Shown: in pieces, positions 1-64,000 of the stretch
Numbering within the stretch: position 1 is the first letter of the stretch
Layout: each line of letters opens with the position of its first letter
Source: a virus
Lineage: Duplodnaviria > Caudoviricetes
IMG/VR virus record: IMGVR_UViG_3300044262_000032
Coordinates: 25,676-89,675 of that record
Strand: one strand, 5' to 3'
Length of the DNA: 64,000 bases
Translations under genes and position numbers: made by a program
Notes under the pieces: model-generated
The model's database searches: none
Told to the model about the DNA's origin: nothing
The model's input: the letters and a program-made list of their open reading frames with translations, nothing else

Positions 1-1
1 T

Positions 2-214
2 TCCATACCAGGGTTATCCGAAGAACAGAGAGCCCTTATCCACGAAGAAATTCTCAAGGAATCAGAAGATGTGATTTCCAACCTTATTATCATGGGACTG
101 GAATATCATCATCTGAAGATCGAGAACCTGAAGTCCACAGGTTCGGAAACTAAGAAAGTGAAACGTGGACTGTTTCTAGAGGAGACATCTGATGTCGGTG
201 GCACGGAAGGTTGA
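2..214 (+). CDS. hypothetical protein, 5'-truncated by window edge
   Basis: Open frame from base 2 to TGA at 212-214 (..LSEEQRALIHEEILKESEDV..), overlaps next gene. Confidence 0.55.
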   Translation, partial: SIPGLSEEQRALIHEEILKESEDVISNLIIMGLEYHHLKIENLKSTGSETKKVKRGLFLEETSDVGGTEG

Positions 215-563
215 GATTGATTATGACCTAGAGGTGCTGGCAGAAGCGGCGAAGGACGCCGGCTTCATTGTCAGTAGAAATGCTGGTGCCCGAGACTACT
301 GGGGCAAGCACATGAAGGGCGCTGAGAAGTGCGAGCTGGTTATCAGCTCCAAGACTCATAAGTTCGATATGGGTTTTGTAAAGCAGCCCAAGGGTGGCGT
401 GGTCATGTACGCGGATGCTCATGGTGGGCATGTGCAGAATGACCTGGCCAATAAGATTCTTCCCCGATATATGGAGAAGATGGTAGATCGTAGCAAGCGG
501 TTCAAGGTATCGGGCCGCACAGAGACCGCGAAGATGATTACTTTGACGGTCGGCCGGAGGTAG
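192..563 (+). CDS. DUF1257 (Ycf35-like) family protein
   Basis: LAEAAKDAGF..ARDYWG..CELVI..FDMGFVKQ..YAD pattern; next to DUF2997-like ORF and Ycf46-like ATPase. Confidence 0.6.
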   Translation: MSVARKVEIDYDLEVLAEAAKDAGFIVSRNAGARDYWGKHMKGAEKCELVISSKTHKFDMGFVKQPKGGVVMYADAHGGHVQNDLANKILPRYMEKMVDRSKRFKVSGRTETAKMITLTVGRR

Positions 564-564
564 C

Positions 565-729
565 GTGAAGCGCCGTCCAGCACTTCCACTACAACGGAAG
601 TTAATTAGACCTATTGTAGTGGCAAATATGCTGGGGGATGAAAAGACGCTCTGGTGCCAATCCGGTGTAGGGAAGAGAACTAGGCCGGTAAATGTCCAGA
701 AGGTTTACGAAAGGAATCCAAATGGCTGA
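565..729 (+). CDS. small hypothetical protein (54 aa)
   Basis: GTG after GGAGG (556-560); fills the gap between two genes; not in ORF track. Confidence 0.35.
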   Translation: MKRRPALPLQRKLIRPIVVANMLGDEKTLWCQSGVGKRTRPVNVQKVYERNPNG

Positions 730-916
730 TATTCGGATCATGATCGACAAGAGTACCTTCCCCCCAACCATCACTACAGAGGTGGATGGGATGAAGGGTG
801 AGGGCTGTACCGCATTTCTCGATGAACTACAGAAGATCCTAAGAATGGAAACGAAGCAACAGACCCTCAAGCCTGATTACAAAACTGTGGGGCAGAAGCT
901 CCCTGCACGGAGGTAG
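722..916 (+). CDS. DUF2997 family protein
   Basis: IRIMID..ITTEVDGMKGEGC..L..L......KPDY motif; GAAAGGA SD before ATG 722. Confidence 0.7.
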   Translation: MADIRIMIDKSTFPPTITTEVDGMKGEGCTAFLDELQKILRMETKQQTLKPDYKTVGQKLPARR

Positions 917-917
917 T

Positions 918-1193
918 ATGCTAAAAAAGATTGGGAAGTGGTTGTGGGACACAGGTCTTGATATGTTTTTTATGGCCGCGGGGGCGGTAGGCTTTATCCT
1001 CGCCCATAAGAATCGGGATGCGTTTATGCTTGCAACCAGTATGTGGCTCTTGACTGTTCCGCTGTTTGACAGGAAGTTGAAGATCATCACGGAGCAACTG
1101 CGAATGCTCATTATTGCACAGCTCCCTCATGTGTTCATGGCTGAACAGACCATCAAGAAGATGGAGGCGGCTGAGCAGCAGGAGGCGAAGTAA
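918..1193 (+). CDS. hypothetical membrane protein
   Basis: GGAGG SD, two hydrophobic segments. Confidence 0.7.
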   Translation: MLKKIGKWLWDTGLDMFFMAAGAVGFILAHKNRDAFMLATSMWLLTVPLFDRKLKIITEQLRMLIIAQLPHVFMAEQTIKKMEAAEQQEAK

Positions 1194-1636
1194 TGACTTA
1201 CCCGTCGACTACTCGTGAATCCACCACCGCAGTTTGCTATGTGTGCGAGGAAGAGATTTCCAAAGTACACATGGTCTGCATTGGCCCAGATCACGATAAT
1301 GAGGGTAAGTATATCTATCGGTGCGACGACTGTTTTACAGGGTCGCCAAAGTGGATCAAACATTTTATGCACAAATCCAAGCTAGGAGACCTATTTATCA
1401 ATGTCGTCAAAGCCCAAGAAGCCGAAAGATCTGGTGAGAATTCTGTTCCCAAGCCTAGGAAAATCAGGAAGGACAGACTCAAGAAACTGCGAGAACGAAG
1501 TGACAAACCTGCCGTCAAGACTAAACGGCGTTCACGCACCACACCTGAAACGACAAAAGAAGTGAAGGGAGGGCGGAAAAAGATTGGGAGACGAAAGCGC
1601 AACAGTAGAAATGTGTCCATCCGTAGATCTGGATGA
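1193..1636 (+). CDS. hypothetical Zn-finger protein with basic C-terminus
   Basis: CYVC..C..H..CDDC; Lys/Arg-rich tail; TAATG coupling. Confidence 0.7.
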   Translation: MTYPSTTRESTTAVCYVCEEEISKVHMVCIGPDHDNEGKYIYRCDDCFTGSPKWIKHFMHKSKLGDLFINVVKAQEAERSGENSVPKPRKIRKDRLKKLRERSDKPAVKTKRRSRTTPETTKEVKGGRKKIGRRKRNSRNVSIRRSG

Positions 1637-1790
1637 CATTCACTTTGAGGTGGATGAACATTTTCAGATCCGAATGTACGGTAATGATTCCAAGCTGTTA
1701 GAAGTAGCGTGCTGTCTCTGTGCAAGGCGCACAACCTGTAAAGGTGACACCGCTGGGCTAATGGCTGAATGTAGTATTCCCTGTGGTTAA
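1584..1790 (+). CDS. small Cys-rich hypothetical protein
   Basis: ORF track; CCLC..C..C..C; start may be 1611. Confidence 0.5.
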   Translation: MGDESATVEMCPSVDLDDIHFEVDEHFQIRMYGNDSKLLEVACCLCARRTTCKGDTAGLMAECSIPCG

Positions 1791-1800
1791 AGGAGGAAGT

Positions 1801-2400
1801 ATGAAAAAGTTCTTTCATCCGCGAATGACTCTGGATCCTAAGCGCGTTCAGCACTTCAAGAACCACGGCCGAACCTGTTTTATTTGTGGGTTGCCGGCTG
1901 AACACTCCGTTGCGGAGTGGCCAAATCAGTCCGATCTGTTTCAGCTATTTCTCTGCACCGCGCATTTTGCCCGGATGTTCAAAATGCCGGCTAACCGTTT
2001 CGAGAAAAAGAAGAAGGCGAAGGTGGTCACGGTGCAGAAGAAGGTGCGGGAGTTTACGCTTCGCCGGCACATGGATATCCCACTCAAGTTTGTTGGAGAG
2101 CGTCTGGTTAGCAGACATTTTAGGTGCACCGAAGCTAATTGGTTTCTCGCGTTCTATAAGACGGCAACAGGTACACAGGTGGTAAGTGTTGCGAGAGTCT
2201 TTTCGAAGAGCATGGCGTTCAATATTGTTCTCGAAGTCAATAAGCAGGATCATCGCGTAAAAGACTTTGTTGAGGCCACCAAGACCGCTTTTCGTGCTCA
2301 TGAAGAGATTAGCAAGTACGATGAAACGGCTCTGCTTGAGATTATGCCGCAGGTCACCAGATTCTTTGAAGATTGTGCTAGTCATGTAAGTGTACTCTAA
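1801..2400 (+). CDS. hypothetical protein with Zn-finger
   Basis: AGGAGG SD; CFIC..CTAH. Confidence 0.75.
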   Translation: MKKFFHPRMTLDPKRVQHFKNHGRTCFICGLPAEHSVAEWPNQSDLFQLFLCTAHFARMFKMPANRFEKKKKAKVVTVQKKVREFTLRRHMDIPLKFVGERLVSRHFRCTEANWFLAFYKTATGTQVVSVARVFSKSMAFNIVLEVNKQDHRVKDFVEATKTAFRAHEEISKYDETALLEIMPQVTRFFEDCASHVSVL

Positions 2401-2409
2401 GGAGATCAG

Positions 2410-2760
2410 ATGCTTACTGACAAAGAAATGGAACTTGTTGTAAAGCTAGGGCAACAAGTCACTACAATCGGCACGGATGTCTGGTCAATTTATCGAAGTC
2501 AGGCAAAGGTTAGTGCGGTGATTGATTGTCTTCAGTATTCACTTCTAGCCGGGTTCTGGACCACGTTAAGTTTTAAGTGGAAAAAGATAATGGAGTTGGT
2601 CGAAGATAATGAAGGGCTGGCGGTAATCAGTTTCTTCGGGGGAGTTTTTATGGTTGTCATAACTGCGATTGCGTTTTTCGCGGTATACGACACCATAACT
2701 GCTCTTGTCAATCCTGACTATTGGGCACTAAATAAGCTGATTTCGAAGCTGAAGGGCTAG
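2410..2760 (+). CDS. hypothetical membrane protein
   Basis: AGGAG SD; hydrophobic helices; C-terminal NPDYWAL. Confidence 0.75.
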   Translation: MLTDKEMELVVKLGQQVTTIGTDVWSIYRSQAKVSAVIDCLQYSLLAGFWTTLSFKWKKIMELVEDNEGLAVISFFGGVFMVVITAIAFFAVYDTITALVNPDYWALNKLISKLKG

Positions 2761-2768
2761 GAGATCCT

Positions 2769-4454
2769 ATGCACCTTTCGTTTGAAGATACCTTCCGCAC
2801 CTACCTCAAAGGCTCATTCCCAATCATCAACATTCAGACCAGAGAGGTAGACAGAACAACTGCTGCCCTTTTGGAGCAGACTAGAAAATGGAATGATCGT
2901 TTGATGAAGATGACTCTGCCTGAGGATAAGCAGCATCTGAAGATAGATGGCTACTCCGTTATGACCTGGGACTGTATCAATGGTTGGCGTGATGCGGTCA
3001 ATCGCAAGATTATGATAGACAACACGGGTAAAACTCCCCAAGATGGGCTCAAATGGCTTATAGGGGATCAGCCTCGTGCCGGTGTCTATATCATGCAGAA
3101 CGCCCACATGTTCTATGGTGACACTTATACGCTTCCTGAGCTTATCCAGCTCTTTCGTGAGCAGTATGAGCAGGGGAAACAGCACAATCGTCATCTGTTT
3201 CTAGTAGGTGATTCGGGTGAGTTGCCGGTTGAGCTTCAACCTTTGACCGTAGTTATTGACTTCCCACTTCCTTCACTCAAGGAACTCGAAGTCTATGTGA
3301 GTGACTATGTGGAGAGTCAGGGACTACAGATATCAGCCGCAACTGCGAAGGCTGCTGCCGACGCCGCTACTGGTATGACTGTCTACGAGGTAGAGTCTGC
3401 CATCTGTGTGGCAGCTGCTGTCAGTAATGGGAAGGACATTGACCGTGACATCGTCTTCGCGGAAAAAGCTAAAGCAGTCAAACGATCCGGTCTCTTGGAA
3501 CACATTCCTACGGATGCAACATTGGCCCAAATCGGAGGGCTGGAAAACTTCAAGGGCTGGCTCAACAAAGTCAGTGCGCCGTTCAAAGATCCAGAAGCCG
3601 CAAGAGAGTACGGACTCCCCATGCCCAAGGGCTGTCTTGTTGCGGGGATATCGGGGACCGGGAAGAGTGCTGCCGCGAAAGCTACGGCAAACTTGTTTGG
3701 AGTGCCTCTCTTCAGGCTCGACATCGGTAGAGTGTTTGGAGGATTGGTTGGAGAGACTGAGCGCAAAACTCGTCAGCTCATCCAGCTCATGGAAGCAGTC
3801 GCACCTGGCGTTATCCTCATTGATGAAGTCGAGAAGGCTCTCGCGGGTCTCGGCTCCTCCGACGCGACAGACTCGGGCGTTACTGCTCGACTGATGTCCA
3901 ATCTTCTGTACTGGCTACAAGAGAAAACTGTTCCTATCTATATCATGGCCACCGCTAACGAGGTAGGAAAGCTGCCGCCCGAAATGCTGCGTAAAGGACG
4001 CTTCGATGAGTTGTGGTTTGTAGATTTGCCCACCGAGATTGAGCGTAGAGCAATCATGCAGATTCATCTGGAGAAGACTGGACGAAGCATTAAGCAGTTC
4101 AAGGGGTTTGAAGTCCTCGCGGGTAACCCGACCCTTGGCTACACGGGTGCAGAGATTGAAGCGGTTGTCAAGCAGGCAATGTTTGATGCGTTTAGTGATG
4201 GACAGAGAGAGTTTACTCTTCTTGATATTCAGAACGCTATCAACCAAACCGTTCCGCTCATCAAGACGAAGTCTAAAGAAATCGCTGACTTGCGAGCCTG
4301 GGCCTCAAACAAGGCTCGGCAAGCTAATGCTGGTGAGAGTGTGCAGATTGCAGCCATTCCTGAAAAGAAGGGGTCTGGGATCTTCTTTGACGGGGACGCT
4401 TTTCAAGCACTTGAAAAAGGAACTCGCCGCCGCAGTAGACGAGAAGACGGCTAA
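2769..4454 (+). CDS. Ycf46-like AAA+ ATPase
   Basis: Walker A GISGTGKS, Walker B ILIDEVEK, GGLVGETE pore loop, RKGRFDE arginine finger, degenerate N-terminal AAA module. Confidence 0.9.
   Translation: MHLSFEDTFRTYLKGSFPIINIQTREVDRTTAALLEQTRKWNDRLMKMTLPEDKQHLKIDGYSVMTWDCINGWRDAVNRKIMIDNTGKTPQDGLKWLIGDQPRAGVYIMQNAHMFYGDTYTLPELIQLFREQYEQGKQHNRHLFLVGDSGELPVELQPLTVVIDFPLPSLKELEVYVSDYVESQGLQISAATAKAAADAATGMTVYEVESAICVAAAVSNGKDIDRDIVFAEKAKAVKRSGLLEHIPTDATLAQIGGLENFKGWLNKVSAPFKDPEAAREYGLPMPKGCLVAGISGTGKSAAAKATANLFGVPLFRLDIGRVFGGLVGETERKTRQLIQLMEAVAPGVILIDEVEKALAGLGSSDATDSGVTARLMSNLLYWLQEKTVPIYIMATANEVGKLPPEMLRKGRFDELWFVDLPTEIERRAIMQIHLEKTGRSIKQFKGFEVLAGNPTLGYTGAEIEAVVKQAMFDAFSDGQREFTLLDIQNAINQTVPLIKTKSKEIADLRAWASNKARQANAGESVQIAAIPEKKGSGIFFDGDAFQALEKGTRRRSRREDG
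4400..4417. promoter_or_regulatory. 18-bp palindromic site, copy 1 (TTTTCAAGCACTTGAAAA)
   Basis: One core mismatch; 40 bp upstream of the initiator promoter. Confidence 0.55.
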
Positions 4455-4456
4455 CC

Positions 4457-4485
4457 TTGACAAGGCTCAGCCGGCGCTGTACTGT
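4457..4485 (+). promoter_or_regulatory. sigma70-type promoter for the replication operon
   Basis: TTGACA-17 bp-TACTGT. Confidence 0.6.
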
Positions 4486-4514
4486 CTATAGGTAACTTCT
4501 CAAGGGGGCGGTTT

Positions 4515-5591
4515 ATGAGTTCACGATTTGTCGAAGATCCTCGATTTGTTCGTAAGTATGATGTGCGGGTGGAGATGATGGTTGGTACAAGAGCCGCCAT
4601 TTTCATTCAGCAAGTTCACTACCACGCTACTTGGAAAAGTGAAAAGTACAAGACGCTGGAATGGCGTTCTTCTATTTCAGAATGGGAGAAAACATTTCCG
4701 GGATGGAGTCGAAGCACAATCCGTCAGATCATAAAAGACTGTCATGCTTGTGGGGTATTAAAGATTCGTAAGGAGACTACTAGAGCAGGGGAGTCACATT
4801 GGTTTTCCCTCGACTACAAGATTCTTGATGAAATCGGTAGTAGAGGAGAACAAATGATAGAGGAGGTCTATGCCAAAAATGAGCATACCCCCGAGACCCC
4901 TGTCGAAAATCAGCAACCCCCCATGTCAGAAATTGACAAACCCCCTGTCGGAAATCAGCACCATCTACTACATCTTTCTACTACAGCAGTATCTACTACA
5001 AACAAAAGAAGCGATGCTACCGCATCGCCATCGTACGAACTGCTACCAGCTCCACAAAAACTGCCGGAAACAGCAACAGCTCCTCCCCCGCGCCGCGCCA
5101 CCCCCTCCTCAGCGGAGCTGAAGAAGACGATCCGCACGAAGCATCAGGAGCAGTATCAAAGGAACTATGATGAGAAACATTCCCCATCCACTCTTATGAA
5201 GCTCTGGCAGTTCATGCTGAATGAAGCACATGGGAAGAAAGCGGCTATTGGCTTTACCGCCAAGGATCGCAAGAATACAGATGCTTTCATCAAATGGTGC
5301 GATGAGTCTGGTGAAAGGGCAGACGAGTTGCTTAGCTGGTGCATTGCAAACTGGGATTCGTTGAGAGCGGTTCATATGAAGTGGGCAAATCTAACACCGA
5401 TGCCTCTCTACGGTACAATCATGGGGTTGAAGGAATACTTCCTGACTAGCAAACGAGCAATTGGTGGCGGTAAACGTGAAGCGAAGCCGCGTGAAGTATT
5501 CACTTCGGTTGATCAGATCCCAATGGATCATCCGCTCCATGCTCAACTCAAGTTGATTGTTGAGACTGTAGGAAGGGCTGAGGTTCTATGA
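4515..5591 (+). CDS. phage replication initiator (lambda O-like, N-terminal HTH)
   Basis: HTH-like EWEKTFPGWSRSTIRQIIKDC; internal iteron-like repeats; upstream of loader-like gene and dnaB. Confidence 0.7.
   Translation: MSSRFVEDPRFVRKYDVRVEMMVGTRAAIFIQQVHYHATWKSEKYKTLEWRSSISEWEKTFPGWSRSTIRQIIKDCHACGVLKIRKETTRAGESHWFSLDYKILDEIGSRGEQMIEEVYAKNEHTPETPVENQQPPMSEIDKPPVGNQHHLLHLSTTAVSTTNKRSDATASPSYELLPAPQKLPETATAPPPRRATPSSAELKKTIRTKHQEQYQRNYDEKHSPSTLMKLWQFMLNEAHGKKAAIGFTAKDRKNTDAFIKWCDESGERADELLSWCIANWDSLRAVHMKWANLTPMPLYGTIMGLKEYFLTSKRAIGGGKREAKPREVFTSVDQIPMDHPLHAQLKLIVETVGRAEVL
4871..5000. repeat. putative replication origin: four iterons plus three TCTACTACA 9-mers
   Basis: TGYCrrAAATnrrCA at 4871, 4901, 4924, 4946; TCTACTACA at 4964, 4977, 4992. 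Confidence 0.65.
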
Positions 5592-5932
5592 GTGACATCC
5601 AGGATTATGGTGTAATACTGTGGAGCGTCATTCGACAGGTTTGTAAAGCATTATGGCTATTCGCACTGATTCCTATCTTTACACTAGGCATGATGTTCGC
5701 TCTGCCTGTCCTGTGCATTGTCGTCTTTGCGAGATTAGCAGCCATATTGCTTATGACACAGCACAAGCCTGCCAGAACTGTACTGATGAAGACACTTAGA
5801 GGGGAGAATGATGCTGACACAGACGGTGACTATTCCAATCTGGAAGTTGGGTTTAATGTCGATCTTGAGCGTGATCTTGTGGGAGCTAGTCAAGTACGGC
5901 GTGAAAGATCTGTTGCAAATCGCCTACTATAA
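5588..5932 (+). CDS. hypothetical membrane protein
   Basis: ATGA coupling to initiator; long hydrophobic stretch. Confidence 0.6.
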   Translation: MSDIQDYGVILWSVIRQVCKALWLFALIPIFTLGMMFALPVLCIVVFARLAAILLMTQHKPARTVLMKTLRGENDADTDGDYSNLEVGFNVDLERDLVGASQVRRERSVANRLL

Positions 5933-6065
5933 GCGGGAGAGTATCGACATTACACTCAAGGTGAAAGTCTACTTCTGGGATTGGGGCGGTCGACTTCATT
6001 TCGAAGAACAGGGCTACACACGAAAGCTGCCACCTATCGACTTTAAGGACTTTGTAAAGAAATGA
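5808..6065 (+). CDS. hypothetical membrane protein
   Basis: AGGGGAG SD; one TM; ATGA coupling to next gene. Confidence 0.6.
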   Translation: MMLTQTVTIPIWKLGLMSILSVILWELVKYGVKDLLQIAYYKRESIDITLKVKVYFWDWGGRLHFEEQGYTRKLPPIDFKDFVKK

Positions 6066-6589
6066 TAATTGAAAATGTCTTTGACAAGATTAAGGAGGGG
6101 ATGCTCCATGCGGGCGTCCCCTCTAGTTTTGTCTCTGCATCAATGAAGCCTCTGGATGAGACTACCGGCAAGAGAGTTAAGCTAGCCGTAAAGTTGATGG
6201 AAACGAAACCCTTGATCTTTGTAACAGGGGTAGACTCCCCGATTAAAGATACTGTATGTGCCCAAATTATGTATCAGTATATGCTGGCGCACAATAAGAA
6301 TGGGTTGTGGCTTACTCCATCAACTATCCCAACCTCATTCACGGAGGAGCGTCTCAAGACCCGAGGCATCACGGTCATTCTGGGATTAGAGATTCTACAG
6401 GTCTTTCAAATAAAGGCAGTAGCACAGCTTCTTAGGGATAGATTGCCACATGGCGCAGCCTTTATCATCAGTATGGGGACAGATACGGCTCATGAAGCTA
6501 TTTTCGGAGCAGATCTAACTGACTACCTCTCCCACTATGCCGTCATGTTCAATGTGAAGAGTGAACGGCAAGAGATAGCGAAGGTGTAG
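6062..6589 (+). CDS. degenerate DnaC/IstB-like helicase loader
   Basis: Position between initiator and dnaB; GVPSSFVSAS, FVTGVDSPIKDT (broken Walker A), ITVILGLE (broken Walker B). Confidence 0.5.
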   Translation: MIIENVFDKIKEGMLHAGVPSSFVSASMKPLDETTGKRVKLAVKLMETKPLIFVTGVDSPIKDTVCAQIMYQYMLAHNKNGLWLTPSTIPTSFTEERLKTRGITVILGLEILQVFQIKAVAQLLRDRLPHGAAFIISMGTDTAHEAIFGADLTDYLSHYAVMFNVKSERQEIAKV

Positions 6590-6590
6590 T

Positions 6591-7877
6591 TTGCAGTCAA
6601 TTGGACTGAACCTCATTGCTCGTATTCTTGAGGACGGCCGGCTATCGGACTTCTATTCTCTCAAGAGGGAATACTTCTACGAGAGCGAAGTCCCGATTTA
6701 CGACCGAGTACACGACCATGTGAAAGCACATGGGGTTCTGCCCTCACTCAGTATGCTACAGCGTCATGCGGACATTGATCCGCCAGATTCACCAGATCCG
6801 TATGGCGTTTGGCGTGACGAGTATGTGGGTCGGGCCATGCACAATCAGTTCGGCGCACTCATGCCTATCCTCAATCGTCTGCTGTCAGCTGGAAAGCCGA
6901 TGGATGCGGTCAACGAAGTTATTCGCTTCGTAGAGCAGACTCAGTCCATTCGGTCTGATGGCGCACGGGATCTAACAAATATGGTCGTGATTGGGGAGGA
7001 GGTACTTGCCGAGTTTCAGAGATTACGCAGCCTACAGGGGTTGTCTGGGATTCCATCGGGATGGAGATCACTCGACGCCACTACTCACGGTTTTCAGAGA
7101 GGCGATCTGATCGTATTTGCTGCGCGTCCTGGAGTTGGCAAATCAACAGTTGCGGCAAGATTGGCAATAGAGGCACACCGAGCTGGGCACATTCCCTTGA
7201 TAGTCTCAATGGAAATGAAGAGACTCCAACTTGGTGCTAGACTCGTCGGTATTTTGGGTGGACTCAATATGAGAACACTTAGACGAGGAGAATTGGTAAC
7301 TCCGGTAGAGGAGTTAATAGCCTCAGCGGTTGCTGAATTAAATGCAAAACTGCCGTTCTATTTTATTGAGGGGCAGTTTAGACAGGATGTGAATGAGCTG
7401 GCAGCACTGGTACACTCCCTAGCTCCCGCGCTTCTGATTGTAGATGGCGCATACCTCCTTAAACTGCCGGGGGCTAACTCGCGGATGCCTCTCTGGGAGC
7501 GAATTGGGGAGATTGCACAGCGACTCAAGACTCTCGCCGCGACTACATCCATTCCTACAATTTGCACCTTTCAGATTAACCGTGAAGGCGGTAAGAAAGA
7601 CAAAAGTGGGAATGATCTTGGTGTTGAGCATCTTCAGTTGTCTGATGCAATCGGACAGTTGGCCTCTCTGATAGTCGCGGTCTTTAACGACGAAGAAGAA
7701 GATGCTTTAGATCAGGATCGTCGTCGTCGATTGAAGATCCTCAAAGGCAGAGAGGGTGAAGCAGGAGAGTTCTACATTCATTGGAATTGGGATCGATGTG
7801 ACTTTAGTGAGGTCGCTAGTGATGATATCCAGATAATCGAGGAATCTAGAGAACAGGAGAACCCGATCAATGAGTGA
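6591..7877 (+). CDS. dnaB: DnaB-like replicative helicase
   Basis: GFQRGDLIVFAARPGVGKS, SMEM, IVDGAYLL, TFQINR, KGREG; TTG start. Confidence 0.95.
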   Translation: MQSIGLNLIARILEDGRLSDFYSLKREYFYESEVPIYDRVHDHVKAHGVLPSLSMLQRHADIDPPDSPDPYGVWRDEYVGRAMHNQFGALMPILNRLLSAGKPMDAVNEVIRFVEQTQSIRSDGARDLTNMVVIGEEVLAEFQRLRSLQGLSGIPSGWRSLDATTHGFQRGDLIVFAARPGVGKSTVAARLAIEAHRAGHIPLIVSMEMKRLQLGARLVGILGGLNMRTLRRGELVTPVEELIASAVAELNAKLPFYFIEGQFRQDVNELAALVHSLAPALLIVDGAYLLKLPGANSRMPLWERIGEIAQRLKTLAATTSIPTICTFQINREGGKKDKSGNDLGVEHLQLSDAIGQLASLIVAVFNDEEEDALDQDRRRRLKILKGREGEAGEFYIHWNWDRCDFSEVASDDIQIIEESREQENPINE

Positions 7878-8121
7878 CGCTTTACAAGCGCTTGAACACC
7901 AGATGTTGATTGAAGAGGTAGATATCGCAGGTCAGTCTGTTGTTGGTGAGAACATTCAATCTCTCGAAGTTCCAAACAAGAGCTTTCCGGCGTGGAAGCT
8001 GGAGTACAAGGACTATGATGGCATACGAGTTCTCGTGGCAGCAGGCGTTCCTGTTCTTATCCGTGGGCGCAAGCTTACACCTATCGTGGAAGATACGGAA
8101 GTCTACATTGAGGAGGAGTGA
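7870..8121 (+). CDS. hypothetical protein
   Basis: AGGAG SD, overlap with dnaB stop. Confidence 0.7.
   Translation: MSDALQALEHQMLIEEVDIAGQSVVGENIQSLEVPNKSFPAWKLEYKDYDGIRVLVAAGVPVLIRGRKLTPIVEDTEVYIEEE
7881..7898. promoter_or_regulatory. 18-bp palindromic site, copy 2 (TTTACAAGCGCTTGAACA)
   Basis: Exact CAAGCGCTTG core. Confidence 0.6.
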
Positions 8122-8122
8122 A

Positions 8123-8401
8123 ATGCAGAGCGTAAAGTGCAGTAGATGTGACAAGACCAATGCGTATGAGTATGTGGCTCGGTATGGTAGATGTAATTTC
8201 TGTGGTATGTCCTTCAAGACTCAGCGTTCGGATACTGCCTTTGATAACAGCGCATTTGTCACACAGGTAGTTAACACTGCAATCATGGCCGATATTGCAA
8301 ATTCTACGTTTGACAGCCCTGGCGATTCTGGCTCCTCCGGGGGTTTTGATGGAGGTGGCGGTGGGGATTTTGGAGGTGGGGGATGCAGTGGAGACTTTTA
8401 A
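8123..8401 (+). CDS. Zn-ribbon protein with Gly-rich C-terminus
   Basis: GGAGGAG SD; CSRC..CNFC; ends GGFDGGGGGDFGGGGCSGDF. Confidence 0.7.
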   Translation: MQSVKCSRCDKTNAYEYVARYGRCNFCGMSFKTQRSDTAFDNSAFVTQVVNTAIMADIANSTFDSPGDSGSSGGFDGGGGGDFGGGGCSGDF

Positions 8402-8529
8402 TAGTAGTGCTTCTGCTCTGCTCACTAGGATGTACCGCTAAGTTCACAGGGGAGATTTCAGTAATGAAACGCTGGGATCGCCCTGGGGAAATCTCTAAGA
8501 TCGAAACCACAAGTGGAGAGCAGAAATGA
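8383..8529 (+). CDS. small lipoprotein (48 aa)
   Basis: MQWRLLIVVLLLCSLGC signal/lipobox; similar to 19564-19734; not in ORF track. Confidence 0.65.
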   Translation: MQWRLLIVVLLLCSLGCTAKFTGEISVMKRWDRPGEISKIETTSGEQK

Positions 8530-8960
8530 AAAAGACAGACGAGGGCTCCTGGCTCTCAATGCTCAAGATGGAACTGTCACTAATCGACAATTCCGATCTG
8601 AAAGAGCCGAAGTTGGAGCTGGGCGAAGATGACAATAAGGATGAGACTATTGTAGGAACAGCCTCACTAGAAGCGAGAAAGCTCTGGACTTATTCACTCG
8701 CCATGGAAGAAAAGGCTACTAGAAGTCTGGTCGACGCGAAGTATGAGGAGAGCGTTGACAAGAGAGAGGCGCTGATGAAGATCGCGGCTGAGACTAGAGC
8801 GAAGTCTGATATGGCGCACAGTATTCTTTTCCTATCCCTTCGTGATCAGTTTGGAATCTGGAACCCAACACTTGGTGTTGGAATCAGATCTGGCTGGAAG
8901 GTAGTCTCCTTTAAGTCAAAGAGTAATCCGCTGTTGGATCTTCTGAGAGGGGATCTATAA
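8526..8960 (+). CDS. hypothetical protein
   Basis: GGAG SD, ATGA coupling, helical sequence. Confidence 0.75.
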   Translation: MKKTDEGSWLSMLKMELSLIDNSDLKEPKLELGEDDNKDETIVGTASLEARKLWTYSLAMEEKATRSLVDAKYEESVDKREALMKIAAETRAKSDMAHSILFLSLRDQFGIWNPTLGVGIRSGWKVVSFKSKSNPLLDLLRGDL

Positions 8961-8963
8961 GAC

Positions 8964-9920
8964 ATGAACAAGGGCAATGTGGTGCATCTGCTCCAATTGC
9001 TCGGTGCAGAACGGATTACGGATAGCAATGACTGGGTAAAGGCGTCGTGTGTCTTTGCGCCCTGGACTCATTCTAAAGGCACCGATACCCGTCCGTCATT
9101 CGGTATTAGTGTTGGCAAACAGAGTCACTATCATTGCTTTACCTGCGGGCGTAAGGGGCCTCTTCCTATTCTCGTTACAGCACTCTGTATGCTGCGAGGC
9201 AGTGACAACTTAGAGGCGCGTGAATTTGTAATGGAGAACGAGGATCTCTCAATCGAAGAATACGAGAATTACAAAGATCCAGAACCTCTAGCGATCCTTT
9301 CTCCGACATTACTTCAGAAGTTTGAGCCTGCGGATATGAAGCTTTCGATAGTTCAAAAGAGGGGAATTCTGCCCAACACTATTGTCAAGTTCAATCTCCG
9401 CTACGACAACTACGAGAAGCGTTTGATCTTCCCGGTTAGGGATAGAGAACGCAATCTTGTAGGATTTCGCGGACGGGCGACGTTGGACTCTGACAAATTA
9501 AAGTACCGAGAGTATTCCGAACTCGCTCCGAAGAAGCAGTCATTGAAGGGGCATGGGTTATGGTATGGTATTGACTTCTTGCCTCCGCCTGACAAAAAGG
9601 TGATTCTTGTTGAAGGCGAGATGGACGCGATCAAGTTATCTCAGGCAATTCATCTGCGTGACGGCATTCTCGCGTCAATGGGGGCATCAATCTCCGATGC
9701 TCAGATAAAGACCATTCAGGGGATACGCAATCCAGTAGTTCTGTTTTTCGACAATGATGAGGCAGGCAAGCAAGCCACCAATAAGATTCTGTCTAAACTA
9801 AAGGGCGTAAAGCCTTGTATTTTCATCATTCGAGACTATGCTGGCTGTAAAGACCCCGACGAGATTGCCAGTAAAGGTAGGTTGAAAGTTGCTTTGCAGT
9901 CGATGGAAATGATCGCTTGA
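8964..9920 (+). CDS. dnaG: DNA primase (Zn-finger plus TOPRIM)
   Basis: CVFAPWTH..HYHCFTC; VILVEGEMDA; LFFDNDEAG; KDPDE. Confidence 0.93.
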   Translation: MNKGNVVHLLQLLGAERITDSNDWVKASCVFAPWTHSKGTDTRPSFGISVGKQSHYHCFTCGRKGPLPILVTALCMLRGSDNLEAREFVMENEDLSIEEYENYKDPEPLAILSPTLLQKFEPADMKLSIVQKRGILPNTIVKFNLRYDNYEKRLIFPVRDRERNLVGFRGRATLDSDKLKYREYSELAPKKQSLKGHGLWYGIDFLPPPDKKVILVEGEMDAIKLSQAIHLRDGILASMGASISDAQIKTIQGIRNPVVLFFDNDEAGKQATNKILSKLKGVKPCIFIIRDYAGCKDPDEIASKGRLKVALQSMEMIA

Positions 9921-9945
9921 CATGGCTATGGTGAGGTGAGATACT
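9917..9945 (+). promoter_or_regulatory. sigma70-type promoter upstream of SSB-like gene
   Basis: TTGACA-17 bp-GATACT. Confidence 0.55.
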
Positions 9946-10047
9946 CTTCGTATTCTAACAACACTATACGAAAGGAGAGTATATGAACTGATGTAGCTGC
10001 GGCTGACAAAACAACTAACAACCACTAACTAAAAGAGGAAAACGAAA

Positions 10048-10836
10048 ATGGCAAAGGCCAAAGAGACTCCCGCCGAAGTTCCCGCAAGTGCAGCATGGTT
10101 CACTAAAGGTGAAGCAGGGTTTGAACGTAAGCATCAGCAGGATAAATTCTCTGCGATGCGTAAAGAGAAGGGTGCGCCGCGCTTCTATCTCAAGGACAAG
10201 CCTGGTGATCACGAAGAAGGTTTTGGTCCGAGCAACGCCGCTCGTATCGTATTTCTGGATAGCGCTGGCTTCTGGATTCATGAGCACAACCTGAAGCTGG
10301 ATGGCAAGTGGGGGAACTTCTTCACTTGTGTCAAGGATTTTGCTCCTTGTGAAATCTGCAATCAGCTCAACGACAAGTCGATCTATACCTGCTACTTCAC
10401 GGTTATCGACACTCGTAAGTTCCCGAAGAAGGACAGCAGTATCAGCAAGTTCCGTAAGGTTTTGCTTCCTGCCAAGGGTGCTGCGATTGATGTCATCGAG
10501 AATCTACGAAAGACGCATGGCGATCTTCGTGGACTTGTTGTTGACGTTAAGCGTCTGAGTGACCGTGATCCAAACTGTGGGCGTGACTACAATGTAGTCA
10601 TTAAGGACGGCGCAGTCTATCGAATCGATCCAAGCAAGCGATTCGAAGGGGATGCGTCAGTTCCCTATGACTACATGAAGATTCTCGCTCCGCCTTCCAA
10701 CGAAGAGCTTGCCATTACCGGCGTGTCAGTTGTCCCGCTTGTCGGTTCTGCCGACGATCTGGATGATGAGGAAACCGCTACGGATACCCCGGCAGCGGCA
10801 GTCGACGCCGAAATCGACGCTCTTCTCGGGGAATAA
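10048..10836 (+). CDS. putative single-stranded DNA-binding protein (gp32-like)
   Basis: H..C..CEIC Zn ligands, aromatic-rich core, acidic C-terminal tail, replication-block position. Confidence 0.7.
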   Translation: MAKAKETPAEVPASAAWFTKGEAGFERKHQQDKFSAMRKEKGAPRFYLKDKPGDHEEGFGPSNAARIVFLDSAGFWIHEHNLKLDGKWGNFFTCVKDFAPCEICNQLNDKSIYTCYFTVIDTRKFPKKDSSISKFRKVLLPAKGAAIDVIENLRKTHGDLRGLVVDVKRLSDRDPNCGRDYNVVIKDGAVYRIDPSKRFEGDASVPYDYMKILAPPSNEELAITGVSVVPLVGSADDLDDEETATDTPAAAVDAEIDALLGE

Positions 10837-10839
10837 TTA

Positions 10840-10937
10840 GGCAGTGGTAGGGGGTGAACAGTCGGTGTTTAGCCGACGACCGAGCAGCAACGGTGTTGCC
10901 ACGTTCTCAGGGAGAGAACGACCATAGTGGAGCTGCC
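10840..10937 (+). ncRNA. unassigned structured intergenic RNA
   Basis: GGCAG/CTGCC closing stem around hairpins GTCGG/CCGAC, GCAAC/GTTGC, CGTTCTC/GAGAACG. Confidence 0.45.
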
Positions 10938-10971
10938 CCGCTCATTTTCTTAGGATAGGAGGTGAGACCTT

Positions 10972-12279
10972 ATGAGTAAGCTTGTTGACCGCGTAGAACG
11001 TGTTGGCGCATGGGCTGAAGTAACACTACTTCCCGGTACAGAAGCGGAGGCTCGTAAGCGTCTCACACTCAAGATGAAGGATACTAAGGTTGTACTGCCT
11101 CAGTATCGCAATCATGCTGACCCACGGAGACTCTATGTTCCTCGTGGGTTAGTTTCCTCATGCGGTCTTCCTGTAGATGGCGATTGGGATACGCTTGGGG
11201 TAAAGTCAAAGCTGATTGAGCCTCGGGATGGTCAACAGAAGACCATTGATGAATTCCTCACTGCTGTTAAGACTACGCACCCCTATGGTGGAATACTGCA
11301 AGCCGTAACAGGTGCTGGTAAAACAGTCATGGCAATCGATATAGCCTGTACGCTGAATCTCAAGACTCTGATCATCGTTCCACGATCCTCTCTTGTGGAT
11401 CAGTGGAAGAAGCAGATTCTGAATTGGACAGATTGTGAGGAAGAGGATATAGGTCTGATTCAGGGTCAGATTAGAAATTATCGTGATAAGCGATTTACGA
11501 TTGCAATGATTCATACTCTCGCGCAGCAGTACAAGACCTATGAGAGAGATTTATTCAAGGCATTTGGCACAGTCATCTTCGATGAATGTCATGTAGTTGG
11601 CGCGGAGACTTTCTCCGAAACAGCTCCGCTCTTTATCTCTGCCTATCGAATTGGGCTTAGTGCTACACCTAGACGATTTGATGGGATGGACAATGTCTTC
11701 TATTGGCACATCGGAGGCATCGTTGCTAAGTTTACAAAGCTTCAAGCGAAGGCTAGAGTTCGTATTTTCCCCTACAGGGGTAATGATACTTCGCACAGCG
11801 GTTGCGTCTATGGTGGTGATCTTAATCTTGGTCGATATCTTAATCGTATTGCACGGTCTTCATCTCGCCTCGCACTGGTTTCTAAAGTCACAGCTGCCTT
11901 AGCGAATAAGGGGCACGATATCCTAGTTCTTTCCGATCGTATTGCTCATCTTAACTCTATCCAAATGAGTCTTGTGAAAATGGGGGTAGATGCTAATGAG
12001 ATTGGGTTTCTTATCGGAAACCGTAAGGAGCTTACGAAACGGATTATCTTGGGGACTTATGGCTCTGCAGGTATGGGCGTTGACATTCCACGACTCTCTG
12101 CCCTCGTGCTTGCGACTCCCAGATCGGATATCGAACAGGCTGTGGGACGGGTGCTTAGACAGGGCTCACCGATTGTTGTCGACTTCATTGATACTGCCTC
12201 AACAATCATGCAGAAGTGGGCCGGGTCACGACTCAAATTCTTTCGGAAGATAACTGATGACATTCAGAGGGCGGCATAA
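10972..12279 (+). CDS. SF2 DNA helicase (UvsW/T5 D10-like)
   Basis: AVTGAGKT, IFDECH, SATPRR, QAVGRVLR. Confidence 0.93.
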   Translation: MSKLVDRVERVGAWAEVTLLPGTEAEARKRLTLKMKDTKVVLPQYRNHADPRRLYVPRGLVSSCGLPVDGDWDTLGVKSKLIEPRDGQQKTIDEFLTAVKTTHPYGGILQAVTGAGKTVMAIDIACTLNLKTLIIVPRSSLVDQWKKQILNWTDCEEEDIGLIQGQIRNYRDKRFTIAMIHTLAQQYKTYERDLFKAFGTVIFDECHVVGAETFSETAPLFISAYRIGLSATPRRFDGMDNVFYWHIGGIVAKFTKLQAKARVRIFPYRGNDTSHSGCVYGGDLNLGRYLNRIARSSSRLALVSKVTAALANKGHDILVLSDRIAHLNSIQMSLVKMGVDANEIGFLIGNRKELTKRIILGTYGSAGMGVDIPRLSALVLATPRSDIEQAVGRVLRQGSPIVVDFIDTASTIMQKWAGSRLKFFRKITDDIQRAA

Positions 12280-12731
12280 TGCCAGCGACTAAAGACTACA
12301 ATCGTGCGTATTGGAAGGCCAACAGATCTCGCCTTCTACGCAGGAAGAAGGAGCGTTACGAGAAAGATGCAAAGTACCGCGAAGGTATTCTGAAGCGGTC
12401 ACGGAAAGCGTACAGAGAGGCCCGTGTAATCTCGAAGGTACTGGAGATCCCAGTTGCTCCTACAAACGAAGAATTCAAGATTGTGGCAAAGGCCATTGTA
12501 AAGGGGATTGTCCATGAAAGTAAAAAAGATCGGCGCTCATCCAACCCTGTCCGTGGTAAAGAACGGAAATGTGACGCAAAAGAAGGGCAAGCCAAAGATG
12601 TTCAACGGCGAGCCAGCGGTAGTGAGAGTGTCGATGGGTACGACTCTAAATATGGGGAACTACCAAAGTCTACGCCTCGGCGTCGATCTGGCTCTGCCAT
12701 GCTCACCTGCTCAGGTAGAACAAGCATTTGA
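12279..12731 (+). CDS. basic hypothetical protein
   Basis: TAATG coupling; YNRAYWKANR..KKERYEKD basic helix; 3' half overlaps next gene. Confidence 0.55.
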   Translation: MPATKDYNRAYWKANRSRLLRRKKERYEKDAKYREGILKRSRKAYREARVISKVLEIPVAPTNEEFKIVAKAIVKGIVHESKKDRRSSNPVRGKERKCDAKEGQAKDVQRRASGSESVDGYDSKYGELPKSTPRRRSGSAMLTCSGRTSI

Positions 12732-12831
12732 TAAGGCGGCAAAGTTTGTACAGTTGAAGCTGGATACGCTGATTACTGAGCATACCCCGCAGAATGTCGG
12801 CGTTAAGGAAATCGGGGACGTGGAGCTTTAA
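12514..12831 (+). CDS. conserved phage hypothetical protein
   Basis: VRVSMGTTLNMGNYQSLRLGVD motif, common near phage recombination genes. Confidence 0.75.
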   Translation: MKVKKIGAHPTLSVVKNGNVTQKKGKPKMFNGEPAVVRVSMGTTLNMGNYQSLRLGVDLALPCSPAQVEQAFDKAAKFVQLKLDTLITEHTPQNVGVKEIGDVEL

Positions 12832-12832
12832 G

Positions 12833-13984
12833 ATGGCAAAGAAGACAACTCAAGGAACAGGTCTTGAGGCTGGGCTAATCCCTCCAATTAGTGGAGACAC
12901 GCCGACTCGCCCAAAGACTGCGGCGGATCTCAAGAAGAGATTTGATAAGACGAAGCCTCGCTCTATATACACTGGCTCGGAAATTGAAGGGATTGTAGTT
13001 CCACGTCTACCCTCAGGGTCATTTGTATTTGATATGCTGACAGCAGGGGGCATCCCGAGGAATCGAATTACAGTATTTCATGGCCCGAAGAGCAGTAGTA
13101 AGACCACCTTTGCTCTTCGACTTGCCGGCATGTTTCAGACGCTTAATCCAACGCTTACAGCAGCCTTCGTTGACTTCGAAGGTACGTTTGATTGGGAATG
13201 GGCGAAGTCATATATTCCTGATCAGGCTCGTCTTCATGTAGTTCGTCCTGACTACGGTGAAGAAGGCATCGATATGGTGAAAGCATATGCCACCGAAGCA
13301 GATGATGTGGGTCTTATTATCATCGATTCTCTTGCTGGTATTATTCCTGTCGCAGAAGCCGAAGCCGACGCAGCGGATTATACCCAACTTGGTTTGCAAG
13401 TCCGTCTTATTAATCGCCTGCTTCGCATTCTTATACCTCATATGTCTCAAGTGAATAAGCAGGGTGGACAACTTACCGTTCTGGCGATTAACCAGATTCG
13501 GGCAAACATGAATAAGACTGGCCCATATGGATCGCCGTACTCCCAGCCGGGCGGTAAGCTTCTTGAACATGCCGCCTCTATGGACGTTAAGTTTTATAGT
13601 GGTGAGTACGAGAAACTGCAAGGTATCCCAGTCAAGGTTAAGCACAAGTTTCAAGTTGAGAAAAATAAAGTAGGACTGCCGAAACGAAGCGGGGAGTTAG
13701 CGTACTATCTAACTGACTCCCCCGAAGGTATGTATCGAGCAGGGGAATTGGACGAAGACAAGGTAGTTATTACCTACGCCAAACGAGCTGGGTTGATTAA
13801 TCGAGAAGGTACAAAATGGGTTATTGCTCGAAAGGGTGCAGATCCACTAGTCTTTGATAATATGTTGGCACTTCTGAGATATACGAAAGAAGATCAGGAG
13901 TTCTACATTGCTCTCAAGAACGCTACGGTTAGAGCGTGTATCATCAATCCGTTCTTAACTGGAGAAGAGGGCAACAATGATTAA
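12833..13984 (+). CDS. recA: RecA/UvsX-like recombinase
   Basis: SGSFVFDMLTAGGIPR, GPKSSSKT (variant Walker A), IIIDSLA, INQIR, PGGK. Confidence 0.9.
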   Translation: MAKKTTQGTGLEAGLIPPISGDTPTRPKTAADLKKRFDKTKPRSIYTGSEIEGIVVPRLPSGSFVFDMLTAGGIPRNRITVFHGPKSSSKTTFALRLAGMFQTLNPTLTAAFVDFEGTFDWEWAKSYIPDQARLHVVRPDYGEEGIDMVKAYATEADDVGLIIIDSLAGIIPVAEAEADAADYTQLGLQVRLINRLLRILIPHMSQVNKQGGQLTVLAINQIRANMNKTGPYGSPYSQPGGKLLEHAASMDVKFYSGEYEKLQGIPVKVKHKFQVEKNKVGLPKRSGELAYYLTDSPEGMYRAGELDEDKVVITYAKRAGLINREGTKWVIARKGADPLVFDNMLALLRYTKEDQEFYIALKNATVRACIINPFLTGEEGNND

Positions 13985-14438
13985 TAGATGCTGCGTATGC
14001 GATAACCCGTTTGCTGTACCGCATCATAGGGGATGGTATGAATACTATGTCCCAAGAGTCTGTTCCAGCTACTGCTTTACCAGACTTTGTAACGAAGGCC
14101 ATCCAGAAGTACGAATCCCTCAAGGCGACCCGAGAATTGAAGAATTCACTGACAGTCTCATTGACCGCCGATCAAATTACGAGCGAGAATTTGAAAGATA
14201 CCTACGTCGCCTTAACCTTAACTCCAAATACGAGCCTTTTCGGTTTCGGATGCTGTCCGGTGCAGGCTACGTCCCTGATTACCTACTCAGTGGCCGCGTC
14301 TTCATCGAAGTCAAAGGTCTTTGGACTTCAGAAGGGAAAAGGAAGTTTCTCGATTTCAGAGACGAGTTCGATAACTTCCCTATCTACGTGGTAGATCGCT
14401 CATTTCTCGATATGCTGCGAAGGTCAACTAAACCATGA
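13977..14438 (+). CDS. T7 endonuclease I-like PD-(D/E)XK nuclease
   Basis: RSNYE..KYEP..YVPDY..IEVKG.WT; N-terminal Cys-rich finger. Confidence 0.8.
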   Translation: MINRCCVCDNPFAVPHHRGWYEYYVPRVCSSYCFTRLCNEGHPEVRIPQGDPRIEEFTDSLIDRRSNYEREFERYLRRLNLNSKYEPFRFRMLSGAGYVPDYLLSGRVFIEVKGLWTSEGKRKFLDFRDEFDNFPIYVVDRSFLDMLRRSTKP

Positions 14439-15301
14439 ACAATCATTCGGGACATCTACTAGACCTCTTTCGTGCCTCATATAGAGGCAAAGGAGAAGGT
14501 GGTCGTGAGGGCGACACTTCTATCCACGTTTCTAATCTCATTAATTTTTGTCCTCGTGCCTACTGGCTATGCCGTCGCTTTGACCGCGGTTATCATGGCT
14601 TTCGGCATCCTGGTATGCAAATGGGTTGGACGTTTGATATTGGACACGCTCTACAGCGAATTCAAGTCCATCGACTAATGAGTCAGGGGGCGGTCTTTGG
14701 TTCGTGGGAGTGTAGACATTGTAAGCGTCTTGAATATGGGATGCAGGACGATAAACGAATCTGTCCGACTTGTCGTTGTCGTGCCTGGAAGAATAGGGAT
14801 CTTGGGGTAGAGCTACAGTTGCCATTAGCGTCGACACCACAAACACCGCTGATAGTTCGAGGGAATATCGACTTTGTTGTAGCGATGACTCCCCAACATG
14901 GCTATGTATCCGATGCAAAAAGCATTAAGGCGGAAGACTTTGATCTATTGAAAGACGCTACTATAGACTACAAGCGTCAGGTGCGTCTATATATGTGGCT
15001 CGCCAATCACAAGAAGGCTCGCATTCTCGGCGAGCCTCGTGTAGGTGCAGAAAAGTTTAAGATTGATCCTCGTCTTGGGGTTATCTCCTATTGTGTAAAA
15101 GGCGCGCGGCAGGAGCCCTTCAAGATTTTTAATGTTGAACAAGATCGACCGTTTATCAAGCAGATCGATACCAGATTACAAGCGCTTGTAAAGCACATTG
15201 ATGAGGGAACCGCACCTGATCGAATCTGCGCGTCACAGGCAAACATGATGGCTAGGAACTGTGCGGCAAGAACGCTGTGCTTTGAAGGGGAGGGTCACTG
15301 A
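14435..15301 (+). CDS. Cas4/AddB-like PD-(D/E)XK exonuclease
   Basis: SNLINFCPR, GHALQ, GNID, DAKS, QVRLY, three C-terminal Cys (iron-staple pattern), internal CRHC..CPTC ribbon. Confidence 0.8.
   Translation: MNNHSGHLLDLFRASYRGKGEGGREGDTSIHVSNLINFCPRAYWLCRRFDRGYHGFRHPGMQMGWTFDIGHALQRIQVHRLMSQGAVFGSWECRHCKRLEYGMQDDKRICPTCRCRAWKNRDLGVELQLPLASTPQTPLIVRGNIDFVVAMTPQHGYVSDAKSIKAEDFDLLKDATIDYKRQVRLYMWLANHKKARILGEPRVGAEKFKIDPRLGVISYCVKGARQEPFKIFNVEQDRPFIKQIDTRLQALVKHIDEGTAPDRICASQANMMARNCAARTLCFEGEGH
15175..15192. promoter_or_regulatory. 18-bp palindromic site, copy 3 (ATTACAAGCGCTTGTAAA)
   Basis: Perfect 16-bp palindrome TTACAAGCGCTTGTAA inside a CDS. Confidence 0.6.
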
Positions 15302-15543
15302 TGAAGAAGGACGAGTTTCTAGTTAGATTCAAACTGGGATTTAGTGATCTTACCTGCGATGAGATTTGTACACTGGAGGCCTATCTCAAGGAGGGTCTCT
15401 GTGACAAACAGTGGGGAAACCCGGAGATTTCGTTTGAGGCAGTGTATACAGGCGAGCGTCCAGAAAAGAAGGCCAAAAAGAGCGTTACGAAGGAAGAAGT
15501 TCTAGCACTAGAGAAAGCAAAGGGAACTAGCTGTGGCAACTAA
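15301..15543 (+). CDS. hypothetical protein
   Basis: Coupled ORF with SD. Confidence 0.7.
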   Translation: MKKDEFLVRFKLGFSDLTCDEICTLEAYLKEGLCDKQWGNPEISFEAVYTGERPEKKAKKSVTKEEVLALEKAKGTSCGN

Positions 15544-16096
15544 TAATGCTGAAGTTCAGTTATCCCAAGAAGAGGTTCAGCGAATTGCTGAAGCCGTCTG
15601 GAATATGCAAACTAGCCCAACTCTTAGCGAGACGCTCTATCACACTTCATTTGATACATTTACAACTGGCGTAGATACCGGAACAACATGGACCACCCAG
15701 CCAATAGGCCCGTGGACTGGATCAAACGAATATATCTATATCCCGCCATGGGAAGATCGAATTAGAGAGCAAGAGCCAGTGGTTGATAGTGAGGCTCTCC
15801 GAAGATTTCGTGAGTCCATTGCTGAAACTGTGCGAAGTGTGCGTCGAAATCCCACTCCCGAGCTAGAGATGATCGAAGCTACAGAAATACCAGCATCAGA
15901 TGATCCAGTCCCGGCTATTAGACTTGTTATAAAGTTCCCAACTACCCCCGTGGTGGAACTGTCAGCTGATGCGCTGCGGATGTTTGATAAAGAAATCAAA
16001 CTGGCATTCATTCGCGCATTTCGACTCGTGCCTCCACCTACGGCAACAATTAGACGGCTTATCTTCGATGAGGCAGTCGATGACTGTAGCAAATAG
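15533..16096 (+). CDS. hypothetical protein
   Basis: GTG start overlapping upstream stop; 187 aa. Confidence 0.7.
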   Translation: MATNNAEVQLSQEEVQRIAEAVWNMQTSPTLSETLYHTSFDTFTTGVDTGTTWTTQPIGPWTGSNEYIYIPPWEDRIREQEPVVDSEALRRFRESIAETVRSVRRNPTPELEMIEATEIPASDDPVPAIRLVIKFPTTPVVELSADALRMFDKEIKLAFIRAFRLVPPPTATIRRLIFDEAVDDCSK

Positions 16097-16409
16097 AAAT
16101 AGGGCTCGCGGAAAAGCAAGTGAGAAAGCGCTGGCTGATCTTCTAGGTTGGCTTAGATATGGAATCATGGGGGGTGAAGACCTCGTGGACCCAACAGGTG
16201 AGTGGTCTGGTGAAAGTAAGAGTGTTCAGCGCTGCGTTGTATCCAAGTGGTTTGAGCAGGCTACACGCAATGCAACCAAGTCTAAGCGCGCGGGGCGCAA
16301 GCGTCCCGTTGTCTTTATTCATTTGAAGGGAACTCAACACGCTACTAGTGATCTAGCCGTCATACATATTCAGGATTTTCTTGAACTCACGAAAGGTGGA
16401 CGAACATGA
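16080..16409 (+). CDS. Hjc-type Holliday junction resolvase-like nuclease
   Basis: RARGKASEKALA..GEDL..ESK..WFEQA..PVVF. Confidence 0.7.
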   Translation: MTVANRNRARGKASEKALADLLGWLRYGIMGGEDLVDPTGEWSGESKSVQRCVVSKWFEQATRNATKSKRAGRKRPVVFIHLKGTQHATSDLAVIHIQDFLELTKGGRT

Positions 16410-16777
16410 TCGAATTCTCCGAGCTGTTCTCCCTGCCACTAGTGAGATGTCATCATAAGGAACAAATCTGTAGATTTGCCTATCACGACCCACACTATAC
16501 CTTCTTCCCTGATGGCAGAAGGATGGATTTGTGGATAACGCGCTGTTTCGTGGGGAGGGAGTATTGTGACTGCGAAGGCTATCGATCGGATTCGGAATGT
16601 AGTTGTCCCCGCTGTGAAGAAGGGGTACTACCTTACTCGCGGGAAGATTCATCTCACGAAGGACGAGGAAGTGACCTACTGTGGGGTGAAGCTGGAGGAT
16701 GTAAATGGATCCACTACCGAGCTGGACGGGGTAACTTGCCAAAAATGCCTAATGTTCAAAACCCAGACTTGGCGTAG
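16406..16777 (+). CDS. Cys-rich hypothetical protein
   Basis: GAAAGGTGG SD, ATGA coupling; 3' part overlaps next gene. Confidence 0.5.
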   Translation: MIEFSELFSLPLVRCHHKEQICRFAYHDPHYTFFPDGRRMDLWITRCFVGREYCDCEGYRSDSECSCPRCEEGVLPYSREDSSHEGRGSDLLWGEAGGCKWIHYRAGRGNLPKMPNVQNPDLA

Positions 16778-16847
16778 GGGAGTGAAATCCGAGGTAAAAG
16801 AAATTCCTCCTGTCAAGACTAGAAAAGCAAAGAAGAGGGCGCGATAA
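16566..16847 (+). CDS. small Zn-binding hypothetical protein
   Basis: GGGAGG SD before GTG; H..YCG..VTCQKC; TAATG coupling. Confidence 0.7.
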   Translation: MTAKAIDRIRNVVVPAVKKGYYLTRGKIHLTKDEEVTYCGVKLEDVNGSTTELDGVTCQKCLMFKTQTWRRGVKSEVKEIPPVKTRKAKKRAR

Positions 16848-17341
16848 TGGCACTACAAGATTCAGGCGAACGAAGAGAGTTTTCAACAGGAGCAGTAAGA
16901 GATATGTCAGCTGGTAAAGGACGTTACGATCTTATTCCCTATGATGCTCTTAGGCGACTGGCTCTTATCTACGAACATGGTGCTGTAAAGTATGGTGAAG
17001 GCAACTGGATGAAGGGAATTCCTGTTTCTTCATTTATAGATAGCGCCATGCGTCATCTACAGAAGTTCTCCGCTGGACTAGAAGATGAAGATCATCCCGC
17101 GCAGGCAGTTTGGAATATCTTTGCTGCTATGTGGACAATTGATCAGATCAGACAAGGGAAGTTATCAGCAGATTTGGACAATCGGGCGTACAAGATTCCT
17201 GTAGTTTCAATTCCAACTGTTTGGACCGCAGGCTCTTCTCCACAAGAGGGGGATACCTATGTGATAGTTACTAATGATCCACATGGGGGACCAGAAAAGA
17301 AGTATCTATTTCGCAACGGTAACTGGGAATATGTCGTCTAG
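16847..17341 (+). CDS. dATP/dGTP diphosphohydrolase-like protein (DUF5664)
   Basis: FSTGAVRD..GKGRYDLIP..GAVKYG..NW.KG..SA.RHL..EDH.A..WN. Confidence 0.88.
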   Translation: MALQDSGERREFSTGAVRDMSAGKGRYDLIPYDALRRLALIYEHGAVKYGEGNWMKGIPVSSFIDSAMRHLQKFSAGLEDEDHPAQAVWNIFAAMWTIDQIRQGKLSADLDNRAYKIPVVSIPTVWTAGSSPQEGDTYVIVTNDPHGGPEKKYLFRNGNWEYVV

Positions 17342-17350
17342 GAGACAATC

Positions 17351-17713
17351 ATGACCCCAAAGAAACCTCGTCCGAAGAAGCTTATTGGCCAGACTCGTAA
17401 GATCAAGACAGGGTGTGGGAATCTATTTCTAACAGTAAACGAAGATGCAGACGGTCCATTTGAGGTGTTCATCAGATTCGGTAAAGGCGGTGGTTGTTCC
17501 AGCACTATTGGGGAATCCATCGGTCGTCTTGTGTCTATATCCCTGCGAAAGGGAGAAGGCGCCGAGGAGATCATCAAACAGCTTATGGGAATCACCTGTC
17601 ATCAGCAGCTCCCGGCTATTGGAGAAGATCCAGCAGTTTTTTCGTGTGCTGATGGAGTAGCACAGCTTCTTAGAAAGCATATGGCGGAGAGGGAAAAGGA
17701 AAAGGCGTCATGA
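17351..17713 (+). CDS. stand-alone TSCPD-domain protein (NrdJb-like)
   Basis: KIKTGCGNLFLTVN..GKGGGC..IGRLVSISLR..L.GITC..SC.D.VA. Confidence 0.85.
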   Translation: MTPKKPRPKKLIGQTRKIKTGCGNLFLTVNEDADGPFEVFIRFGKGGGCSSTIGESIGRLVSISLRKGEGAEEIIKQLMGITCHQQLPAIGEDPAVFSCADGVAQLLRKHMAEREKEKAS

Positions 17714-18054
17714 GTGAAGAACGAGGAACGCTAGAGCTAACCGAGCCACACCCCTCAGCTCTTCATGCGTTGAAGTGGATTCGTAGTCTACCAGCAACGA
17801 CTATCTTTACATGGCAAGAAGCATATGCTTCTTGTTCGATTGAAGGAAATAGACTTGCAGAAGTTTGTGGCGAAACGCTACGGCGCTTGATGGATGGTGA
17901 GCCCGTTAGCGACCGCTATCTTCTAGGCCTTGCATGGAGTATGCGCTATGACGGAACTGGAGAAGTCGAAAGTACGGGCAAAAAGAAGAGAGGCAGACCG
18001 CCGGGCAAAAAGTCGCGCAAAGCAAAAGATGAAGGAGTGGCGCCTACCGGATAA
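17710..18054 (+). CDS. hypothetical protein
   Basis: ATGA coupling; 114 aa. Confidence 0.7.
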   Translation: MSEERGTLELTEPHPSALHALKWIRSLPATTIFTWQEAYASCSIEGNRLAEVCGETLRRLMDGEPVSDRYLLGLAWSMRYDGTGEVESTGKKKRGRPPGKKSRKAKDEGVAPTG

Positions 18055-18220
18055 ACATATAACTCCTAAACATGTGGGTAAGCAGGCAGCAGTTCACAGC
18101 GCGCCTTGCTCTTGCTTCGGTTGTGGTAATCCCAGGTGTATGAGTAAAGGTAAAGAGCGCCTTACAATGCAGGAGAGAAAGCATGAAGAACTGCCCGGAG
18201 TGTGGGAGGGAGGCGACTAA
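17948..18220 (+). CDS. basic Zn-binding phage hypothetical protein
   Basis: RAKRR..R.K..PCSCFGCGNPR..T.QER pattern; start may be 18029. Confidence 0.65.
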   Translation: MTELEKSKVRAKRREADRRAKSRAKQKMKEWRLPDKHITPKHVGKQAAVHSAPCSCFGCGNPRCMSKGKERLTMQERKHEELPGVWEGGD

Positions 18221-18398
18221 AGTTATCTACGCAGGGCTACCAACTAATATCTGTAGCTCTTGTGATCTTTGCTTTGGTGGCTTTGCATGGGTAATGAAGT
18301 ATCTGCCCTATAACGGATGGTTTCTTGAGTATGAGGGAAGCTATCTACCTGCTTTTTGGTATTGGCTAACAACGAATCCTGAAGATGAAGAAGATTAA
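18183..18398 (+). CDS. Zn-ribbon hypothetical protein
   Basis: CPEC..CSSC..PYNGWF..YEG.YL. Confidence 0.7.
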   Translation: MKNCPECGREATKVIYAGLPTNICSSCDLCFGGFAWVMKYLPYNGWFLEYEGSYLPAFWYWLTTNPEDEED

Positions 18399-18591
18399 AG
18401 CGGCCGTTCGTATTAATGCCTATGAAGTTGTTGCACGGGCGGTAGAAGAGGGTGTGCAGTACGGGTATACCCGTGCGTATAAACACACTGATGAGCCAAC
18501 CGAAGATGGGCTAAAAGAAGCTATGGTAAATGCAGTTATGAATTCCCTTTGTGAAATTCTTATTTTCGGGGATGACGATGAAGATCATTGA
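18385..18591 (+). CDS. hypothetical protein
   Basis: AVEEGVQYGYTRAYKHTDEP; coupled. Confidence 0.7.
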   Translation: MKKIKAAVRINAYEVVARAVEEGVQYGYTRAYKHTDEPTEDGLKEAMVNAVMNSLCEILIFGDDDEDH

Positions 18592-19240
18592 GCAATCAAT
18601 TCAGTTCGAGGAGCCAATCAATGGTGAGGAGATTCTCTGGAAGCTCGAAAGAGCTGCCCGAAACTGCTACAAGTCCGAGGGAAAGAATTCCGAGCGTGAC
18701 CGAGCTAAAAGAGACGCACTTCTACGCCACGCAGTTAAGCGAGGGCATACGTCAGTTCTTGAGCATGTCTCACTTACCTTCCGCGTTACGACAAACCGCG
18801 GAGTTTCTCACGAGTGGGTCAGACATCGAATCGGTTGGTCTTACTCTCAGGAGTCCACTCGGTACTGTAATTACGGTCACTCTGAAGGCATCACGGTAAT
18901 CTGGCCATGGTTCTTAGGGCAACAGCCAGCTAAACTAGCTGATGGCTATGGCGGAACTCAGCTTCTCTGGGTACTGGCTATGGAGAATGCTGAGCGCTCA
19001 TATCTAGACATGCTAGAGGCCGGCTGTAAGCCCGAGGAAGCGCGTGACGTGCTGCCGTCTGCACTAAAGACGGAGATTGTCTGTACAGCCAATATAGTGG
19101 CTCTCAGACACTTCTTTCGACAGCGTTGTACGAGAATGGCGCATCCCCAGATACGCGCCCTCGCTTTACAACTGCTTGAAAAGCTCAACGCTGAGATCCC
19201 AATTCTCTTTGAGGATCTAGCAGAGGAGTTTCTAAAATGA
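18578..19240 (+). CDS. thyX: FAD-dependent thymidylate synthase
   Basis: GHTSVLEH; RGVSHEWVRHRIGWSYSQESTRY; ARDVLP; AHPQIR. Confidence 0.97.
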   Translation: MKIIEQSIQFEEPINGEEILWKLERAARNCYKSEGKNSERDRAKRDALLRHAVKRGHTSVLEHVSLTFRVTTNRGVSHEWVRHRIGWSYSQESTRYCNYGHSEGITVIWPWFLGQQPAKLADGYGGTQLLWVLAMENAERSYLDMLEAGCKPEEARDVLPSALKTEIVCTANIVALRHFFRQRCTRMAHPQIRALALQLLEKLNAEIPILFEDLAEEFLK

Positions 19241-19530
19241 AGAAGGCATTGCTGGTGGCGCTGTTAACTCTTGCACCTGTAAGAGTTTTTGCCCATGAGC
19301 TAATGTTTAATCTGGAACATCGGCACAATGCTCATTACTATGAGAATATCTATCATCAGGAATATAGCCGAGCGCGTCAGAACTACATTGTTACTGGGGA
19401 CCGAAAATACATGGAGCCCTATCTCGGTTGGTACAACCCCAATCGTTATCGTGAGAGTAACCGCGCTATTGTAATTACCCCTAGCTCTCCCCGTAGATCT
19501 AGGTCTTTTGGGGTTGACTCTCTTCGGTAG
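19237..19530 (+). CDS. secreted hypothetical protein
   Basis: MKKALLVALLTLAPVRVFA signal peptide. Confidence 0.7.
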   Translation: MKKALLVALLTLAPVRVFAHELMFNLEHRHNAHYYENIYHQEYSRARQNYIVTGDRKYMEPYLGWYNPNRYRESNRAIVITPSSPRRSRSFGVDSLR

Positions 19531-19563
19531 ATAAGTATAATTATAGAAACAACGGAGGTGACT

Positions 19564-19734
19564 ATGAAAGGGTGGCTAGTTGTCGTTGCAGCAGTTCTTC
19601 TAGGAGCACTCTCAGCTTGTTCCATTCGTGTCACTGGCGATGCGTCAATGCTCAAGAAGTATGATCGCCCCTCAGACACCTGGAGCATGGAAACCAAAGA
19701 CGGCTCGGCCGTCAAGACGGAGGTAGCCAAGTAA
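19564..19734 (+). CDS. small lipoprotein (56 aa)
   Basis: GGAGG SD; LLGALSAC lipobox; similar to 8383-8529; not in ORF track. Confidence 0.75.
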   Translation: MKGWLVVVAAVLLGALSACSIRVTGDASMLKKYDRPSDTWSMETKDGSAVKTEVAK

Positions 19735-19922
19735 TGAAGAAAGCTCTCTATGTTCTGCTCACTATTGGTCTTGTTGCTGGAGTGGCCGCTTGTGGCGTGT
19801 GGGACAATGTCACTGATCCTGATGATGACTATGTAAAGCTAAAGGGGGAGCCTGGGGCAGCGTGTACCGTCGATAGTGAATGTCGTTCGGACTTCTGTGG
19901 TTATCCTGGCATCTGCAAGTAA
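19734..19922 (+). CDS. Cys-rich lipoprotein
   Basis: VAGVAAC lipobox; GAACTVDSECRSDFCGYPGIC. Confidence 0.75.
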   Translation: MKKALYVLLTIGLVAGVAACGVWDNVTDPDDDYVKLKGEPGAACTVDSECRSDFCGYPGICK

Positions 19923-19928
19923 GGGGGA

Positions 19929-20558
19929 ATGATGTTCAAAACTCTTGGGGCGGTTTGTGTAGTATCTCTTCTCGGCGTTAGTTCGGCACTAGCTTCTACT
20001 GTCGTTCCGACAACGACAACTACAGTTGATAGTGTTGTCAATGCCACACCTGCACCAGCGGCAGAACCAGCATTTAACTGGAAGGCGCCTGGTACCTTTG
20101 GCCGAGTCTATCTCGGGGCATACGGTCCATCTGATGATGACAAGACCTACGATCTCTATGACCCGCAGACAGGAGTAAATGGTGGTCTGGCTGTCGGCTA
20201 TCGGTTTAGCCAGAATCTTACAGGTCAGCTAGAAGTAGGGTACCAGCAATCATCTGGCAATTATGAAGGCTGGGAGTTCATTGGTATTCCAACAATGGCC
20301 GTGGTTCATCTTGGTCTTCCCGTTGAAGACAAGATTGAAATCTATGTTCTAGGTGGCATTGGCGCACTATTCTATAGTGTCGAAGATATCAACCAGACGC
20401 AAGACAACGTTGCTATGGCAACTAAGGTTGGTATGGGTGTATCAGTTCACTTTGGCAAGTATTCGATTGGTGGTGAGGTTGGCTACCAGATGACCAATGT
20501 TGACGATGCGCCAAATGATGCTATCATCTCTTCACTGACGATTGGATTCGGTCACTAA
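19929..20558 (+). CDS. outer-membrane beta-barrel protein (OmpA-membrane/OmpW-like)
   Basis: Signal peptide, amphipathic strands (GGLAVGYRF, LEVGY, YVLGGIGA, VGMGVSVHF, GGEVGY), terminal TIGFGH. Confidence 0.8.
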   Translation: MMFKTLGAVCVVSLLGVSSALASTVVPTTTTTVDSVVNATPAPAAEPAFNWKAPGTFGRVYLGAYGPSDDDKTYDLYDPQTGVNGGLAVGYRFSQNLTGQLEVGYQQSSGNYEGWEFIGIPTMAVVHLGLPVEDKIEIYVLGGIGALFYSVEDINQTQDNVAMATKVGMGVSVHFGKYSIGGEVGYQMTNVDDAPNDAIISSLTIGFGH

Positions 20559-20572
20559 TCAAGGAGAGAACA

Positions 20573-20614
20573 ATGGCTGGTACGAAGAAGTGCAAACCCA
20601 AGAAGAAAAAGTAG
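20573..20614 (+). CDS. 13-aa Lys-rich micropeptide MAGTKKCKPKKKK
   Basis: AAGGAG SD; between barrel gene and terminator. Confidence 0.5.
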   Translation: MAGTKKCKPKKKK

Positions 20615-20625
20615 GGAGGGTGCAA

Positions 20626-20667
20626 GTGGCTACAAAGAAGCCGATGCCGAAGAAGCCCAAGAAGTAG
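20626..20667 (+). CDS. 13-aa Lys-rich micropeptide MATKKPMPKKPKK
   Basis: GGAGG SD 6 nt before GTG. Confidence 0.5.
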   Translation: MATKKPMPKKPKK

Positions 20668-20689
20668 TGCCCAGACACTACTGACAGGG

Positions 20690-20724
20690 GAGAAAGCGGG
20701 GACTTGCGCCCCGCTTTCTCTTTT
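20690..20724 (+). terminator. intrinsic terminator
   Basis: 12-bp stem GAGAAAGCGGGG/CCCCGCTTTCTC plus TTTT. Confidence 0.8.
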
Positions 20725-20732
20725 AGTATATT
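20704..20732 (+). promoter_or_regulatory. sigma70-type promoter at the head of the tRNA array
   Basis: TTGCGC-17 bp-TATATT overlapping the terminator. Confidence 0.5.
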
Positions 20733-20846
20733 AGTAGATCATGTGCACCGTTGATATAAACGCAATGTTCGAAGGTACGGTGACCGCGTTATGTTATTTA
20801 GATCCAGATGTAGCTTTTATTCTATGGAGTGATGACAGCGCTGTCG

Positions 20847-20919
20847 TTCAACTTAGCTCAGTTGGCAGAGCAACGGCGTGCAAAGCCGTGGGTCATGGGT
20901 TCGAGCCCCATAGTTGAAT
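20847..20919 (+). tRNA. tRNA-Cys(GCA), no encoded CCA
   Basis: Cloverleaf; ACGGC-GTGCAAA-GCCGT; U73; unusual G32. Confidence 0.85.
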
Positions 20920-20971
20920 TAACGAGCGCGAAGGCCGGAAACAACTGACCAACCTACGGGAAATAGAACAT

Positions 20972-21049
20972 CGGGGTGTAGCTCAGCCTGGGTAGAGTTC
21001 CTGGTTTGGAGCCAGGATGTCGTAGGTTCAAATCCTACCACCCCGACCA
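20972..21049 (+). tRNA. tRNA-Pro(TGG)
   Basis: CCTGG-TTTGGAG-CCAGG; CCA. Confidence 0.95.
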
Positions 21050-21063
21050 ATATTGAAAGGAGA

Positions 21064-21166
21064 AGCGTCCTACTCGTCAGGCCCCTCCATTATGACGCGG
21101 GGGCAGGGTATCTAGAGGATAAGATCTCTAGATGAAAACCTCGGTGGAACAGCCACAGGGGACGCT
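21064..21166 (+). ncRNA. unassigned four-way-junction RNA
   Basis: AGCGTCC/GGACGCT closing stem around GCCCC/GGGGC, ATCTAGAG/CTCTAGAT, GTGG/CCAC. Confidence 0.55.
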
Positions 21167-21176
21167 AGTAAAACAT

Positions 21177-21260
21177 GCGGATGTGGTGGAATGGCAGACA
21201 CGCTGCGCTTAGAACGCAGTGGGTAAAACCGTGGGGGTTCAAGTCCCTCCATCCGCACCA
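21177..21260 (+). tRNA. tRNA-Leu(TAG), long variable arm
   Basis: CTGCG-CTTAGAA-CGCAG; CCA. Confidence 0.95.
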
Positions 21261-21278
21261 ACTCTAGAGGAGAATTGA

Positions 21279-21434
21279 ATGAACAACGAACGTCATCATT
21301 CACAGTTTCCATGGTGGGTTGGGGTTATCGTGAACGTAGTGTCTTTTCCAGGTGATGTGAAGGATGTCATTCAGACTAAGATTCGCAAGTTAAAAGAGAA
21401 GAAAGAAGCTGAGAAGAAAGAGTACATTCACTAA
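21279..21434 (+). CDS. small hypothetical protein (51 aa)
   Basis: GAGGAG SD; not in ORF track. Confidence 0.55.
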   Translation: MNNERHHSQFPWWVGVIVNVVSFPGDVKDVIQTKIRKLKEKKEAEKKEYIH

Positions 21435-21475
21435 GCTGGCGTAGACCAACGGCAGAGTCAACGGTCTGAGAGCGT
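21435..21475 (+). pseudogene. 5' half of a tRNA-Leu(GAG)
   Basis: GCTGGCG-TA-GACCAACGGCAGAGTC-A-ACGGT-CTGAGAG, then runs into the next tRNA. Confidence 0.75.
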
Positions 21476-21553
21476 GGCTAGGTAGACCAATTTGGCAGAG
21501 TCAATGGCATGAGAGGCCATGTAGTGGGAGTTCGAGTCTCCCCCTAGCTACCA
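21476..21553 (+). tRNA. tRNA-Leu(GAG), short variable loop
   Basis: ATGGC-ATGAGAG-GCCAT; 5-nt variable loop; A73; CCA. Confidence 0.88.
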
Positions 21554-21567
21554 GACGAGAAACTATC

Positions 21568-21595
21568 TTGACTTTCAAATCCCAAGAGTTATACT
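21568..21595 (+). promoter_or_regulatory. sigma70-type promoter for the HNH gene
   Basis: TTGACT-16 bp-TATACT. Confidence 0.55.
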
Positions 21596-21601
21596 TTGTG
21601 C

Positions 21602-22015
21602 ATGACTAAACAATGCAGCAGATGCCAAACGACACGCGAGTTATCAGCATTTCCAAAGAAGCGAGAGAGCTACTCAACAGTCTGTAAAATCTGTCAACGG
21701 GCATACTCAAAAACGTACTATGAACGGAATAAGAAGCGGGTATTAGCGAGACTCGTTACTAGTAAAAAGAAAAGAACGCTAGAGCGTAGACGTTTTATTC
21801 TAAAGATACTAGAGGCTGGCTGTACTCGGTGTAAAGAACTAGATCCAGTGGTCCTAGAGTTTCATCATCGAGATGGCAGGCGGCAGGGCTTAGATTTACC
21901 AGTGTCGAGATTGGTCTCAGCTTCGGAGTCCAGAATTTTAGAAGAGGTTTCGAAGTGCGAGATTCTATGTGCTAACTGTCATGCTAGAGTACATAGAGCA
22001 GGATGGATGAAATAG
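21602..22015 (+). CDS. HNH endonuclease
   Basis: CSRC..CKIC; CTRC..LEFHH..KCEILCANCHARVH. Confidence 0.88.
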   Translation: MTKQCSRCQTTRELSAFPKKRESYSTVCKICQRAYSKTYYERNKKRVLARLVTSKKKRTLERRRFILKILEAGCTRCKELDPVVLEFHHRDGRRQGLDLPVSRLVSASESRILEEVSKCEILCANCHARVHRAGWMK

Positions 22016-22023
22016 TACCATTT

Positions 22024-22099
22024 GGGGGTGTAGCCCAACGGCAGAGGCAATGGCCTTAAACCCCATTCAGTGTTGGTTCGAATCCAACCACCCCTACCA
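22024..22099 (+). tRNA. tRNA-Leu(TAA), short variable loop
   Basis: ATGGC-CTTAAAC-CCCAT (C31.C39 mismatch); CCA. Confidence 0.88.
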
Positions 22100-22111
22100 A
22101 AAGGAGTCGGC

Positions 22112-22420
22112 ATGTGCGATGAAGGATGTATCTGTAAAGGTAATTGGAGAGAGATTGTCAAGGAGATTGAACCGTTCTTTGGAAGACGCTACAAAGACGA
22201 AAATAAGAGAGAATACACTCTGTTCGGGGTAGTTCACGCAGATGATGATTACTACTACGGGCTAGTAGACACACGAGGGCGTTTAATGTTAGCATCATGT
22301 GTAGGCTCATTAGAGACTAGTGGGTTTACATTAATAGAGGGGAAGAAACAGGCCTTTACACCAGAACAAGAGTTGTTAAAGGAAATCTTTGGGGAAACAG
22401 AGGAGGAGAACGATGACTAG
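22112..22420 (+). CDS. hypothetical protein
   Basis: AAGGAG SD; FFGVVHADDDYYYG-type acidic motif. Confidence 0.7.
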   Translation: MCDEGCICKGNWREIVKEIEPFFGRRYKDENKREYTLFGVVHADDDYYYGLVDTRGRLMLASCVGSLETSGFTLIEGKKQAFTPEQELLKEIFGETEEENDD

Positions 22421-22757
22421 GAAGCCGATTATTATTGCCGCAGCAGTAGCTCTAGGTCTTGTTGTAGCCGCAACGGTCTATGCTAAGGTGATTGGGTTTG
22501 CGTGGGATGCAAACACAGAGCCCGATCTTGCCGGCTATAAGCTCTACTGTGGCACGACCGTTGGTGGGCCGTATACATTTGTTAAGCAGATGACAGCAGC
22601 AGAACTAGCTACCTCCAATAACTTTGGTGAGGGTCGTGGCTACTGCGTTCTGACGGCGTTTGATACGGTCGGGAATGAATCGGGGTATTCGAATGAGGTG
22701 ACGTTTCTCGTCGACGAAACGCCGCCGGCTGCCCCGCGTAATTTCAGACTTCAGTAA
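22413..22757 (+). CDS. secreted fibronectin type III domain protein
   Basis: Signal peptide; AWDANTEPDLAGYKLY..LTAFDTVGNESGYSNEV. Confidence 0.85.
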   Translation: MTRKPIIIAAAVALGLVVAATVYAKVIGFAWDANTEPDLAGYKLYCGTTVGGPYTFVKQMTAAELATSNNFGEGRGYCVLTAFDTVGNESGYSNEVTFLVDETPPAAPRNFRLQ

Positions 22758-22786
22758 TTGGGTTAAACGGTTATTTGGATATTAGG

Positions 22787-22862
22787 AGGCGTGTGATGGA
22801 ACGGCAGACATACAGTGCTCAAACCACTGGTTCTGTGGGTTCGAATCCCACCACGCCCACCA
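22787..22862 (+). tRNA. tRNA-Leu(CAA), short variable loop
   Basis: CAGTG-CTCAAAC-CACTG; A1.C72; CCA. Confidence 0.88.
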
Positions 22863-22867
22863 CTCTG

Positions 22868-22943
22868 AGCCCCGTAGCTCAGCTGGCAGAGCAGAGGACT
22901 TTGAATCCTCGTGCCGAAGGTTCGAATCCTTCCGGGGCCGCCA
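22868..22943 (+). tRNA. tRNA-Gln(TTG)
   Basis: GAGGA-CTTTGAA-TCCTC; A1.C72; G73. Confidence 0.92.
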
Positions 22944-22953
22944 GTCTGACTAC

Positions 22954-23027
22954 GGGGCAATGGTGTAATGGAAACACAGGGGCCTCCAAAACCTCTGACG
23001 GGGGTTCGATTCCCTCTTGCCCTGCCA
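22954..23027 (+). tRNA. tRNA-Trp(CCA)
   Basis: GGGGC-CTCCAAA-ACCTC; G73. Confidence 0.9.
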
Positions 23028-23102
23028 TTCGAAAACGACGAGGTGCCCCCACGGCCTTGGTTGGGGGTTGAATGTAGGAGCCAGCGTCCTACAGCCCACA
23101 TT

Positions 23103-23180
23103 GCCACCCTAGCTCAGCACGGTAGAGCGGCAGGTTGAAGCCCTGCGACGTCGGTGGTTCAAATCCATCGGGTGGCACCA
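23103..23180 (+). tRNA. tRNA-Phe(GAA)
   Basis: GCAGG-TTGAAGC-CCTGC. Confidence 0.95.
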
Positions 23181-23186
23181 TTTCAA

Positions 23187-23263
23187 GCCTCTGTAGCTCA
23201 GTAGAATAGAGCGCCTCGCTACGAACGAGGAGGGCGTGGGTGCAATTCCTACCAGGGGCTCCA
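23187..23263 (+). tRNA. tRNA-Arg(ACG)
   Basis: CCTCG-CTACGAA-CGAGG; T-loop TGCAATT. Confidence 0.92.
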
Positions 23264-23264
23264 T

Positions 23265-23340
23265 GCTCCCGTAACTCAGCGGGTAGAGTGGCTGGCTTTT
23301 AACCAGAACGTCGGGGGTTCAAATCCCTCCGGGAGCACCA
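23265..23340 (+). tRNA. tRNA-Lys(TTT)
   Basis: GCTGG-CTTTTAA-CCAGA. Confidence 0.95.
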
Positions 23341-23357
23341 TATAAATAGGAGACGCA

Positions 23358-23516
23358 ATGACACAGGAGCAGTATAGAGAGTATTTACTGGCACTAACGA
23401 TTGCGTTCATTCACTCACGGGAATGTGCAAATGATTATGCGGTATTTAAGGCGAAGAAAACGCTGGATCAAATAGGGGAACTTGTAGTAGAGAGATTCTC
23501 GATGCACAAAGATTAG
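23358..23516 (+). CDS. small hypothetical protein (52 aa)
   Basis: AGGAG SD; not in ORF track. Confidence 0.55.
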   Translation: MTQEQYREYLLALTIAFIHSRECANDYAVFKAKKTLDQIGELVVERFSMHKD

Positions 23517-23523
23517 ATGTCGT

Positions 23524-23598
23524 AGCCGGGTAGCTCAATGGCAGAGCAGCTGGTTCTGAGCCAGTAGGTTGTGGGTTCAACTCCCTCCCCGGTCGCCA
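23524..23598 (+). tRNA. tRNA-Gln(CTG)
   Basis: GCTGG-TTCTGAG-CCAGT; A1.C72; G73. Confidence 0.9.
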
Positions 23599-23599
23599 T

Positions 23600-23674
23600 G
23601 CCCCGTTAGCTCAGTAGCAGAGCGCCGCTCTTACACGGCGGGCGTCGGAGGTGCGAATCCTTCACGGGGCACCA
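23600..23674 (+). tRNA. tRNA-Val(TAC)
   Basis: CCGCT-CTTACAC-GGCGG; T-loop TGCGAAT. Confidence 0.92.
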
Positions 23675-23680
23675 TTTTAA

Positions 23681-23756
23681 GCCCTCGTAACTCAGAGGTC
23701 AGAGTGACCGGCTCTTACCCGGAACGTCGCAGGTTCGACTCCTGCCGAGGGCACCA
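23681..23756 (+). tRNA. tRNA-Lys(CTT)
   Basis: ACCGG-CTCTTAC-CCGGA. Confidence 0.95.
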
Positions 23757-23757
23757 C

Positions 23758-23786
23758 TTGACAGTAGATGATATTTAGTTTAGATT
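23758..23786 (+). promoter_or_regulatory. internal sigma70-type promoter in the tRNA array
   Basis: TTGACA-17 bp-TAGATT. Confidence 0.6.
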
Positions 23787-23814
23787 GACGAAATCAACAA
23801 AAGGAGTCTAATGA

Positions 23815-23886
23815 TGCGGGGGTTCCAGCGAACAGAGATGCCTCATAAGCAACTCAAGGTGGGTGCGACTCCCATCCCCGCTACCA
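23815..23886 (+). tRNA. degenerate initiator-like tRNA-Met(CAT)
   Basis: TGCGGGG/CCCCGCT with T1.T72, CTCATAA loop, intact T arm, collapsed D arm. Confidence 0.65.
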
Positions 23887-23893
23887 AGTTTAT

Positions 23894-23967
23894 GGGGGGT
23901 TCGTATAACGGGATTACGTCAGCTTTGCAAGCTGATCATCGGGGTTCGACTCCCCGACTCTCCACCA
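23894..23967 (+). tRNA. tRNA-Ala(TGC)
   Basis: TCAGC-TTTGCAA-GCTGA; G3.U70. Confidence 0.95.
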
Positions 23968-23970
23968 AAC

Positions 23971-24044
23971 AGCCGGGTCTTCCAACGGTAGGAAAAGCGG
24001 CCGATAACCGCTCAACCGTGGTTCAATTCCACGCTCGGCTACCA
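23971..24044 (+). tRNA. tRNA-Ile(GAT)
   Basis: AGCGG-CCGATAA-CCGCT; C33 in place of U33. Confidence 0.88.
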
Positions 24045-24053
24045 GTTCTACAT

Positions 24054-24137
24054 GCGTCGGTGACCCGAGATAGCAAGGGGGCTAGCTACAACCTAGCTGG
24101 GCAACCACGTCGGGTGCGAGTCCCGAACGACGCTCCA
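24054..24137 (+). tRNA. atypical long-variable-arm tRNA with ACA (Cys) anticodon
   Basis: GCTAG-CTACAAC-CTAGC; TGG-GCAA-CCA variable arm; U73; CCA. Confidence 0.8.
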
Positions 24138-24144
24138 TCTTTAC

Positions 24145-24219
24145 TGCGCGGTACTCTAGCGGTAAGAGACCTCCCTGTTAAGGAGATTGTCGCAGGTTCG
24201 ATCCCTGCCCGCGCAGCCA
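24145..24219 (+). tRNA. tRNA-Asn(GTT)
   Basis: CCTCC-CTGTTAA-GGAGA; U1-A72; G73. Confidence 0.93.
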
Positions 24220-24267
24220 TTTACTGCGCGAATAATAATAGATTCCCTACTAAAAATGGAGGAACTA

Positions 24268-24888
24268 ATGAACACTGCAACGTACAACGGTGATGTTCAA
24301 AACGTACTAAATAGTGAGAACACCTACCCCTGGCGTCCATCACGTGGTGTATGGAGAGAAGTTCCAATTCCAGGTGAAGATGAAAAATTAGTTATTACCT
24401 TTAGAGGTATGCCGCAGCAGGGCGCGGAAACAAATCCAGCTGGCTATAATTCTGTGCTGAATATGGTTGATGCAAATGATCTGATCTGGCTGACGTTCGG
24501 CACGGGTCTTTCAGTGACCGTATCCCAAAGACCGGCTGGTGGGCCAAACGGAGATTACTGGGGCGATGTGTCGATGGGGCAGACTGGTGAGCCTGTGCCG
24601 GGAACGCCAGGCCTGCTGAACGATGCGTTTGGGGATATCACAGAGATATGGACTTATACACTCAACCGACCAGCGGTGGGAAACCCATCGCTAGATGTGA
24701 CTGGAAGCAAGCATGGTGCGGCTGTGTGGCACTGGATGTCGCCTATCGCAAGCTATGCCGGTATGAGAATGATGATTGGGTGGTGCGCCCCCGAGACATC
24801 TATCTCTGAGCTGTTTACCCAAACAGGCGTACATCTAAGTGGATGTGTGGATGTCGAGTATCTATCAGTAGCTATTGAGTCTATTTAG
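24268..24888 (+). CDS. hypothetical protein (206 aa) inserted in the tRNA array
   Basis: GGAGG SD; no motif recognised. Confidence 0.75.
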   Translation: MNTATYNGDVQNVLNSENTYPWRPSRGVWREVPIPGEDEKLVITFRGMPQQGAETNPAGYNSVLNMVDANDLIWLTFGTGLSVTVSQRPAGGPNGDYWGDVSMGQTGEPVPGTPGLLNDAFGDITEIWTYTLNRPAVGNPSLDVTGSKHGAAVWHWMSPIASYAGMRMMIGWCAPETSISELFTQTGVHLSGCVDVEYLSVAIESI

Positions 24889-24912
24889 TATAAAGATAGG
24901 AGAGGTAATCTT

Positions 24913-24989
24913 GGCCCCATTGGCTAGTGGCCTAGGCCGTAGGACTTTCAATCCTACATTCGCGGGTTCGAATCCCGCTGGGGCTACCA
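24913..24989 (+). tRNA. tRNA-Glu(TTC)
   Basis: TAGGA-CTTTCAA-TCCTA. Confidence 0.95.
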
Positions 24990-24996
24990 TTTTAAC

Positions 24997-25071
24997 GGCC
25001 CCAGAGTCAGATAGCCACGACACTGCCCTGTCACGGCAGAGGACCGGGAGCGTAACCCGGTGGGGTCGCCA
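24997..25071 (+). tRNA. tRNA-Asp(GTC), atypical T-loop
   Basis: CTGCC-CTGTCAC-GGCAG; T-loop AGCGTAA; G8; G73. Confidence 0.88.
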
Positions 25072-25120
25072 TTATCTCTTCTATAGACCACACTCGTCGA
25101 GTACAGGCGGTAGTAGTTAA

Positions 25121-25206
25121 GCTGGGGTAGCGAAGTGGTTGAACGCAGCTGCCTTGTAAGCAGCAGGGGTAACCCCACGCAGGTTCGAATCCTGTCCCCA
25201 GCTCCA
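25121..25206 (+). tRNA. tRNA-Thr(TGT) with long variable arm
   Basis: GCTGC-CTTGTAA-GCAGC; GGGG-TAA-CCCC arm; G1-C72, C2-G71, U73. Confidence 0.88.
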
Positions 25207-25213
25207 TAAACTT

Positions 25214-25292
25214 GCGGGCTTGGCCGAGTGGTTGAAGGCACTAGTCTTCCAAACTAGGATCACCGTGGGTTCGAATCCCACAGCCCGCTCCA
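25214..25292 (+). tRNA. tRNA-Gly(TCC)
   Basis: CTAGT-CTTCCAA-ACTAG; U73. Confidence 0.93.
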
Positions 25293-25396
25293 ATCTTAGA
25301 ATCTTTTGCAAGAGACTCTAAGCGCTCATTGGGAAGGGGGAGCGAAAACGGTACCGGAACGCCGTCCCCTTTTCAAAACTTTAAAAGGAGAGCACG

Positions 25397-25630
25397 ATGA
25401 CTGACACAGAACTTTTAGATTGGTTTGAAGATAAAGGTGCAATTGTATGTGCGGCCCTAATCAATGACGATAATGGGCATTGGGCTGTGTCTACAACAGG
25501 TATGCAGAATGTTATTGTCGGCGATGGACTCGGGGATGTACAGACTACATTCTTTATCGAGGCGGCCGATTGGAAGCGCAGTGTACGCGAGGCGATCCTC
25601 GCGTTTAAGGACCAGTACGAGTCCTATTAA
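25397..25630 (+). CDS. hypothetical protein
   Basis: AAGGAG SD; begins MTDTELLDWF. Confidence 0.75.
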   Translation: MTDTELLDWFEDKGAIVCAALINDDNGHWAVSTTGMQNVIVGDGLGDVQTTFFIEAADWKRSVREAILAFKDQYESY

Positions 25631-25633
25631 CTT

Positions 25634-25835
25634 GGGCGATCGCGCACCCCCAGAAACTCTCGATGCTCAGATATTAGATTGGACACCTAATATTAAGAAG
25701 ACGAGGAACTCGTCGCTGCCCGAACCCGGCAAGAGCTAGAGAGGACGCGAACACTCGTAAACGGGCGACCGTGCACCCGTAAAAACAGTGATGACTCAGG
25801 CGCAGGGTTCCTGGCGGTTCTCTACTGAGGTCGCT
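25634..25835 (+). ncRNA. unassigned multi-domain structured RNA
   Basis: Nested stems and two copies of the hairpin GGGCGAYCGYGCACCC. Confidence 0.55.
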
Positions 25836-25852
25836 GGACACGGACACTTTAT

Positions 25853-25939
25853 GGATGGGTCGCTCAACGGTGGAGCAGCTGTCTTGAAAACAGCCGGGCC
25901 TAACAAGTCATGGGGGTTCGAATCCCTCCCCATCCGCCA
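25853..25939 (+). tRNA. tRNA-Ser(TGA)
   Basis: GCTGT-CTTGAAA-ACAGC; long arm; G73. Confidence 0.95.
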
Positions 25940-25956
25940 ATCTAAAAGGAGACGAG

Positions 25957-26301
25957 ATGTATCCTTGTGCTAAACAGCGAGTGCTCTGTGAGATTAGGGA
26001 TCTTGAGACTGGTAAGTCGTACTGGGGCGAGAATGTATGCTCTTACTATCAATACAAATGCCCACGCGGTGATATGGAGCCAGGAGTTGGCTATGAACTA
26101 TGCGATAGTATGTGCGGACAGGAAGGTCACGCTGAGGAGCAGGCGCTAGAGGCAGCTGGAAAAGATCAGTGGTCGGATCCCTTTAAAAGGGCTTTAGCTC
26201 TTGTTTATGGTCAAACTAGAGTATGCGAACGCTGTAAAGATCAGTTGCAGCGCGCGGGGGTTGAGACCATAATTCTAGTTAAAGGATCGGAGGTAATTTA
26301 A
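25957..26301 (+). CDS. Zn-dependent deaminase (CDA fold; dCMP deaminase-like)
   Basis: GHAEEQAL and VCERC metal/catalytic motifs; CAK..V.C..GEN.C..CPR. Confidence 0.8.
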   Translation: MYPCAKQRVLCEIRDLETGKSYWGENVCSYYQYKCPRGDMEPGVGYELCDSMCGQEGHAEEQALEAAGKDQWSDPFKRALALVYGQTRVCERCKDQLQRAGVETIILVKGSEVI

Positions 26302-26302
26302 G

Positions 26303-26479
26303 AGATTGGCGGAAGGCGAAAGCGGGCTAACCACCCACCCCACCAGATAGGGGAGTTAACGGGCTAGGGGCGCGCTGCCGTGGTGGCAGCAGGCATGGCG
26401 AAAGCCACGATCCGCCGAAATCCCTAGCTGAGGGCATTATAGGCAAGCCCCTCACTAAGATCAGGTCTGGCGCCAATCT
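26303..26479 (+). ncRNA. unassigned structured RNA with probable pseudoknot
   Basis: 9-bp AGATTGGCG/CGCCAATCT closing stem, 9-bp GGCTAGGGG/TCCCTAGCT, GAAA-capped hairpins, loop CCAGAT complementary to GTCTGG. Confidence 0.65.
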
Positions 26480-26498
26480 AGTTTGAAAGGAGATTGAA

Positions 26499-26672
26499 AT
26501 GGAAATCTGTGAGATTTGCGGTAACTACTATAGCGAGGAGTTAGAGAGCGGTCTGTTTACTCTCTACAGTGCCAAGAATAAGATTGTTATGCACGAGCAT
26601 ATGTGTGGTAGTTGTGGGGAGAATATCAGACATTACATACTAGGAATGATAGACGCTAATAGTGAGATGTGA
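26499..26672 (+). CDS. small Zn-finger protein (57 aa)
   Basis: AAGGAG SD; CEIC..CGSC; not in ORF track. Confidence 0.6.
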   Translation: MEICEICGNYYSEELESGLFTLYSAKNKIVMHEHMCGSCGENIRHYILGMIDANSEM

Positions 26673-26673
26673 T

Positions 26674-26748
26674 GGTGTCGCTAGTTCAACGGTAGAACCT
26701 GTGACTGTGGCTCACAGTATCGGGGTTCGATTCCCCGGCGACACACCA
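26674..26748 (+). tRNA. tRNA-His(GTG)
   Basis: TGTGA-CTGTGGC-TCACA; encoded G-1 opposite A73. Confidence 0.93.
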
Positions 26749-26749
26749 T

Positions 26750-26835
26750 GCGTCGGTGAAGGGGAGTGGCATCCCTGCGGGCTGTAAACCCGCCGCCTTC
26801 GGGCACGCTAGGTTCGATTCCTAGACGGCGCACCA
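26750..26835 (+). tRNA. tRNA-Tyr(GTA)
   Basis: GCGGG-CTGTAAA-CCCGC; long arm; A73; extended acceptor-D connector. Confidence 0.9.
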
Positions 26836-26848
26836 TTTTGGAGGAGTT

Positions 26849-27016
26849 ATGAAGCACGAGAAGGAAGTAAAGTACGGCGCAGAGGACGGATGTATCTGCG
26901 GCCATCCCGAGTATCTTCACTGGGGCAATGCCCTCGGGCACTGCAAAGCTTGCAGTTGCTGGGGGTTCAGACGCCCAGTTATACGCAGTTTATCGAAAAT
27001 AGATAAACCTCAGTAA
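26849..27016 (+). CDS. small Zn-binding protein (55 aa)
   Basis: GGAGGAG SD; CICGH..H..CKACSC..F; not in ORF track. Confidence 0.65.
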   Translation: MKHEKEVKYGAEDGCICGHPEYLHWGNALGHCKACSCWGFRRPVIRSLSKIDKPQ

Positions 27017-27029
27017 ACTCAATATAACT

Positions 27030-27106
27030 GCCCCTATAGCTCAGCGGAATAGAGCGAGTGGTTTCTACCCACGAGGTCGGGGGTTCAAATCCTCCTAGGG
27101 GCGCCA
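27030..27106 (+). tRNA. tRNA-Arg(TCT)
   Basis: AGTGG-TTTCTAC-CCACG. Confidence 0.93.
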
Positions 27107-27107
27107 A

Positions 27108-27125
27108 TTTACAAGCGCTTGAAAA
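27108..27125. promoter_or_regulatory. 18-bp palindromic site, copy 4 (TTTACAAGCGCTTGAAAA)
   Basis: Intergenic, directly before the SD of 27136. Confidence 0.65.
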
Positions 27126-27135
27126 GAGAGGGGTC

Positions 27136-27363
27136 ATGCGTATACCTCTGATGAAGTCTTTTAAGGACTTCTCCGAGAAACCTATCGGTTTCATTGAGAT
27201 TGAAAACGATGAAGTGCCAAATGATCCACAGTTTTGCTTTGCTCTTGGCTATACGTATACAAACACGAATGGACTGCCACGAGTAGAGCCGATATGCGCG
27301 GCTATTGTAAGTGATGATGAATATAGGAAATTTCTAGATTCTGATCAGTCAAAGGTTCGCTAG
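27136..27363 (+). CDS. hypothetical protein
   Basis: GAGGGG SD; 75 aa. Confidence 0.65.
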   Translation: MRIPLMKSFKDFSEKPIGFIEIENDEVPNDPQFCFALGYTYTNTNGLPRVEPICAAIVSDDEYRKFLDSDQSKVR

Positions 27364-27438
27364 CCCCCTTGGCCTAATAGTTAAGGCAACCGGCTCATAA
27401 CCGGCAGATTGTGGGTGCGAATCCTACAGGGGGCACCA
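27363..27438 (+). tRNA. tRNA-Met/Ile2(CAT)
   Basis: ACCGG-CTCATAA-CCGGC; T-loop TGCGAAT; Met vs Ile2 not resolvable by eye. Confidence 0.88.
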
Positions 27439-27439
27439 T

Positions 27440-27524
27440 GGAGAGGTCTCCTAATGGTATGGAAGCAGTTTGCTAAACTGCCGCCCGAAAGGGTGTGTGG
27501 GTTCGATCCCCACCCTCTCCGCCA
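27440..27524 (+). tRNA. tRNA-Ser(GCT)
   Basis: GCAGT-TTGCTAA-ACTGC; long arm; G73. Confidence 0.95.
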
Positions 27525-27568
27525 GCTATGCTATAATACTGTCGAAACAACCCAAAAGGGGGTAGATC

Positions 27569-27895
27569 ATGGCAATGGCGGCACCTGTAACAGTTGATTG
27601 GGCAGTGGCACTTCCGGTTCTAGTAGCATCGTTGGCACCAACGATCACTGGCTTTCTTCAGCAGTTCTCTAAGAATGCTCTAGATAAGGCGCCGTGGTAT
27701 CTCAAGAGCGTCATCACCATGGTTATTGGGGGTCTTCTCTCAACAGTAGCCTCCTATGCTGCAAGCGGTGATGCTCTCCTAAGCGCTGCTGGGGGCGCCA
27801 TTCTCGGGGCGGTGGGCTCGATGAACATTGCTCTGCGTAAGGGCACTCGTGGCAACCTTGAGGCTTCACTACAGCCCAAGGCGCCTGTGGAGTAA
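27569..27895 (+). CDS. small multi-TM protein, possible holin
   Basis: Three hydrophobic segments, basic C-terminal LRKGTR. Confidence 0.5.
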   Translation: MAMAAPVTVDWAVALPVLVASLAPTITGFLQQFSKNALDKAPWYLKSVITMVIGGLLSTVASYAASGDALLSAAGGAILGAVGSMNIALRKGTRGNLEASLQPKAPVE

Positions 27896-27898
27896 ACA

Positions 27899-28126
27899 GT
27901 GAGCGCGCTAGCTGATGCTCTTGCAACCAAGAACCAAGAGCAGGTTATCGGCTCAAAGATTGAGATTCTAGTTGACTCAATAGCTGGAGCTGTCGATGTA
28001 ACGTATAGTGTGCGGCTCGAAGCACCGTCGTTCTCAGAGACAGTTCTAACGGCACAAACGGCGCAACAGGTAGCGGATGCTGTACTGGAGTATACGACAT
28101 GGGCAGCAACCCTGTGGTCAGCATAA
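27899..28126 (+). CDS. hypothetical protein
   Basis: GTG start after GGAG; 75 aa. Confidence 0.6.
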   Translation: MSALADALATKNQEQVIGSKIEILVDSIAGAVDVTYSVRLEAPSFSETVLTAQTAQQVADAVLEYTTWAATLWSA

Positions 28127-28269
28127 AGCTCTACTATGATTGCCCCGTTCATGGACATTTCTCAGTAGAGAAGAAAGAGGGCGAAAAGTGGGATGACACA
28201 GCGAAATGTCCATATTGCGGAGCAATCTCGTTTCGTAATCTGGGTATGACGTCAATCTCTGTAAGCTAA
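28099..28269 (+). CDS. FmdB-like Zn-ribbon protein (56 aa)
   Basis: LYYDCPVHGHF..KCPYCG; GGAG SD; not in ORF track. Confidence 0.6.
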   Translation: MGSNPVVSIKLYYDCPVHGHFSVEKKEGEKWDDTAKCPYCGAISFRNLGMTSISVS

Positions 28270-28273
28270 GCTG

Positions 28274-28301
28274 AGGGCACGGTCGAGTTGGGCCGTGCCC
28301 T
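28274..28301 (+). terminator. GC-rich hairpin, possible terminator
   Basis: AGGGCACGG/CCGTGCCCT stem, weak U-tract. Confidence 0.45.
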
Positions 28302-28331
28302 TGGTGTTTCTACCGACCGAAAGGAGGCTGT

Positions 28332-30815
28332 GTGAGCAAGAAGTGGTGCACTAAGACGGAATGCCCCTACTTCGACAGAGTAGAGGTTCCGTATGGCGGT
28401 GATGTCAAATCTGACATCCTAGTTGTCGGAGAGTCACCTGGTCGTGAAGAACTGCTTAGACAGCAGCCGTTTATTGGAATGTCTGGGCAGGTATTAAACG
28501 CCGTTCTGCAGAGCATTGGCTACTCTCGTAGTTCCGTCTGTATAGCCAATTCCTGCCGCTGTATGATTAACAAGGACGAAGACTCTGTGGCGATGGTCAA
28601 TGCCGCGCTAAAGAACTGTCGTCCAAAGCTTGTCAAGATCATTCAGCAGGTACAACCTAAGGTGATCGTCGCCCTAGGAGCTTTTGCTCTGCGTCAATTA
28701 ACTGGCAAGCAGAAGATCATGGAGAATCGCGGACAATTCTTCTACAGTGAAGAATTCAAATGTCAGATCTTCTGTACCGTTCATCCCGCGTATGTTCTAC
28801 GTGGTGCGTCACGAGAGTTCTGGAATAAAGCTGCTGCTCGACGTACCATGAAAGAGAATCTGCTATTCATCGACTTCGAACAGGTGAAGAAGTATATTGA
28901 AGAACAGAAAGTAGACCAAATCAACACCGATGCATACAGGGAAGGTACTGTAGAAGATCTCCATTCCTTGCTTGCTACCCCTCGGAAGGTAGCTGTTGAC
29001 TTTGAAACGACGGGACTGGATCTATTCAATCCGAATGTAAAGTGTCTCAGCGTTAGCTTCTGTGCTGATGAAGGCCGACCAATCGTATTCTTCGCTGATG
29101 AAAATGGGCAATTTATCCCTGAAGTTAGACAGGTGTTAGAAGATAGTCGTATCACGAAGCTAGTTGCCGCTAGACCCTTTGAAGAACGCATCTGTGTACA
29201 GAAGCTGGGCTTTGAGATGAAGGGTCTTATTCACGATGTTCTTGTCATGGCTCATCTTCTAGATGAAAACTATCACTCCTATAGTCTAGAAGCTGTTGCA
29301 GACATATATACTCCGTTAAAAGGTATCAAGGCTCTTGCTAAAGGTGCACGAGCGGATCTAACACAGCTTCCGAAGGAGCAGCTTCTCAAGTACAACGCCG
29401 TTGACACGGACGCCACACTTCGTGCGTTCAATACCATGGCTGCGATGCTGAAGAAGGACGAGAAGCTAGCCAAGTATTATGTCTACTTCATGCAGCGTAT
29501 TCAGGACATGTTCTCCGACATCTACTACAACGGCTGTACAATCAATACGACTCAGCTAAGCGCCGACGAGAAGGCAATGACAGACATCATTGCTGGGCTG
29601 CATGATGAGTGTATTGCGATGCTTCCAGCCTCGATTCGTGAGAAGCATGAAGGAAAACTCAAGTTATCTAGACCTGCGCTCGTACAGGACTATCTCTTTC
29701 TGCATCCCGATGGTCTACGACTGAGACCAGATCCAAACTATATTACGCCAAAGACCAAGAAGCCTCAGTGTTCAGAAGATCACTTGAAGTTATTTCCTAA
29801 CAATAAGTTTATTGACAAGCTTCTTCGTCTCAAGAAGGCTGAGAAGATTCTTAGCACCTATACGACTCAGATCTGGCAGACGATCAAACCGGACGGGCGA
29901 GTTTATCCTAGCACTCTCTTTACTCAGACAGTCACCGGTAGAACTGTCATTAAAGAGCCGACAATCCAGACTATTCCTCAGCGTGGGGAGTTTGCTGCCT
30001 TTGTTAAGAGAGCTTTTGTCGCGGATGAAGGTTGGGTCTTTGGGGCTCGTGACCTTGGACAGTCTGAAATTCGTATCATGGGTTGGCAAGCGCAGGATCC
30101 CAACATTCTTCAAGCTCTACGCGATGGAATTGATATTCACACAAAGACTGCTTCGATTGTGAATGATATTCCGGTAGATAGAGTTGTAAAGGACATGCGT
30201 CAGAAAGCTAAGGGTATCAACTTCGGATTCATTTACGGAATGGGCGCATGGAAGTTTAGATTCTATGCGAAGAATGAATACGGAGTTGACTATACTGAGG
30301 CTCAGGCTGAGGCTGCACGCGAAGCGTTCTTCTCGTATCCAAAGGGCTACTTTAAACTTCCTGAGTACTATAGGAAGCAAGAGCAGTTCGTAGCAATGAA
30401 CGGTTACGTCAGGTCAGTTCTCGGACGCTATCGTAGACTAGCTACAGCTCAGAGTCGGGACGAGAAAGAACGTCGGGAAGCGTTCAGACAAGCCATTAAC
30501 TTCCCTATTCAGAGCTTTAGCTCCGATCTAGGTCTTATTGGCATGTGGCTATTCTGGAAAGAGTTGAAGAAGTATCCAGCACTCGCAGCCAATGTAAAGA
30601 TCATGTGGTTTATTCATGACGCTATCTACTTCCAAGCTCGTGAGCAGTATTTCGGACAGGCTATGAGGCTCCTCAAGCATTGTATGGAGGTACTCAGTAA
30701 AGAGTACGTCGAGAAGCAGTTCGGTGTTAAAATAGGGTATCCCATTACCAGCGATGGCAAAATCGGAGCAAGCTGGGCAACAATGAAAGATTGGTTAGAG
30801 GAGGAAGCTGCATGA
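28332..30815 (+). CDS. polA: family A DNA polymerase with N-terminal uracil-DNA glycosylase domain (SPO1-like architecture)
   Basis: VVGESPG..E..PFIGMSG, TVHP (UDG 4/5); VAVDFETTG (exonuclease); DLGQSEIR, KAKGINFGFIYG, AINFPIQS, IHDAI. Confidence 0.95.
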   Translation: MSKKWCTKTECPYFDRVEVPYGGDVKSDILVVGESPGREELLRQQPFIGMSGQVLNAVLQSIGYSRSSVCIANSCRCMINKDEDSVAMVNAALKNCRPKLVKIIQQVQPKVIVALGAFALRQLTGKQKIMENRGQFFYSEEFKCQIFCTVHPAYVLRGASREFWNKAAARRTMKENLLFIDFEQVKKYIEEQKVDQINTDAYREGTVEDLHSLLATPRKVAVDFETTGLDLFNPNVKCLSVSFCADEGRPIVFFADENGQFIPEVRQVLEDSRITKLVAARPFEERICVQKLGFEMKGLIHDVLVMAHLLDENYHSYSLEAVADIYTPLKGIKALAKGARADLTQLPKEQLLKYNAVDTDATLRAFNTMAAMLKKDEKLAKYYVYFMQRIQDMFSDIYYNGCTINTTQLSADEKAMTDIIAGLHDECIAMLPASIREKHEGKLKLSRPALVQDYLFLHPDGLRLRPDPNYITPKTKKPQCSEDHLKLFPNNKFIDKLLRLKKAEKILSTYTTQIWQTIKPDGRVYPSTLFTQTVTGRTVIKEPTIQTIPQRGEFAAFVKRAFVADEGWVFGARDLGQSEIRIMGWQAQDPNILQALRDGIDIHTKTASIVNDIPVDRVVKDMRQKAKGINFGFIYGMGAWKFRFYAKNEYGVDYTEAQAEAAREAFFSYPKGYFKLPEYYRKQEQFVAMNGYVRSVLGRYRRLATAQSRDEKERREAFRQAINFPIQSFSSDLGLIGMWLFWKELKKYPALAANVKIMWFIHDAIYFQAREQYFGQAMRLLKHCMEVLSKEYVEKQFGVKIGYPITSDGKIGASWATMKDWLEEEAA

Positions 30816-31249
30816 ACAAGCCGTTTACCGACCAGGAACTAGAAATCATCAATCGTGCAAATGAAGCTGATCTAGGGCCTATGGTCGAACATCTTACACC
30901 GCTAGAACTACTTCGTCTGAAAAGCGGGGAAGGTATTTCGCTAAAGATGATTGTTAAAGGGCGAGGCCTTCTAGCAGCAGCTAAGATCAAATCTGGTGGC
31001 AGTGCTATCGAATATGTTACTAGAGATGAACTAAATGCAATCATGGAGGAGCACAACAATCTCGCTGTGAAGACGATGCTTATCTTCATGGCTTTAGAGC
31101 AGCGCGGCATTATCTCCGATAAAGACCTCTACGATGTCGCTGCTAAATTAAAAGATGGCCCAGATGGAGGGCAGACCGATGTCGGAAAAGATGATTCTAA
31201 AACTCGTACCAGAAAGCGAGGCCCAAGAGCAGCGAAAGCGAAGAAGTAG
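30812..31249 (+). CDS. hypothetical protein
   Basis: ATGA coupling; GAGG SD. Confidence 0.75.
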   Translation: MNKPFTDQELEIINRANEADLGPMVEHLTPLELLRLKSGEGISLKMIVKGRGLLAAAKIKSGGSAIEYVTRDELNAIMEEHNNLAVKTMLIFMALEQRGIISDKDLYDVAAKLKDGPDGGQTDVGKDDSKTRTRKRGPRAAKAKK

Positions 31250-31628
31250 ACTGCCGGTTGTTATTATTGGGCTTGTATTGCTGAGTCTGATGATTGGGGT
31301 AGGGCTGGGAAAATCACTCTGGCCCGTTATGCCTGATGATCTGACACCTACAGAAGCAGCTCGTATTCTGCAGATGTCTAAAGGCTATGCTGGCTACACA
31401 CTAGTTAAAGAAGATGGCGGCAATGGGCAGGTCGGACATGCCATCTTCTGCCCAACCTGCGCTACGGAGATAGCCATGGTAAATGTGAGCTTCTTACCAC
31501 CAGCCCCACCTGAACCTGGATCTAGGATGGCTATCCTGATGAATTTAGCTAAATATGCAACGGCACCTGCGGTAGCTAAAACAAAGAAGCCGGCCACAGC
31601 GCCGGCTCCAGTTGTTACAGTTCAATAG
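31179..31628 (+). CDS. membrane-anchored hypothetical protein
   Basis: GGAGG SD; single TM; CPTC. Confidence 0.7.
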   Translation: MSEKMILKLVPESEAQEQRKRRSRLPVVIIGLVLLSLMIGVGLGKSLWPVMPDDLTPTEAARILQMSKGYAGYTLVKEDGGNGQVGHAIFCPTCATEIAMVNVSFLPPAPPEPGSRMAILMNLAKYATAPAVAKTKKPATAPAPVVTVQ

Positions 31629-31629
31629 C

Positions 31630-31647
31630 TTTTCAAGCGCTTGTAAA
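31630..31647. promoter_or_regulatory. 18-bp palindromic site, copy 5, at the convergence of the two arms
   Basis: TTTTCAAGCGCTTGTAAA occupies 18 of the 19 nt between convergent stops. Confidence 0.7.
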
Positions 31648-31875
31648 TTACCCGGAGTATTTGGCATTCGACCCAGGTAGTTCACTGATAGTAATTGACG
31701 TGGCTGCCTGGGTCGGTAGGCTAGTTACATCACTCGTAAAAAGTCTACTCCCAGCTTTATGAAGTAGAGTCATCTTAGTTGTATCAGTAGTTGATCGCTT
31801 CATATAGAGACGAGTGACTGGCTGATTTGCTGAACGCGCACCAGTAGCCTTTTTGATCGCTTCAGTCAGGCTCAT
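31648..31875 (-). CDS. small putative virion protein
   Basis: Last ORF of the tail operon; TAATG coupling. Confidence 0.65.
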   Translation of the reverse strand: MSLTEAIKKATGARSANQPVTRLYMKRSTTDTTKMTLLHKAGSRLFTSDVTSLPTQAATSITISELPGSNAKYSG

Positions 31876-32192
31876 TACTTCATCTCCCTATACTGCTCAA
31901 GTGTTATATTCTCAGTTGCCCCATCTTTTGATAGCGAAATTGATCTAGAGATAACTGCATGTACCCCAAATATCCCTAGTCTACCATAGGTTAAATCAGT
32001 AGTCTCAGTTCCGCATAGCTGTTCCGTTGGGTCATGCGGAACGGTTACAGCCTTCTCAAAGACAATATAATTACTGGCCGCTAGCTCTTGCTCACCTCTA
32101 CGTAGAGCCGCAGTTGTCGTACTAATCAAACTGTCTTCAAGCGTCGGAGCAATGCGTGTTGCAGTTCCATATCGTAAGACTATTCTAATCAT
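31875..32192 (-). CDS. putative tail-tip protein
   Basis: GGAG SD; LEDSLISTTTAALRRGEQEL; tail-operon position. Confidence 0.6.
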   Translation of the reverse strand: MIRIVLRYGTATRIAPTLEDSLISTTTAALRRGEQELAASNYIVFEKAVTVPHDPTEQLCGTETTDLTYGRLGIFGVHAVISRSISLSKDGATENITLEQYREMK

Positions 32193-32323
32193 TATCGATT
32201 CTCCATTGTCTTCGGAGCATAGCCTTTATACTGAATTTTAATGCTGAACAGCAGTTTATCAAGAACCCAGCGCCGCGAACTATACTCCTTAACAGTATAG
32301 TTATCGTTGGAGGTATCTGAGTC

Positions 32324-35300
32324 TTAGACCCCAGTCCCACCCGCAACTCCAGCGCGGTTGTCCTTAAAGTTTGGATGTGTAATGCCGATCTGATAATCAC
32401 CAGGAGGCACCGCGGTAAACTTAGCAGTTCCATTTTGATCGGTAATCGCCGTCTGCCCACCTAGTGAAACGGTTGCTCCAACTACAGGCTGGGTTTCATC
32501 TAGTTTGTCTACCACATGCACAAGCTGATCCCGAGCTACGTTAGGCCCATAAAGCCACGGCATATACAGATCTAGATCATTATAGGCATATTTACCTGCA
32601 GTGTCTGTTCCAACAAGACAGACAGCTCCTACGACGACTACATCAGTAATAATCCACCCGGTATCGTAGTAGTTCTGGTAATTAAGATGAATTAAGGCAT
32701 CTGGTCCCATTCGTTCGGGATCCTGATCTATGCACCCAAACTGATCCGCGTCCTCACCGGCTCCCAGACTTCTAAGAATTACATTTGCTGGCAGCTGTAC
32801 TTCTTTAGTTGCTGGATCGATAGTCCCTGTGATTACAATCTCAGGGAGGTCTTCGATCTTAGGGACAGCTTCTGCCTCAGCTTTTACTGATATATCAACC
32901 GTCTTCGTAATCTCTCCCCAAGTGACATTGATCTTACCCGTTCCAATAGGGCCAGTGGCTTGCGTCTCATAGATAGACTCACAAACCCCGTTGCTATCAG
33001 CATTAGCAAAAGGCTCCTGCATAGCTCCTGGTCCAGATGCAGCGACGAACAAGACTTTACCGCCGCTAACGGGACGTCCATCGAGTTTAATCTCAGCTTT
33101 TACTACCGACATCTCGCCGCGATTAATATCTGTTGGCTCTGCTGAGACAGTTAGATCTGGTCCAGTAGTTGGGTCACCCGGATCGGTGGGTGGGGGATCG
33201 GTGGGATCTGGTGTACCAACTGTTACGGTAGCCGTACGCATGTTCTTCTCAACAACCATATTCAAATGAGCAACGTAGTCCCCGCCACCAGCATTATAAG
33301 TACCCTTCCATAGCCCCGTTGGAACATAAGTTACTTCGCATGTGCCACTAGCGACAGGAAATCCGTCACCTTTTAGAGTAATTGTATCCCCTTCGACACT
33401 CTCAATATCATAGGATACGCTCAAAAACTTGACAGAAGTAACCGAGGATGGGATATAGCTTGTAGAGGTTGTCTTTCTATCTGATATCGAACAAGACTCA
33501 TCCGTAATTGTATTAGTGTTATATGACATATTTAGCGAGCCCTTTTGGGGAACGACGCTAAAAGCCACACCATCCCGAACGGCCACTCCATTCTTATATG
33601 CAGTAGCTGTGACAGACGTAGACGCATTGCTGGCAATACTGCTATTTTCAGCACTAATAGATAGATCTAGTGACGAATCCCCCCCGGCTGCGTCTGCACT
33701 GATATCAATCTTACAAAGAGTATTGGCTCGCGAGTCGATGCGACCACCTACATAAACAACATCTTTATCCTGATCCCCATTAGCTGTATAGAATACCTTC
33801 GCTGATCCTCCCCAATCATATGTAATTGATAGCGGGCATGTTGAAAGTGGGAAAGTCTGATCAACGAGAGTTACTGAAGTACCTGATATTGTTGCCTGCC
33901 CATTCCAGGTGAAGCCGCCGCCGATAACTGAGATACCAGTAATCTTAACAATTGGGTTACTGACAGAGAACTCGGTCGTGCTGCTAGATTCAACTTCTTC
34001 GACCAATCCTGTTTGACGAGTTAGATCCGCAGAAGCCGGTGTGATACTGCCCTTACCCTTCTGAATAAAGAAATGGACAGTTACTGGGTTGTCCACATCA
34101 CCGTATAGCGCTCCACCATTACTATCAGAGGCAGTAAACGTCAATAGACTCTTTTCCCCAGGTGCAATTGTCGAAGGCTCAGCAGTCATATTGATTGACG
34201 CGCCAACAAATGATCCACAGATTACGCTGATGGGCCACATAACAGATGAGCCTTTGTAGGCCGCGTTCATATACGCAACGCCCTCTTCCCCAGCGTCTGG
34301 GCGGTAGTAAAACTTTACCGTGGTCGTCTGCCCAGTTGCACTAGGAATAGGCACCTGGCTTGTCGTATTTTCAATCGTAGCCAGTTCGTCTACAAAGATA
34401 AGACCAGATACATCTGTTTCCGTTCTATTCTCATCATCCCCAGGTCGCTCCCACCAACGATCCGAAACCTGAAGACCGTCTTCGACATCTAGCGTAGTGT
34501 AGCCATCATATTCGATATAAACTTCTGGACGGTATAGACCTTTCCACCCAGCTGGGGCATCTGGAGAAGTCCAGTCGTCGGAGATATGAACTTCATTGTT
34601 TCTAAACGTTAGAGCAGTGAGCGGGATTGGCTTAGTCTTCGTCTCATCTTCCCACGCAGCATTAATAGTAGTAATCCAATACTCGGTTGAGAAATCCTGC
34701 GGCCCACTAACAGAGCACGATTCAAACGCATTCTTCTGGATAAGAAAAGGATTTTCACTATTAGGATCATAAACTGTAACTGTAAGAATAGCCACATCCA
34801 CGCCATTTGATGAGATAGTTAGGGGACCAGAGATCGTAATAGTTGGGAATACCGGGCGAGTAACCCAGTTATACCCACCTGGGCCATCGGCAGCTGTAAC
34901 CTCAACTGTACATGCAGCGGGGATTGCCCCAGTGTATGTTGCTTGAATAATACAGGTAGTAGTTTCAGCTGGAGCGGTAAAGACAGCCTCAGCGATACCC
35001 GTTGCTGTATATGAACAAGTGACATCACCAGTCACAAACGGAAACTCCCCGTCAATTATTACAGTAGTTCCCTCAACTGCAATAGCGCGATAGGACACCT
35101 GTCTAGAAAGAATTGAATCTACGTGCTGATATGATTTCGGTCGGTAGGGCAGAGAGAAGGTTGAGCGGCCCGTAATCGAGCCAGCTGCATTAATAAACCC
35201 TTTATCCCCTACTATGGCACTTGGGTCTACTGTGCCAGCTGAGGTTTCCAAGAAAATCGTGGATCCATTTGATATTGTTTCATCTACTTCAACAATAACT

Positions 35301-36019
35301 CCAGTTGACCCCTCGTATGGGAGACTTGACTCTTCTACACTAACAGAGATAGAGCTGGTGCCGGCGTTAGTTCCAGTTTCCGAAATTGAGATTGTGATAG
35401 TTGCAGGAGCCGCATCACTCCATCTTCCAATTATAAAATTGGTACTATTGTATTCGATAGTTGATGCATCGTATGTGCATGTGCCAATGCCAGCAGCAAC
35501 ATAATCCACTAGGCAATCACCAGTTGTTACCCCAAATGAGCCATCAATAATGATTGTAGACCCGTCGACAATTTCTTGAACCGTATAGTGATTACCCATA
35601 AACTCTATATCCGACACGCTGGATATTGGATATTTGGTTGACAGCGAATCGAATCCACTTATTGAACAAATCTCATTAGTTATACTCGTAGTTCCCAATG
35701 TCACAAGTTCCGGCAGCAGATCACCGACCCCATAAACAACTGAGAGTGAGACTGAGCCAGTTCCGCCAGTCCCATCTTCTTCCCGACCGACCACCGTAAT
35801 TGTCGTAGATCCGAGCCAGGGGATATCACTATCTGCTGGCTCAAGAGACAATTGACGATTACTGTATTGTATTGGGGCACCACCAGGGCCTTCCGGCTCA
35901 CTGAAGCTAGCAGGACGCTCATCGCCTGTACCAAGAACTTCTAGAACGTTGTACCCATCTGGGTAGTTAACGTTCTCAGTTAGCGATGTAATCTCTAGAA
36001 ACTTGTTCAAGTTAGCCAT
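32324..36019 (-). CDS. large tail protein with tandem Ig-like (Big/invasin-type) domains
   Basis: 1231 aa, Thr/Ser/Gly-rich, repeated VSAEP..I..GE..V.A..GR.VSG..V.F units. Confidence 0.8.
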   Translation of the reverse strand: MANLNKFLEITSLTENVNYPDGYNVLEVLGTGDERPASFSEPEGPGGAPIQYSNRQLSLEPADSDIPWLGSTTITVVGREEDGTGGTGSVSLSVVYGVGDLLPELVTLGTTSITNEICSISGFDSLSTKYPISSVSDIEFMGNHYTVQEIVDGSTIIIDGSFGVTTGDCLVDYVAAGIGTCTYDASTIEYNSTNFIIGRWSDAAPATITISISETGTNAGTSSISVSVEESSLPYEGSTGVIVEVDETISNGSTIFLETSAGTVDPSAIVGDKGFINAAGSITGRSTFSLPYRPKSYQHVDSILSRQVSYRAIAVEGTTVIIDGEFPFVTGDVTCSYTATGIAEAVFTAPAETTTCIIQATYTGAIPAACTVEVTAADGPGGYNWVTRPVFPTITISGPLTISSNGVDVAILTVTVYDPNSENPFLIQKNAFESCSVSGPQDFSTEYWITTINAAWEDETKTKPIPLTALTFRNNEVHISDDWTSPDAPAGWKGLYRPEVYIEYDGYTTLDVEDGLQVSDRWWERPGDDENRTETDVSGLIFVDELATIENTTSQVPIPSATGQTTTVKFYYRPDAGEEGVAYMNAAYKGSSVMWPISVICGSFVGASINMTAEPSTIAPGEKSLLTFTASDSNGGALYGDVDNPVTVHFFIQKGKGSITPASADLTRQTGLVEEVESSSTTEFSVSNPIVKITGISVIGGGFTWNGQATISGTSVTLVDQTFPLSTCPLSITYDWGGSAKVFYTANGDQDKDVVYVGGRIDSRANTLCKIDISADAAGGDSSLDLSISAENSSIASNASTSVTATAYKNGVAVRDGVAFSVVPQKGSLNMSYNTNTITDESCSISDRKTTSTSYIPSSVTSVKFLSVSYDIESVEGDTITLKGDGFPVASGTCEVTYVPTGLWKGTYNAGGGDYVAHLNMVVEKNMRTATVTVGTPDPTDPPPTDPGDPTTGPDLTVSAEPTDINRGEMSVVKAEIKLDGRPVSGGKVLFVAASGPGAMQEPFANADSNGVCESIYETQATGPIGTGKINVTWGEITKTVDISVKAEAEAVPKIEDLPEIVITGTIDPATKEVQLPANVILRSLGAGEDADQFGCIDQDPERMGPDALIHLNYQNYYDTGWIITDVVVVGAVCLVGTDTAGKYAYNDLDLYMPWLYGPNVARDQLVHVVDKLDETQPVVGATVSLGGQTAITDQNGTAKFTAVPPGDYQIGITHPNFKDNRAGVAGGTGV

Positions 36020-39000
36020 TAGACCACCCTTGCTGTAAACGCCTGTTCAATCGTGGAACCCTCGTTATCAGTGACCTTTATTGTAAACGAATATGATCCA
36101 ATTGTCGCTACCCCTTCGATATAGCCTACAGCATCGAGCGCCATCCCCGTAGGTAGGGCTCCGGCCGTAACCTCAAACCCATACGGGAATCTACCTCCCA
36201 TAACCTGAATCTGGAAGTATTCATCCTCGATAGAGCCAATAATCTCGCCCAGATCTGGGCCATTAACAAACTGGAGTGGCACAAATGGTGGCGGTGTATA
36301 TGGATAGGAAGTATCACCAGCATATGCTGGATCAAATCCCCCGCCGGCAAACGAGTGAAGCATCATCTCTCCAGTCCAGTTAGACTCAACCCAGCCGGCA
36401 TCATATACTGTTGCTCCCCAGTCAGATAGAAGTAGAAGCCGCTTTTGATTTTCAATCTTACTTGTAATAGTCACAACTACAATCGTATTGGCGTTTGGAA
36501 GCGGGGGCTCCACTCTAATAATGTTCTTACCATACCCTTCAATTGTATAAGACTGCATCGTATAGTTCTTATCTGGGCCAAAGCAAGTCACACTGCCAAT
36601 TGACTCAATCTCTGGCCCGTTTGTCTCAATTGTCGCATTAGTTGTTGAGATAAAATATCTAACCTGTGGATTTACAAAGTCCCCAGCTTGGCTATTTGTA
36701 TAGAAAAACATCTGGCCTTTAGAAGCGCAAGTTGTTCCCACTATATCTGCAACGCGATCCTGAACCCTAAGCTTGACACCTGAAGCATCATAGCCATACG
36801 GATCCATCTGAGTTATAGTCTGTGCTCCACCAGATATAAGATATAGATTTCCCTTTGCAGCCATTGCAACTAAACTATCCCCGTTAAGAGAACGAGCACC
36901 AGACATATATGATGTAAGATCCGTGTCGGTCAACCCAGCTTGCGGCGGAATACGCGCCCAGGTTAAACCACGATCGTGTGATACACACAGCCAAGTACGT
37001 TGATCGAATGCGTGAATATCACTTCCGTCATGAGAGTATGCTTTACGCTGATGAATATACGAGCTAACTGTAGGCATTATAGTTGTACAGTTTATGGTTG
37101 GATCCTCTTCTTTTTGAATTATCGTAGCTTTATTCGTGTAGTACGTCACGGGATCGAGAAGTTCATCATTGGGATCAAAACCAGTAACAGATGCGAAGAC
37201 ATAGTTTAGACCACCACATTGATAAAAATCCACCTGCCTCACGTAGAGATCAAGACCAGCAAACCCAGTTTCAATTGGGAATTCTCCGCCAAAAGAAACA
37301 GTGTCACTATACCCACCAAGAGTGGTGTCACATGGGGGATACGCTGCTGGAAAATAAAATGGGAAGCTGTTAGGGTCATTGCCATAAATAACGCCATGAC
37401 GATACGACCCGCTATGTGATACCCCCCAACTCAATAGAGATAGAGATACTACCCCATCAATTGTTATATCCCCATAGCCACCTGTCGGAATAACACCTGT
37501 ACATACTGCGTGCCACGTAACAGCTATATATGTGCCTATGGATTCCTTATTCTCATCAGTTATATTAGTGTACGCTGGGTCATGCACATTACTAGCGCAG
37601 AGAGGCTTTCGTCCACGATTAAATAGCGCACTCTGTACTGCGCTCTTTTGACTTAGAAAGTATGAGGTAAATTGAGAGATAGTCTTTCTATTCAAAGTAA
37701 AATCACTGACCGTATCTAGTAACGCAAAGTTTGGAGGAAGAGTTCCACTTATAGTGGCTCGAAGAAAATAGCCATTATTGATATCCCCCATTATATGCTT
37801 AAAAGTATAGTTTCTAGTTCCAAGATAGATCGGAAGATAGTACGTATTGAAGGTCAGAGTGTATATAACATCATTGCTTCCGAGATAAGCACCACTTTCT
37901 CCATCACTAAAGTAGAGAAAGCCATTATTTGCTGGGCGACCTCTAGTATCAATAAGAGGAGCAACGCCCATATTTGGATATTTAGTTGTAGATACACTGA
38001 CATCCCCTGTTAATTCAGGCACACCTATATATAGATTCTCCTCAGTAAAGGAGTTAAACGCAACTACACGCCCATCATCACAAGGTACAAAGAACGGCGT
38101 AGCATTATTCGAGTTGATGCCCATATGAAAGGTGTCTGGTGCTTGATCTTCATTGAGAGTAATAGTGGCTTGAATATTTCGTCCATAGTCCCAGGTTTTA
38201 TTCAGTTGAATCCATTGGTTTTGCGCGTACCATTTGCTAGCTGGGTACCCAGTTGAATGTGGAGTTAGCGCGCCATTAGGTGTCAACGTTGCTACCCCTG
38301 GATAGGGGTTCTCAAAACCATGAGGCATCATCATTGGCTGAACGTAGGTGTGAACTCCCTCCGCGTTTACAGTTACTACGAACGCCTTATAGGGTGAAAC
38401 TGAATTCGAGCCGTCACGAACCCAAGCATAGGCAGTCTGCTCCCCATCTGCGGGAAAGGTATAGGTAGTTGGCGGAGTCGCTTCCCAACGTGAATCATAG
38501 TAGAGCGGCGGTAAAGTGCTATCGGTAATTAGATAGCCCGTTATAGTCAGCCAACTATCTCCCGTAAAGCTTTTCACATTAACTCGTCTACGAGACGACT
38601 CTACTGGCTCTAGTACAAAGGTAGCTACAGTTACATCTTTTCGCTCTGGGGGCGGAGGCAGCTCTTCAATCGCTGCTGGCGGAGAAGCTGGAATACAATC
38701 CACGGTAGCAATTGCTGGTAGGGATACATTTCCTGACGAATCCATGACCCACGCATAGGCGATATTTGGGCCGTAGTTAGCGAAGACAAATCTAGTATAG
38801 GGCGCGGTGTACCATAGCCCCTCGGGGTTTGGAATTGTTGGATCTTCTGTAATGAGATAGCCAACTACACCACGGTTATCATTTACAATAAAGGTGTTTA
38901 CTGCAACACTTCTAGATTGCGCGGATGTTGGCATAGTGAATTCCGTGACAACAGGTAAAGTCGTATCAGGCGCGGGAACCTCTGCAGGAGGTGGCGGGAT

Positions 39001-39429
39001 AGGAGGTAGCTCCACTGATAAACCAACATATGACCCTGAAAAGAAGTCGTGGGCTCTCGTTACCCAGGTACGAAATGGAAGAATTGGCCAGACCTTATCA
39101 AAGAATGCACCTAGATTAATCTTTCTAATAAACGTGCCTTGAATGGCCTCTAGCCAAAACGCTGTAAACAATGTCAGCGCGCCATATAGAGCGTAGTGAA
39201 TCACATTGCCATGAGGATCTTTCGATGGACCAAGTTGCCCACGTAGAACCATATATGGTCCTTCAGGTTCATTACCTTCATCCGGCACATAGTGATCTGG
39301 CGGACCATAGCTTGATTCCGGGAGTTTAAAATCCGGGGCAAAATGCAGATCTCTAGAGATAGACTTTGGACCCCAGGTGGTCTTTGGTCCATATGTTTTT
39401 TCAGGTGGAGACTTGTAGGTATCTACCAT
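36019..39429 (-). CDS. large tail/receptor-binding protein
   Basis: 1136 aa; two GYLIT..AYAWV.D..NVS repeats; C-terminal Ig (GGRFPYGFEVTAGALPTGMALD..YSFTIKVTD). Confidence 0.8.
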   Translation of the reverse strand: MVDTYKSPPEKTYGPKTTWGPKSISRDLHFAPDFKLPESSYGPPDHYVPDEGNEPEGPYMVLRGQLGPSKDPHGNVIHYALYGALTLFTAFWLEAIQGTFIRKINLGAFFDKVWPILPFRTWVTRAHDFFSGSYVGLSVELPPIPPPPAEVPAPDTTLPVVTEFTMPTSAQSRSVAVNTFIVNDNRGVVGYLITEDPTIPNPEGLWYTAPYTRFVFANYGPNIAYAWVMDSSGNVSLPAIATVDCIPASPPAAIEELPPPPERKDVTVATFVLEPVESSRRRVNVKSFTGDSWLTITGYLITDSTLPPLYYDSRWEATPPTTYTFPADGEQTAYAWVRDGSNSVSPYKAFVVTVNAEGVHTYVQPMMMPHGFENPYPGVATLTPNGALTPHSTGYPASKWYAQNQWIQLNKTWDYGRNIQATITLNEDQAPDTFHMGINSNNATPFFVPCDDGRVVAFNSFTEENLYIGVPELTGDVSVSTTKYPNMGVAPLIDTRGRPANNGFLYFSDGESGAYLGSNDVIYTLTFNTYYLPIYLGTRNYTFKHIMGDINNGYFLRATISGTLPPNFALLDTVSDFTLNRKTISQFTSYFLSQKSAVQSALFNRGRKPLCASNVHDPAYTNITDENKESIGTYIAVTWHAVCTGVIPTGGYGDITIDGVVSLSLLSWGVSHSGSYRHGVIYGNDPNSFPFYFPAAYPPCDTTLGGYSDTVSFGGEFPIETGFAGLDLYVRQVDFYQCGGLNYVFASVTGFDPNDELLDPVTYYTNKATIIQKEEDPTINCTTIMPTVSSYIHQRKAYSHDGSDIHAFDQRTWLCVSHDRGLTWARIPPQAGLTDTDLTSYMSGARSLNGDSLVAMAAKGNLYLISGGAQTITQMDPYGYDASGVKLRVQDRVADIVGTTCASKGQMFFYTNSQAGDFVNPQVRYFISTTNATIETNGPEIESIGSVTCFGPDKNYTMQSYTIEGYGKNIIRVEPPLPNANTIVVVTITSKIENQKRLLLLSDWGATVYDAGWVESNWTGEMMLHSFAGGGFDPAYAGDTSYPYTPPPFVPLQFVNGPDLGEIIGSIEDEYFQIQVMGGRFPYGFEVTAGALPTGMALDAVGYIEGVATIGSYSFTIKVTDNEGSTIEQAFTARVV

Positions 39430-39431
39430 GA

Positions 39432-41021
39432 TTACTGTACAACAATATCAGCTGACAACAGAGAATAACCACCATATTGCCCAAGAGTACCGTTCATCGC
39501 TCTAACATATACTCGATAATGTGCACCAGAGGTTAGACCAGTAATTGTCAGCGGGCTACTTGCTCCAACAACACTAACGGCCGAGTACCCCCCGCGCTTT
39601 GCCACAGCATTATACTGAACAATACCAGCCCCACCACCTGTTAACGCGGGTGGTGAAAATGAGACCGTAATTTGTCCAGTACTATTTGAAGAGGCGCTAT
39701 TCAATGTTGGCGGACTCGGATAATATGGTATTGAGCTATTTGTTACTGAGAACGTTGAAGAAGTTGCTGAGGCCGGACTAGCGCCTAAATGATTATACGC
39801 CTTTACAGTACAGGTCTTGCCACCTCCACCAATTGGATACCAAGCTGTAATGAACGAACCACTGACCGCCTTGCCATCACTAGTTGTTACTTCATAGCCT
39901 TGAATTCTGTACCCACCATTATAAGGAGGTGTATCTGGGTGCGTCCATGAAGCAGTTGCACGCCCAATACTCCCGGCTACTGTTACACTCGTAGGTGCCT
40001 GTGGGACACTTCCAGTTGGTGTAATCCCCGCTGTTTCCGCGGAGTAGGGGCTGTCACCTATGGCATTTCTAGCATAGATCCGAAACGTTGCCTCAATTTC
40101 AGGTTCGCTAGTGATAAGCATCTGAGTTTGGCCGCTATAGGCTAGAAAATCTTCGTACTGATAAACGCCTCCAACATATCGTCTCAGAATGATGTAGGTT
40201 ATGGGTGAGCCATTGTCATTGCCGGCTGTAAACTCGACTACTGCCTGACCAACATTATTTCCATAGGCATCTGTAATTGTTGGAGTGTCCGGCGCTAGCG
40301 CCTGAGTTGATACTTCATTTGATTCAGCGGAATCTGGGCCTTCCCCAATCGCATTAGTTGCGGCAACATGAAAGGTGTATGTCTCGCCATATGAAAGACC
40401 TGATACAAACACCGGGCTCGATGTGCCAGTTCCAGTAATACTGCCCGGAGTTGAAGTTGCTGTATAGAGAGTGATAGGCGGCCCGCCATCATCTGCGGGG
40501 GGAGTAAACTCCACCGCGACAACTGTATCGTCTTCTTTAGTTGCCGTACCAATTGTCGGAGCACCTGGAACAACCCCAGGAATAACTAGTTCTGGAGCCG
40601 TTGGGGGGCCAAATCCTTTTGCATTATGCGCTCGAACAGTCACACTATATTCTACATCATCGGCCAGACTATCGATGGTCGCCGGGCTTCCACTTACTAA
40701 GTTCTCTGGGTATCCAGGCAAGACTGAGATCTCGTATACATCGATTGTCAGACCGCCATCGTCAGCTGGCGCATCAAATGCTACGTCAATCTCATAGCGA
40801 GTTGTGGATGTTGCCGTAAAGTTTAATGGTACACTTGGTACCCCACCAACTAGCACAGGTCCAGCCGGAAATGATTCCTTGCTTTCTCCCAGTTCATTGA
40901 TAGCTTTAATGGTAAAAGTATATGATTGGCCGTTAGTTAGACCAGTGACGGTGATTGGACTACTATCACTATCTACCGTGATATTGCCCGGATTTACAGT
41001 AACTCGATATGTGGTTGCCAT
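39432..41021 (-). CDS. fibronectin type III repeat tail protein
   Basis: Multiple P..P.I..A..V.FT.P.D.GG..I..Y..SP..V.GL..Y.F.V.A.N..G repeats. Confidence 0.88.
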   Translation of the reverse strand: MATTYRVTVNPGNITVDSDSSPITVTGLTNGQSYTFTIKAINELGESKESFPAGPVLVGGVPSVPLNFTATSTTRYEIDVAFDAPADDGGLTIDVYEISVLPGYPENLVSGSPATIDSLADDVEYSVTVRAHNAKGFGPPTAPELVIPGVVPGAPTIGTATKEDDTVVAVEFTPPADDGGPPITLYTATSTPGSITGTGTSSPVFVSGLSYGETYTFHVAATNAIGEGPDSAESNEVSTQALAPDTPTITDAYGNNVGQAVVEFTAGNDNGSPITYIILRRYVGGVYQYEDFLAYSGQTQMLITSEPEIEATFRIYARNAIGDSPYSAETAGITPTGSVPQAPTSVTVAGSIGRATASWTHPDTPPYNGGYRIQGYEVTTSDGKAVSGSFITAWYPIGGGGKTCTVKAYNHLGASPASATSSTFSVTNSSIPYYPSPPTLNSASSNSTGQITVSFSPPALTGGGAGIVQYNAVAKRGGYSAVSVVGASSPLTITGLTSGAHYRVYVRAMNGTLGQYGGYSLLSADIVVQ

Positions 41022-43237
41022 TACGAGAAGTATACCATAGCCTGTTGATCGCCTCCAACAATGCTATTAATTTCAGGGGTTTCTGGCAGAGAGACGAAGG
41101 TTGACTCATTCTTTGCGCTTAGGTTGTAGCGATATTTCACATAGAGAGTTCCATCCGTCCCACAAGTCAGTACACCACCGACAACTCCGGCTAACTGCGA
41201 AATTAGCGAAATAGGCTCGGTGCCATCTGCAGTGAGATTACCAGCAAGAATTGGGTAATCAGTTACCTCCCAGACAACACTAACTCCAGCCGATCTACAT
41301 ATCGATCTCACAATAGCTTGTGCGCTCGTATCGGTTGTCCAGACTTTCGTAAGTGGCTTTGCATATGGTAGTGAGAGGAGCGCCGGCTTGGTTCTCCCCC
41401 AGGAAGTAGGAACGATAGAGCTGGCACCCACTGTAGTTCCACGCTTCTCTAGGAAGAAGCGTCCCTGCACCATCCAAGTTGGCGTCTCGTTAGAATTAAG
41501 ACGGGTATACACCACTAGACGTTCCTGTTTATAGTTGAGATCTGTATTTGAAATATCTAAGTCTGTAAAGAGAGTATAGTCTGCCCAGGTAATATCCACC
41601 TCGCCACAGAAGCTTCCAAGTGAGTAGTTAATATTGCAGGATTCCACTAGGTCCGTAACATCCACGCCATCAAGTGTAATCTTATACTGCGGCTGAAGAG
41701 ATGTGACCGTTGCATCGGGAATGAGGTTATTACCAAATCTCTTGGTAATAAAGAGATAGTTATGACTAACTAGATTGTTTCGAAGTCTACGAGATAGGAA
41801 TCTCGACGTAAGAATGTTATGAGAGAATCTATGCGCTGTGCCATAGAAGTTCTTAACCATGAAGATTGGCGCAGTAATACTATTTGAAGTCGACTCAGAG
41901 TAAAAGATATGGTTAGTCTCAATCTCATTGTAGAGATTAAAGTTAAAGAATATACGAGCGTGTTCTCCGAGGATTGAGTCCGTAAGATCTAGAGTTTCCG
42001 AGATTTGCTGAGTTCGTGAATCCTCGGTAGCATCCGTTAATGACAGCGTTTCACTAATCGCTGCCGTAACATTAATCTGACGGCTAACATCGTCTGATAG
42101 ACCTACCGTTTCGGTGATCTTTTTATTCAGTTCAACCGAGCGTTCTAGTGAATCGGTTAGATCCAGTTCTTCTTTTACATAGACATAGATATGATCATCC
42201 CAGTCTAACGCATCAGTAAGACCTAGTTCTTCCGAAATAACTCTAGTTCTTGTGGCTGGGGAAGAAACGGAATCTGTAAGATCCAGTTCTTCAGGCAGCT
42301 TAACGTCACGAATAGCCTGTCGATCAAGAGAGTCTGCAAGTGTTACAGATTCAGTGATCTTTATATCTGTATTCTGAAGATGATAGATAATCGGGTTTTC
42401 AGGAGGGGGTGCTTTCGCTAGTGCAGTATAGTAGTCCCGCACCTGATCCTGCGAGAGCATGTAACGTAGAATAGCGAGTTCTTGAACATATCCAGCGAAG
42501 GATGAATAGTTAGTGGCATAGCTATAGGTATTATCGTTAGGCGTACCATACCCAATACGTAGATACGCATTTTGTGTTGAACTAAACGCAGCCCAGTTTG
42601 TATCTACGTTATTTGTTCCAATTCCAACTGGTACGCCATCGAGATAGAACTGAGATTTGTTTCCCGATAGAGTAATCATATCCACAACAACGGCGATATG
42701 ATGCCATCTTCCTGGCATTAGTGCTATTGGCCCAGAAATCTTTACACTTGCGGAGATCGGGTAGCTGACTGGTCTAAACCATAGAAGTAGTCTATTTCGG
42801 TAGGAGACATGAGCAGTATCGTCTGCATAGGCCAGATGCCAGGTTCCTTCAATCGAAACTGGAGTTCCGGGACTAACATAATTAATGGTCTTACCTAGAA
42901 TATGATGCATTCCATATGCATCAGGGTTCGTAGTAAGATCATCAAAGTTGATCCAGAATGAGATAGTAGCTCTGCTATTTAGATCTGGCTGTCCGAGCTG
43001 AATATAAGATGCAGATGTACCATCAATATGATGGGCTAGACCCAACTTGCCGGGAAAGAGTGTAGTGCCTGTAGCAGTCCCGTGATGTGGGATTACTGTC
43101 GGAGCCGTGCTGTAGGTTAACGATCTATCGAAAAGATCTTCACCAAGCTTCCAATACCCAGAGATATTACGCCCAAAACGGGCACGGATGTCCTCACGTG
43201 CCCGTCCAGCGCTAAATCTTGGGTAATCGATCTTCAT
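41021..43237 (-). CDS. tail protein with LamG/ConA-like domain and hub-like C-terminal part
   Basis: ISFWINF..WHHIAVV..FYLDG..FAGYVQELAI; ITLDGVDVTDLVESC. Confidence 0.8.
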   Translation of the reverse strand: MKIDYPRFSAGRAREDIRARFGRNISGYWKLGEDLFDRSLTYSTAPTVIPHHGTATGTTLFPGKLGLAHHIDGTSASYIQLGQPDLNSRATISFWINFDDLTTNPDAYGMHHILGKTINYVSPGTPVSIEGTWHLAYADDTAHVSYRNRLLLWFRPVSYPISASVKISGPIALMPGRWHHIAVVVDMITLSGNKSQFYLDGVPVGIGTNNVDTNWAAFSSTQNAYLRIGYGTPNDNTYSYATNYSSFAGYVQELAILRYMLSQDQVRDYYTALAKAPPPENPIIYHLQNTDIKITESVTLADSLDRQAIRDVKLPEELDLTDSVSSPATRTRVISEELGLTDALDWDDHIYVYVKEELDLTDSLERSVELNKKITETVGLSDDVSRQINVTAAISETLSLTDATEDSRTQQISETLDLTDSILGEHARIFFNFNLYNEIETNHIFYSESTSNSITAPIFMVKNFYGTAHRFSHNILTSRFLSRRLRNNLVSHNYLFITKRFGNNLIPDATVTSLQPQYKITLDGVDVTDLVESCNINYSLGSFCGEVDITWADYTLFTDLDISNTDLNYKQERLVVYTRLNSNETPTWMVQGRFFLEKRGTTVGASSIVPTSWGRTKPALLSLPYAKPLTKVWTTDTSAQAIVRSICRSAGVSVVWEVTDYPILAGNLTADGTEPISLISQLAGVVGGVLTCGTDGTLYVKYRYNLSAKNESTFVSLPETPEINSIVGGDQQAMVYFS

Positions 43238-43240
43238 CGA

Positions 43241-43636
43241 TTACTCACTTATGTAGGTGACACCCTGATACGAAGCAGCCCCAACGTCAAGAACTGCACC
43301 AGTCTTATTTAGAACGTACAGTTTCCACTGTTGAGGTGGAACGAACCTGGCATGATAGATAGGGTTATCGACTGACATATCGATAGCAGGGAGAACAAGA
43401 TAAGGTGTAGTATACGAGCTAAAGTCGGTTCCCCCATCAACAGATGCTACAATTCTAACATCTAGCCAAGACGTAGCTGTAGCTGTACCCCCAACCTTGA
43501 TCTCTAGAATGATCTCGTCGTACTTATTTGTCGAATTATCAACTGCTAACGACGAGGCCGCAGTATTGTTAGCTAGCCCGTTCAGACTAATAGTAAGTGA
43601 AGTCTCAGCGCCATAACTCTGTTTGAAAGAAGCCAT
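43241..43636 (-). CDS. putative virion protein
   Basis: AAGGAG SD; beta-rich; tail operon. Confidence 0.7.
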   Translation of the reverse strand: MASFKQSYGAETSLTISLNGLANNTAASSLAVDNSTNKYDEIILEIKVGGTATATSWLDVRIVASVDGGTDFSSYTTPYLVLPAIDMSVDNPIYHARFVPPQQWKLYVLNKTGAVLDVGAASYQGVTYISE

Positions 43637-43647
43637 CTAAATGCTCC

Positions 43648-44268
43648 TTACGCGAACGCGAATTCGATCTCAACGTTCACGATATCCCCTGGAACCACGC
43701 CAATAGTACTTGGAGTGAACGCGGAGTAGCTCATGAGAATCCCAGTTCCGTGATCATCTTTTGCTTCGACGTTTACAAGGCAAGCGCCATACAGTGTCCC
43801 GGAGTTCGTAACGAAGGTAAAAGCGGCCTTGTTGTTTGTGTTGGTAATTACACCGTTTGACGAGGCGCCTTCATTGTAGGCAATACGATCACTTGCGGTG
43901 TCCCCGCCCGTATAATCTGTGTACTCAGTGTTAGTGGTAGCGCCACCAGCTGGATCAAAGAATGTATCATAGATCTGGGAAGTCGAAGGTGCAGCTGGGC
44001 TTCCGCCGTTCTTTGCGCCGTTGTCATTATCCACTAGAGCAACATACCATACTGTCTGCTGTGTTCCAGTTGCATGGAAAATAAGATTGAGAATATGATC
44101 TCGCCCCTCATACGTGATGAGGTTCTCAGACTCATAAGTACCAATCAGTTCCCCATTACGGAAGTGTTCAAGGCGATACGTTCCAGTAATGTCGATTGGC
44201 TCAGAAAGTCCTCTCTTACGAAGTGCGTTAGCCACTACTTTGTCCCCAAGATTCAATACATTCTTCAT
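43648..44268 (-). CDS. putative tail protein
   Basis: ENLITYEGRDHIL..WYVALV. Confidence 0.75.
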   Translation of the reverse strand: MKNVLNLGDKVVANALRKRGLSEPIDITGTYRLEHFRNGELIGTYESENLITYEGRDHILNLIFHATGTQQTVWYVALVDNDNGAKNGGSPAAPSTSQIYDTFFDPAGGATTNTEYTDYTGGDTASDRIAYNEGASSNGVITNTNNKAAFTFVTNSGTLYGACLVNVEAKDDHGTGILMSYSAFTPSTIGVVPGDIVNVEIEFAFA

Positions 44269-44279
44269 CGCTTCCTCCC

Positions 44280-45545
44280 TTATACAGTATCGCCTGTAAT
44301 ACCAATATCGATAGAGTTTGACAGATGTGGGTTAATATTAGTCGCTGGTACTACCTCCTTAATCCAGAAACTCTTGGAAGAGCTTACTGTGTCAAACTCC
44401 AACTTCTCCCCCATCGCCCAAGTTCCACCCCAAGCTGCGGCCGGAATCTCGAAATAGTAACTATCTCCATTTACAGGTCTCGCTGTTGTTCCTGTCGAAT
44501 ACGCGCCAGCTGCGCCAATCTGACCGTAATGCGTCCCAACAACCGTGTAGGTAGTCGCACTGGTAAAAGTTAGAGTCCAATGATCGTCACGAGCACCCGC
44601 TGAAAACAACTTGAGATTCCCGGTAGCCGTAAATGTTCCACTAGTTGTCGTTGGAGTCACGTTGGCGTAGGAAGCAACTACATCTCCAAGAGCTACACAC
44701 ATACAACCGTATGTCTTCAGAATCTCATAAACTACTGTGCCAGTAGGCAGTGGATTCCACTCATACTCGACGGTTAGAGTCGTGGCAGTATTGTCTACAA
44801 TTCGTCTAATCTGCCCAGCGCCAGTGGTAGCGCTTACAATTCGCACCCGACGACCGATATGTGCATCTGCAGTCATCGTATCAGTAGTTAGTCCAATTGT
44901 ATTAGACGTTAGAATGTTGGCGGTACGATTGGCTGGCAGAGCGTTACGAGTATAGGAGAACATTAGAGGAGTAGCTGTAAAAGTAAGAGTGGCAAGATTA
45001 GCGTCTGCATTGATACCCCACGACACGCCACCAGGAGAGTCAAGCGTAAGGAATTCTCGATTGCCACTTCCATTTACATATTCGCTAATAATGACAGTTC
45101 CGCCATTCTGAAATAGTTCGCCAGTGCCACCATTCAACTCACAACGAATCTGAAGAGTGGTCGCATCTGCAGCCGCATCAGCCTCTAGATACCCAGTACC
45201 TGCCCAGCCAGAATCCACAACTTGAGATTGTGTATCAGTAGCCGTGCCAGCTTTCATAAGAAAGTAATCACCAGCTGGTGAGTTATTCTCCAAGAACGCT
45301 TTTGCAACTAAAAGAGTGCCCGTAGCGGCGTCAGCATAGCGAAGCGGGAGCGTCCCAGTTCCAGCAAGATTCTTTAGAAAGACCTTACGAAATCTAGTCT
45401 TACCTGTCTGACGTTCTGCAGATGTAATATCAGGAAAGAGCGAGGCAGCAATACTAGTGTCAGAAAGGCGACCACCATTAGCCGCTGCTGTATCACTAGT
45501 TGTAGCAGATTTCTTCAGGATTAGATCGCCTTGAGTGACGGCCAT
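44280..45545 (-). CDS. putative tail protein
   Basis: LFPDITSAER..G.TRFRKVF..FWIKEVVPA. Confidence 0.75.
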   Translation of the reverse strand: MAVTQGDLILKKSATTSDTAAANGGRLSDTSIAASLFPDITSAERQTGKTRFRKVFLKNLAGTGTLPLRYADAATGTLLVAKAFLENNSPAGDYFLMKAGTATDTQSQVVDSGWAGTGYLEADAAADATTLQIRCELNGGTGELFQNGGTVIISEYVNGSGNREFLTLDSPGGVSWGINADANLATLTFTATPLMFSYTRNALPANRTANILTSNTIGLTTDTMTADAHIGRRVRIVSATTGAGQIRRIVDNTATTLTVEYEWNPLPTGTVVYEILKTYGCMCVALGDVVASYANVTPTTTSGTFTATGNLKLFSAGARDDHWTLTFTSATTYTVVGTHYGQIGAAGAYSTGTTARPVNGDSYYFEIPAAAWGGTWAMGEKLEFDTVSSSKSFWIKEVVPATNINPHLSNSIDIGITGDTV

Positions 45546-45557
45546 TGCATACCTCCC

Positions 45558-45944
45558 TTAACCAACAATTCTCATCTTAACGGTGCCATAATACCAGAAG
45601 TCCGCACCTGGGGCAACCGCACGGGTAATTGGCGTAAACTCCACAGTTGGCCCCTCTTCGTTTCTAAACATGGCATAAACTGTTCGATTATCAGCCAGTT
45701 GAACGACATGAATAGTCGAGGCTCCACTCTTAGCTAGAGCCACTAAAGCCTGGACGGTCGAGCGCTTTTGCCAGCCACTATTGGCGTCCCCGCTTAGAGT
45801 TAACGGAAGCGCATTAGTACGTGGCATGGTTTGAACGACAAGATTGCCATAGATAGTCTCCGTAGCCGTACCTGTAGCCTCAGTGTATTTGAACTCATCG
45901 GTCCACGTGAGGTCATTATCTAGGGTAACTCCACCTATATTCAT
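45558..45944 (-). CDS. putative distal tail protein
   Basis: Directly after tape measure; IGGVTLDNDLTWTDEF..G.LVVQ..LTL. Confidence 0.65.
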   Translation of the reverse strand: MNIGGVTLDNDLTWTDEFKYTEATGTATETIYGNLVVQTMPRTNALPLTLSGDANSGWQKRSTVQALVALAKSGASTIHVVQLADNRTVYAMFRNEEGPTVEFTPITRAVAPGADFWYYGTVKMRIVG

Positions 45945-48900
45945 CTTCTTGTCATCCCTTCTTTTTTCATAGTATTCATGAAGGCTTCAATAACTGCCTT
46001 CTCACCATACATTGGGTACTTGCCACCATTAATGTTGAGATTAAGGGTGTAGAGACCCGCGCCGCCAGCTGCAGACTGAACAAGACCGCCAGTAGCCATG
46101 CGTGGGATCCCAACTGTGAAGCTCGGAAGACCCAGTCCGCGGAGGAAGAGGGCTCTAATAGCATTTAGGGTATCGACCCCAATACCACGAACAGCTTCCT
46201 TCGGCAGAACGTACTCCCCACTCTCAAGAAGGGTAAGATGACGATCCCCACCACCGTAGCCAGGGAGATGACCACCTTGTGCCATCCCGCGAGCGAAAGA
46301 AACCAGACCCCCGAAACGACCCGTAGGCTTGTTCTCTTCGTCCTTTGTCTCAGAGGCAGTTCCCGAGAATGTAAACTTGAAGCCCTTTAGCACACCTTTC
46401 AGGAACTCCCCAAACTTCTTAAACGGTTCGATAAAGACTAAGTACAGACCCTTGCCTAGCTCCTTAAAGACGATCTTCAAGCCAGCTGGCAGGTCATCCT
46501 TAAATAGAGAGATCAGACTTCTAATACCAGCTTTCCAGCTCTCTTTGTCGAATAGCCATCTAACTAGATCAAGAACAAGATTACCAAAGTAGTCAATAAG
46601 ACTCTTTCCCCAATCTACAATATAGCGGGTAGCAGTTCCGAGACCTTGTCCAATAAACTCGCCAAACTTTCCAGCCCAGGATGTTCCTGCCTCTTCCCCA
46701 GCAGTCTTTGCGATTTCTACCGTGGCAGTAGCTGCAGTTTGGACACCTGTTGTCAAGGCAGTTGACACGTTGGTAGCTGCTACCGTGGCGCCAGGAACAA
46801 CCTCTTTTGCCAAACTTGCGGTGTAGGCCTGAGCATCAGTTGCTCCCTGTTCAGCTGGTACAAAGCCCTGAAGCGGATTGAAGTTCTTGGTCTCTTTCGA
46901 GATACCTTCAGTAAGAAGAACTCCGTAGGACTCTCCGGCCTTCATAGCCCCACTTTCAATATCGAAAGTGGTAAATACTCTCTCACCTTCCTTAGCAATG
47001 TTAGTCCAGACGGCCTTACCGTCCCGCTCAACTTTAACAAAGGTCGAGGTAAGAAGCTTATCGATCTCGGTTGCCCCCGCTTTAGCCGCTGAGGCGTCGA
47101 CATTAAGATTGATAGTCTTGCCAAGATCCTTCTTGAAGTCGTCTACCGCCCTCTTAGCTTCTGGATCAATCTTAGCGGTAATCGAGAAGTCCTTCTTCGT
47201 AGCTTCAAATAGACTTCTAAGAGTAGTGTCAAGAGCTTTTGCACCTTCCAACTTTAGCGGAACCTTGATATCCAGCTTCTTTCCACTGGCAATATCGAGG
47301 ATCTCAAAGATACGTTCATCCTTCGACTCAGCCTTCAGACTGAGTTTTAGTTCCTGCTTCGCAAACTCAGCTTGAAGCTTCTTCAGCTCTTCGCTACCGT
47401 TTTCAGCAATCTTGAGATTGCCAAAGTTGTTATTTACTGCCTCAACTGCAGCCTTCGTAAGACCAGCCTGCGTGGCAGTTTCTACCCACACTTCCCGTGC
47501 AGCCTTTAGTTGAGTTACTTCCTGTTCGTGAGCTGCAACCAATAGATTGGATAGAGTTAGAGAGACTCTAGTATGCTCTGCTGCCAGAGCGGTCGTCCCC
47601 TCAATATCGACGACACCTTCCCTTACAGCATCCTGCTCACGCGCATATTGAGCAGTCTTTCTCATAAGCTCATCGCTCGATCCTTCCATACGATGAAGGG
47701 CCGCAGCCTGAGCTTCGAGTTCCTTTGTACTATCCTTCAGATTCTCTTCACGAGCTGATTCTGAAGATAGACGGCCGAGAGATCTTGCCGCCTTTTCACT
47801 ATCAGTAGCTGAACGACGTTCAAGTTCTGAAATACGACGAAGAACTGCTTCCTCCTGCTGGCGTAGGGAGAGACGCTCTTTTTCAGTCTTTGCTAGACCT
47901 TGGCGCTCCCTAATATCGGCAAGACGTCTCTCCGCTTCCTCGATCTGATTTGATCTACGAAGCTCAGCCTCCGAATTGGAGGCCTGTTTATCAGCAATTC
48001 GCTGTTCGCGCTTTTCCCGAACATCACCTAGCTTCTCACGGGCAATACCGAGTTTCTCTTCCGCCTTAATACCTGCTTGGGCAATAGCAGCTAGTTCATC
48101 TTTAACCGCTTTACCAAGTTCGGCCTCTAGCTTCATAGCCTCACGAACTTGAGCTTCAAATCTCTTCGTATCCCCTGCCTTTGAATATGCTTCTGCCTGA
48201 GCAATCGCCGCATCTCTCGCAGCTCGCAGCTCCTCGGCCTTACGCTTTGCAGTCTTTACCTTATCTGAAACTTCAATCTGGTCTAGATACCAGTTATGCG
48301 CCTCAACGCGGGCTTCTGCCAGATCTTTTTCAGCCTGGATGATATCCGCGGAATACTCGTCCATTTTAGTACGAGCTTCCGTATACATGTCCTCAAGAGC
48401 AGTAATAGTATCGGCATACGACTCATTGCGGCGTTCGAACAGCTCTTGATCTACACTTCCAGATTCATCCAGATAGTTCTTGGTCTCATCCATTGCAGCA
48501 GTGTAGTAGTCCACAATGGAAGAGAGAGCTTTATCGTTGAACTCACGAATGCTCTGAAGACGTCCGGCCGTATTTTCATCGATGGCCAGCCCTAGATCTT
48601 TAAACGCTCCCTGCAGTTCTTTCGTTGCTGCGGATGCTTTACCGTCGTCTAGAGTCTGAGCGAAGTTCCAGAAGGTATCCCTAGCCTTCTGGATCTCATC
48701 AACAACCTTCCCAATATCGAACTTCTTAATGCCAAGTTTCGAGTTACCAAAAAGGATATCGGCGTCTTCTATGAGCGTGACGATATCCTTTTTGACCTTC
48801 GTTGAAGCAGACTGGTCTACAGTAGGCTTGATTCTTAGCCAGCCCTCGGTATCCGTCCACTCCTTCAGTCTCTTAGTAGCATCGGTTAGCTCTTTTTCAA

Positions 48901-51900
48901 GCTCTTTGGTGTCCCCGAAGAATCGTCTCTTCTTGGCGATCTTGACGTTAAGCTCTTCGATTAGTGCGGTAAGAGCCTGCTTAGCCTCACTTGCACGCTT
49001 GATCTCAGCCTTCTTCTGCTCTTCTGAATATAGCGCAAACTGAGCTTTGGTTGTAACAGGCTTTTCAAGAGCTAGCTTGAACTTTTCTACACGGGCGCCA
49101 AGTTCGTCAATCTGCTCATTAGCCTCAGTAATTCCTTTTACCCATTGATAGATAGCTTGACCAACTTCAAAAGCAGCAAGAGCAGCCATGATAACTAAGA
49201 CAGCCCGCTGCGCTACTCCAAGAGCTTTGAAGGATGCGGTAAGGCCGTTAGTAGCAACAATCTGGGCTCCAGTTGTAGCAATTGCACCCTTTTGAGCAGC
49301 CTGAAGTGCAATCTGCTCGGCAGTATATCCCTTCATCGTAAGGATAAGAGTGTCCAACATCTTCTTCGCTGGTCCAGCAACACCTAGAACAGATAGAATA
49401 TTGCTTGCCATTAGAGCGAAGGCCGAGCTAACCAAGAAGATCGCCCCAGCTACTGCGCTAAGTGACAAGAATCCAGTAACCATTGCCTTTAGAGCCGGCG
49501 ACATCTGTAACGCAGTTCTCACCGCATTGACGAAGGAGACAAGGCCGTCAATTAGACCCTTGAGAAAGCTACCCTCAGAATATCCAATTTCCTGGATCAG
49601 CGCGGTAAATGAATTCTTTAGTTTCTCCAGTGTACCCCAGAGACCTTCACCACGTTGAGCAGCAATAGCCTGAGCGTCAGCCGCTTCTGCAATAGATTTC
49701 TTTAATTTATCGAACGCACCCTGCCCAGCGTTGAGCATTGCAATGACAGCCGGGCCACCAGCACGCTGTCCAAAGATCTCATAGACCTTCGCCGCGCGCT
49801 CAACTTCAGACATATCTGCAGTCGCTGCTTTAAGTTCCTGAAGGATTACTTCAAGCTCTTTAAAGTTGCCAGCTGCGTCAGTAACAGATAGACCTAGTTC
49901 CTTGAAGATCTTCCCAGCTTTTGATCCTTCATTGCTCGCTTCAAGTAGACGACGATATACGCCACGAAGCTGAGTACCAGCTGTGCTGGCGTTAATACCA
50001 GCTTGGGAGAGCACACCCAGCGCAAGATTCGTCTCTTTGAGACTTGCACCAACCGCCTTAGCCGTAGGACCAACGTTCTTTAGAGCCTCACCAAAGTCCT
50101 TAACTTCAGCGTTAGTCTTGTTCGCAGCTGCCTGAATCTGGTTGGTGATGTCTGGCAGGTCGGCTAGACTCAACCCAAACTGGTTCATTGTTGAGATGGC
50201 TATTCTAGCTGCCTCATCTAGATTGAGCATACCTGCTGAGGCAAAGTCTAGAAGTGGCTTAACACCTTTCATTGCCTCTTCAGCACTTAGACCCGCCTGT
50301 GCTAGCGCTCTCATCCCGTCTGCAATCTGCTGCGACGAGTAGATAGTTGTCGAACCTAGCTCTAGAGCAGTTTTACGCAACTGCTCCATCTGTTCCTGGC
50401 TCCCACCTAGGATCGCATTTGTATATTCAATCGACTTCTGGAACTCTTTCTGAGCTTCCAGAGGTTTTACGAATACCGCAGTAGCTGCCGCTCCAACAAT
50501 TCCAAGCTGGAACCCGATGTGGCTGAAGCGATATGACATAGTTGTCATACGATCTTCCCACATCTTTGTAGCGTCTAACCCACTATTCTTGACCTGATCC
50601 CAGGATAGACCGAGCTTCTTTAATTCGCCTTCAACACGAAGCATGGACTCCTTGACGTTTTTATCAAGAGAGCCAGCAACTTCTAGATTACCAGTCTTAG
50701 CTGCAAGAGCCGCTTGACGCTGAAGTGCCTCTAGATTTTTGATTTCTTTCTTAATAGCGTTATAGGACTCAGCAACCTTTTTGCTAGATCCCAGAGACCC
50801 TGAGCCAACAGCATCGTCGAGAGCTTTACGAGCAGAGAGAGCAGCCTCTTTAGCGAGGATGATGCTCTCCTTCATCTGAGCTTTCTGCGTAGCAGAGATC
50901 TCTCTCCAGATCTTCTTCTGCTGCTCTTGCTCTTCCTTATTTAAAGCTCTCTTCTGAGCAGCAAGATTACGAAGAAGGACTAGATTCTCTTGGATCGTGG
51001 CCTTGACAATCGCTTCTTCTTCTTTAGCCTTGGCCTTTCTATCCTTGGCCATATCAGAGAAGATGCGCTTGCTCTCTTTAGCCAGCTCTTTTAGAAGCTT
51101 CTCTTCTTCCTTTGCCTGCTGTTTTCTCGCCTCAGCAGTACCTTTAGCCGCCTGCTTATTCTCAGCTGCGACCTCTTTTATGATTTTTTCTTGTTCTGCG
51201 TTCGACGCCTTAGCCTCGGCTTTGATCTCATTGTACATAGCCGTGGCAACTTGACTACGCTCTCTATAAGCAGTCGTCCACGCAGCTAGCTCTTCCTTCG
51301 CTAGACGCATCTCCTCTTCGGCCATCTTCTTGGCCTCGGGAGACATAGCACTTTCTTTTAGAAGACGAGCATCGGCAATACGCTGTTGAGCCTGAGCAAT
51401 TTGAACAGCAGCATCTTCAGCGTCGTCTACCGCCTTCTGTAGCCCAACAACTTTTATCGTAAGAGTAGCTTCATCGGGAAGACCAGCTAGAGACTTCTTG
51501 AGATTAGCGATACCTTCGCTAAATGGAACAGCTGGCGAAGCTTCTAGAAGTACCTTGATAACATACTCATGCTTCTTTTGAAGCTCGATCTTCTGATCTA
51601 GTTTAGTTAACTCGGCAGTGACTCTAGCAATATTTTCTCTAGCTCTAGCTAGACTCTCGTCGTATCGATTAGTGCCACTCTGTACTTTATTGAAAGCGGC
51701 ATTCTGAGCAAGTCTCTGTTGCTCCTGAAGTTCCTGAAGTTTTAGCTTTCTTTTTTCCTCTGCAGCGGCACGCCAAGCAGCAATCTCTTTGGCCTTTAGC
51801 TCAGCCTCCGACTTCATCAGTCCTTGGTAGATTGCGGCAATTTTATTGAACGTCTCCCGCTCAATACCAAGGCGTCTATCCGCAGCTACTCGACTAGCGT

Positions 51901-53236
51901 CAACACGAAGACGCATTGCCGCAGCCAGCTTCTCTTCTCCAGTAAGTTCAGCTTTAGTTACAGCAGCCGCTGCTCTCTCCGCAATGGCTATCTTCTTTTG
52001 AGCGGCAGCTTCTTCGATTTCAATAATATCGTTCTTGGCCGCCTTAACACGATCTACTTCCTTGGCGATACTTTCAAATAGAGTATTCTTCTCGGAAAAT
52101 GGAACTTTAAGCTGAGCGGTATCCTGCTTCGCCTGCTCTAGAATCTTATCGGTGGCTTCTAATGTAGCATTGAACCCCTTTGCCGCAGTATTAGCCTGAT
52201 CAATTTCTTTTGCAGCTTCAGATAAATGAACGGTAGCTTTAAGATTAGACAGAGCTACCTGAATCGATTTAACTTGATTCTTTACATTAGTTATCGTCGT
52301 AGTGAGGTCGGTAACAGGAGACGCCTTACCCTTAAAAGCAATAATAACTTCACGAGTAGAAGACTTCGGAAAGGTCTTCTCAAGTGTAGTCTGAACATTC
52401 TTCCAGGCGTCAATAACCTTCTTAGTAGCTGCTACTTCATCTGCCTCAATTCTTCGTAGAGCTTCGGCATTTAGCTTAACGCGAGCAGCCTCATAGGTCT
52501 TCCAAGCAGCAAGCAATGAAGCAGCGGACGTATCTGCTGCCACTCCACCCGCTTCAGGTGTAACCTCCTTCTTACGAGCTGTTCTCTTCCGTTTTGATCC
52601 CTCTTCTACTGCTTTTACTTCTTTATCTTGACCCTCTTGAACAATCTTTACTTCGGCATCAGTTGCTATTTTAGTATCAGTTACTTCGCCCTGAAGTAGC
52701 GCCTTTTTCTCTTTCTTCAGCGCCTTCATGACGTTCTTCATCTCTTCAAGGTTCTGCTTTAGGTCTTGTAGAGACTCAGGCGCAGCCGTTCCCTTACTAC
52801 CACGACTAATTTCACTGAGATCGTGTTTAAGACTTACAGCAGCAAGTTCAGCCTGATCCATCTTGCCGATGATTTCGGCAAGCTTAGAGGCAATAGGGGA
52901 GAGTCCAGCAATAGCGTCTTGACCTAGACCTTTTAGTGCAGCCTGAATCTTATCGGTATTAATACCCTTCGCGTCGAATTCTTTCTTTAGATCAATATTA
53001 GAAAGAGCTTCTTCTAGAAAACGAATGGCATTGTTAATGATACGAATCTGTTCTTCAACATCTTTACCACTAAAATCAAAAAGTTCCGCAAAGCGTGTAC
53101 CAGCAGTAGCGGGCTTAGCAAGTATCTCCTCGATAACTTTTGCTACCTTCTCAGCATCCTGAGTCAGACCTGGAACCTGGTCACGTAGCTTGGATACTAA
53201 GTTGATTACTACATTAAGTTCAGCTGTACCTGCCAT
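45941..53236 (-). CDS. tail tape measure protein (TP901-type core)
   Basis: 2431 aa Ala/Lys/Glu-rich coiled coil; ALELGSTTIYSSQQIADGM..GTQLR core; C-terminal GGHLPGYGGGD..LESGEYV. Confidence 0.95.
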   Translation of the reverse strand: MAGTAELNVVINLVSKLRDQVPGLTQDAEKVAKVIEEILAKPATAGTRFAELFDFSGKDVEEQIRIINNAIRFLEEALSNIDLKKEFDAKGINTDKIQAALKGLGQDAIAGLSPIASKLAEIIGKMDQAELAAVSLKHDLSEISRGSKGTAAPESLQDLKQNLEEMKNVMKALKKEKKALLQGEVTDTKIATDAEVKIVQEGQDKEVKAVEEGSKRKRTARKKEVTPEAGGVAADTSAASLLAAWKTYEAARVKLNAEALRRIEADEVAATKKVIDAWKNVQTTLEKTFPKSSTREVIIAFKGKASPVTDLTTTITNVKNQVKSIQVALSNLKATVHLSEAAKEIDQANTAAKGFNATLEATDKILEQAKQDTAQLKVPFSEKNTLFESIAKEVDRVKAAKNDIIEIEEAAAQKKIAIAERAAAAVTKAELTGEEKLAAAMRLRVDASRVAADRRLGIERETFNKIAAIYQGLMKSEAELKAKEIAAWRAAAEEKRKLKLQELQEQQRLAQNAAFNKVQSGTNRYDESLARARENIARVTAELTKLDQKIELQKKHEYVIKVLLEASPAVPFSEGIANLKKSLAGLPDEATLTIKVVGLQKAVDDAEDAAVQIAQAQQRIADARLLKESAMSPEAKKMAEEEMRLAKEELAAWTTAYRERSQVATAMYNEIKAEAKASNAEQEKIIKEVAAENKQAAKGTAEARKQQAKEEEKLLKELAKESKRIFSDMAKDRKAKAKEEEAIVKATIQENLVLLRNLAAQKRALNKEEQEQQKKIWREISATQKAQMKESIILAKEAALSARKALDDAVGSGSLGSSKKVAESYNAIKKEIKNLEALQRQAALAAKTGNLEVAGSLDKNVKESMLRVEGELKKLGLSWDQVKNSGLDATKMWEDRMTTMSYRFSHIGFQLGIVGAAATAVFVKPLEAQKEFQKSIEYTNAILGGSQEQMEQLRKTALELGSTTIYSSQQIADGMRALAQAGLSAEEAMKGVKPLLDFASAGMLNLDEAARIAISTMNQFGLSLADLPDITNQIQAAANKTNAEVKDFGEALKNVGPTAKAVGASLKETNLALGVLSQAGINASTAGTQLRGVYRRLLEASNEGSKAGKIFKELGLSVTDAAGNFKELEVILQELKAATADMSEVERAAKVYEIFGQRAGGPAVIAMLNAGQGAFDKLKKSIAEAADAQAIAAQRGEGLWGTLEKLKNSFTALIQEIGYSEGSFLKGLIDGLVSFVNAVRTALQMSPALKAMVTGFLSLSAVAGAIFLVSSAFALMASNILSVLGVAGPAKKMLDTLILTMKGYTAEQIALQAAQKGAIATTGAQIVATNGLTASFKALGVAQRAVLVIMAALAAFEVGQAIYQWVKGITEANEQIDELGARVEKFKLALEKPVTTKAQFALYSEEQKKAEIKRASEAKQALTALIEELNVKIAKKRRFFGDTKELEKELTDATKRLKEWTDTEGWLRIKPTVDQSASTKVKKDIVTLIEDADILFGNSKLGIKKFDIGKVVDEIQKARDTFWNFAQTLDDGKASAATKELQGAFKDLGLAIDENTAGRLQSIREFNDKALSSIVDYYTAAMDETKNYLDESGSVDQELFERRNESYADTITALEDMYTEARTKMDEYSADIIQAEKDLAEARVEAHNWYLDQIEVSDKVKTAKRKAEELRAARDAAIAQAEAYSKAGDTKRFEAQVREAMKLEAELGKAVKDELAAIAQAGIKAEEKLGIAREKLGDVREKREQRIADKQASNSEAELRRSNQIEEAERRLADIRERQGLAKTEKERLSLRQQEEAVLRRISELERRSATDSEKAARSLGRLSSESAREENLKDSTKELEAQAAALHRMEGSSDELMRKTAQYAREQDAVREGVVDIEGTTALAAEHTRVSLTLSNLLVAAHEQEVTQLKAAREVWVETATQAGLTKAAVEAVNNNFGNLKIAENGSEELKKLQAEFAKQELKLSLKAESKDERIFEILDIASGKKLDIKVPLKLEGAKALDTTLRSLFEATKKDFSITAKIDPEAKRAVDDFKKDLGKTINLNVDASAAKAGATEIDKLLTSTFVKVERDGKAVWTNIAKEGERVFTTFDIESGAMKAGESYGVLLTEGISKETKNFNPLQGFVPAEQGATDAQAYTASLAKEVVPGATVAATNVSTALTTGVQTAATATVEIAKTAGEEAGTSWAGKFGEFIGQGLGTATRYIVDWGKSLIDYFGNLVLDLVRWLFDKESWKAGIRSLISLFKDDLPAGLKIVFKELGKGLYLVFIEPFKKFGEFLKGVLKGFKFTFSGTASETKDEENKPTGRFGGLVSFARGMAQGGHLPGYGGGDRHLTLLESGEYVLPKEAVRGIGVDTLNAIRALFLRGLGLPSFTVGIPRMATGGLVQSAAGGAGLYTLNLNINGGKYPMYGEKAVIEAFMNTMKKEGMTRR

Positions 53237-53907
53237 TTACTCCAGCCCCCTAAATCCCGCCCGGTGCGCTGCTAGGAAGAGATCGGCATCTTCCCCATTT
53301 TGGTCGCCCTGCCCCTTCTGTACACGTATCTCCTTTACGAAATTCTTGACGGCCTTGCCGTCACCCTGAGATGCAATGAAGGACTGAACTACTGTCCTGC
53401 GGTCGCTGATATTTTGGAGGTGTTGAATACTCTCTACAAACGCCTCGATGCGGCAAAGGGGATAACCCTCTACCGCATCTGGCGGATGCCCGTTCTCTAT
53501 AAGGATTTGTGCCAGATCGATTAAATCGATATGGACTGTATCCTCGGTAGGAGGGCGCTGAGTTTTTTTTTGACATCATCATTAAAGTTCTGTCGCACGA
53601 TCACCATTAATAGTCCAAGACCATCCGAGAGTGTAATATTGTCGAACCACTCTCGATCCTTCTTTAGAACCATCATCATGACCCCGATGATCTCTTCAAA
53701 TGCTACGGAGAAGACGCGCCCAATATCTTCCGCCGATAGCTTCTCTAAATCTACACCAGCGATGGTGAGCTTAGAGATAATGGAGGCTAGCGCCTCCCCG
53801 AATGCTGTCAGTTTCCCGAACGGCACCGGAGAGACGCTAACCTCTTCACCGCTTTCCAACTTCACGATCTCCGCTGGGAAGATCTTTTTCAGCTCCTCAT
53901 ATGCCAT
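53237..53907 (-). CDS. tail assembly chaperone GT (predicted -1 frameshift product)
   Basis: Nine-A run at 53563-53571; -1 frame open to TAA 53237-53239 abutting the tape-measure ATG. Confidence 0.8.
53521..53907 (-). CDS. tail assembly chaperone G
   Basis: Between tail tube and tape measure; ends DVKKKLSAL. Confidence 0.85.
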   Translation of the reverse strand: MAYEELKKIFPAEIVKLESGEEVSVSPVPFGKLTAFGEALASIISKLTIAGVDLEKLSAEDIGRVFSVAFEEIIGVMMMVLKKDREWFDNITLSDGLGLLMVIVRQNFNDDVKKKLSALLPRIQSISI

Positions 53908-53936
53908 GACTATCCGCCCTCTAGTCCGTTATATGG

Positions 53937-55010
53937 TTAGCCGATCTTACCGCGGTCAGTCACCTGCACCAGACCAGGTACGCCTGTGACTTCAAGGAAT
54001 TCAACCGTGAAGCCGACCTGCATCCAGTCGGTACCGATGGCTGCGAAGTCCCCGTTAGGAGTGAGGGAGCAGTACCCCTGCACATCGACAATACGACCAG
54101 TTGGCGGGTTGCCAACGAAGTACAGGTCGCCCTTGAGCGATGTGAGTGTACCACCATCAGTTGTAGTACGAGTCGAATTCGCAGAGTAAACAGTAGTTGC
54201 GAATGTGACAGTGGCTGCCGCAGCAATGTTACCACCGCTCAGAGCCATGAAAAGACCAGCGGCCTTGTCGAGGACAAAGTCGGTGTTCTCAACAGAACCT
54301 GAGACAGTAGCTGAGGTGAGGTTTGTGAGACGAGTTGCGCCACTGTAGTCGATGGCAAACGAGAAGATGTCGCCAACTGCGTTGAGAGTACCGTCATCGA
54401 ATGTAAAGATGACGCCGTTTAGCTCCCCGTCGCCAGCAACGCCGGTGTAGGCGCTACCAGTCAGCGAACGAGCAGTGCCCCAGTCCCCGCCGTCAAGCGA
54501 GAGCTGGATTGTGCCAGTTGCGCCAGTTGTGACTACCTTCACCTTGACCGTGTGGGCTCGGGTAACAGCTGCGAGTGAGCCACTGATCGTCAGCTCGGCA
54601 GTACCAGTGTTTTCCGAAGCACCAGTTGTTGCGCCAGCGCCCGGAAGACTCGCTGTACCAGTGCCAGCCAGAGTCATCTGATACCAACGATCGAGAACGA
54701 TGTTGGCAATTGATGCTGCGGCAGTTGACCCGGAAGCCTGTGCGTCAGTCGTAGCTTCAGTTGACATGAAGAACATGCGAAGGTTCTCAGCGTTCGGCTC
54801 GTCAAGAGTGAACGATCCACCCATGCCAAGACGAGTGATAACTTCGAGGTCCTTCTTCGACAGACCTTCACGTGAGCTGAAGTGCTCCAGCTTTTCGATT
54901 GTTACGTTGACAGCGAACGCCGGAGCGTTCCCAAGGTCAATGTATCCATCAGTTCCATCGGGCTGGAATAGAACCTTGCCCTTCCCAAGTGTGTAATCTC
55001 TTGTAGCCAT
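53937..55010 (-). CDS. major tail (tube) protein
   Basis: YTLGKGKVLF..DLGNAPAF..EKLEHFSSREG..FTLDEPNAENL. Confidence 0.9.
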   Translation of the reverse strand: MATRDYTLGKGKVLFQPDGTDGYIDLGNAPAFAVNVTIEKLEHFSSREGLSKKDLEVITRLGMGGSFTLDEPNAENLRMFFMSTEATTDAQASGSTAAASIANIVLDRWYQMTLAGTGTASLPGAGATTGASENTGTAELTISGSLAAVTRAHTVKVKVVTTGATGTIQLSLDGGDWGTARSLTGSAYTGVAGDGELNGVIFTFDDGTLNAVGDIFSFAIDYSGATRLTNLTSATVSGSVENTDFVLDKAAGLFMALSGGNIAAAATVTFATTVYSANSTRTTTDGGTLTSLKGDLYFVGNPPTGRIVDVQGYCSLTPNGDFAAIGTDWMQVGFTVEFLEVTGVPGLVQVTDRGKIG

Positions 55011-55031
55011 TTTACTTTCCTCCGTTTGTTG

Positions 55032-55487
55032 TTACTTGAATGGGTTTTTTACCCATCCAGCGTCCTTCATGTACGTAAACATGAACAAGAATTCCACATC
55101 TAGTACGCCCTCATCGTACCAGAGTATGGCGCTCTCGTCCAGAGTATAACTGATGCAGAGATTATGTTCATCTGCATCAGCAAACCGCTCATCAAGCTCG
55201 ATGGCCAGCCTGATTCGCTCCATATGTTCATTACCTATTGTATACATCTCCTTGGGGTCGCACTGTAGCCAGTAGGAGACGGAGACCGGGAATGTACATA
55301 GGTAGGCACCACGAGTCTCTGGACCCATCTCTAATGTTTCTGGGAGGTCAAAGACAAAAAAGTGGTCATACGTAGATACATTCTCGGAGGTGAACCCGCG
55401 ATCAATCTGACTGGAAGGATAAACTAGAGCTAGACGGCGCATAAGCTCAACCATTATCTGTTCCCGTCTAGAAACGATCTCTACCAT
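55032..55487 (-). CDS. putative tail terminator
   Basis: Position before tail tube; SRREQIM..L..RL; acidic. Confidence 0.65.
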   Translation of the reverse strand: MVEIVSRREQIMVELMRRLALVYPSSQIDRGFTSENVSTYDHFFVFDLPETLEMGPETRGAYLCTFPVSVSYWLQCDPKEMYTIGNEHMERIRLAIELDERFADADEHNLCISYTLDESAILWYDEGVLDVEFLFMFTYMKDAGWVKNPFK

Positions 55488-55498
55488 TTTCCCCTCGC

Positions 55499-55516
55499 TT
55501 TTCAAGCGCTTGTAAA
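55499..55516. promoter_or_regulatory. 18-bp palindromic site, copy 6
   Basis: TTTACAAGCGCTTGAAAA on the minus strand, directly before the SD of 55487. Confidence 0.65.
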
Positions 55517-55599
55517 GCTCTAAGCCAGTGTCTCCCTCTAGGGCGGATTCGAGTTCAACTTACGGGGTCTGGCCACCCGCTTGGGGCTTATCCCAAGCT

Positions 55600-56163
55600 C
55601 TATGCGATATTTTGCACCTCAGCCCATCGCTCAATTCCCTTGACTAGGATATCAGAAAGTTTATCAAAGTCCAGCAAAACTTCTCTATCTTCTTCACTAG
55701 ATAGGAAGCCTGCCTCAACAATTACAGTGGGGATTCCTGGCGTATTTAGGAGCGCTAACTTTCGACCAAGATCAGTTAAGTCATGCTTTACCCCTCGATC
55801 TCGTAGAGTTACCCCTTCATTTAACGCCTTGTTAATCGCATCAGCGAGAACAAGATCGTCATCCTCTCTGTAGATAACTTCGTGACCAGTAGCTTTTGCG
55901 TTGGCTGACGAGTTGCAATGAACACTAATTGCAGCATCGGGCTCAGCATCAATGATTCTACGGGCTCTAGCTCCTGGTGAGATATAGATATCTGAGTCTC
56001 TAGAGAGCAGTAGCTCCCAAGTTGGATGCTTTTCTTCAATAAGAACCTTCATTCGTAATACGGTTCCGAGAGTTAGATCCTTCTCATTAAGGGTAGAGAC
56101 CTCAGTTTTGGCCACTGCGCCAGGATCCGTACCACCATGACCAGCATCTAGAAATACTTTCAT
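55600..56163 (-). CDS. N-acetylmuramoyl-L-alanine amidase (Amidase_3), probable endolysin
   Basis: VFLDAGHGGTDPGA..EKDL..ISVHCNS..GHEV..VIVEAGF. Confidence 0.93.
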   Translation of the reverse strand: MKVFLDAGHGGTDPGAVAKTEVSTLNEKDLTLGTVLRMKVLIEEKHPTWELLLSRDSDIYISPGARARRIIDAEPDAAISVHCNSSANAKATGHEVIYREDDDLVLADAINKALNEGVTLRDRGVKHDLTDLGRKLALLNTPGIPTVIVEAGFLSSEEDREVLLDFDKLSDILVKGIERWAEVQNIA

Positions 56164-57281
56164 TAATCTTCGCCCTTTCCTTCCCAACCGTGATACCACG
56201 TGCTTTCATCGCCTAGTTCAAGATTCTCCGCAACCACATCGAAGATAGAACGACCAAGTTCCCGCAAATCTTTACTAAGCGCGTCCTCAAACTCTGATAC
56301 GTCCTCCTCAGTTCTAGTAACCGCACCAGTCACAGTTTTTTTCATTACGTCAGTAGTGGTAATCTTAACGCGGGAAACTGCCGAGGCAAGAGCACCGAGA
56401 CTGTTCACAGCCCCGCGAGTAAACCAAACTGGAGCATTAACACTTGTCTCAGAAAGACCAAATCTAGCTGCGAGAGGTGATTTAGGCTGTCTAGCTCTCT
56501 TAGCAAATCGTCTGGAAGTCCCAAATACGCCAGTAGCCGAATCTAACGCAAGATACATCCCAATTGCCACCTGCCGTAGAGTTCCACGAGTCTTCTTTCT
56601 GCCTAAACTATCCGTTCTTTTGATCTTTGGTCGTTTTTGAAATCGACCAGTAACAGGGTTACGATATCTCTTAGTTTTTTGATCTCGTAGAAACTCTGGC
56701 TTGTACCTCATAACTAGTCTAACGCCAGGACTAATTCGCTTCCAAAAGACACCTGGCTGGGAGAGATCTTCTTTGATCTTTGCGCTATCCACCCACGGTC
56801 GGCCACCATCTGCTCCACCAGCCGACGCTCGCCCAGCTGCGTTTAGCCAGGAAGCTAGTGGAACCATATAGGCCTTTCCTTTGATTGCCCCGCCTTTAGC
56901 ACGACCCATTTCAAGGGAAAAAGCCTTCTTTCGCTCTTCATCGTTTGGGAATGTTGCATAAGCACGAAAACGAGTTGTTAGCCCGGAACCAACTGGCTCA
57001 GTTATCCTAACTCCAACCCCATTTAAGAGTTGGCCACTTCGAACCCACATACTATTCTTGATCGAATTCTTTAATTGCGGACGAAACACCTTCTCCGACC
57101 AGATTCTAAGAACTCTCGCAAAGTCATTTTTGGCCCAGTCGTCGAAGTCACTGATAGCTGAAGTAAAAGCAGTACTGATTCGCTTACCAGGGAATGTCCC
57201 CTGATACCCGATAAAGTCACCAACGGTCATCTTCGAGCCGCGTGGTGCACGTTTTCCGCTCTTAGGTACGCCTCGTGGCAT
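56163..57281 (-). CDS. basic head-tail/neck morphogenesis protein (HK97 gp10-like, expanded)
   Basis: Neck position; VRSGQLLNGV..LEMG; very basic. Confidence 0.55.
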   Translation of the reverse strand: MPRGVPKSGKRAPRGSKMTVGDFIGYQGTFPGKRISTAFTSAISDFDDWAKNDFARVLRIWSEKVFRPQLKNSIKNSMWVRSGQLLNGVGVRITEPVGSGLTTRFRAYATFPNDEERKKAFSLEMGRAKGGAIKGKAYMVPLASWLNAAGRASAGGADGGRPWVDSAKIKEDLSQPGVFWKRISPGVRLVMRYKPEFLRDQKTKRYRNPVTGRFQKRPKIKRTDSLGRKKTRGTLRQVAIGMYLALDSATGVFGTSRRFAKRARQPKSPLAARFGLSETSVNAPVWFTRGAVNSLGALASAVSRVKITTTDVMKKTVTGAVTRTEEDVSEFEDALSKDLRELGRSIFDVVAENLELGDESTWYHGWEGKGED

Positions 57282-57889
57282 TATTCACCATCAACGGTGT
57301 AGCCGGTTCCGTTGTACATCAATTCATCGAGTAGCTGCTTTACGCTCTCGATTATTTCGCCACTATCGGCTGGAGTTCTAGCTACACCCTTCTCACCGGA
57401 GGTCTCACTGAGACCATAGGTGTCTCTGCGGTGATAGTTTGCAATAGTCTGCATCATAACCGCTGTGTACAGAGTATTATTATCCTCGATGAGCTTAATA
57501 CCAGCAGTTGACGAGAATTCAATATTTGGATAACGTGGATTGCCAACACTATCTACAGTATCGTTGTATAGTACAAGACTATTACGAACGATCTTATAGT
57601 TATCCGTAGTGACCTCCACGCCATCCTGAATCACCTGAATAGGCTGCGTTCTGTCCAACGGAATAGTACGAAAAAGAGTAGGCCCTGTGTAATAGTCGAA
57701 ATACTCGGTACGCGCTCCCCAATGAAATGGACGACGACAGAATCTGCAAATTTGGATGTATGCGATTTTCGCACAGGCAGTTACAGTCGCGTCCGTCTCT
57801 TTTACTACTTTCTGAGCATCTACAATATTTTTAAGGGTCGCAACCTCTGCGATCACCTTTCTTAGAAAGTCTGTGGGCAGCGCTGCCAT
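57281..57889 (-). CDS. head-tail connector/adaptor
   Basis: ICRFCRRPF..TEYF..A..Q.IANYHRR; follows capsid cluster. Confidence 0.7.
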   Translation of the reverse strand: MAALPTDFLRKVIAEVATLKNIVDAQKVVKETDATVTACAKIAYIQICRFCRRPFHWGARTEYFDYYTGPTLFRTIPLDRTQPIQVIQDGVEVTTDNYKIVRNSLVLYNDTVDSVGNPRYPNIEFSSTAGIKLIEDNNTLYTAVMMQTIANYHRRDTYGLSETSGEKGVARTPADSGEIIESVKQLLDELMYNGTGYTVDGE

Positions 57890-57898
57890 AGTATCTCC

Positions 57899-58312
57899 TT
57901 ATAGGGCGGCCTTACGAGGGCGCCCTCTTCCACGCTTAGGCGCTACAACATCACCAGCAACTCCAGATGCCAAAGCTGGCTGTTCAGCCACAGGAGTTAG
58001 AACAGCTGGCTCAACAATAACCGGCGACTCACTAACAACAGTCGGCATTGGAGGCGCAACTTCCAACTTAGTTTCAATTTTGGGAGCAGGCTGTTCTACA
58101 ACACCAGTCTTCGGATCCCATCTCTCAATAGTCTTTACTCGCACATTTAGCTTTTCCCAGCCAAAAGGAGGATTTTCAAACTCAGATGGATACGCCTGAA
58201 AGAATGCTGGAGGCGCCTTGATAAACACTCCACGATTCAAGAAAACCCCTCGGTACTGGTCAAAGATACCTGACTTCGCCTTCTTAATCTGCATTGTCAT
58301 TGTTCCGCCCAA
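57899..58312 (-). CDS. small head-associated protein with C-terminal AT-hook-like motif
   Basis: Pro/Val-rich linker, PKRGRGRPRK. Confidence 0.65.
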   Translation of the reverse strand: MGGTMTMQIKKAKSGIFDQYRGVFLNRGVFIKAPPAFFQAYPSEFENPPFGWEKLNVRVKTIERWDPKTGVVEQPAPKIETKLEVAPPMPTVVSESPVIVEPAVLTPVAEQPALASGVAGDVVAPKRGRGRPRKAAL

Positions 58313-58320
58313 TCCTTTTC

Positions 58321-58360
58321 AAAGATGAGAGGGAGGGGGCCGAGGCCCCCTCCCCTCTCT
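58321..58360 (-). terminator. terminator-like hairpin after the capsid gene
   Basis: GAGAGGGAGGGGGC/GCCCCCTCCCCTCTC stem, T-rich tail on the minus strand. Confidence 0.7.
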
Positions 58361-58370
58361 AGTTTACTGC

Positions 58371-59561
58371 TTAGGCGTGAGTCTTCAGAGCGCACAGAGT
58401 GTCGGGGAGAACGGCCTTGAAGCCGATACGCTCCACGAAACGGAAGTGCGTCTGGAAGTTAGCGAACCCGACGAGATCGGTGCTCGCAACGCTAAGGCTC
58501 ATACGGTCACCCATGTACATATTCTTCAGGTTCCCGAAGAGAACGAAGCGCTGGTCAGCATCGGCCCCACCAGAGTTCGCACGAAGAGTCTCGACCTCAA
58601 CAATCGGGTAGCCCCAGATTGTAGCAGGACCAGACACGCTTGGGTGCTGATAGATGTACATCCCATCAACAGTCTTCAGAGTACGAATAAGCGCCATGAC
58701 CGAGCGGTGCATATAGAACTTAGCACCAGCAAGCGCACCGCGGCTGAGCTGCAGAGTCATGTTGAGAAGATCCTCAGCAGTCATCGAGCTGATAGCAGTG
58801 CCCGAAGTGGTCACGGTCTTCCCAGCAGAAGGAACAGCGCCGAGGTAGTTTGAGCTGTCGCCAACTGCGGCAACGAACCCAACACGATCCTCTTCCTTCG
58901 CAAGGAACTCACCAACAAGCGTGGCGATCAGAGACGCGATCGGAAGAGCCGCGTCCTGAAGCAGTTCGTTCGAAGTCGGAACCAGAGCTGCCAGCTTACG
59001 GCAGGTCATGGTCACGTTAGCGAACTGCGCCCAGCTTGGGGTGATAGCCGCGTTTTCGTTTACCCAGTAGGTAGGCCCGGCAGGCTGACCACCGTCTGTC
59101 CACTCACCGTTGTAAACAGGGAACTGCATCTCGTCGCGAGTCATCGGAACGATCTGGAACTCCTGACGAGCCACACCATACTGCTCGATAATGCGGAGCA
59201 GAGTAGGCTTGAACTCGACAGGAACGAGGTAACCCCCGTCTGCCTCAGCTCCGCCACCACCGTCACCGGCGTTGTTTTCGTTCATCTGCTTGATGACGTT
59301 GTCGTCATGACGAGCAGCCGCGCGCATGAAGCGAGCGAACTCAACCGCGTGCTCCTTGGTTTCCCACGGAACTTCCACGCCGCGTGAGTGCTGAACGAAC
59401 GCTGCCTTTGCAGGGTTGAGAGCCGCAAGAGTCTCAACCTGACCGGCCAGACGCGCGATTTCCTTGTCGAAGGTTGCCTTCATAGTTGCGATTTCGGCAC
59501 CCTGCCCCTCGAACTTCTCAAGAGCCTTCTCTACTAGACCTTCAAACTTCGCTGTATCCAT
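58371..59561 (-). CDS. HK97-fold major capsid protein
   Basis: DGGYLVPVEF..ELLQDA..I.GYPIV..VLFGNL..ERIGFK. Confidence 0.95.
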   Translation of the reverse strand: MDTAKFEGLVEKALEKFEGQGAEIATMKATFDKEIARLAGQVETLAALNPAKAAFVQHSRGVEVPWETKEHAVEFARFMRAAARHDDNVIKQMNENNAGDGGGGAEADGGYLVPVEFKPTLLRIIEQYGVARQEFQIVPMTRDEMQFPVYNGEWTDGGQPAGPTYWVNENAAITPSWAQFANVTMTCRKLAALVPTSNELLQDAALPIASLIATLVGEFLAKEEDRVGFVAAVGDSSNYLGAVPSAGKTVTTSGTAISSMTAEDLLNMTLQLSRGALAGAKFYMHRSVMALIRTLKTVDGMYIYQHPSVSGPATIWGYPIVEVETLRANSGGADADQRFVLFGNLKNMYMGDRMSLSVASTDLVGFANFQTHFRFVERIGFKAVLPDTLCALKTHA

Positions 59562-59585
59562 TTTGTTTCCCCCTTGTTTTCTACG

Positions 59586-61088
59586 TTAGAGCGTCTTATT
59601 GATGCGCTCTAGGTTAGCAATGAGATCAACGCTGACCTCACCAACGACTTCCGGCTTGACTTCCTTTTTCTCCTCAGGCTTTACCACTTTCTTTGCTAGA
59701 ACATAATCTAGCGCATCAGACATGCTATCCATACGCAGCTGCATCTGAATGAAAGCTTCTTCCTGAGTCTCAGTATCCTCGCTCTCCTTGTCGCGGAGTT
59801 CGCCAAGTGCTACGAGAATCTGATCGAGGACCCTCATCATATTAGCCATCATCTGCTGCACACCAGGTGTTGGCTCTGGCTCAGCCGGCGGGTCCTCAGG
59901 AGGATCGTCTTCAGAGTCAGTTGCCTTGACAGTCAGTGAGCCAGTTGCCGGAAGCTCTTCAACTGCTTCCTTAGCTAGCGGCGCTTCCTCGATAGCCTTC
60001 AGTTCTTCCTCGGAATACTCCTTCATTTCAGGAGGTTCCTTGTCGAAGTCCCGATAGTGCTTTGCGAGGTGAGCATATACCGCGCTCTTGCTGTCGAGGT
60101 CTACTCCTCCACGAGCCCCCAGTAGTGCGGCCATTGCAGCCGTGACACCGTTCCAGATAGCGATGAGGGCGCCGTCTTTTACAGTGTGGTGAGGCAGCTT
60201 GTACGCACCAAAGTTGTCTGCAGACTTGCTATCGAACCATGCAAATCCCTTGCTGTATTTAGACCAATTGATATCCTCCTTCTTGCCAGTTCCTTCCTTA
60301 GATGCCCATTTTGCAAGGGCAGCCTTGGCCTTACTTCCACTCCAAGTGCCGGATTCGATCGGAGTTGAGTGCGATGCAACTGCACCTTCAAACTTGATCT
60401 CTTCCCCATCGAAAGTTTCAGTAAACTGGGCAAGAAGTTCCATCACAGGGCCTAGACTCGAAGCTAGCTTCTCCTGGACGAACGACTTCATGACTGGATT
60501 TACTTCAGCTACTCTACGAACAATATCTTCTGCCTGACGCATAAGAAGGGCTTCTGGGTTGGCCGGAACAGCAACCGGGCTAATCTCTAGAAGCTCCCAC
60601 TTATTGTAGATGCAGTAGGGAACATGTTCGTAGGCCGAAAGATCAACTTTCCCAGTAGTTCCATCTGGGTACTCTACCGATAATTCTTTTACTTCAGGCG
60701 GGTCGTCCCAAGGACGCCAGAGATCAACCTTTCCCTTCGGCTTGAACCCGATCGAGAAAGCGTTCATATCTCCAGCAATGAATTTCGCTTCTAGCTCCTG
60801 GCCACGAGTGTCAGTACTAAAAACGAAATCGAAGGTCATCTGGTTTTCTTCTACGTTAAGATCCGTGACATGACCAACGGAACTAACTGCATAATTGTGA
60901 CTTTCCAAAAGAACTGGATTCTTTAGGAAATTCTCAAGCATTGCGCCTTTGGGAAGCACAACTTCGCCGTATCTGTCTAGTGCAGGAGTTGTGGCTACGG
61001 CCCGATAGATTGTTCGTCCATCGGCGTGCTTCTTTAGCTCCGTAGTTTCCACAGCTCGCTGAACTAGAGCTTGGAATCGTTTTGTCAT
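59586..61088 (-). CDS. HK97-type prohead protease with inserted domain and scaffold-like tail
   Basis: LDRYGEVVLPKG..PVLLESHNY..FSIGF..ELLEISPVAVPANPEA. Confidence 0.9.
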   Translation of the reverse strand: MTKRFQALVQRAVETTELKKHADGRTIYRAVATTPALDRYGEVVLPKGAMLENFLKNPVLLESHNYAVSSVGHVTDLNVEENQMTFDFVFSTDTRGQELEAKFIAGDMNAFSIGFKPKGKVDLWRPWDDPPEVKELSVEYPDGTTGKVDLSAYEHVPYCIYNKWELLEISPVAVPANPEALLMRQAEDIVRRVAEVNPVMKSFVQEKLASSLGPVMELLAQFTETFDGEEIKFEGAVASHSTPIESGTWSGSKAKAALAKWASKEGTGKKEDINWSKYSKGFAWFDSKSADNFGAYKLPHHTVKDGALIAIWNGVTAAMAALLGARGGVDLDSKSAVYAHLAKHYRDFDKEPPEMKEYSEEELKAIEEAPLAKEAVEELPATGSLTVKATDSEDDPPEDPPAEPEPTPGVQQMMANMMRVLDQILVALGELRDKESEDTETQEEAFIQMQLRMDSMSDALDYVLAKKVVKPEEKKEVKPEVVGEVSVDLIANLERINKTL

Positions 61089-61104
61089 TTTCCATCCTCC
61101 ATTC

Positions 61105-61122
61105 TTTTCAAGGACTTGTGAA
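61105..61122. promoter_or_regulatory. degenerate palindromic site, copy 7
   Basis: TTCACAAGTCCTTGAAAA on the minus strand, before the protease SD; three mismatches. Confidence 0.4.
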
Positions 61123-61140
61123 ACAAGTTAATTATCCTTT

Positions 61141-63132
61141 TTACTGGCCGGCTGTCAAGCCCTTTGTTAATTGAACCTTCTTTTCGGGCTTCTTAACTTT
61201 CAGAGGGAAGAGGGTGCAGGAACAGAGGTTGCTTCCTGTTTCCCCAGGGAAAGTTAAGTCGGTAGTGGGGAAGGTTTCGCCCACCTTAACCGCTAGAGCA
61301 TGGAGTGATTTATGTGCCCCATCAGCACATGCACCACTTGAACACCATGCCACCTCTTCGACGCCCAGTTTCTTTAATGTTTCAAATCGCCCAAGATTGT
61401 AGATTCTATGAACAATTACGGCTGTTGGGATACTTTCGATAAGCTTAGGAATAAGATCACTGAGGATCCCATCCACCTTTGACTTCAATTCCCCGTTTAC
61501 CTTATCACGGATCCCACGAACAAGTGACTTTCCTAATTCAAGAAGCTGCTCCTCCTTCTTTTGAAGTGTCAGATCACCATTGATTAAAATGTCCTCTGGT
61601 GGGGCTAACTTTAGATCCACGTAAGCTGATCGAACACCCTCAATATAGGATTGTCTAATAATAGGAGTAAGGCCAGTCATCCAGGTCTCAATCCAAAAGT
61701 CCTCATTAACGGTTCTAACCGAGGTTTTTGATAGGCCTTTCTTAATCTTATCTAGATACGAAATAACATAGGAACTAAAGCGTTGACTAATCGGTCGAAG
61801 AGTATCCGTACTCGTATCGATAGCCAACTTGTTCAGCCAACGCTTTTCAGGCATATACTCGATGTAGTCGCGTGATTGAGATACTCGTGGTGGACGAATA
61901 GCTTTTGGAACTTCAGGCTCTGGAATCTCGGGCTCAGGTGGAGCCGCTGACCTCTGATTAAGAGGATCTAGCTCTGGCTTATCTAGAATATAGGCGATCT
62001 GGGACATCGTGTAGCCCATATTCCAATAGATCTGAGCAGCATTCGCAAAGGTTAATTCAGTCGTTGCTTGAACTGCAGGGTCTTCTTTAAAGGCATCGAT
62101 TGAGTTCCATTCCCAGTCACACACAACACCAGGGAAGAATGTATCCAGAATTGACTGCTGAAAGACATCACGGTAGTACACCATCTTCGGACGCAGCGTG
62201 TTTTGATACAGCATTGAGCGCTGCTCTTTGGTGTTGGAGTAGTTGGCATAGCGGAAGATACCGGCCATCGCTGGCGGCACGTTATATACAGCGCAGAGTT
62301 CTTCGCGGGTTAGCTCCTTACCTTGAACGAAATCAAGGTCTTTCATAGTGTTACTTAGAACTCTAACATCGACGCCACCTTCAACGAGTAGTGGCAGTTG
62401 ACCCTTCACAAACCCCATGAAGTTCTGTCTCATGCGGTTCATATATTCTTTACGTTGTGGGTCATTAAAGGTCTGCTTGAGCATCAGAGCAATGGGGTTA
62501 CGCAGCCCATTCTGGAAGAAGCCAGCATTCCAGGTAGCCATATTGAGATCCTGCTCAATTGCTAGACGAGCAGCAGTTAGCGGGGCCATACCACGGAACT
62601 TGTTATAAGGATTGGGGTACTTCCATTGAATAATATCTGTAACAGGAACCAGCTTCTCTACGGTTCGCCCATCAGGCTGAACCTGGCGAATCTTCCATTT
62701 TTCAATACTAGTTCCATCTTTGGAAACAATAGGAGTGATATTCAAGGGGTTGATCAGATCAATCTGGTATGGTGTTCCGTTCTTTTTCTCTAGATACATA
62801 AACGTTTCGCCAAACAACCCAAGATGTAGAAACTGCATCTTGATCATTTCAGCTATTGTAGGAATTTCACCAGGACGAGGTGGATAGAAGCAGTAAATAA
62901 CCGGCTCAGTAAGCTTCTCTAGTTGAACAGTCTCACCGTTAGCATCTGTTTGTCCTGGTCGTGAGAAGAAAAACTCAACACCTGAGATACTATCAGCAAT
63001 AAGGTTGCAACAGGCATACACCCATGCAACTGTCTTATACGCATCCTTTAGATTATAGGTTCGAACGCGCTGCTGAACGGTATTTGGAAACTCTGTCTCT
63101 AACTGCTCAAGTAATTCTGCTGCTGTTGGCAT
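61141..63132 (-). CDS. HK97-family portal protein with MuF-like C-terminal extension
   Basis: VYAC..IAD, YRGMAPL, FFQNG, ELTREELCAVYNVPP; terminal W..C..H..L..VGETF..PG..C.C. Confidence 0.9.
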   Translation of the reverse strand: MPTAAELLEQLETEFPNTVQQRVRTYNLKDAYKTVAWVYACCNLIADSISGVEFFFSRPGQTDANGETVQLEKLTEPVIYCFYPPRPGEIPTIAEMIKMQFLHLGLFGETFMYLEKKNGTPYQIDLINPLNITPIVSKDGTSIEKWKIRQVQPDGRTVEKLVPVTDIIQWKYPNPYNKFRGMAPLTAARLAIEQDLNMATWNAGFFQNGLRNPIALMLKQTFNDPQRKEYMNRMRQNFMGFVKGQLPLLVEGGVDVRVLSNTMKDLDFVQGKELTREELCAVYNVPPAMAGIFRYANYSNTKEQRSMLYQNTLRPKMVYYRDVFQQSILDTFFPGVVCDWEWNSIDAFKEDPAVQATTELTFANAAQIYWNMGYTMSQIAYILDKPELDPLNQRSAAPPEPEIPEPEVPKAIRPPRVSQSRDYIEYMPEKRWLNKLAIDTSTDTLRPISQRFSSYVISYLDKIKKGLSKTSVRTVNEDFWIETWMTGLTPIIRQSYIEGVRSAYVDLKLAPPEDILINGDLTLQKKEEQLLELGKSLVRGIRDKVNGELKSKVDGILSDLIPKLIESIPTAVIVHRIYNLGRFETLKKLGVEEVAWCSSGACADGAHKSLHALAVKVGETFPTTDLTFPGETGSNLCSCTLFPLKVKKPEKKVQLTKGLTAGQ

Positions 63133-63159
63133 CTTAATTCCCCCAGTTATGGGTAGATA

Positions 63160-63999
63160 TTACCATATTCTGATTTCATCTCCAAAATCTTCTTCAGATA
63201 TCGGACCTTGTCCAGCTAGTTTGGAGATGAGTTCCAGGGTGGCCTTGGCTAGTTCGGGGCTCTGAGAGTTTGCCCAGTCTTCCACAAAACTGGTTATCTG
63301 CTCAGCACTCCCATAGGCGCCTTCAACTACCGAGATCCCTGGGGCGAACGTATTATCGGCAAAGGCCAAGACCATCGCGTCCCAGACGTCTGGTGATCTT
63401 CGCATTCTGGTTCTATATACTCTCTTATCCTCAAGAGCGATCTTCTGTGACGGAGTAGGACGATAGCGAATACCCATGTCCTCCTGCAGCAGCTCCATAA
63501 GAAACTCATCGGTGTGATAGTAGGGCTTCCACAGCAGCTCGCGGAGTTCAGCCATCTCTCTGATTTGCCAGGACATTTCAATACGCTTGTTTAGAAACTC
63601 TTCATTTCTATTAGCAGTGTTGCTGACTTTAACCCCTATAACTGGGTAACCAAGCTCAGATAGACGAGAAGCGGGGCCAGATCCAACACCGATACTATCG
63701 ATATAGATAGCAACTGGATACTGCCCGGTCAATCTCTTGGTCTTTTCCCACATACGAATAATGAAATCAACCACTTGCATTGGGTTATTACCGAGGACCC
63801 GCTCGATAAAGCCAAGACGCTTGCCCAGCGCACAGACACAGATTGTTGGGTCACTCCCTTCTTCCCCAACGTCAACGCCTAATACAATATTCTGAAAGTC
63901 TGGTTCAATATTTGGGGCAGTTGGTGCAACTCCAAGCATCTCCTTTATCATCGTTGGGTGAAGCACAGTCATAGCTCCGGCTTCAACGAAGTTAGCCTC
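63160..63999 (-). CDS. terminase large subunit, C-terminal nuclease domain (5'-truncated by window edge)
   Basis: LGVDVG..D; IYIDSIGVG; SPDVWDAMVLAF; frame stays open to the window end. Confidence 0.88.
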   Translation of the reverse strand, partial: EANFVEAGAMTVLHPTMIKEMLGVAPTAPNIEPDFQNIVLGVDVGEEGSDPTICVCALGKRLGFIERVLGNNPMQVVDFIIRMWEKTKRLTGQYPVAIYIDSIGVGSGPASRLSELGYPVIGVKVSNTANRNEEFLNKRIEMSWQIREMAELRELLWKPYYHTDEFLMELLQEDMGIRYRPTPSQKIALEDKRVYRTRMRRSPDVWDAMVLAFADNTFAPGISVVEGAYGSAEQITSFVEDWANSQSPELAKATLELISKLAGQGPISEEDFGDEIRIW

Positions 64000-64000
64000 A

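Follow-up and report, generated by a model that had tools for sequence, protein, structure and literature searches.

What fills the ORF-free gap 26302-26498 in a phage tRNA array, and is it a functional RNA in its own right? The window, that is, the whole 64,000 nt stretch of DNA analysed here, comes from the 89.7 kb record of an uncultured virus and contains 26 tRNA genes in one array, at 20846-27524 (ARAGORN). A DNA polymerase gene (PolA) lies directly 3′ of the array, with ThyX, a RecA-like protein, a helicase and structural genes nearby. Just 5′ of the array, an ORF at 19929-20558 matches the outer-membrane beta-barrel family OMP_b-brl (E = 1.6e-9), which hints at a Gram-negative host.

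An initial annotation, made from the letters of the window only, had proposed that a pseudoknotted non-coding RNA of 177 nt fills the whole spacer, and the extent agrees with the ORF-free gap. Comparison with two homologues now suggests that this element is a small structured RNA, about 175-200 nt long, that belongs to a hitherto undescribed family. We give this reading a probability of roughly 80%, including the proposals that the RNA acts in trans and is processed along with the tRNA cluster. The structure drawn in the initial annotation was largely right and its interpretation is partly supported.

All helices named in that annotation are present in the window (Table 1), and the comparison trims some of them. 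The terminal helix P1 has the nine perfect pairs claimed for it, of which seven form the conserved core in the homologues, with an invariant UGG/CCA at its centre (3/3). Likewise, the helix annotated as the 9-bp 'GGCTAGGGG' keeps eight pairs as P3, and its ninth, a G.U pair, is not conserved. The GC-GAAA-GC mini-hairpin does not survive: the homologues read GACAAAGT there, which makes the GC/GC pairs impossible, so that a conserved unpaired motif is the better description of the purine-rich linker. Downstream of it, P1a has a base-pair probability of 0.73 and three invariant G-C pairs, the pairs flanking these being present only in the two homologues. A linker rich in A leads into the 3′ strand of P3. 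The place of P3b is kept in the homologues while its length and loop vary, and the P4 loop is partially conserved (CAWU...AAG). One homologue (L052) carries a 22-nt insert just 5′ of AAGATCAGG, which by eye is likely to form a hairpin. The invariant unpaired motifs are GAAKGnnAAAG and AAGAUCAGG. We propose that P1 stacks on the pseudoknot helix because the two have a single uninterrupted 3′ strand in common. In several tRNAs of the array the terminal CCA runs into ATCT or ATTT (25935-25943; also 22939, 25288 and 27102), and the 9-mer that covers the end of tRNA-Ser and the start of its trailer (25935-25943) is an exact copy of the P1 3′ strand, so the P1 5′ strand is also complementary to the tRNA-Ser 3′ end.

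Table 1. Coordinates of the element, its parts and its neighbours (window numbering unless a contig is named). The by-member rows give the two strands of each covarying helix in the order window; L052; L056, with the number of compensatory pairs.
Feature	Position	Strand	Sequence	Compensatory pairs	Remarks
RNA A	25631-25852	+			Conserved, non-coding; directly upstream of tRNA-Ser(UGA)
tRNA-Ser(UGA)	25853-25939	+			ARAGORN; kept upstream neighbour of the element
tRNA-Ser(UGA), homologous loci	L052 1189-1275; L056 197-286				Upstream of the homologue
Deaminase-like ORF	25957-26301				114 aa / 345 nt; 5′ flank of the element in the window
Element	26303-26479	+			177 nt
P1, 5′ strand	26303-26311	+	AGATTGGCG		Closing helix; kept core 26305-26311
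Purine-rich linker	26312-26322	+	GAAGGCGAAAG		Consensus GAAKGnnAAAG (alignment A4); contains the supposed GC-GAAA-GC mini-hairpin
P1a hairpin	26324-26336	+	GGG/CCC		3 bp in window, 4-5 bp in homologues
P2 hairpin	26338-26341/26350-26353	+	CCCC/GGGG		8-nt loop ACCAGATA; stem invariant 3/3
Pseudoknot, 5′ strand	26343-26348	+	CCAGAT		Bases of the P2 loop
P3	26362-26369/26422-26429	+			Three-way-junction domain 26362-26429
P3a	26374-26379/26385-26390	+	GCTGCC/GGCAGC		Inside P3
P3b	26396-26399/26404-26407	+	TGGC-GAAA-GCCA		Inside P3; GAAA loop
P4 hairpin	26430-26434/26449-26453	+	GAGGG/CCCTC		14-nt loop; stem invariant 3/3
Invariant motif	26457-26465	+	AAGATCAGG		Identical in window, L052 and L056; final G (26465) opens the pseudoknot 3′ strand
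Pseudoknot, 3′ strand	26465-26470	+	GTCTGG		Continuous with P1 3′ strand; one U.G pair
P1, 3′ strand	26471-26479	+	CGCCAATCT		9 perfect pairs with 26303-26311
Cys-rich zinc-ribbon ORF	26499-26672				57 aa; 3′ flank of the element in the window
tRNA-His(GUG)	26675-26748	+			ARAGORN; kept downstream neighbour of the element
P1 by member			ATTGGCG/CGCCAAT; GCTGGTA/TACCAGC; GCTGGTA/TACCAGT	4/7	
Pseudoknot by member			CCAGAT/GTCTGG; CCACGC/GCGTGG; CCAAGC/GCTTGG	2/6	Plus one U.G to C-G
P3 by member			GGCTAGGG/CCCTAGCT; GCCTTGAG/CTCAAGGT; GCCTGCAT/ATGCAGGT	5/8	
P3a by member			GCTGCC/GGCAGC; GGCTCG/CGAGCC; GCCCGT/ACGGGC	5/6	

Taken from the window alone, the fold is at chance level. The minimum free energy of the element (-70.5 kcal/mol) gives z = -1.28 to -1.37 against dinucleotide shuffles, 9-bp inverted repeats 100-250 nt apart number 38 in the window against about 34 expected, and 23% of shuffles contain a 6-bp pairing of some kind between unpaired segments, although the specific pairing of loop and tail arises in only 1.9%. 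Composition sets the element apart more clearly, its G+C content being 61% against 48% for the window, a level reached by 0.28% of 177-nt windows; these are mostly tRNA clusters, plus the element and a few stretches inside coding genes. The edges of the G+C peak match those of the element, which is among the top 0.4% of windows by folding energy.

The window sequence being insufficient, the decisive evidence is the compensatory change seen in two homologues. A protein search with the neighbouring PolA returned relatives at 45-76% identity in metagenome assemblies, among them a 16-kb Logan contig (L052) with a PolA 70% identical and a syntenic tRNA array. A single-sequence model of the window element (R1) matched this contig at 1283-1453 (39.1 bits, E = 9e-8), and the homologue, delimited by eye at 1280-1477, exactly fills the gap between tRNA-Ser(UGA) and tRNA-His(GUG). 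The gene caller had placed a spurious ORF of 165 aa (L052:1187-1684) across tRNA-Ser, the element and tRNA-His. Used as a probe, its translation led to a 2-kb contig (L056) that R1 matches at 299-476 (55.3 bits, E = 3.6e-11), with the homologue at 301-474, likewise between tRNA-Ser(UGA) and tRNA-His(GUG). In these two contigs tRNA-Ser lies 4-14 nt upstream of the element, and tRNA-His follows it at 10 nt (L052) or 13-15 nt (L056). The address between the two tRNAs is therefore kept in three related phages, whatever ORFs lie nearby. The three members, 174-198 nt long, come from related uncultured phages of one clade. Both homologues sit in short unannotated assembly contigs and were reached only via the neighbouring polymerase gene and the spurious ORF; such ORFs, called across RNAs and deposited in protein databases, offer a way to reach RNA homologues.

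Mean column identity over the three members is 73% (alignment A4), and with the pseudoknot written in 96.1% of the cells are paired. Both sides changed in 10 of the 35 pairs of this alignment. Shuffles gave 4.4 ± 1.6 such pairs, with none of 500 reaching 10, and slid controls gave 0-2. As the MAFFT and model-based alignments (A4, A6) gap 2 nt inside the P3 5′ strand of the window, the tool count understates P3, and the helices were also tabulated in structural register. That table holds 16 compensatory pairs and no broken pair in any sequence. The pseudoknot proposed in the initial annotation is borne out by these changes in three sequences: its pair 4 is G-C, C-G and A-U in window, L052 and L056, respectively, covering three Watson-Crick kinds, while pair 5 reads A-U, G-C, G-C and pair 6 U.G, C-G, C-G. 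In the P3/P3a/P3b domain the sequence varies and the shape is kept, since the domains of all three members fold separately into the same three-way junction. An alternative pairing of the GGGG run, returned by RNAalifold with two sequences, is excluded by the P3 covariation. P2, P4 and the P1a core are invariant, so that covariation neither supports nor contradicts them. G.U pairs occur on the + strand at P3 pair 1 (3/3), pseudoknot pair 6 (window) and P1 pair 1 (L056); they would be A.C mismatches on the opposite strand, and the element is thus assigned to the + strand. A formal covariation test of the R-scape kind needs more sequences than these three, all of which come from one phage clade. 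Judged on three sequences only, the helices are kept through compensatory changes, which indicates that the fold is that of a real, conserved, pseudoknotted non-coding RNA, a structured RNA of the kind proposed in the initial annotation.

Does this RNA belong to a known family? A cmscan search of the whole window against Rfam 15 at the gathering score returned tRNAs only, and a search with each of the three members at E ≤ 10 under permissive filters gave chance-level matches only: Mu-gpT-DE at E = 1.4, and CRISPR-DR and snoRNA models at E > 1. The Mu-gpT-DE match is weak and confined to the ribosome-binding site of the next ORF. The riboswitch and self-cleaving ribozyme classes of Rfam 15 gave no family match. 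A full-text search of the literature for the AAGAUCAGG motif found nothing relevant. The suggestion of a possible new class stands, since no Rfam family matches any member.

Individual resemblances nevertheless deserve comment. The raiA motif RNA, to which the initial annotation had loosely likened the 3′ part, is similar in being about 200 nt long and pseudoknotted; it is known as a chromosomal RNA of Firmicutes and Actinobacteria rather than as an RNA of phage tRNA clusters. Its covariance model matches none of the three members at E ≤ 10, and the likeness has to be given up. GOLLD and ROOL, which were recently shown to form nanocages, come closer in setting. Both are structured RNAs of phages and prophages, often near tRNA clusters and with unsolved roles, both have pseudoknots, and GOLLD can hold tRNAs in a linker (PMC12286853). 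The element is likewise phage-encoded and pseudoknotted, and its tRNA-cluster setting, for which the initial annotation had drawn the parallel, agrees with theirs (PMC12286853). They differ in size, GOLLD and ROOL having about 500-800 nt or more against the 174-198 nt of the members, and no Rfam match to either was obtained.

Bacterial RNase P RNA shares with the element a terminal P1 helix and a long-range pseudoknot, and the GAAAGCGGGC of the element loosely resembles what we take to be the conserved GGAAAGUCCGGGC of RNase P RNA. This likeness is weaker in the homologues, which read ACAAAGTGGGT. Even the smallest bacterial forms are about twice as long as the element, and no RNase P family (bacterial A/B, archaeal or other) matched at E ≤ 10. 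Identity with GOLLD, ROOL or RNase P RNA, all named in the initial annotation, is thus not supported, as none of the three members matches their models.

Species 1 and 2 of phage T4 have been known for about 50 years. These RNAs (rnaC, rnaD) are stable, about 120-140 nt long, lie inside a phage tRNA cluster and have no assigned function (PMC9697503). As with the element, they are small RNAs beside tRNA genes whose terminal helix joins the 5′ and 3′ ends. However, T4 rnaC has a tRNA-like T-arm (GGGTTCGAATCCC) near its 3′ end, which the element does not have, while a pseudoknot and a three-way junction distinguish the element. When the T4 tRNA region was searched with R1, filters off, the highest score was 8.6 bits (E = 0.19), with no meaningful match to either RNA.

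The position of the element suggests a route of maturation. Promoter-like sites lie upstream within the tRNA array, and no promoter-like or terminator-like site was seen at the element, which is probably co-transcribed with the tRNA cluster and may be set free by the enzymes that mature its neighbours. On the 3′ side, RNase P would cut at the 5′ end of tRNA-His; on the 5′ side, an endonuclease would cut in the A/U trailer after tRNA-Ser, and exonuclease trimming would then proceed back to P1, which would protect both ends. In the window the element is flanked by inserted ORFs and not by tRNAs, so release there would need other cuts. Once released, the RNA would act in trans through its invariant unpaired motifs, and such a compact folded RNA could bind a protein or a small ligand during infection, possibly together with a second conserved RNA (RNA A) upstream of tRNA-Ser.

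That the element, alone or with RNA A, represents a new functional class (a ligand-binding or catalytic fold, or a tRNA-embedding composite acting on the host tRNA or translation machinery) is a tentative proposal, and we consider it rather improbable. If true, it would be a new functional class and not just another lineage-specific stable RNA. Phage tRNA clusters repeatedly hold structured RNAs with unsolved roles, of which the element is a compact example of about 180 nt, with a covariation-supported pseudoknot, clearly laid-out domains and a constant place in the genome. Its size suits chemical probing, crystallography or cryo-EM, and pull-downs of ligands or proteins.

The counterparts of RNA A are L052:907-1188 and L056:1-196 (mean column identity 69%, with long invariant blocks), and no Rfam match to it was found in L052. 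The arrangement of RNA A, tRNA-Ser and element hints at a functional link to one tRNA, and tRNA-Ser(UGA) may be a partner or a target of the two RNAs. An explanation that overlaps with the main one goes further and takes RNA A, tRNA-Ser(UGA) and the element as a single composite RNA, comparable to the GOLLD forms that sometimes hold tRNAs in their linker (PMC12286853). The two RNAs flank the same tRNA-Ser(UGA), and they occur together on all three contigs of the family, whereas the fetched loci (608 kb searched, by nhmmer for RNA A) contain neither of them elsewhere. RNA A is itself conserved, with 10 pairs changed on both sides (RNAalifold, three sequences). However, an ORF of 345 nt lies between tRNA-Ser and the element in the window, so contiguity is not needed; each RNA looks self-contained, the element with its own closing helix and RNA A with a separate RNAalifold fold. 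Their conserved motifs show no obvious complementarity by eye, and no GOLLD or ROOL match is found. Of the alternatives, a single composite unit seems to us possible although doubtful.

A role in cis fares far worse. The element could be a leader or riboswitch for the 57-aa zinc-ribbon ORF, with the P1 3′ strand switching to a weak hairpin. In the window, P1 ends 7 nt 5′ of the ribosome-binding site AAGGAG (26487-26492), and CAATCT (26474-26479) could instead pair with AGATTG (26491-26496) near that site. However, tRNA-His follows 10-15 nt after the element in both homologous contigs, with neither the ORF nor the alternative hairpin there; L052 does have a similar ORF start (MEVCEVCGKK, resembling by eye the MEICEICGNYY of the window) elsewhere, 3′ of tRNA-Tyr. 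The upstream ORF, named deaminase-like after a weak Pfam match (dCMP_cyt_deam_1, E = 0.005), is also missing at the element in L052 and L056, so the element is not the leader of either flanking ORF and such a role is very unlikely. Synteny thus already appears to refute this reading in large part, and the Rfam riboswitch families are unmatched. The 114-aa and 57-aa ORFs have no homologues among 5.8 billion protein clusters, and the tRNA array appears to gain and lose small ORFs.

Equally improbable are readings of the element as a tRNA that is decayed or unusual, as a mimic of a tRNA, or as a tmRNA-like gene. The GCGCCA-ATCT at the 3′ end of the element recurs where tRNA-Ser passes into its trailer, the CCA of the element is invariant in all three members, and the pseudoknot and P1 strands are continuous, as are the T-stem and acceptor 3′ strands in a tRNA. 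However, that CCA is base-paired inside P1 and not single-stranded, and a T-loop motif is absent. ARAGORN at default settings finds nothing, and only with introns allowed and an 80% threshold does it call a mismatch-ridden 'tRNA-Thr' interrupted by a 183-nt intron, and this on the opposite strand; Rfam gives no match to its tRNA and tmRNA models.

Least probable of all is that the fold arose by chance in a G+C-rich spacer or that the sequence is a DNA-level element (such as an inverted-repeat mobile element or a recombination site), a reading for which the terminal inverted repeats and the non-significant single-sequence statistics would speak, and which appears refuted, as far as sequence comparison can go, by synteny in three phages, compensatory changes in four helices with none broken, strand-specific G.U pairs that point to RNA, and a single genomic copy around which no target-site duplication was seen.

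The small structured RNA favoured here has a restricted distribution. A model built from the three sequences (R2) found, over all fetched loci (608 kb), only the window and the two homologous contigs, and it had no match in a sample of 302 bacterial genomes, to which two classes contributed 151 each. In blastn searches of the INPHARED phage genomes neither the element nor a 10-kb region was matched, and a 6.8-kb query matched tRNAs only. PolA and capsid proteins of cultured phages are less than 31% identical to those of the window, so that the phage has no close cultured relatives. Exact and degenerate pattern scans of IMG/VR and GTDB genomes gave chance matches only, which R1 and R2 rejected. 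The element is absent from two IMG/VR relatives, a complete 120-kb genome with 2 tRNAs (G001, PolA 56%) and a fragment without tRNAs (G002, portal 69%), as well as from L054 and L055 (the 55% PolA clade), L053 (65%) and L057. On another contig (P0040, read from its protein), tRNA-Ser is directly followed by a tRNA-Tyr-like sequence, and the element is not at that spot. Further PolA relatives, several of them likely carriers, include the SRR34261198 contig (P0006, PolA 72%) and a 114-kb contig of SRR23086384 (P0009, PolA 64%), the latter with the ThyX, gap, PolA order of the window. Since L053, L055, L057 and the P0040 contig have tRNA arrays without the element, the family is narrow and dispensable as far as present data go. 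The PolA of G001 (L003:9989-13582) has 1197 aa against 827 aa in the window phage and carries a large insert in the polymerase domain that is most likely an intein, and several other relatives have a PolA of 1100-1197 aa.
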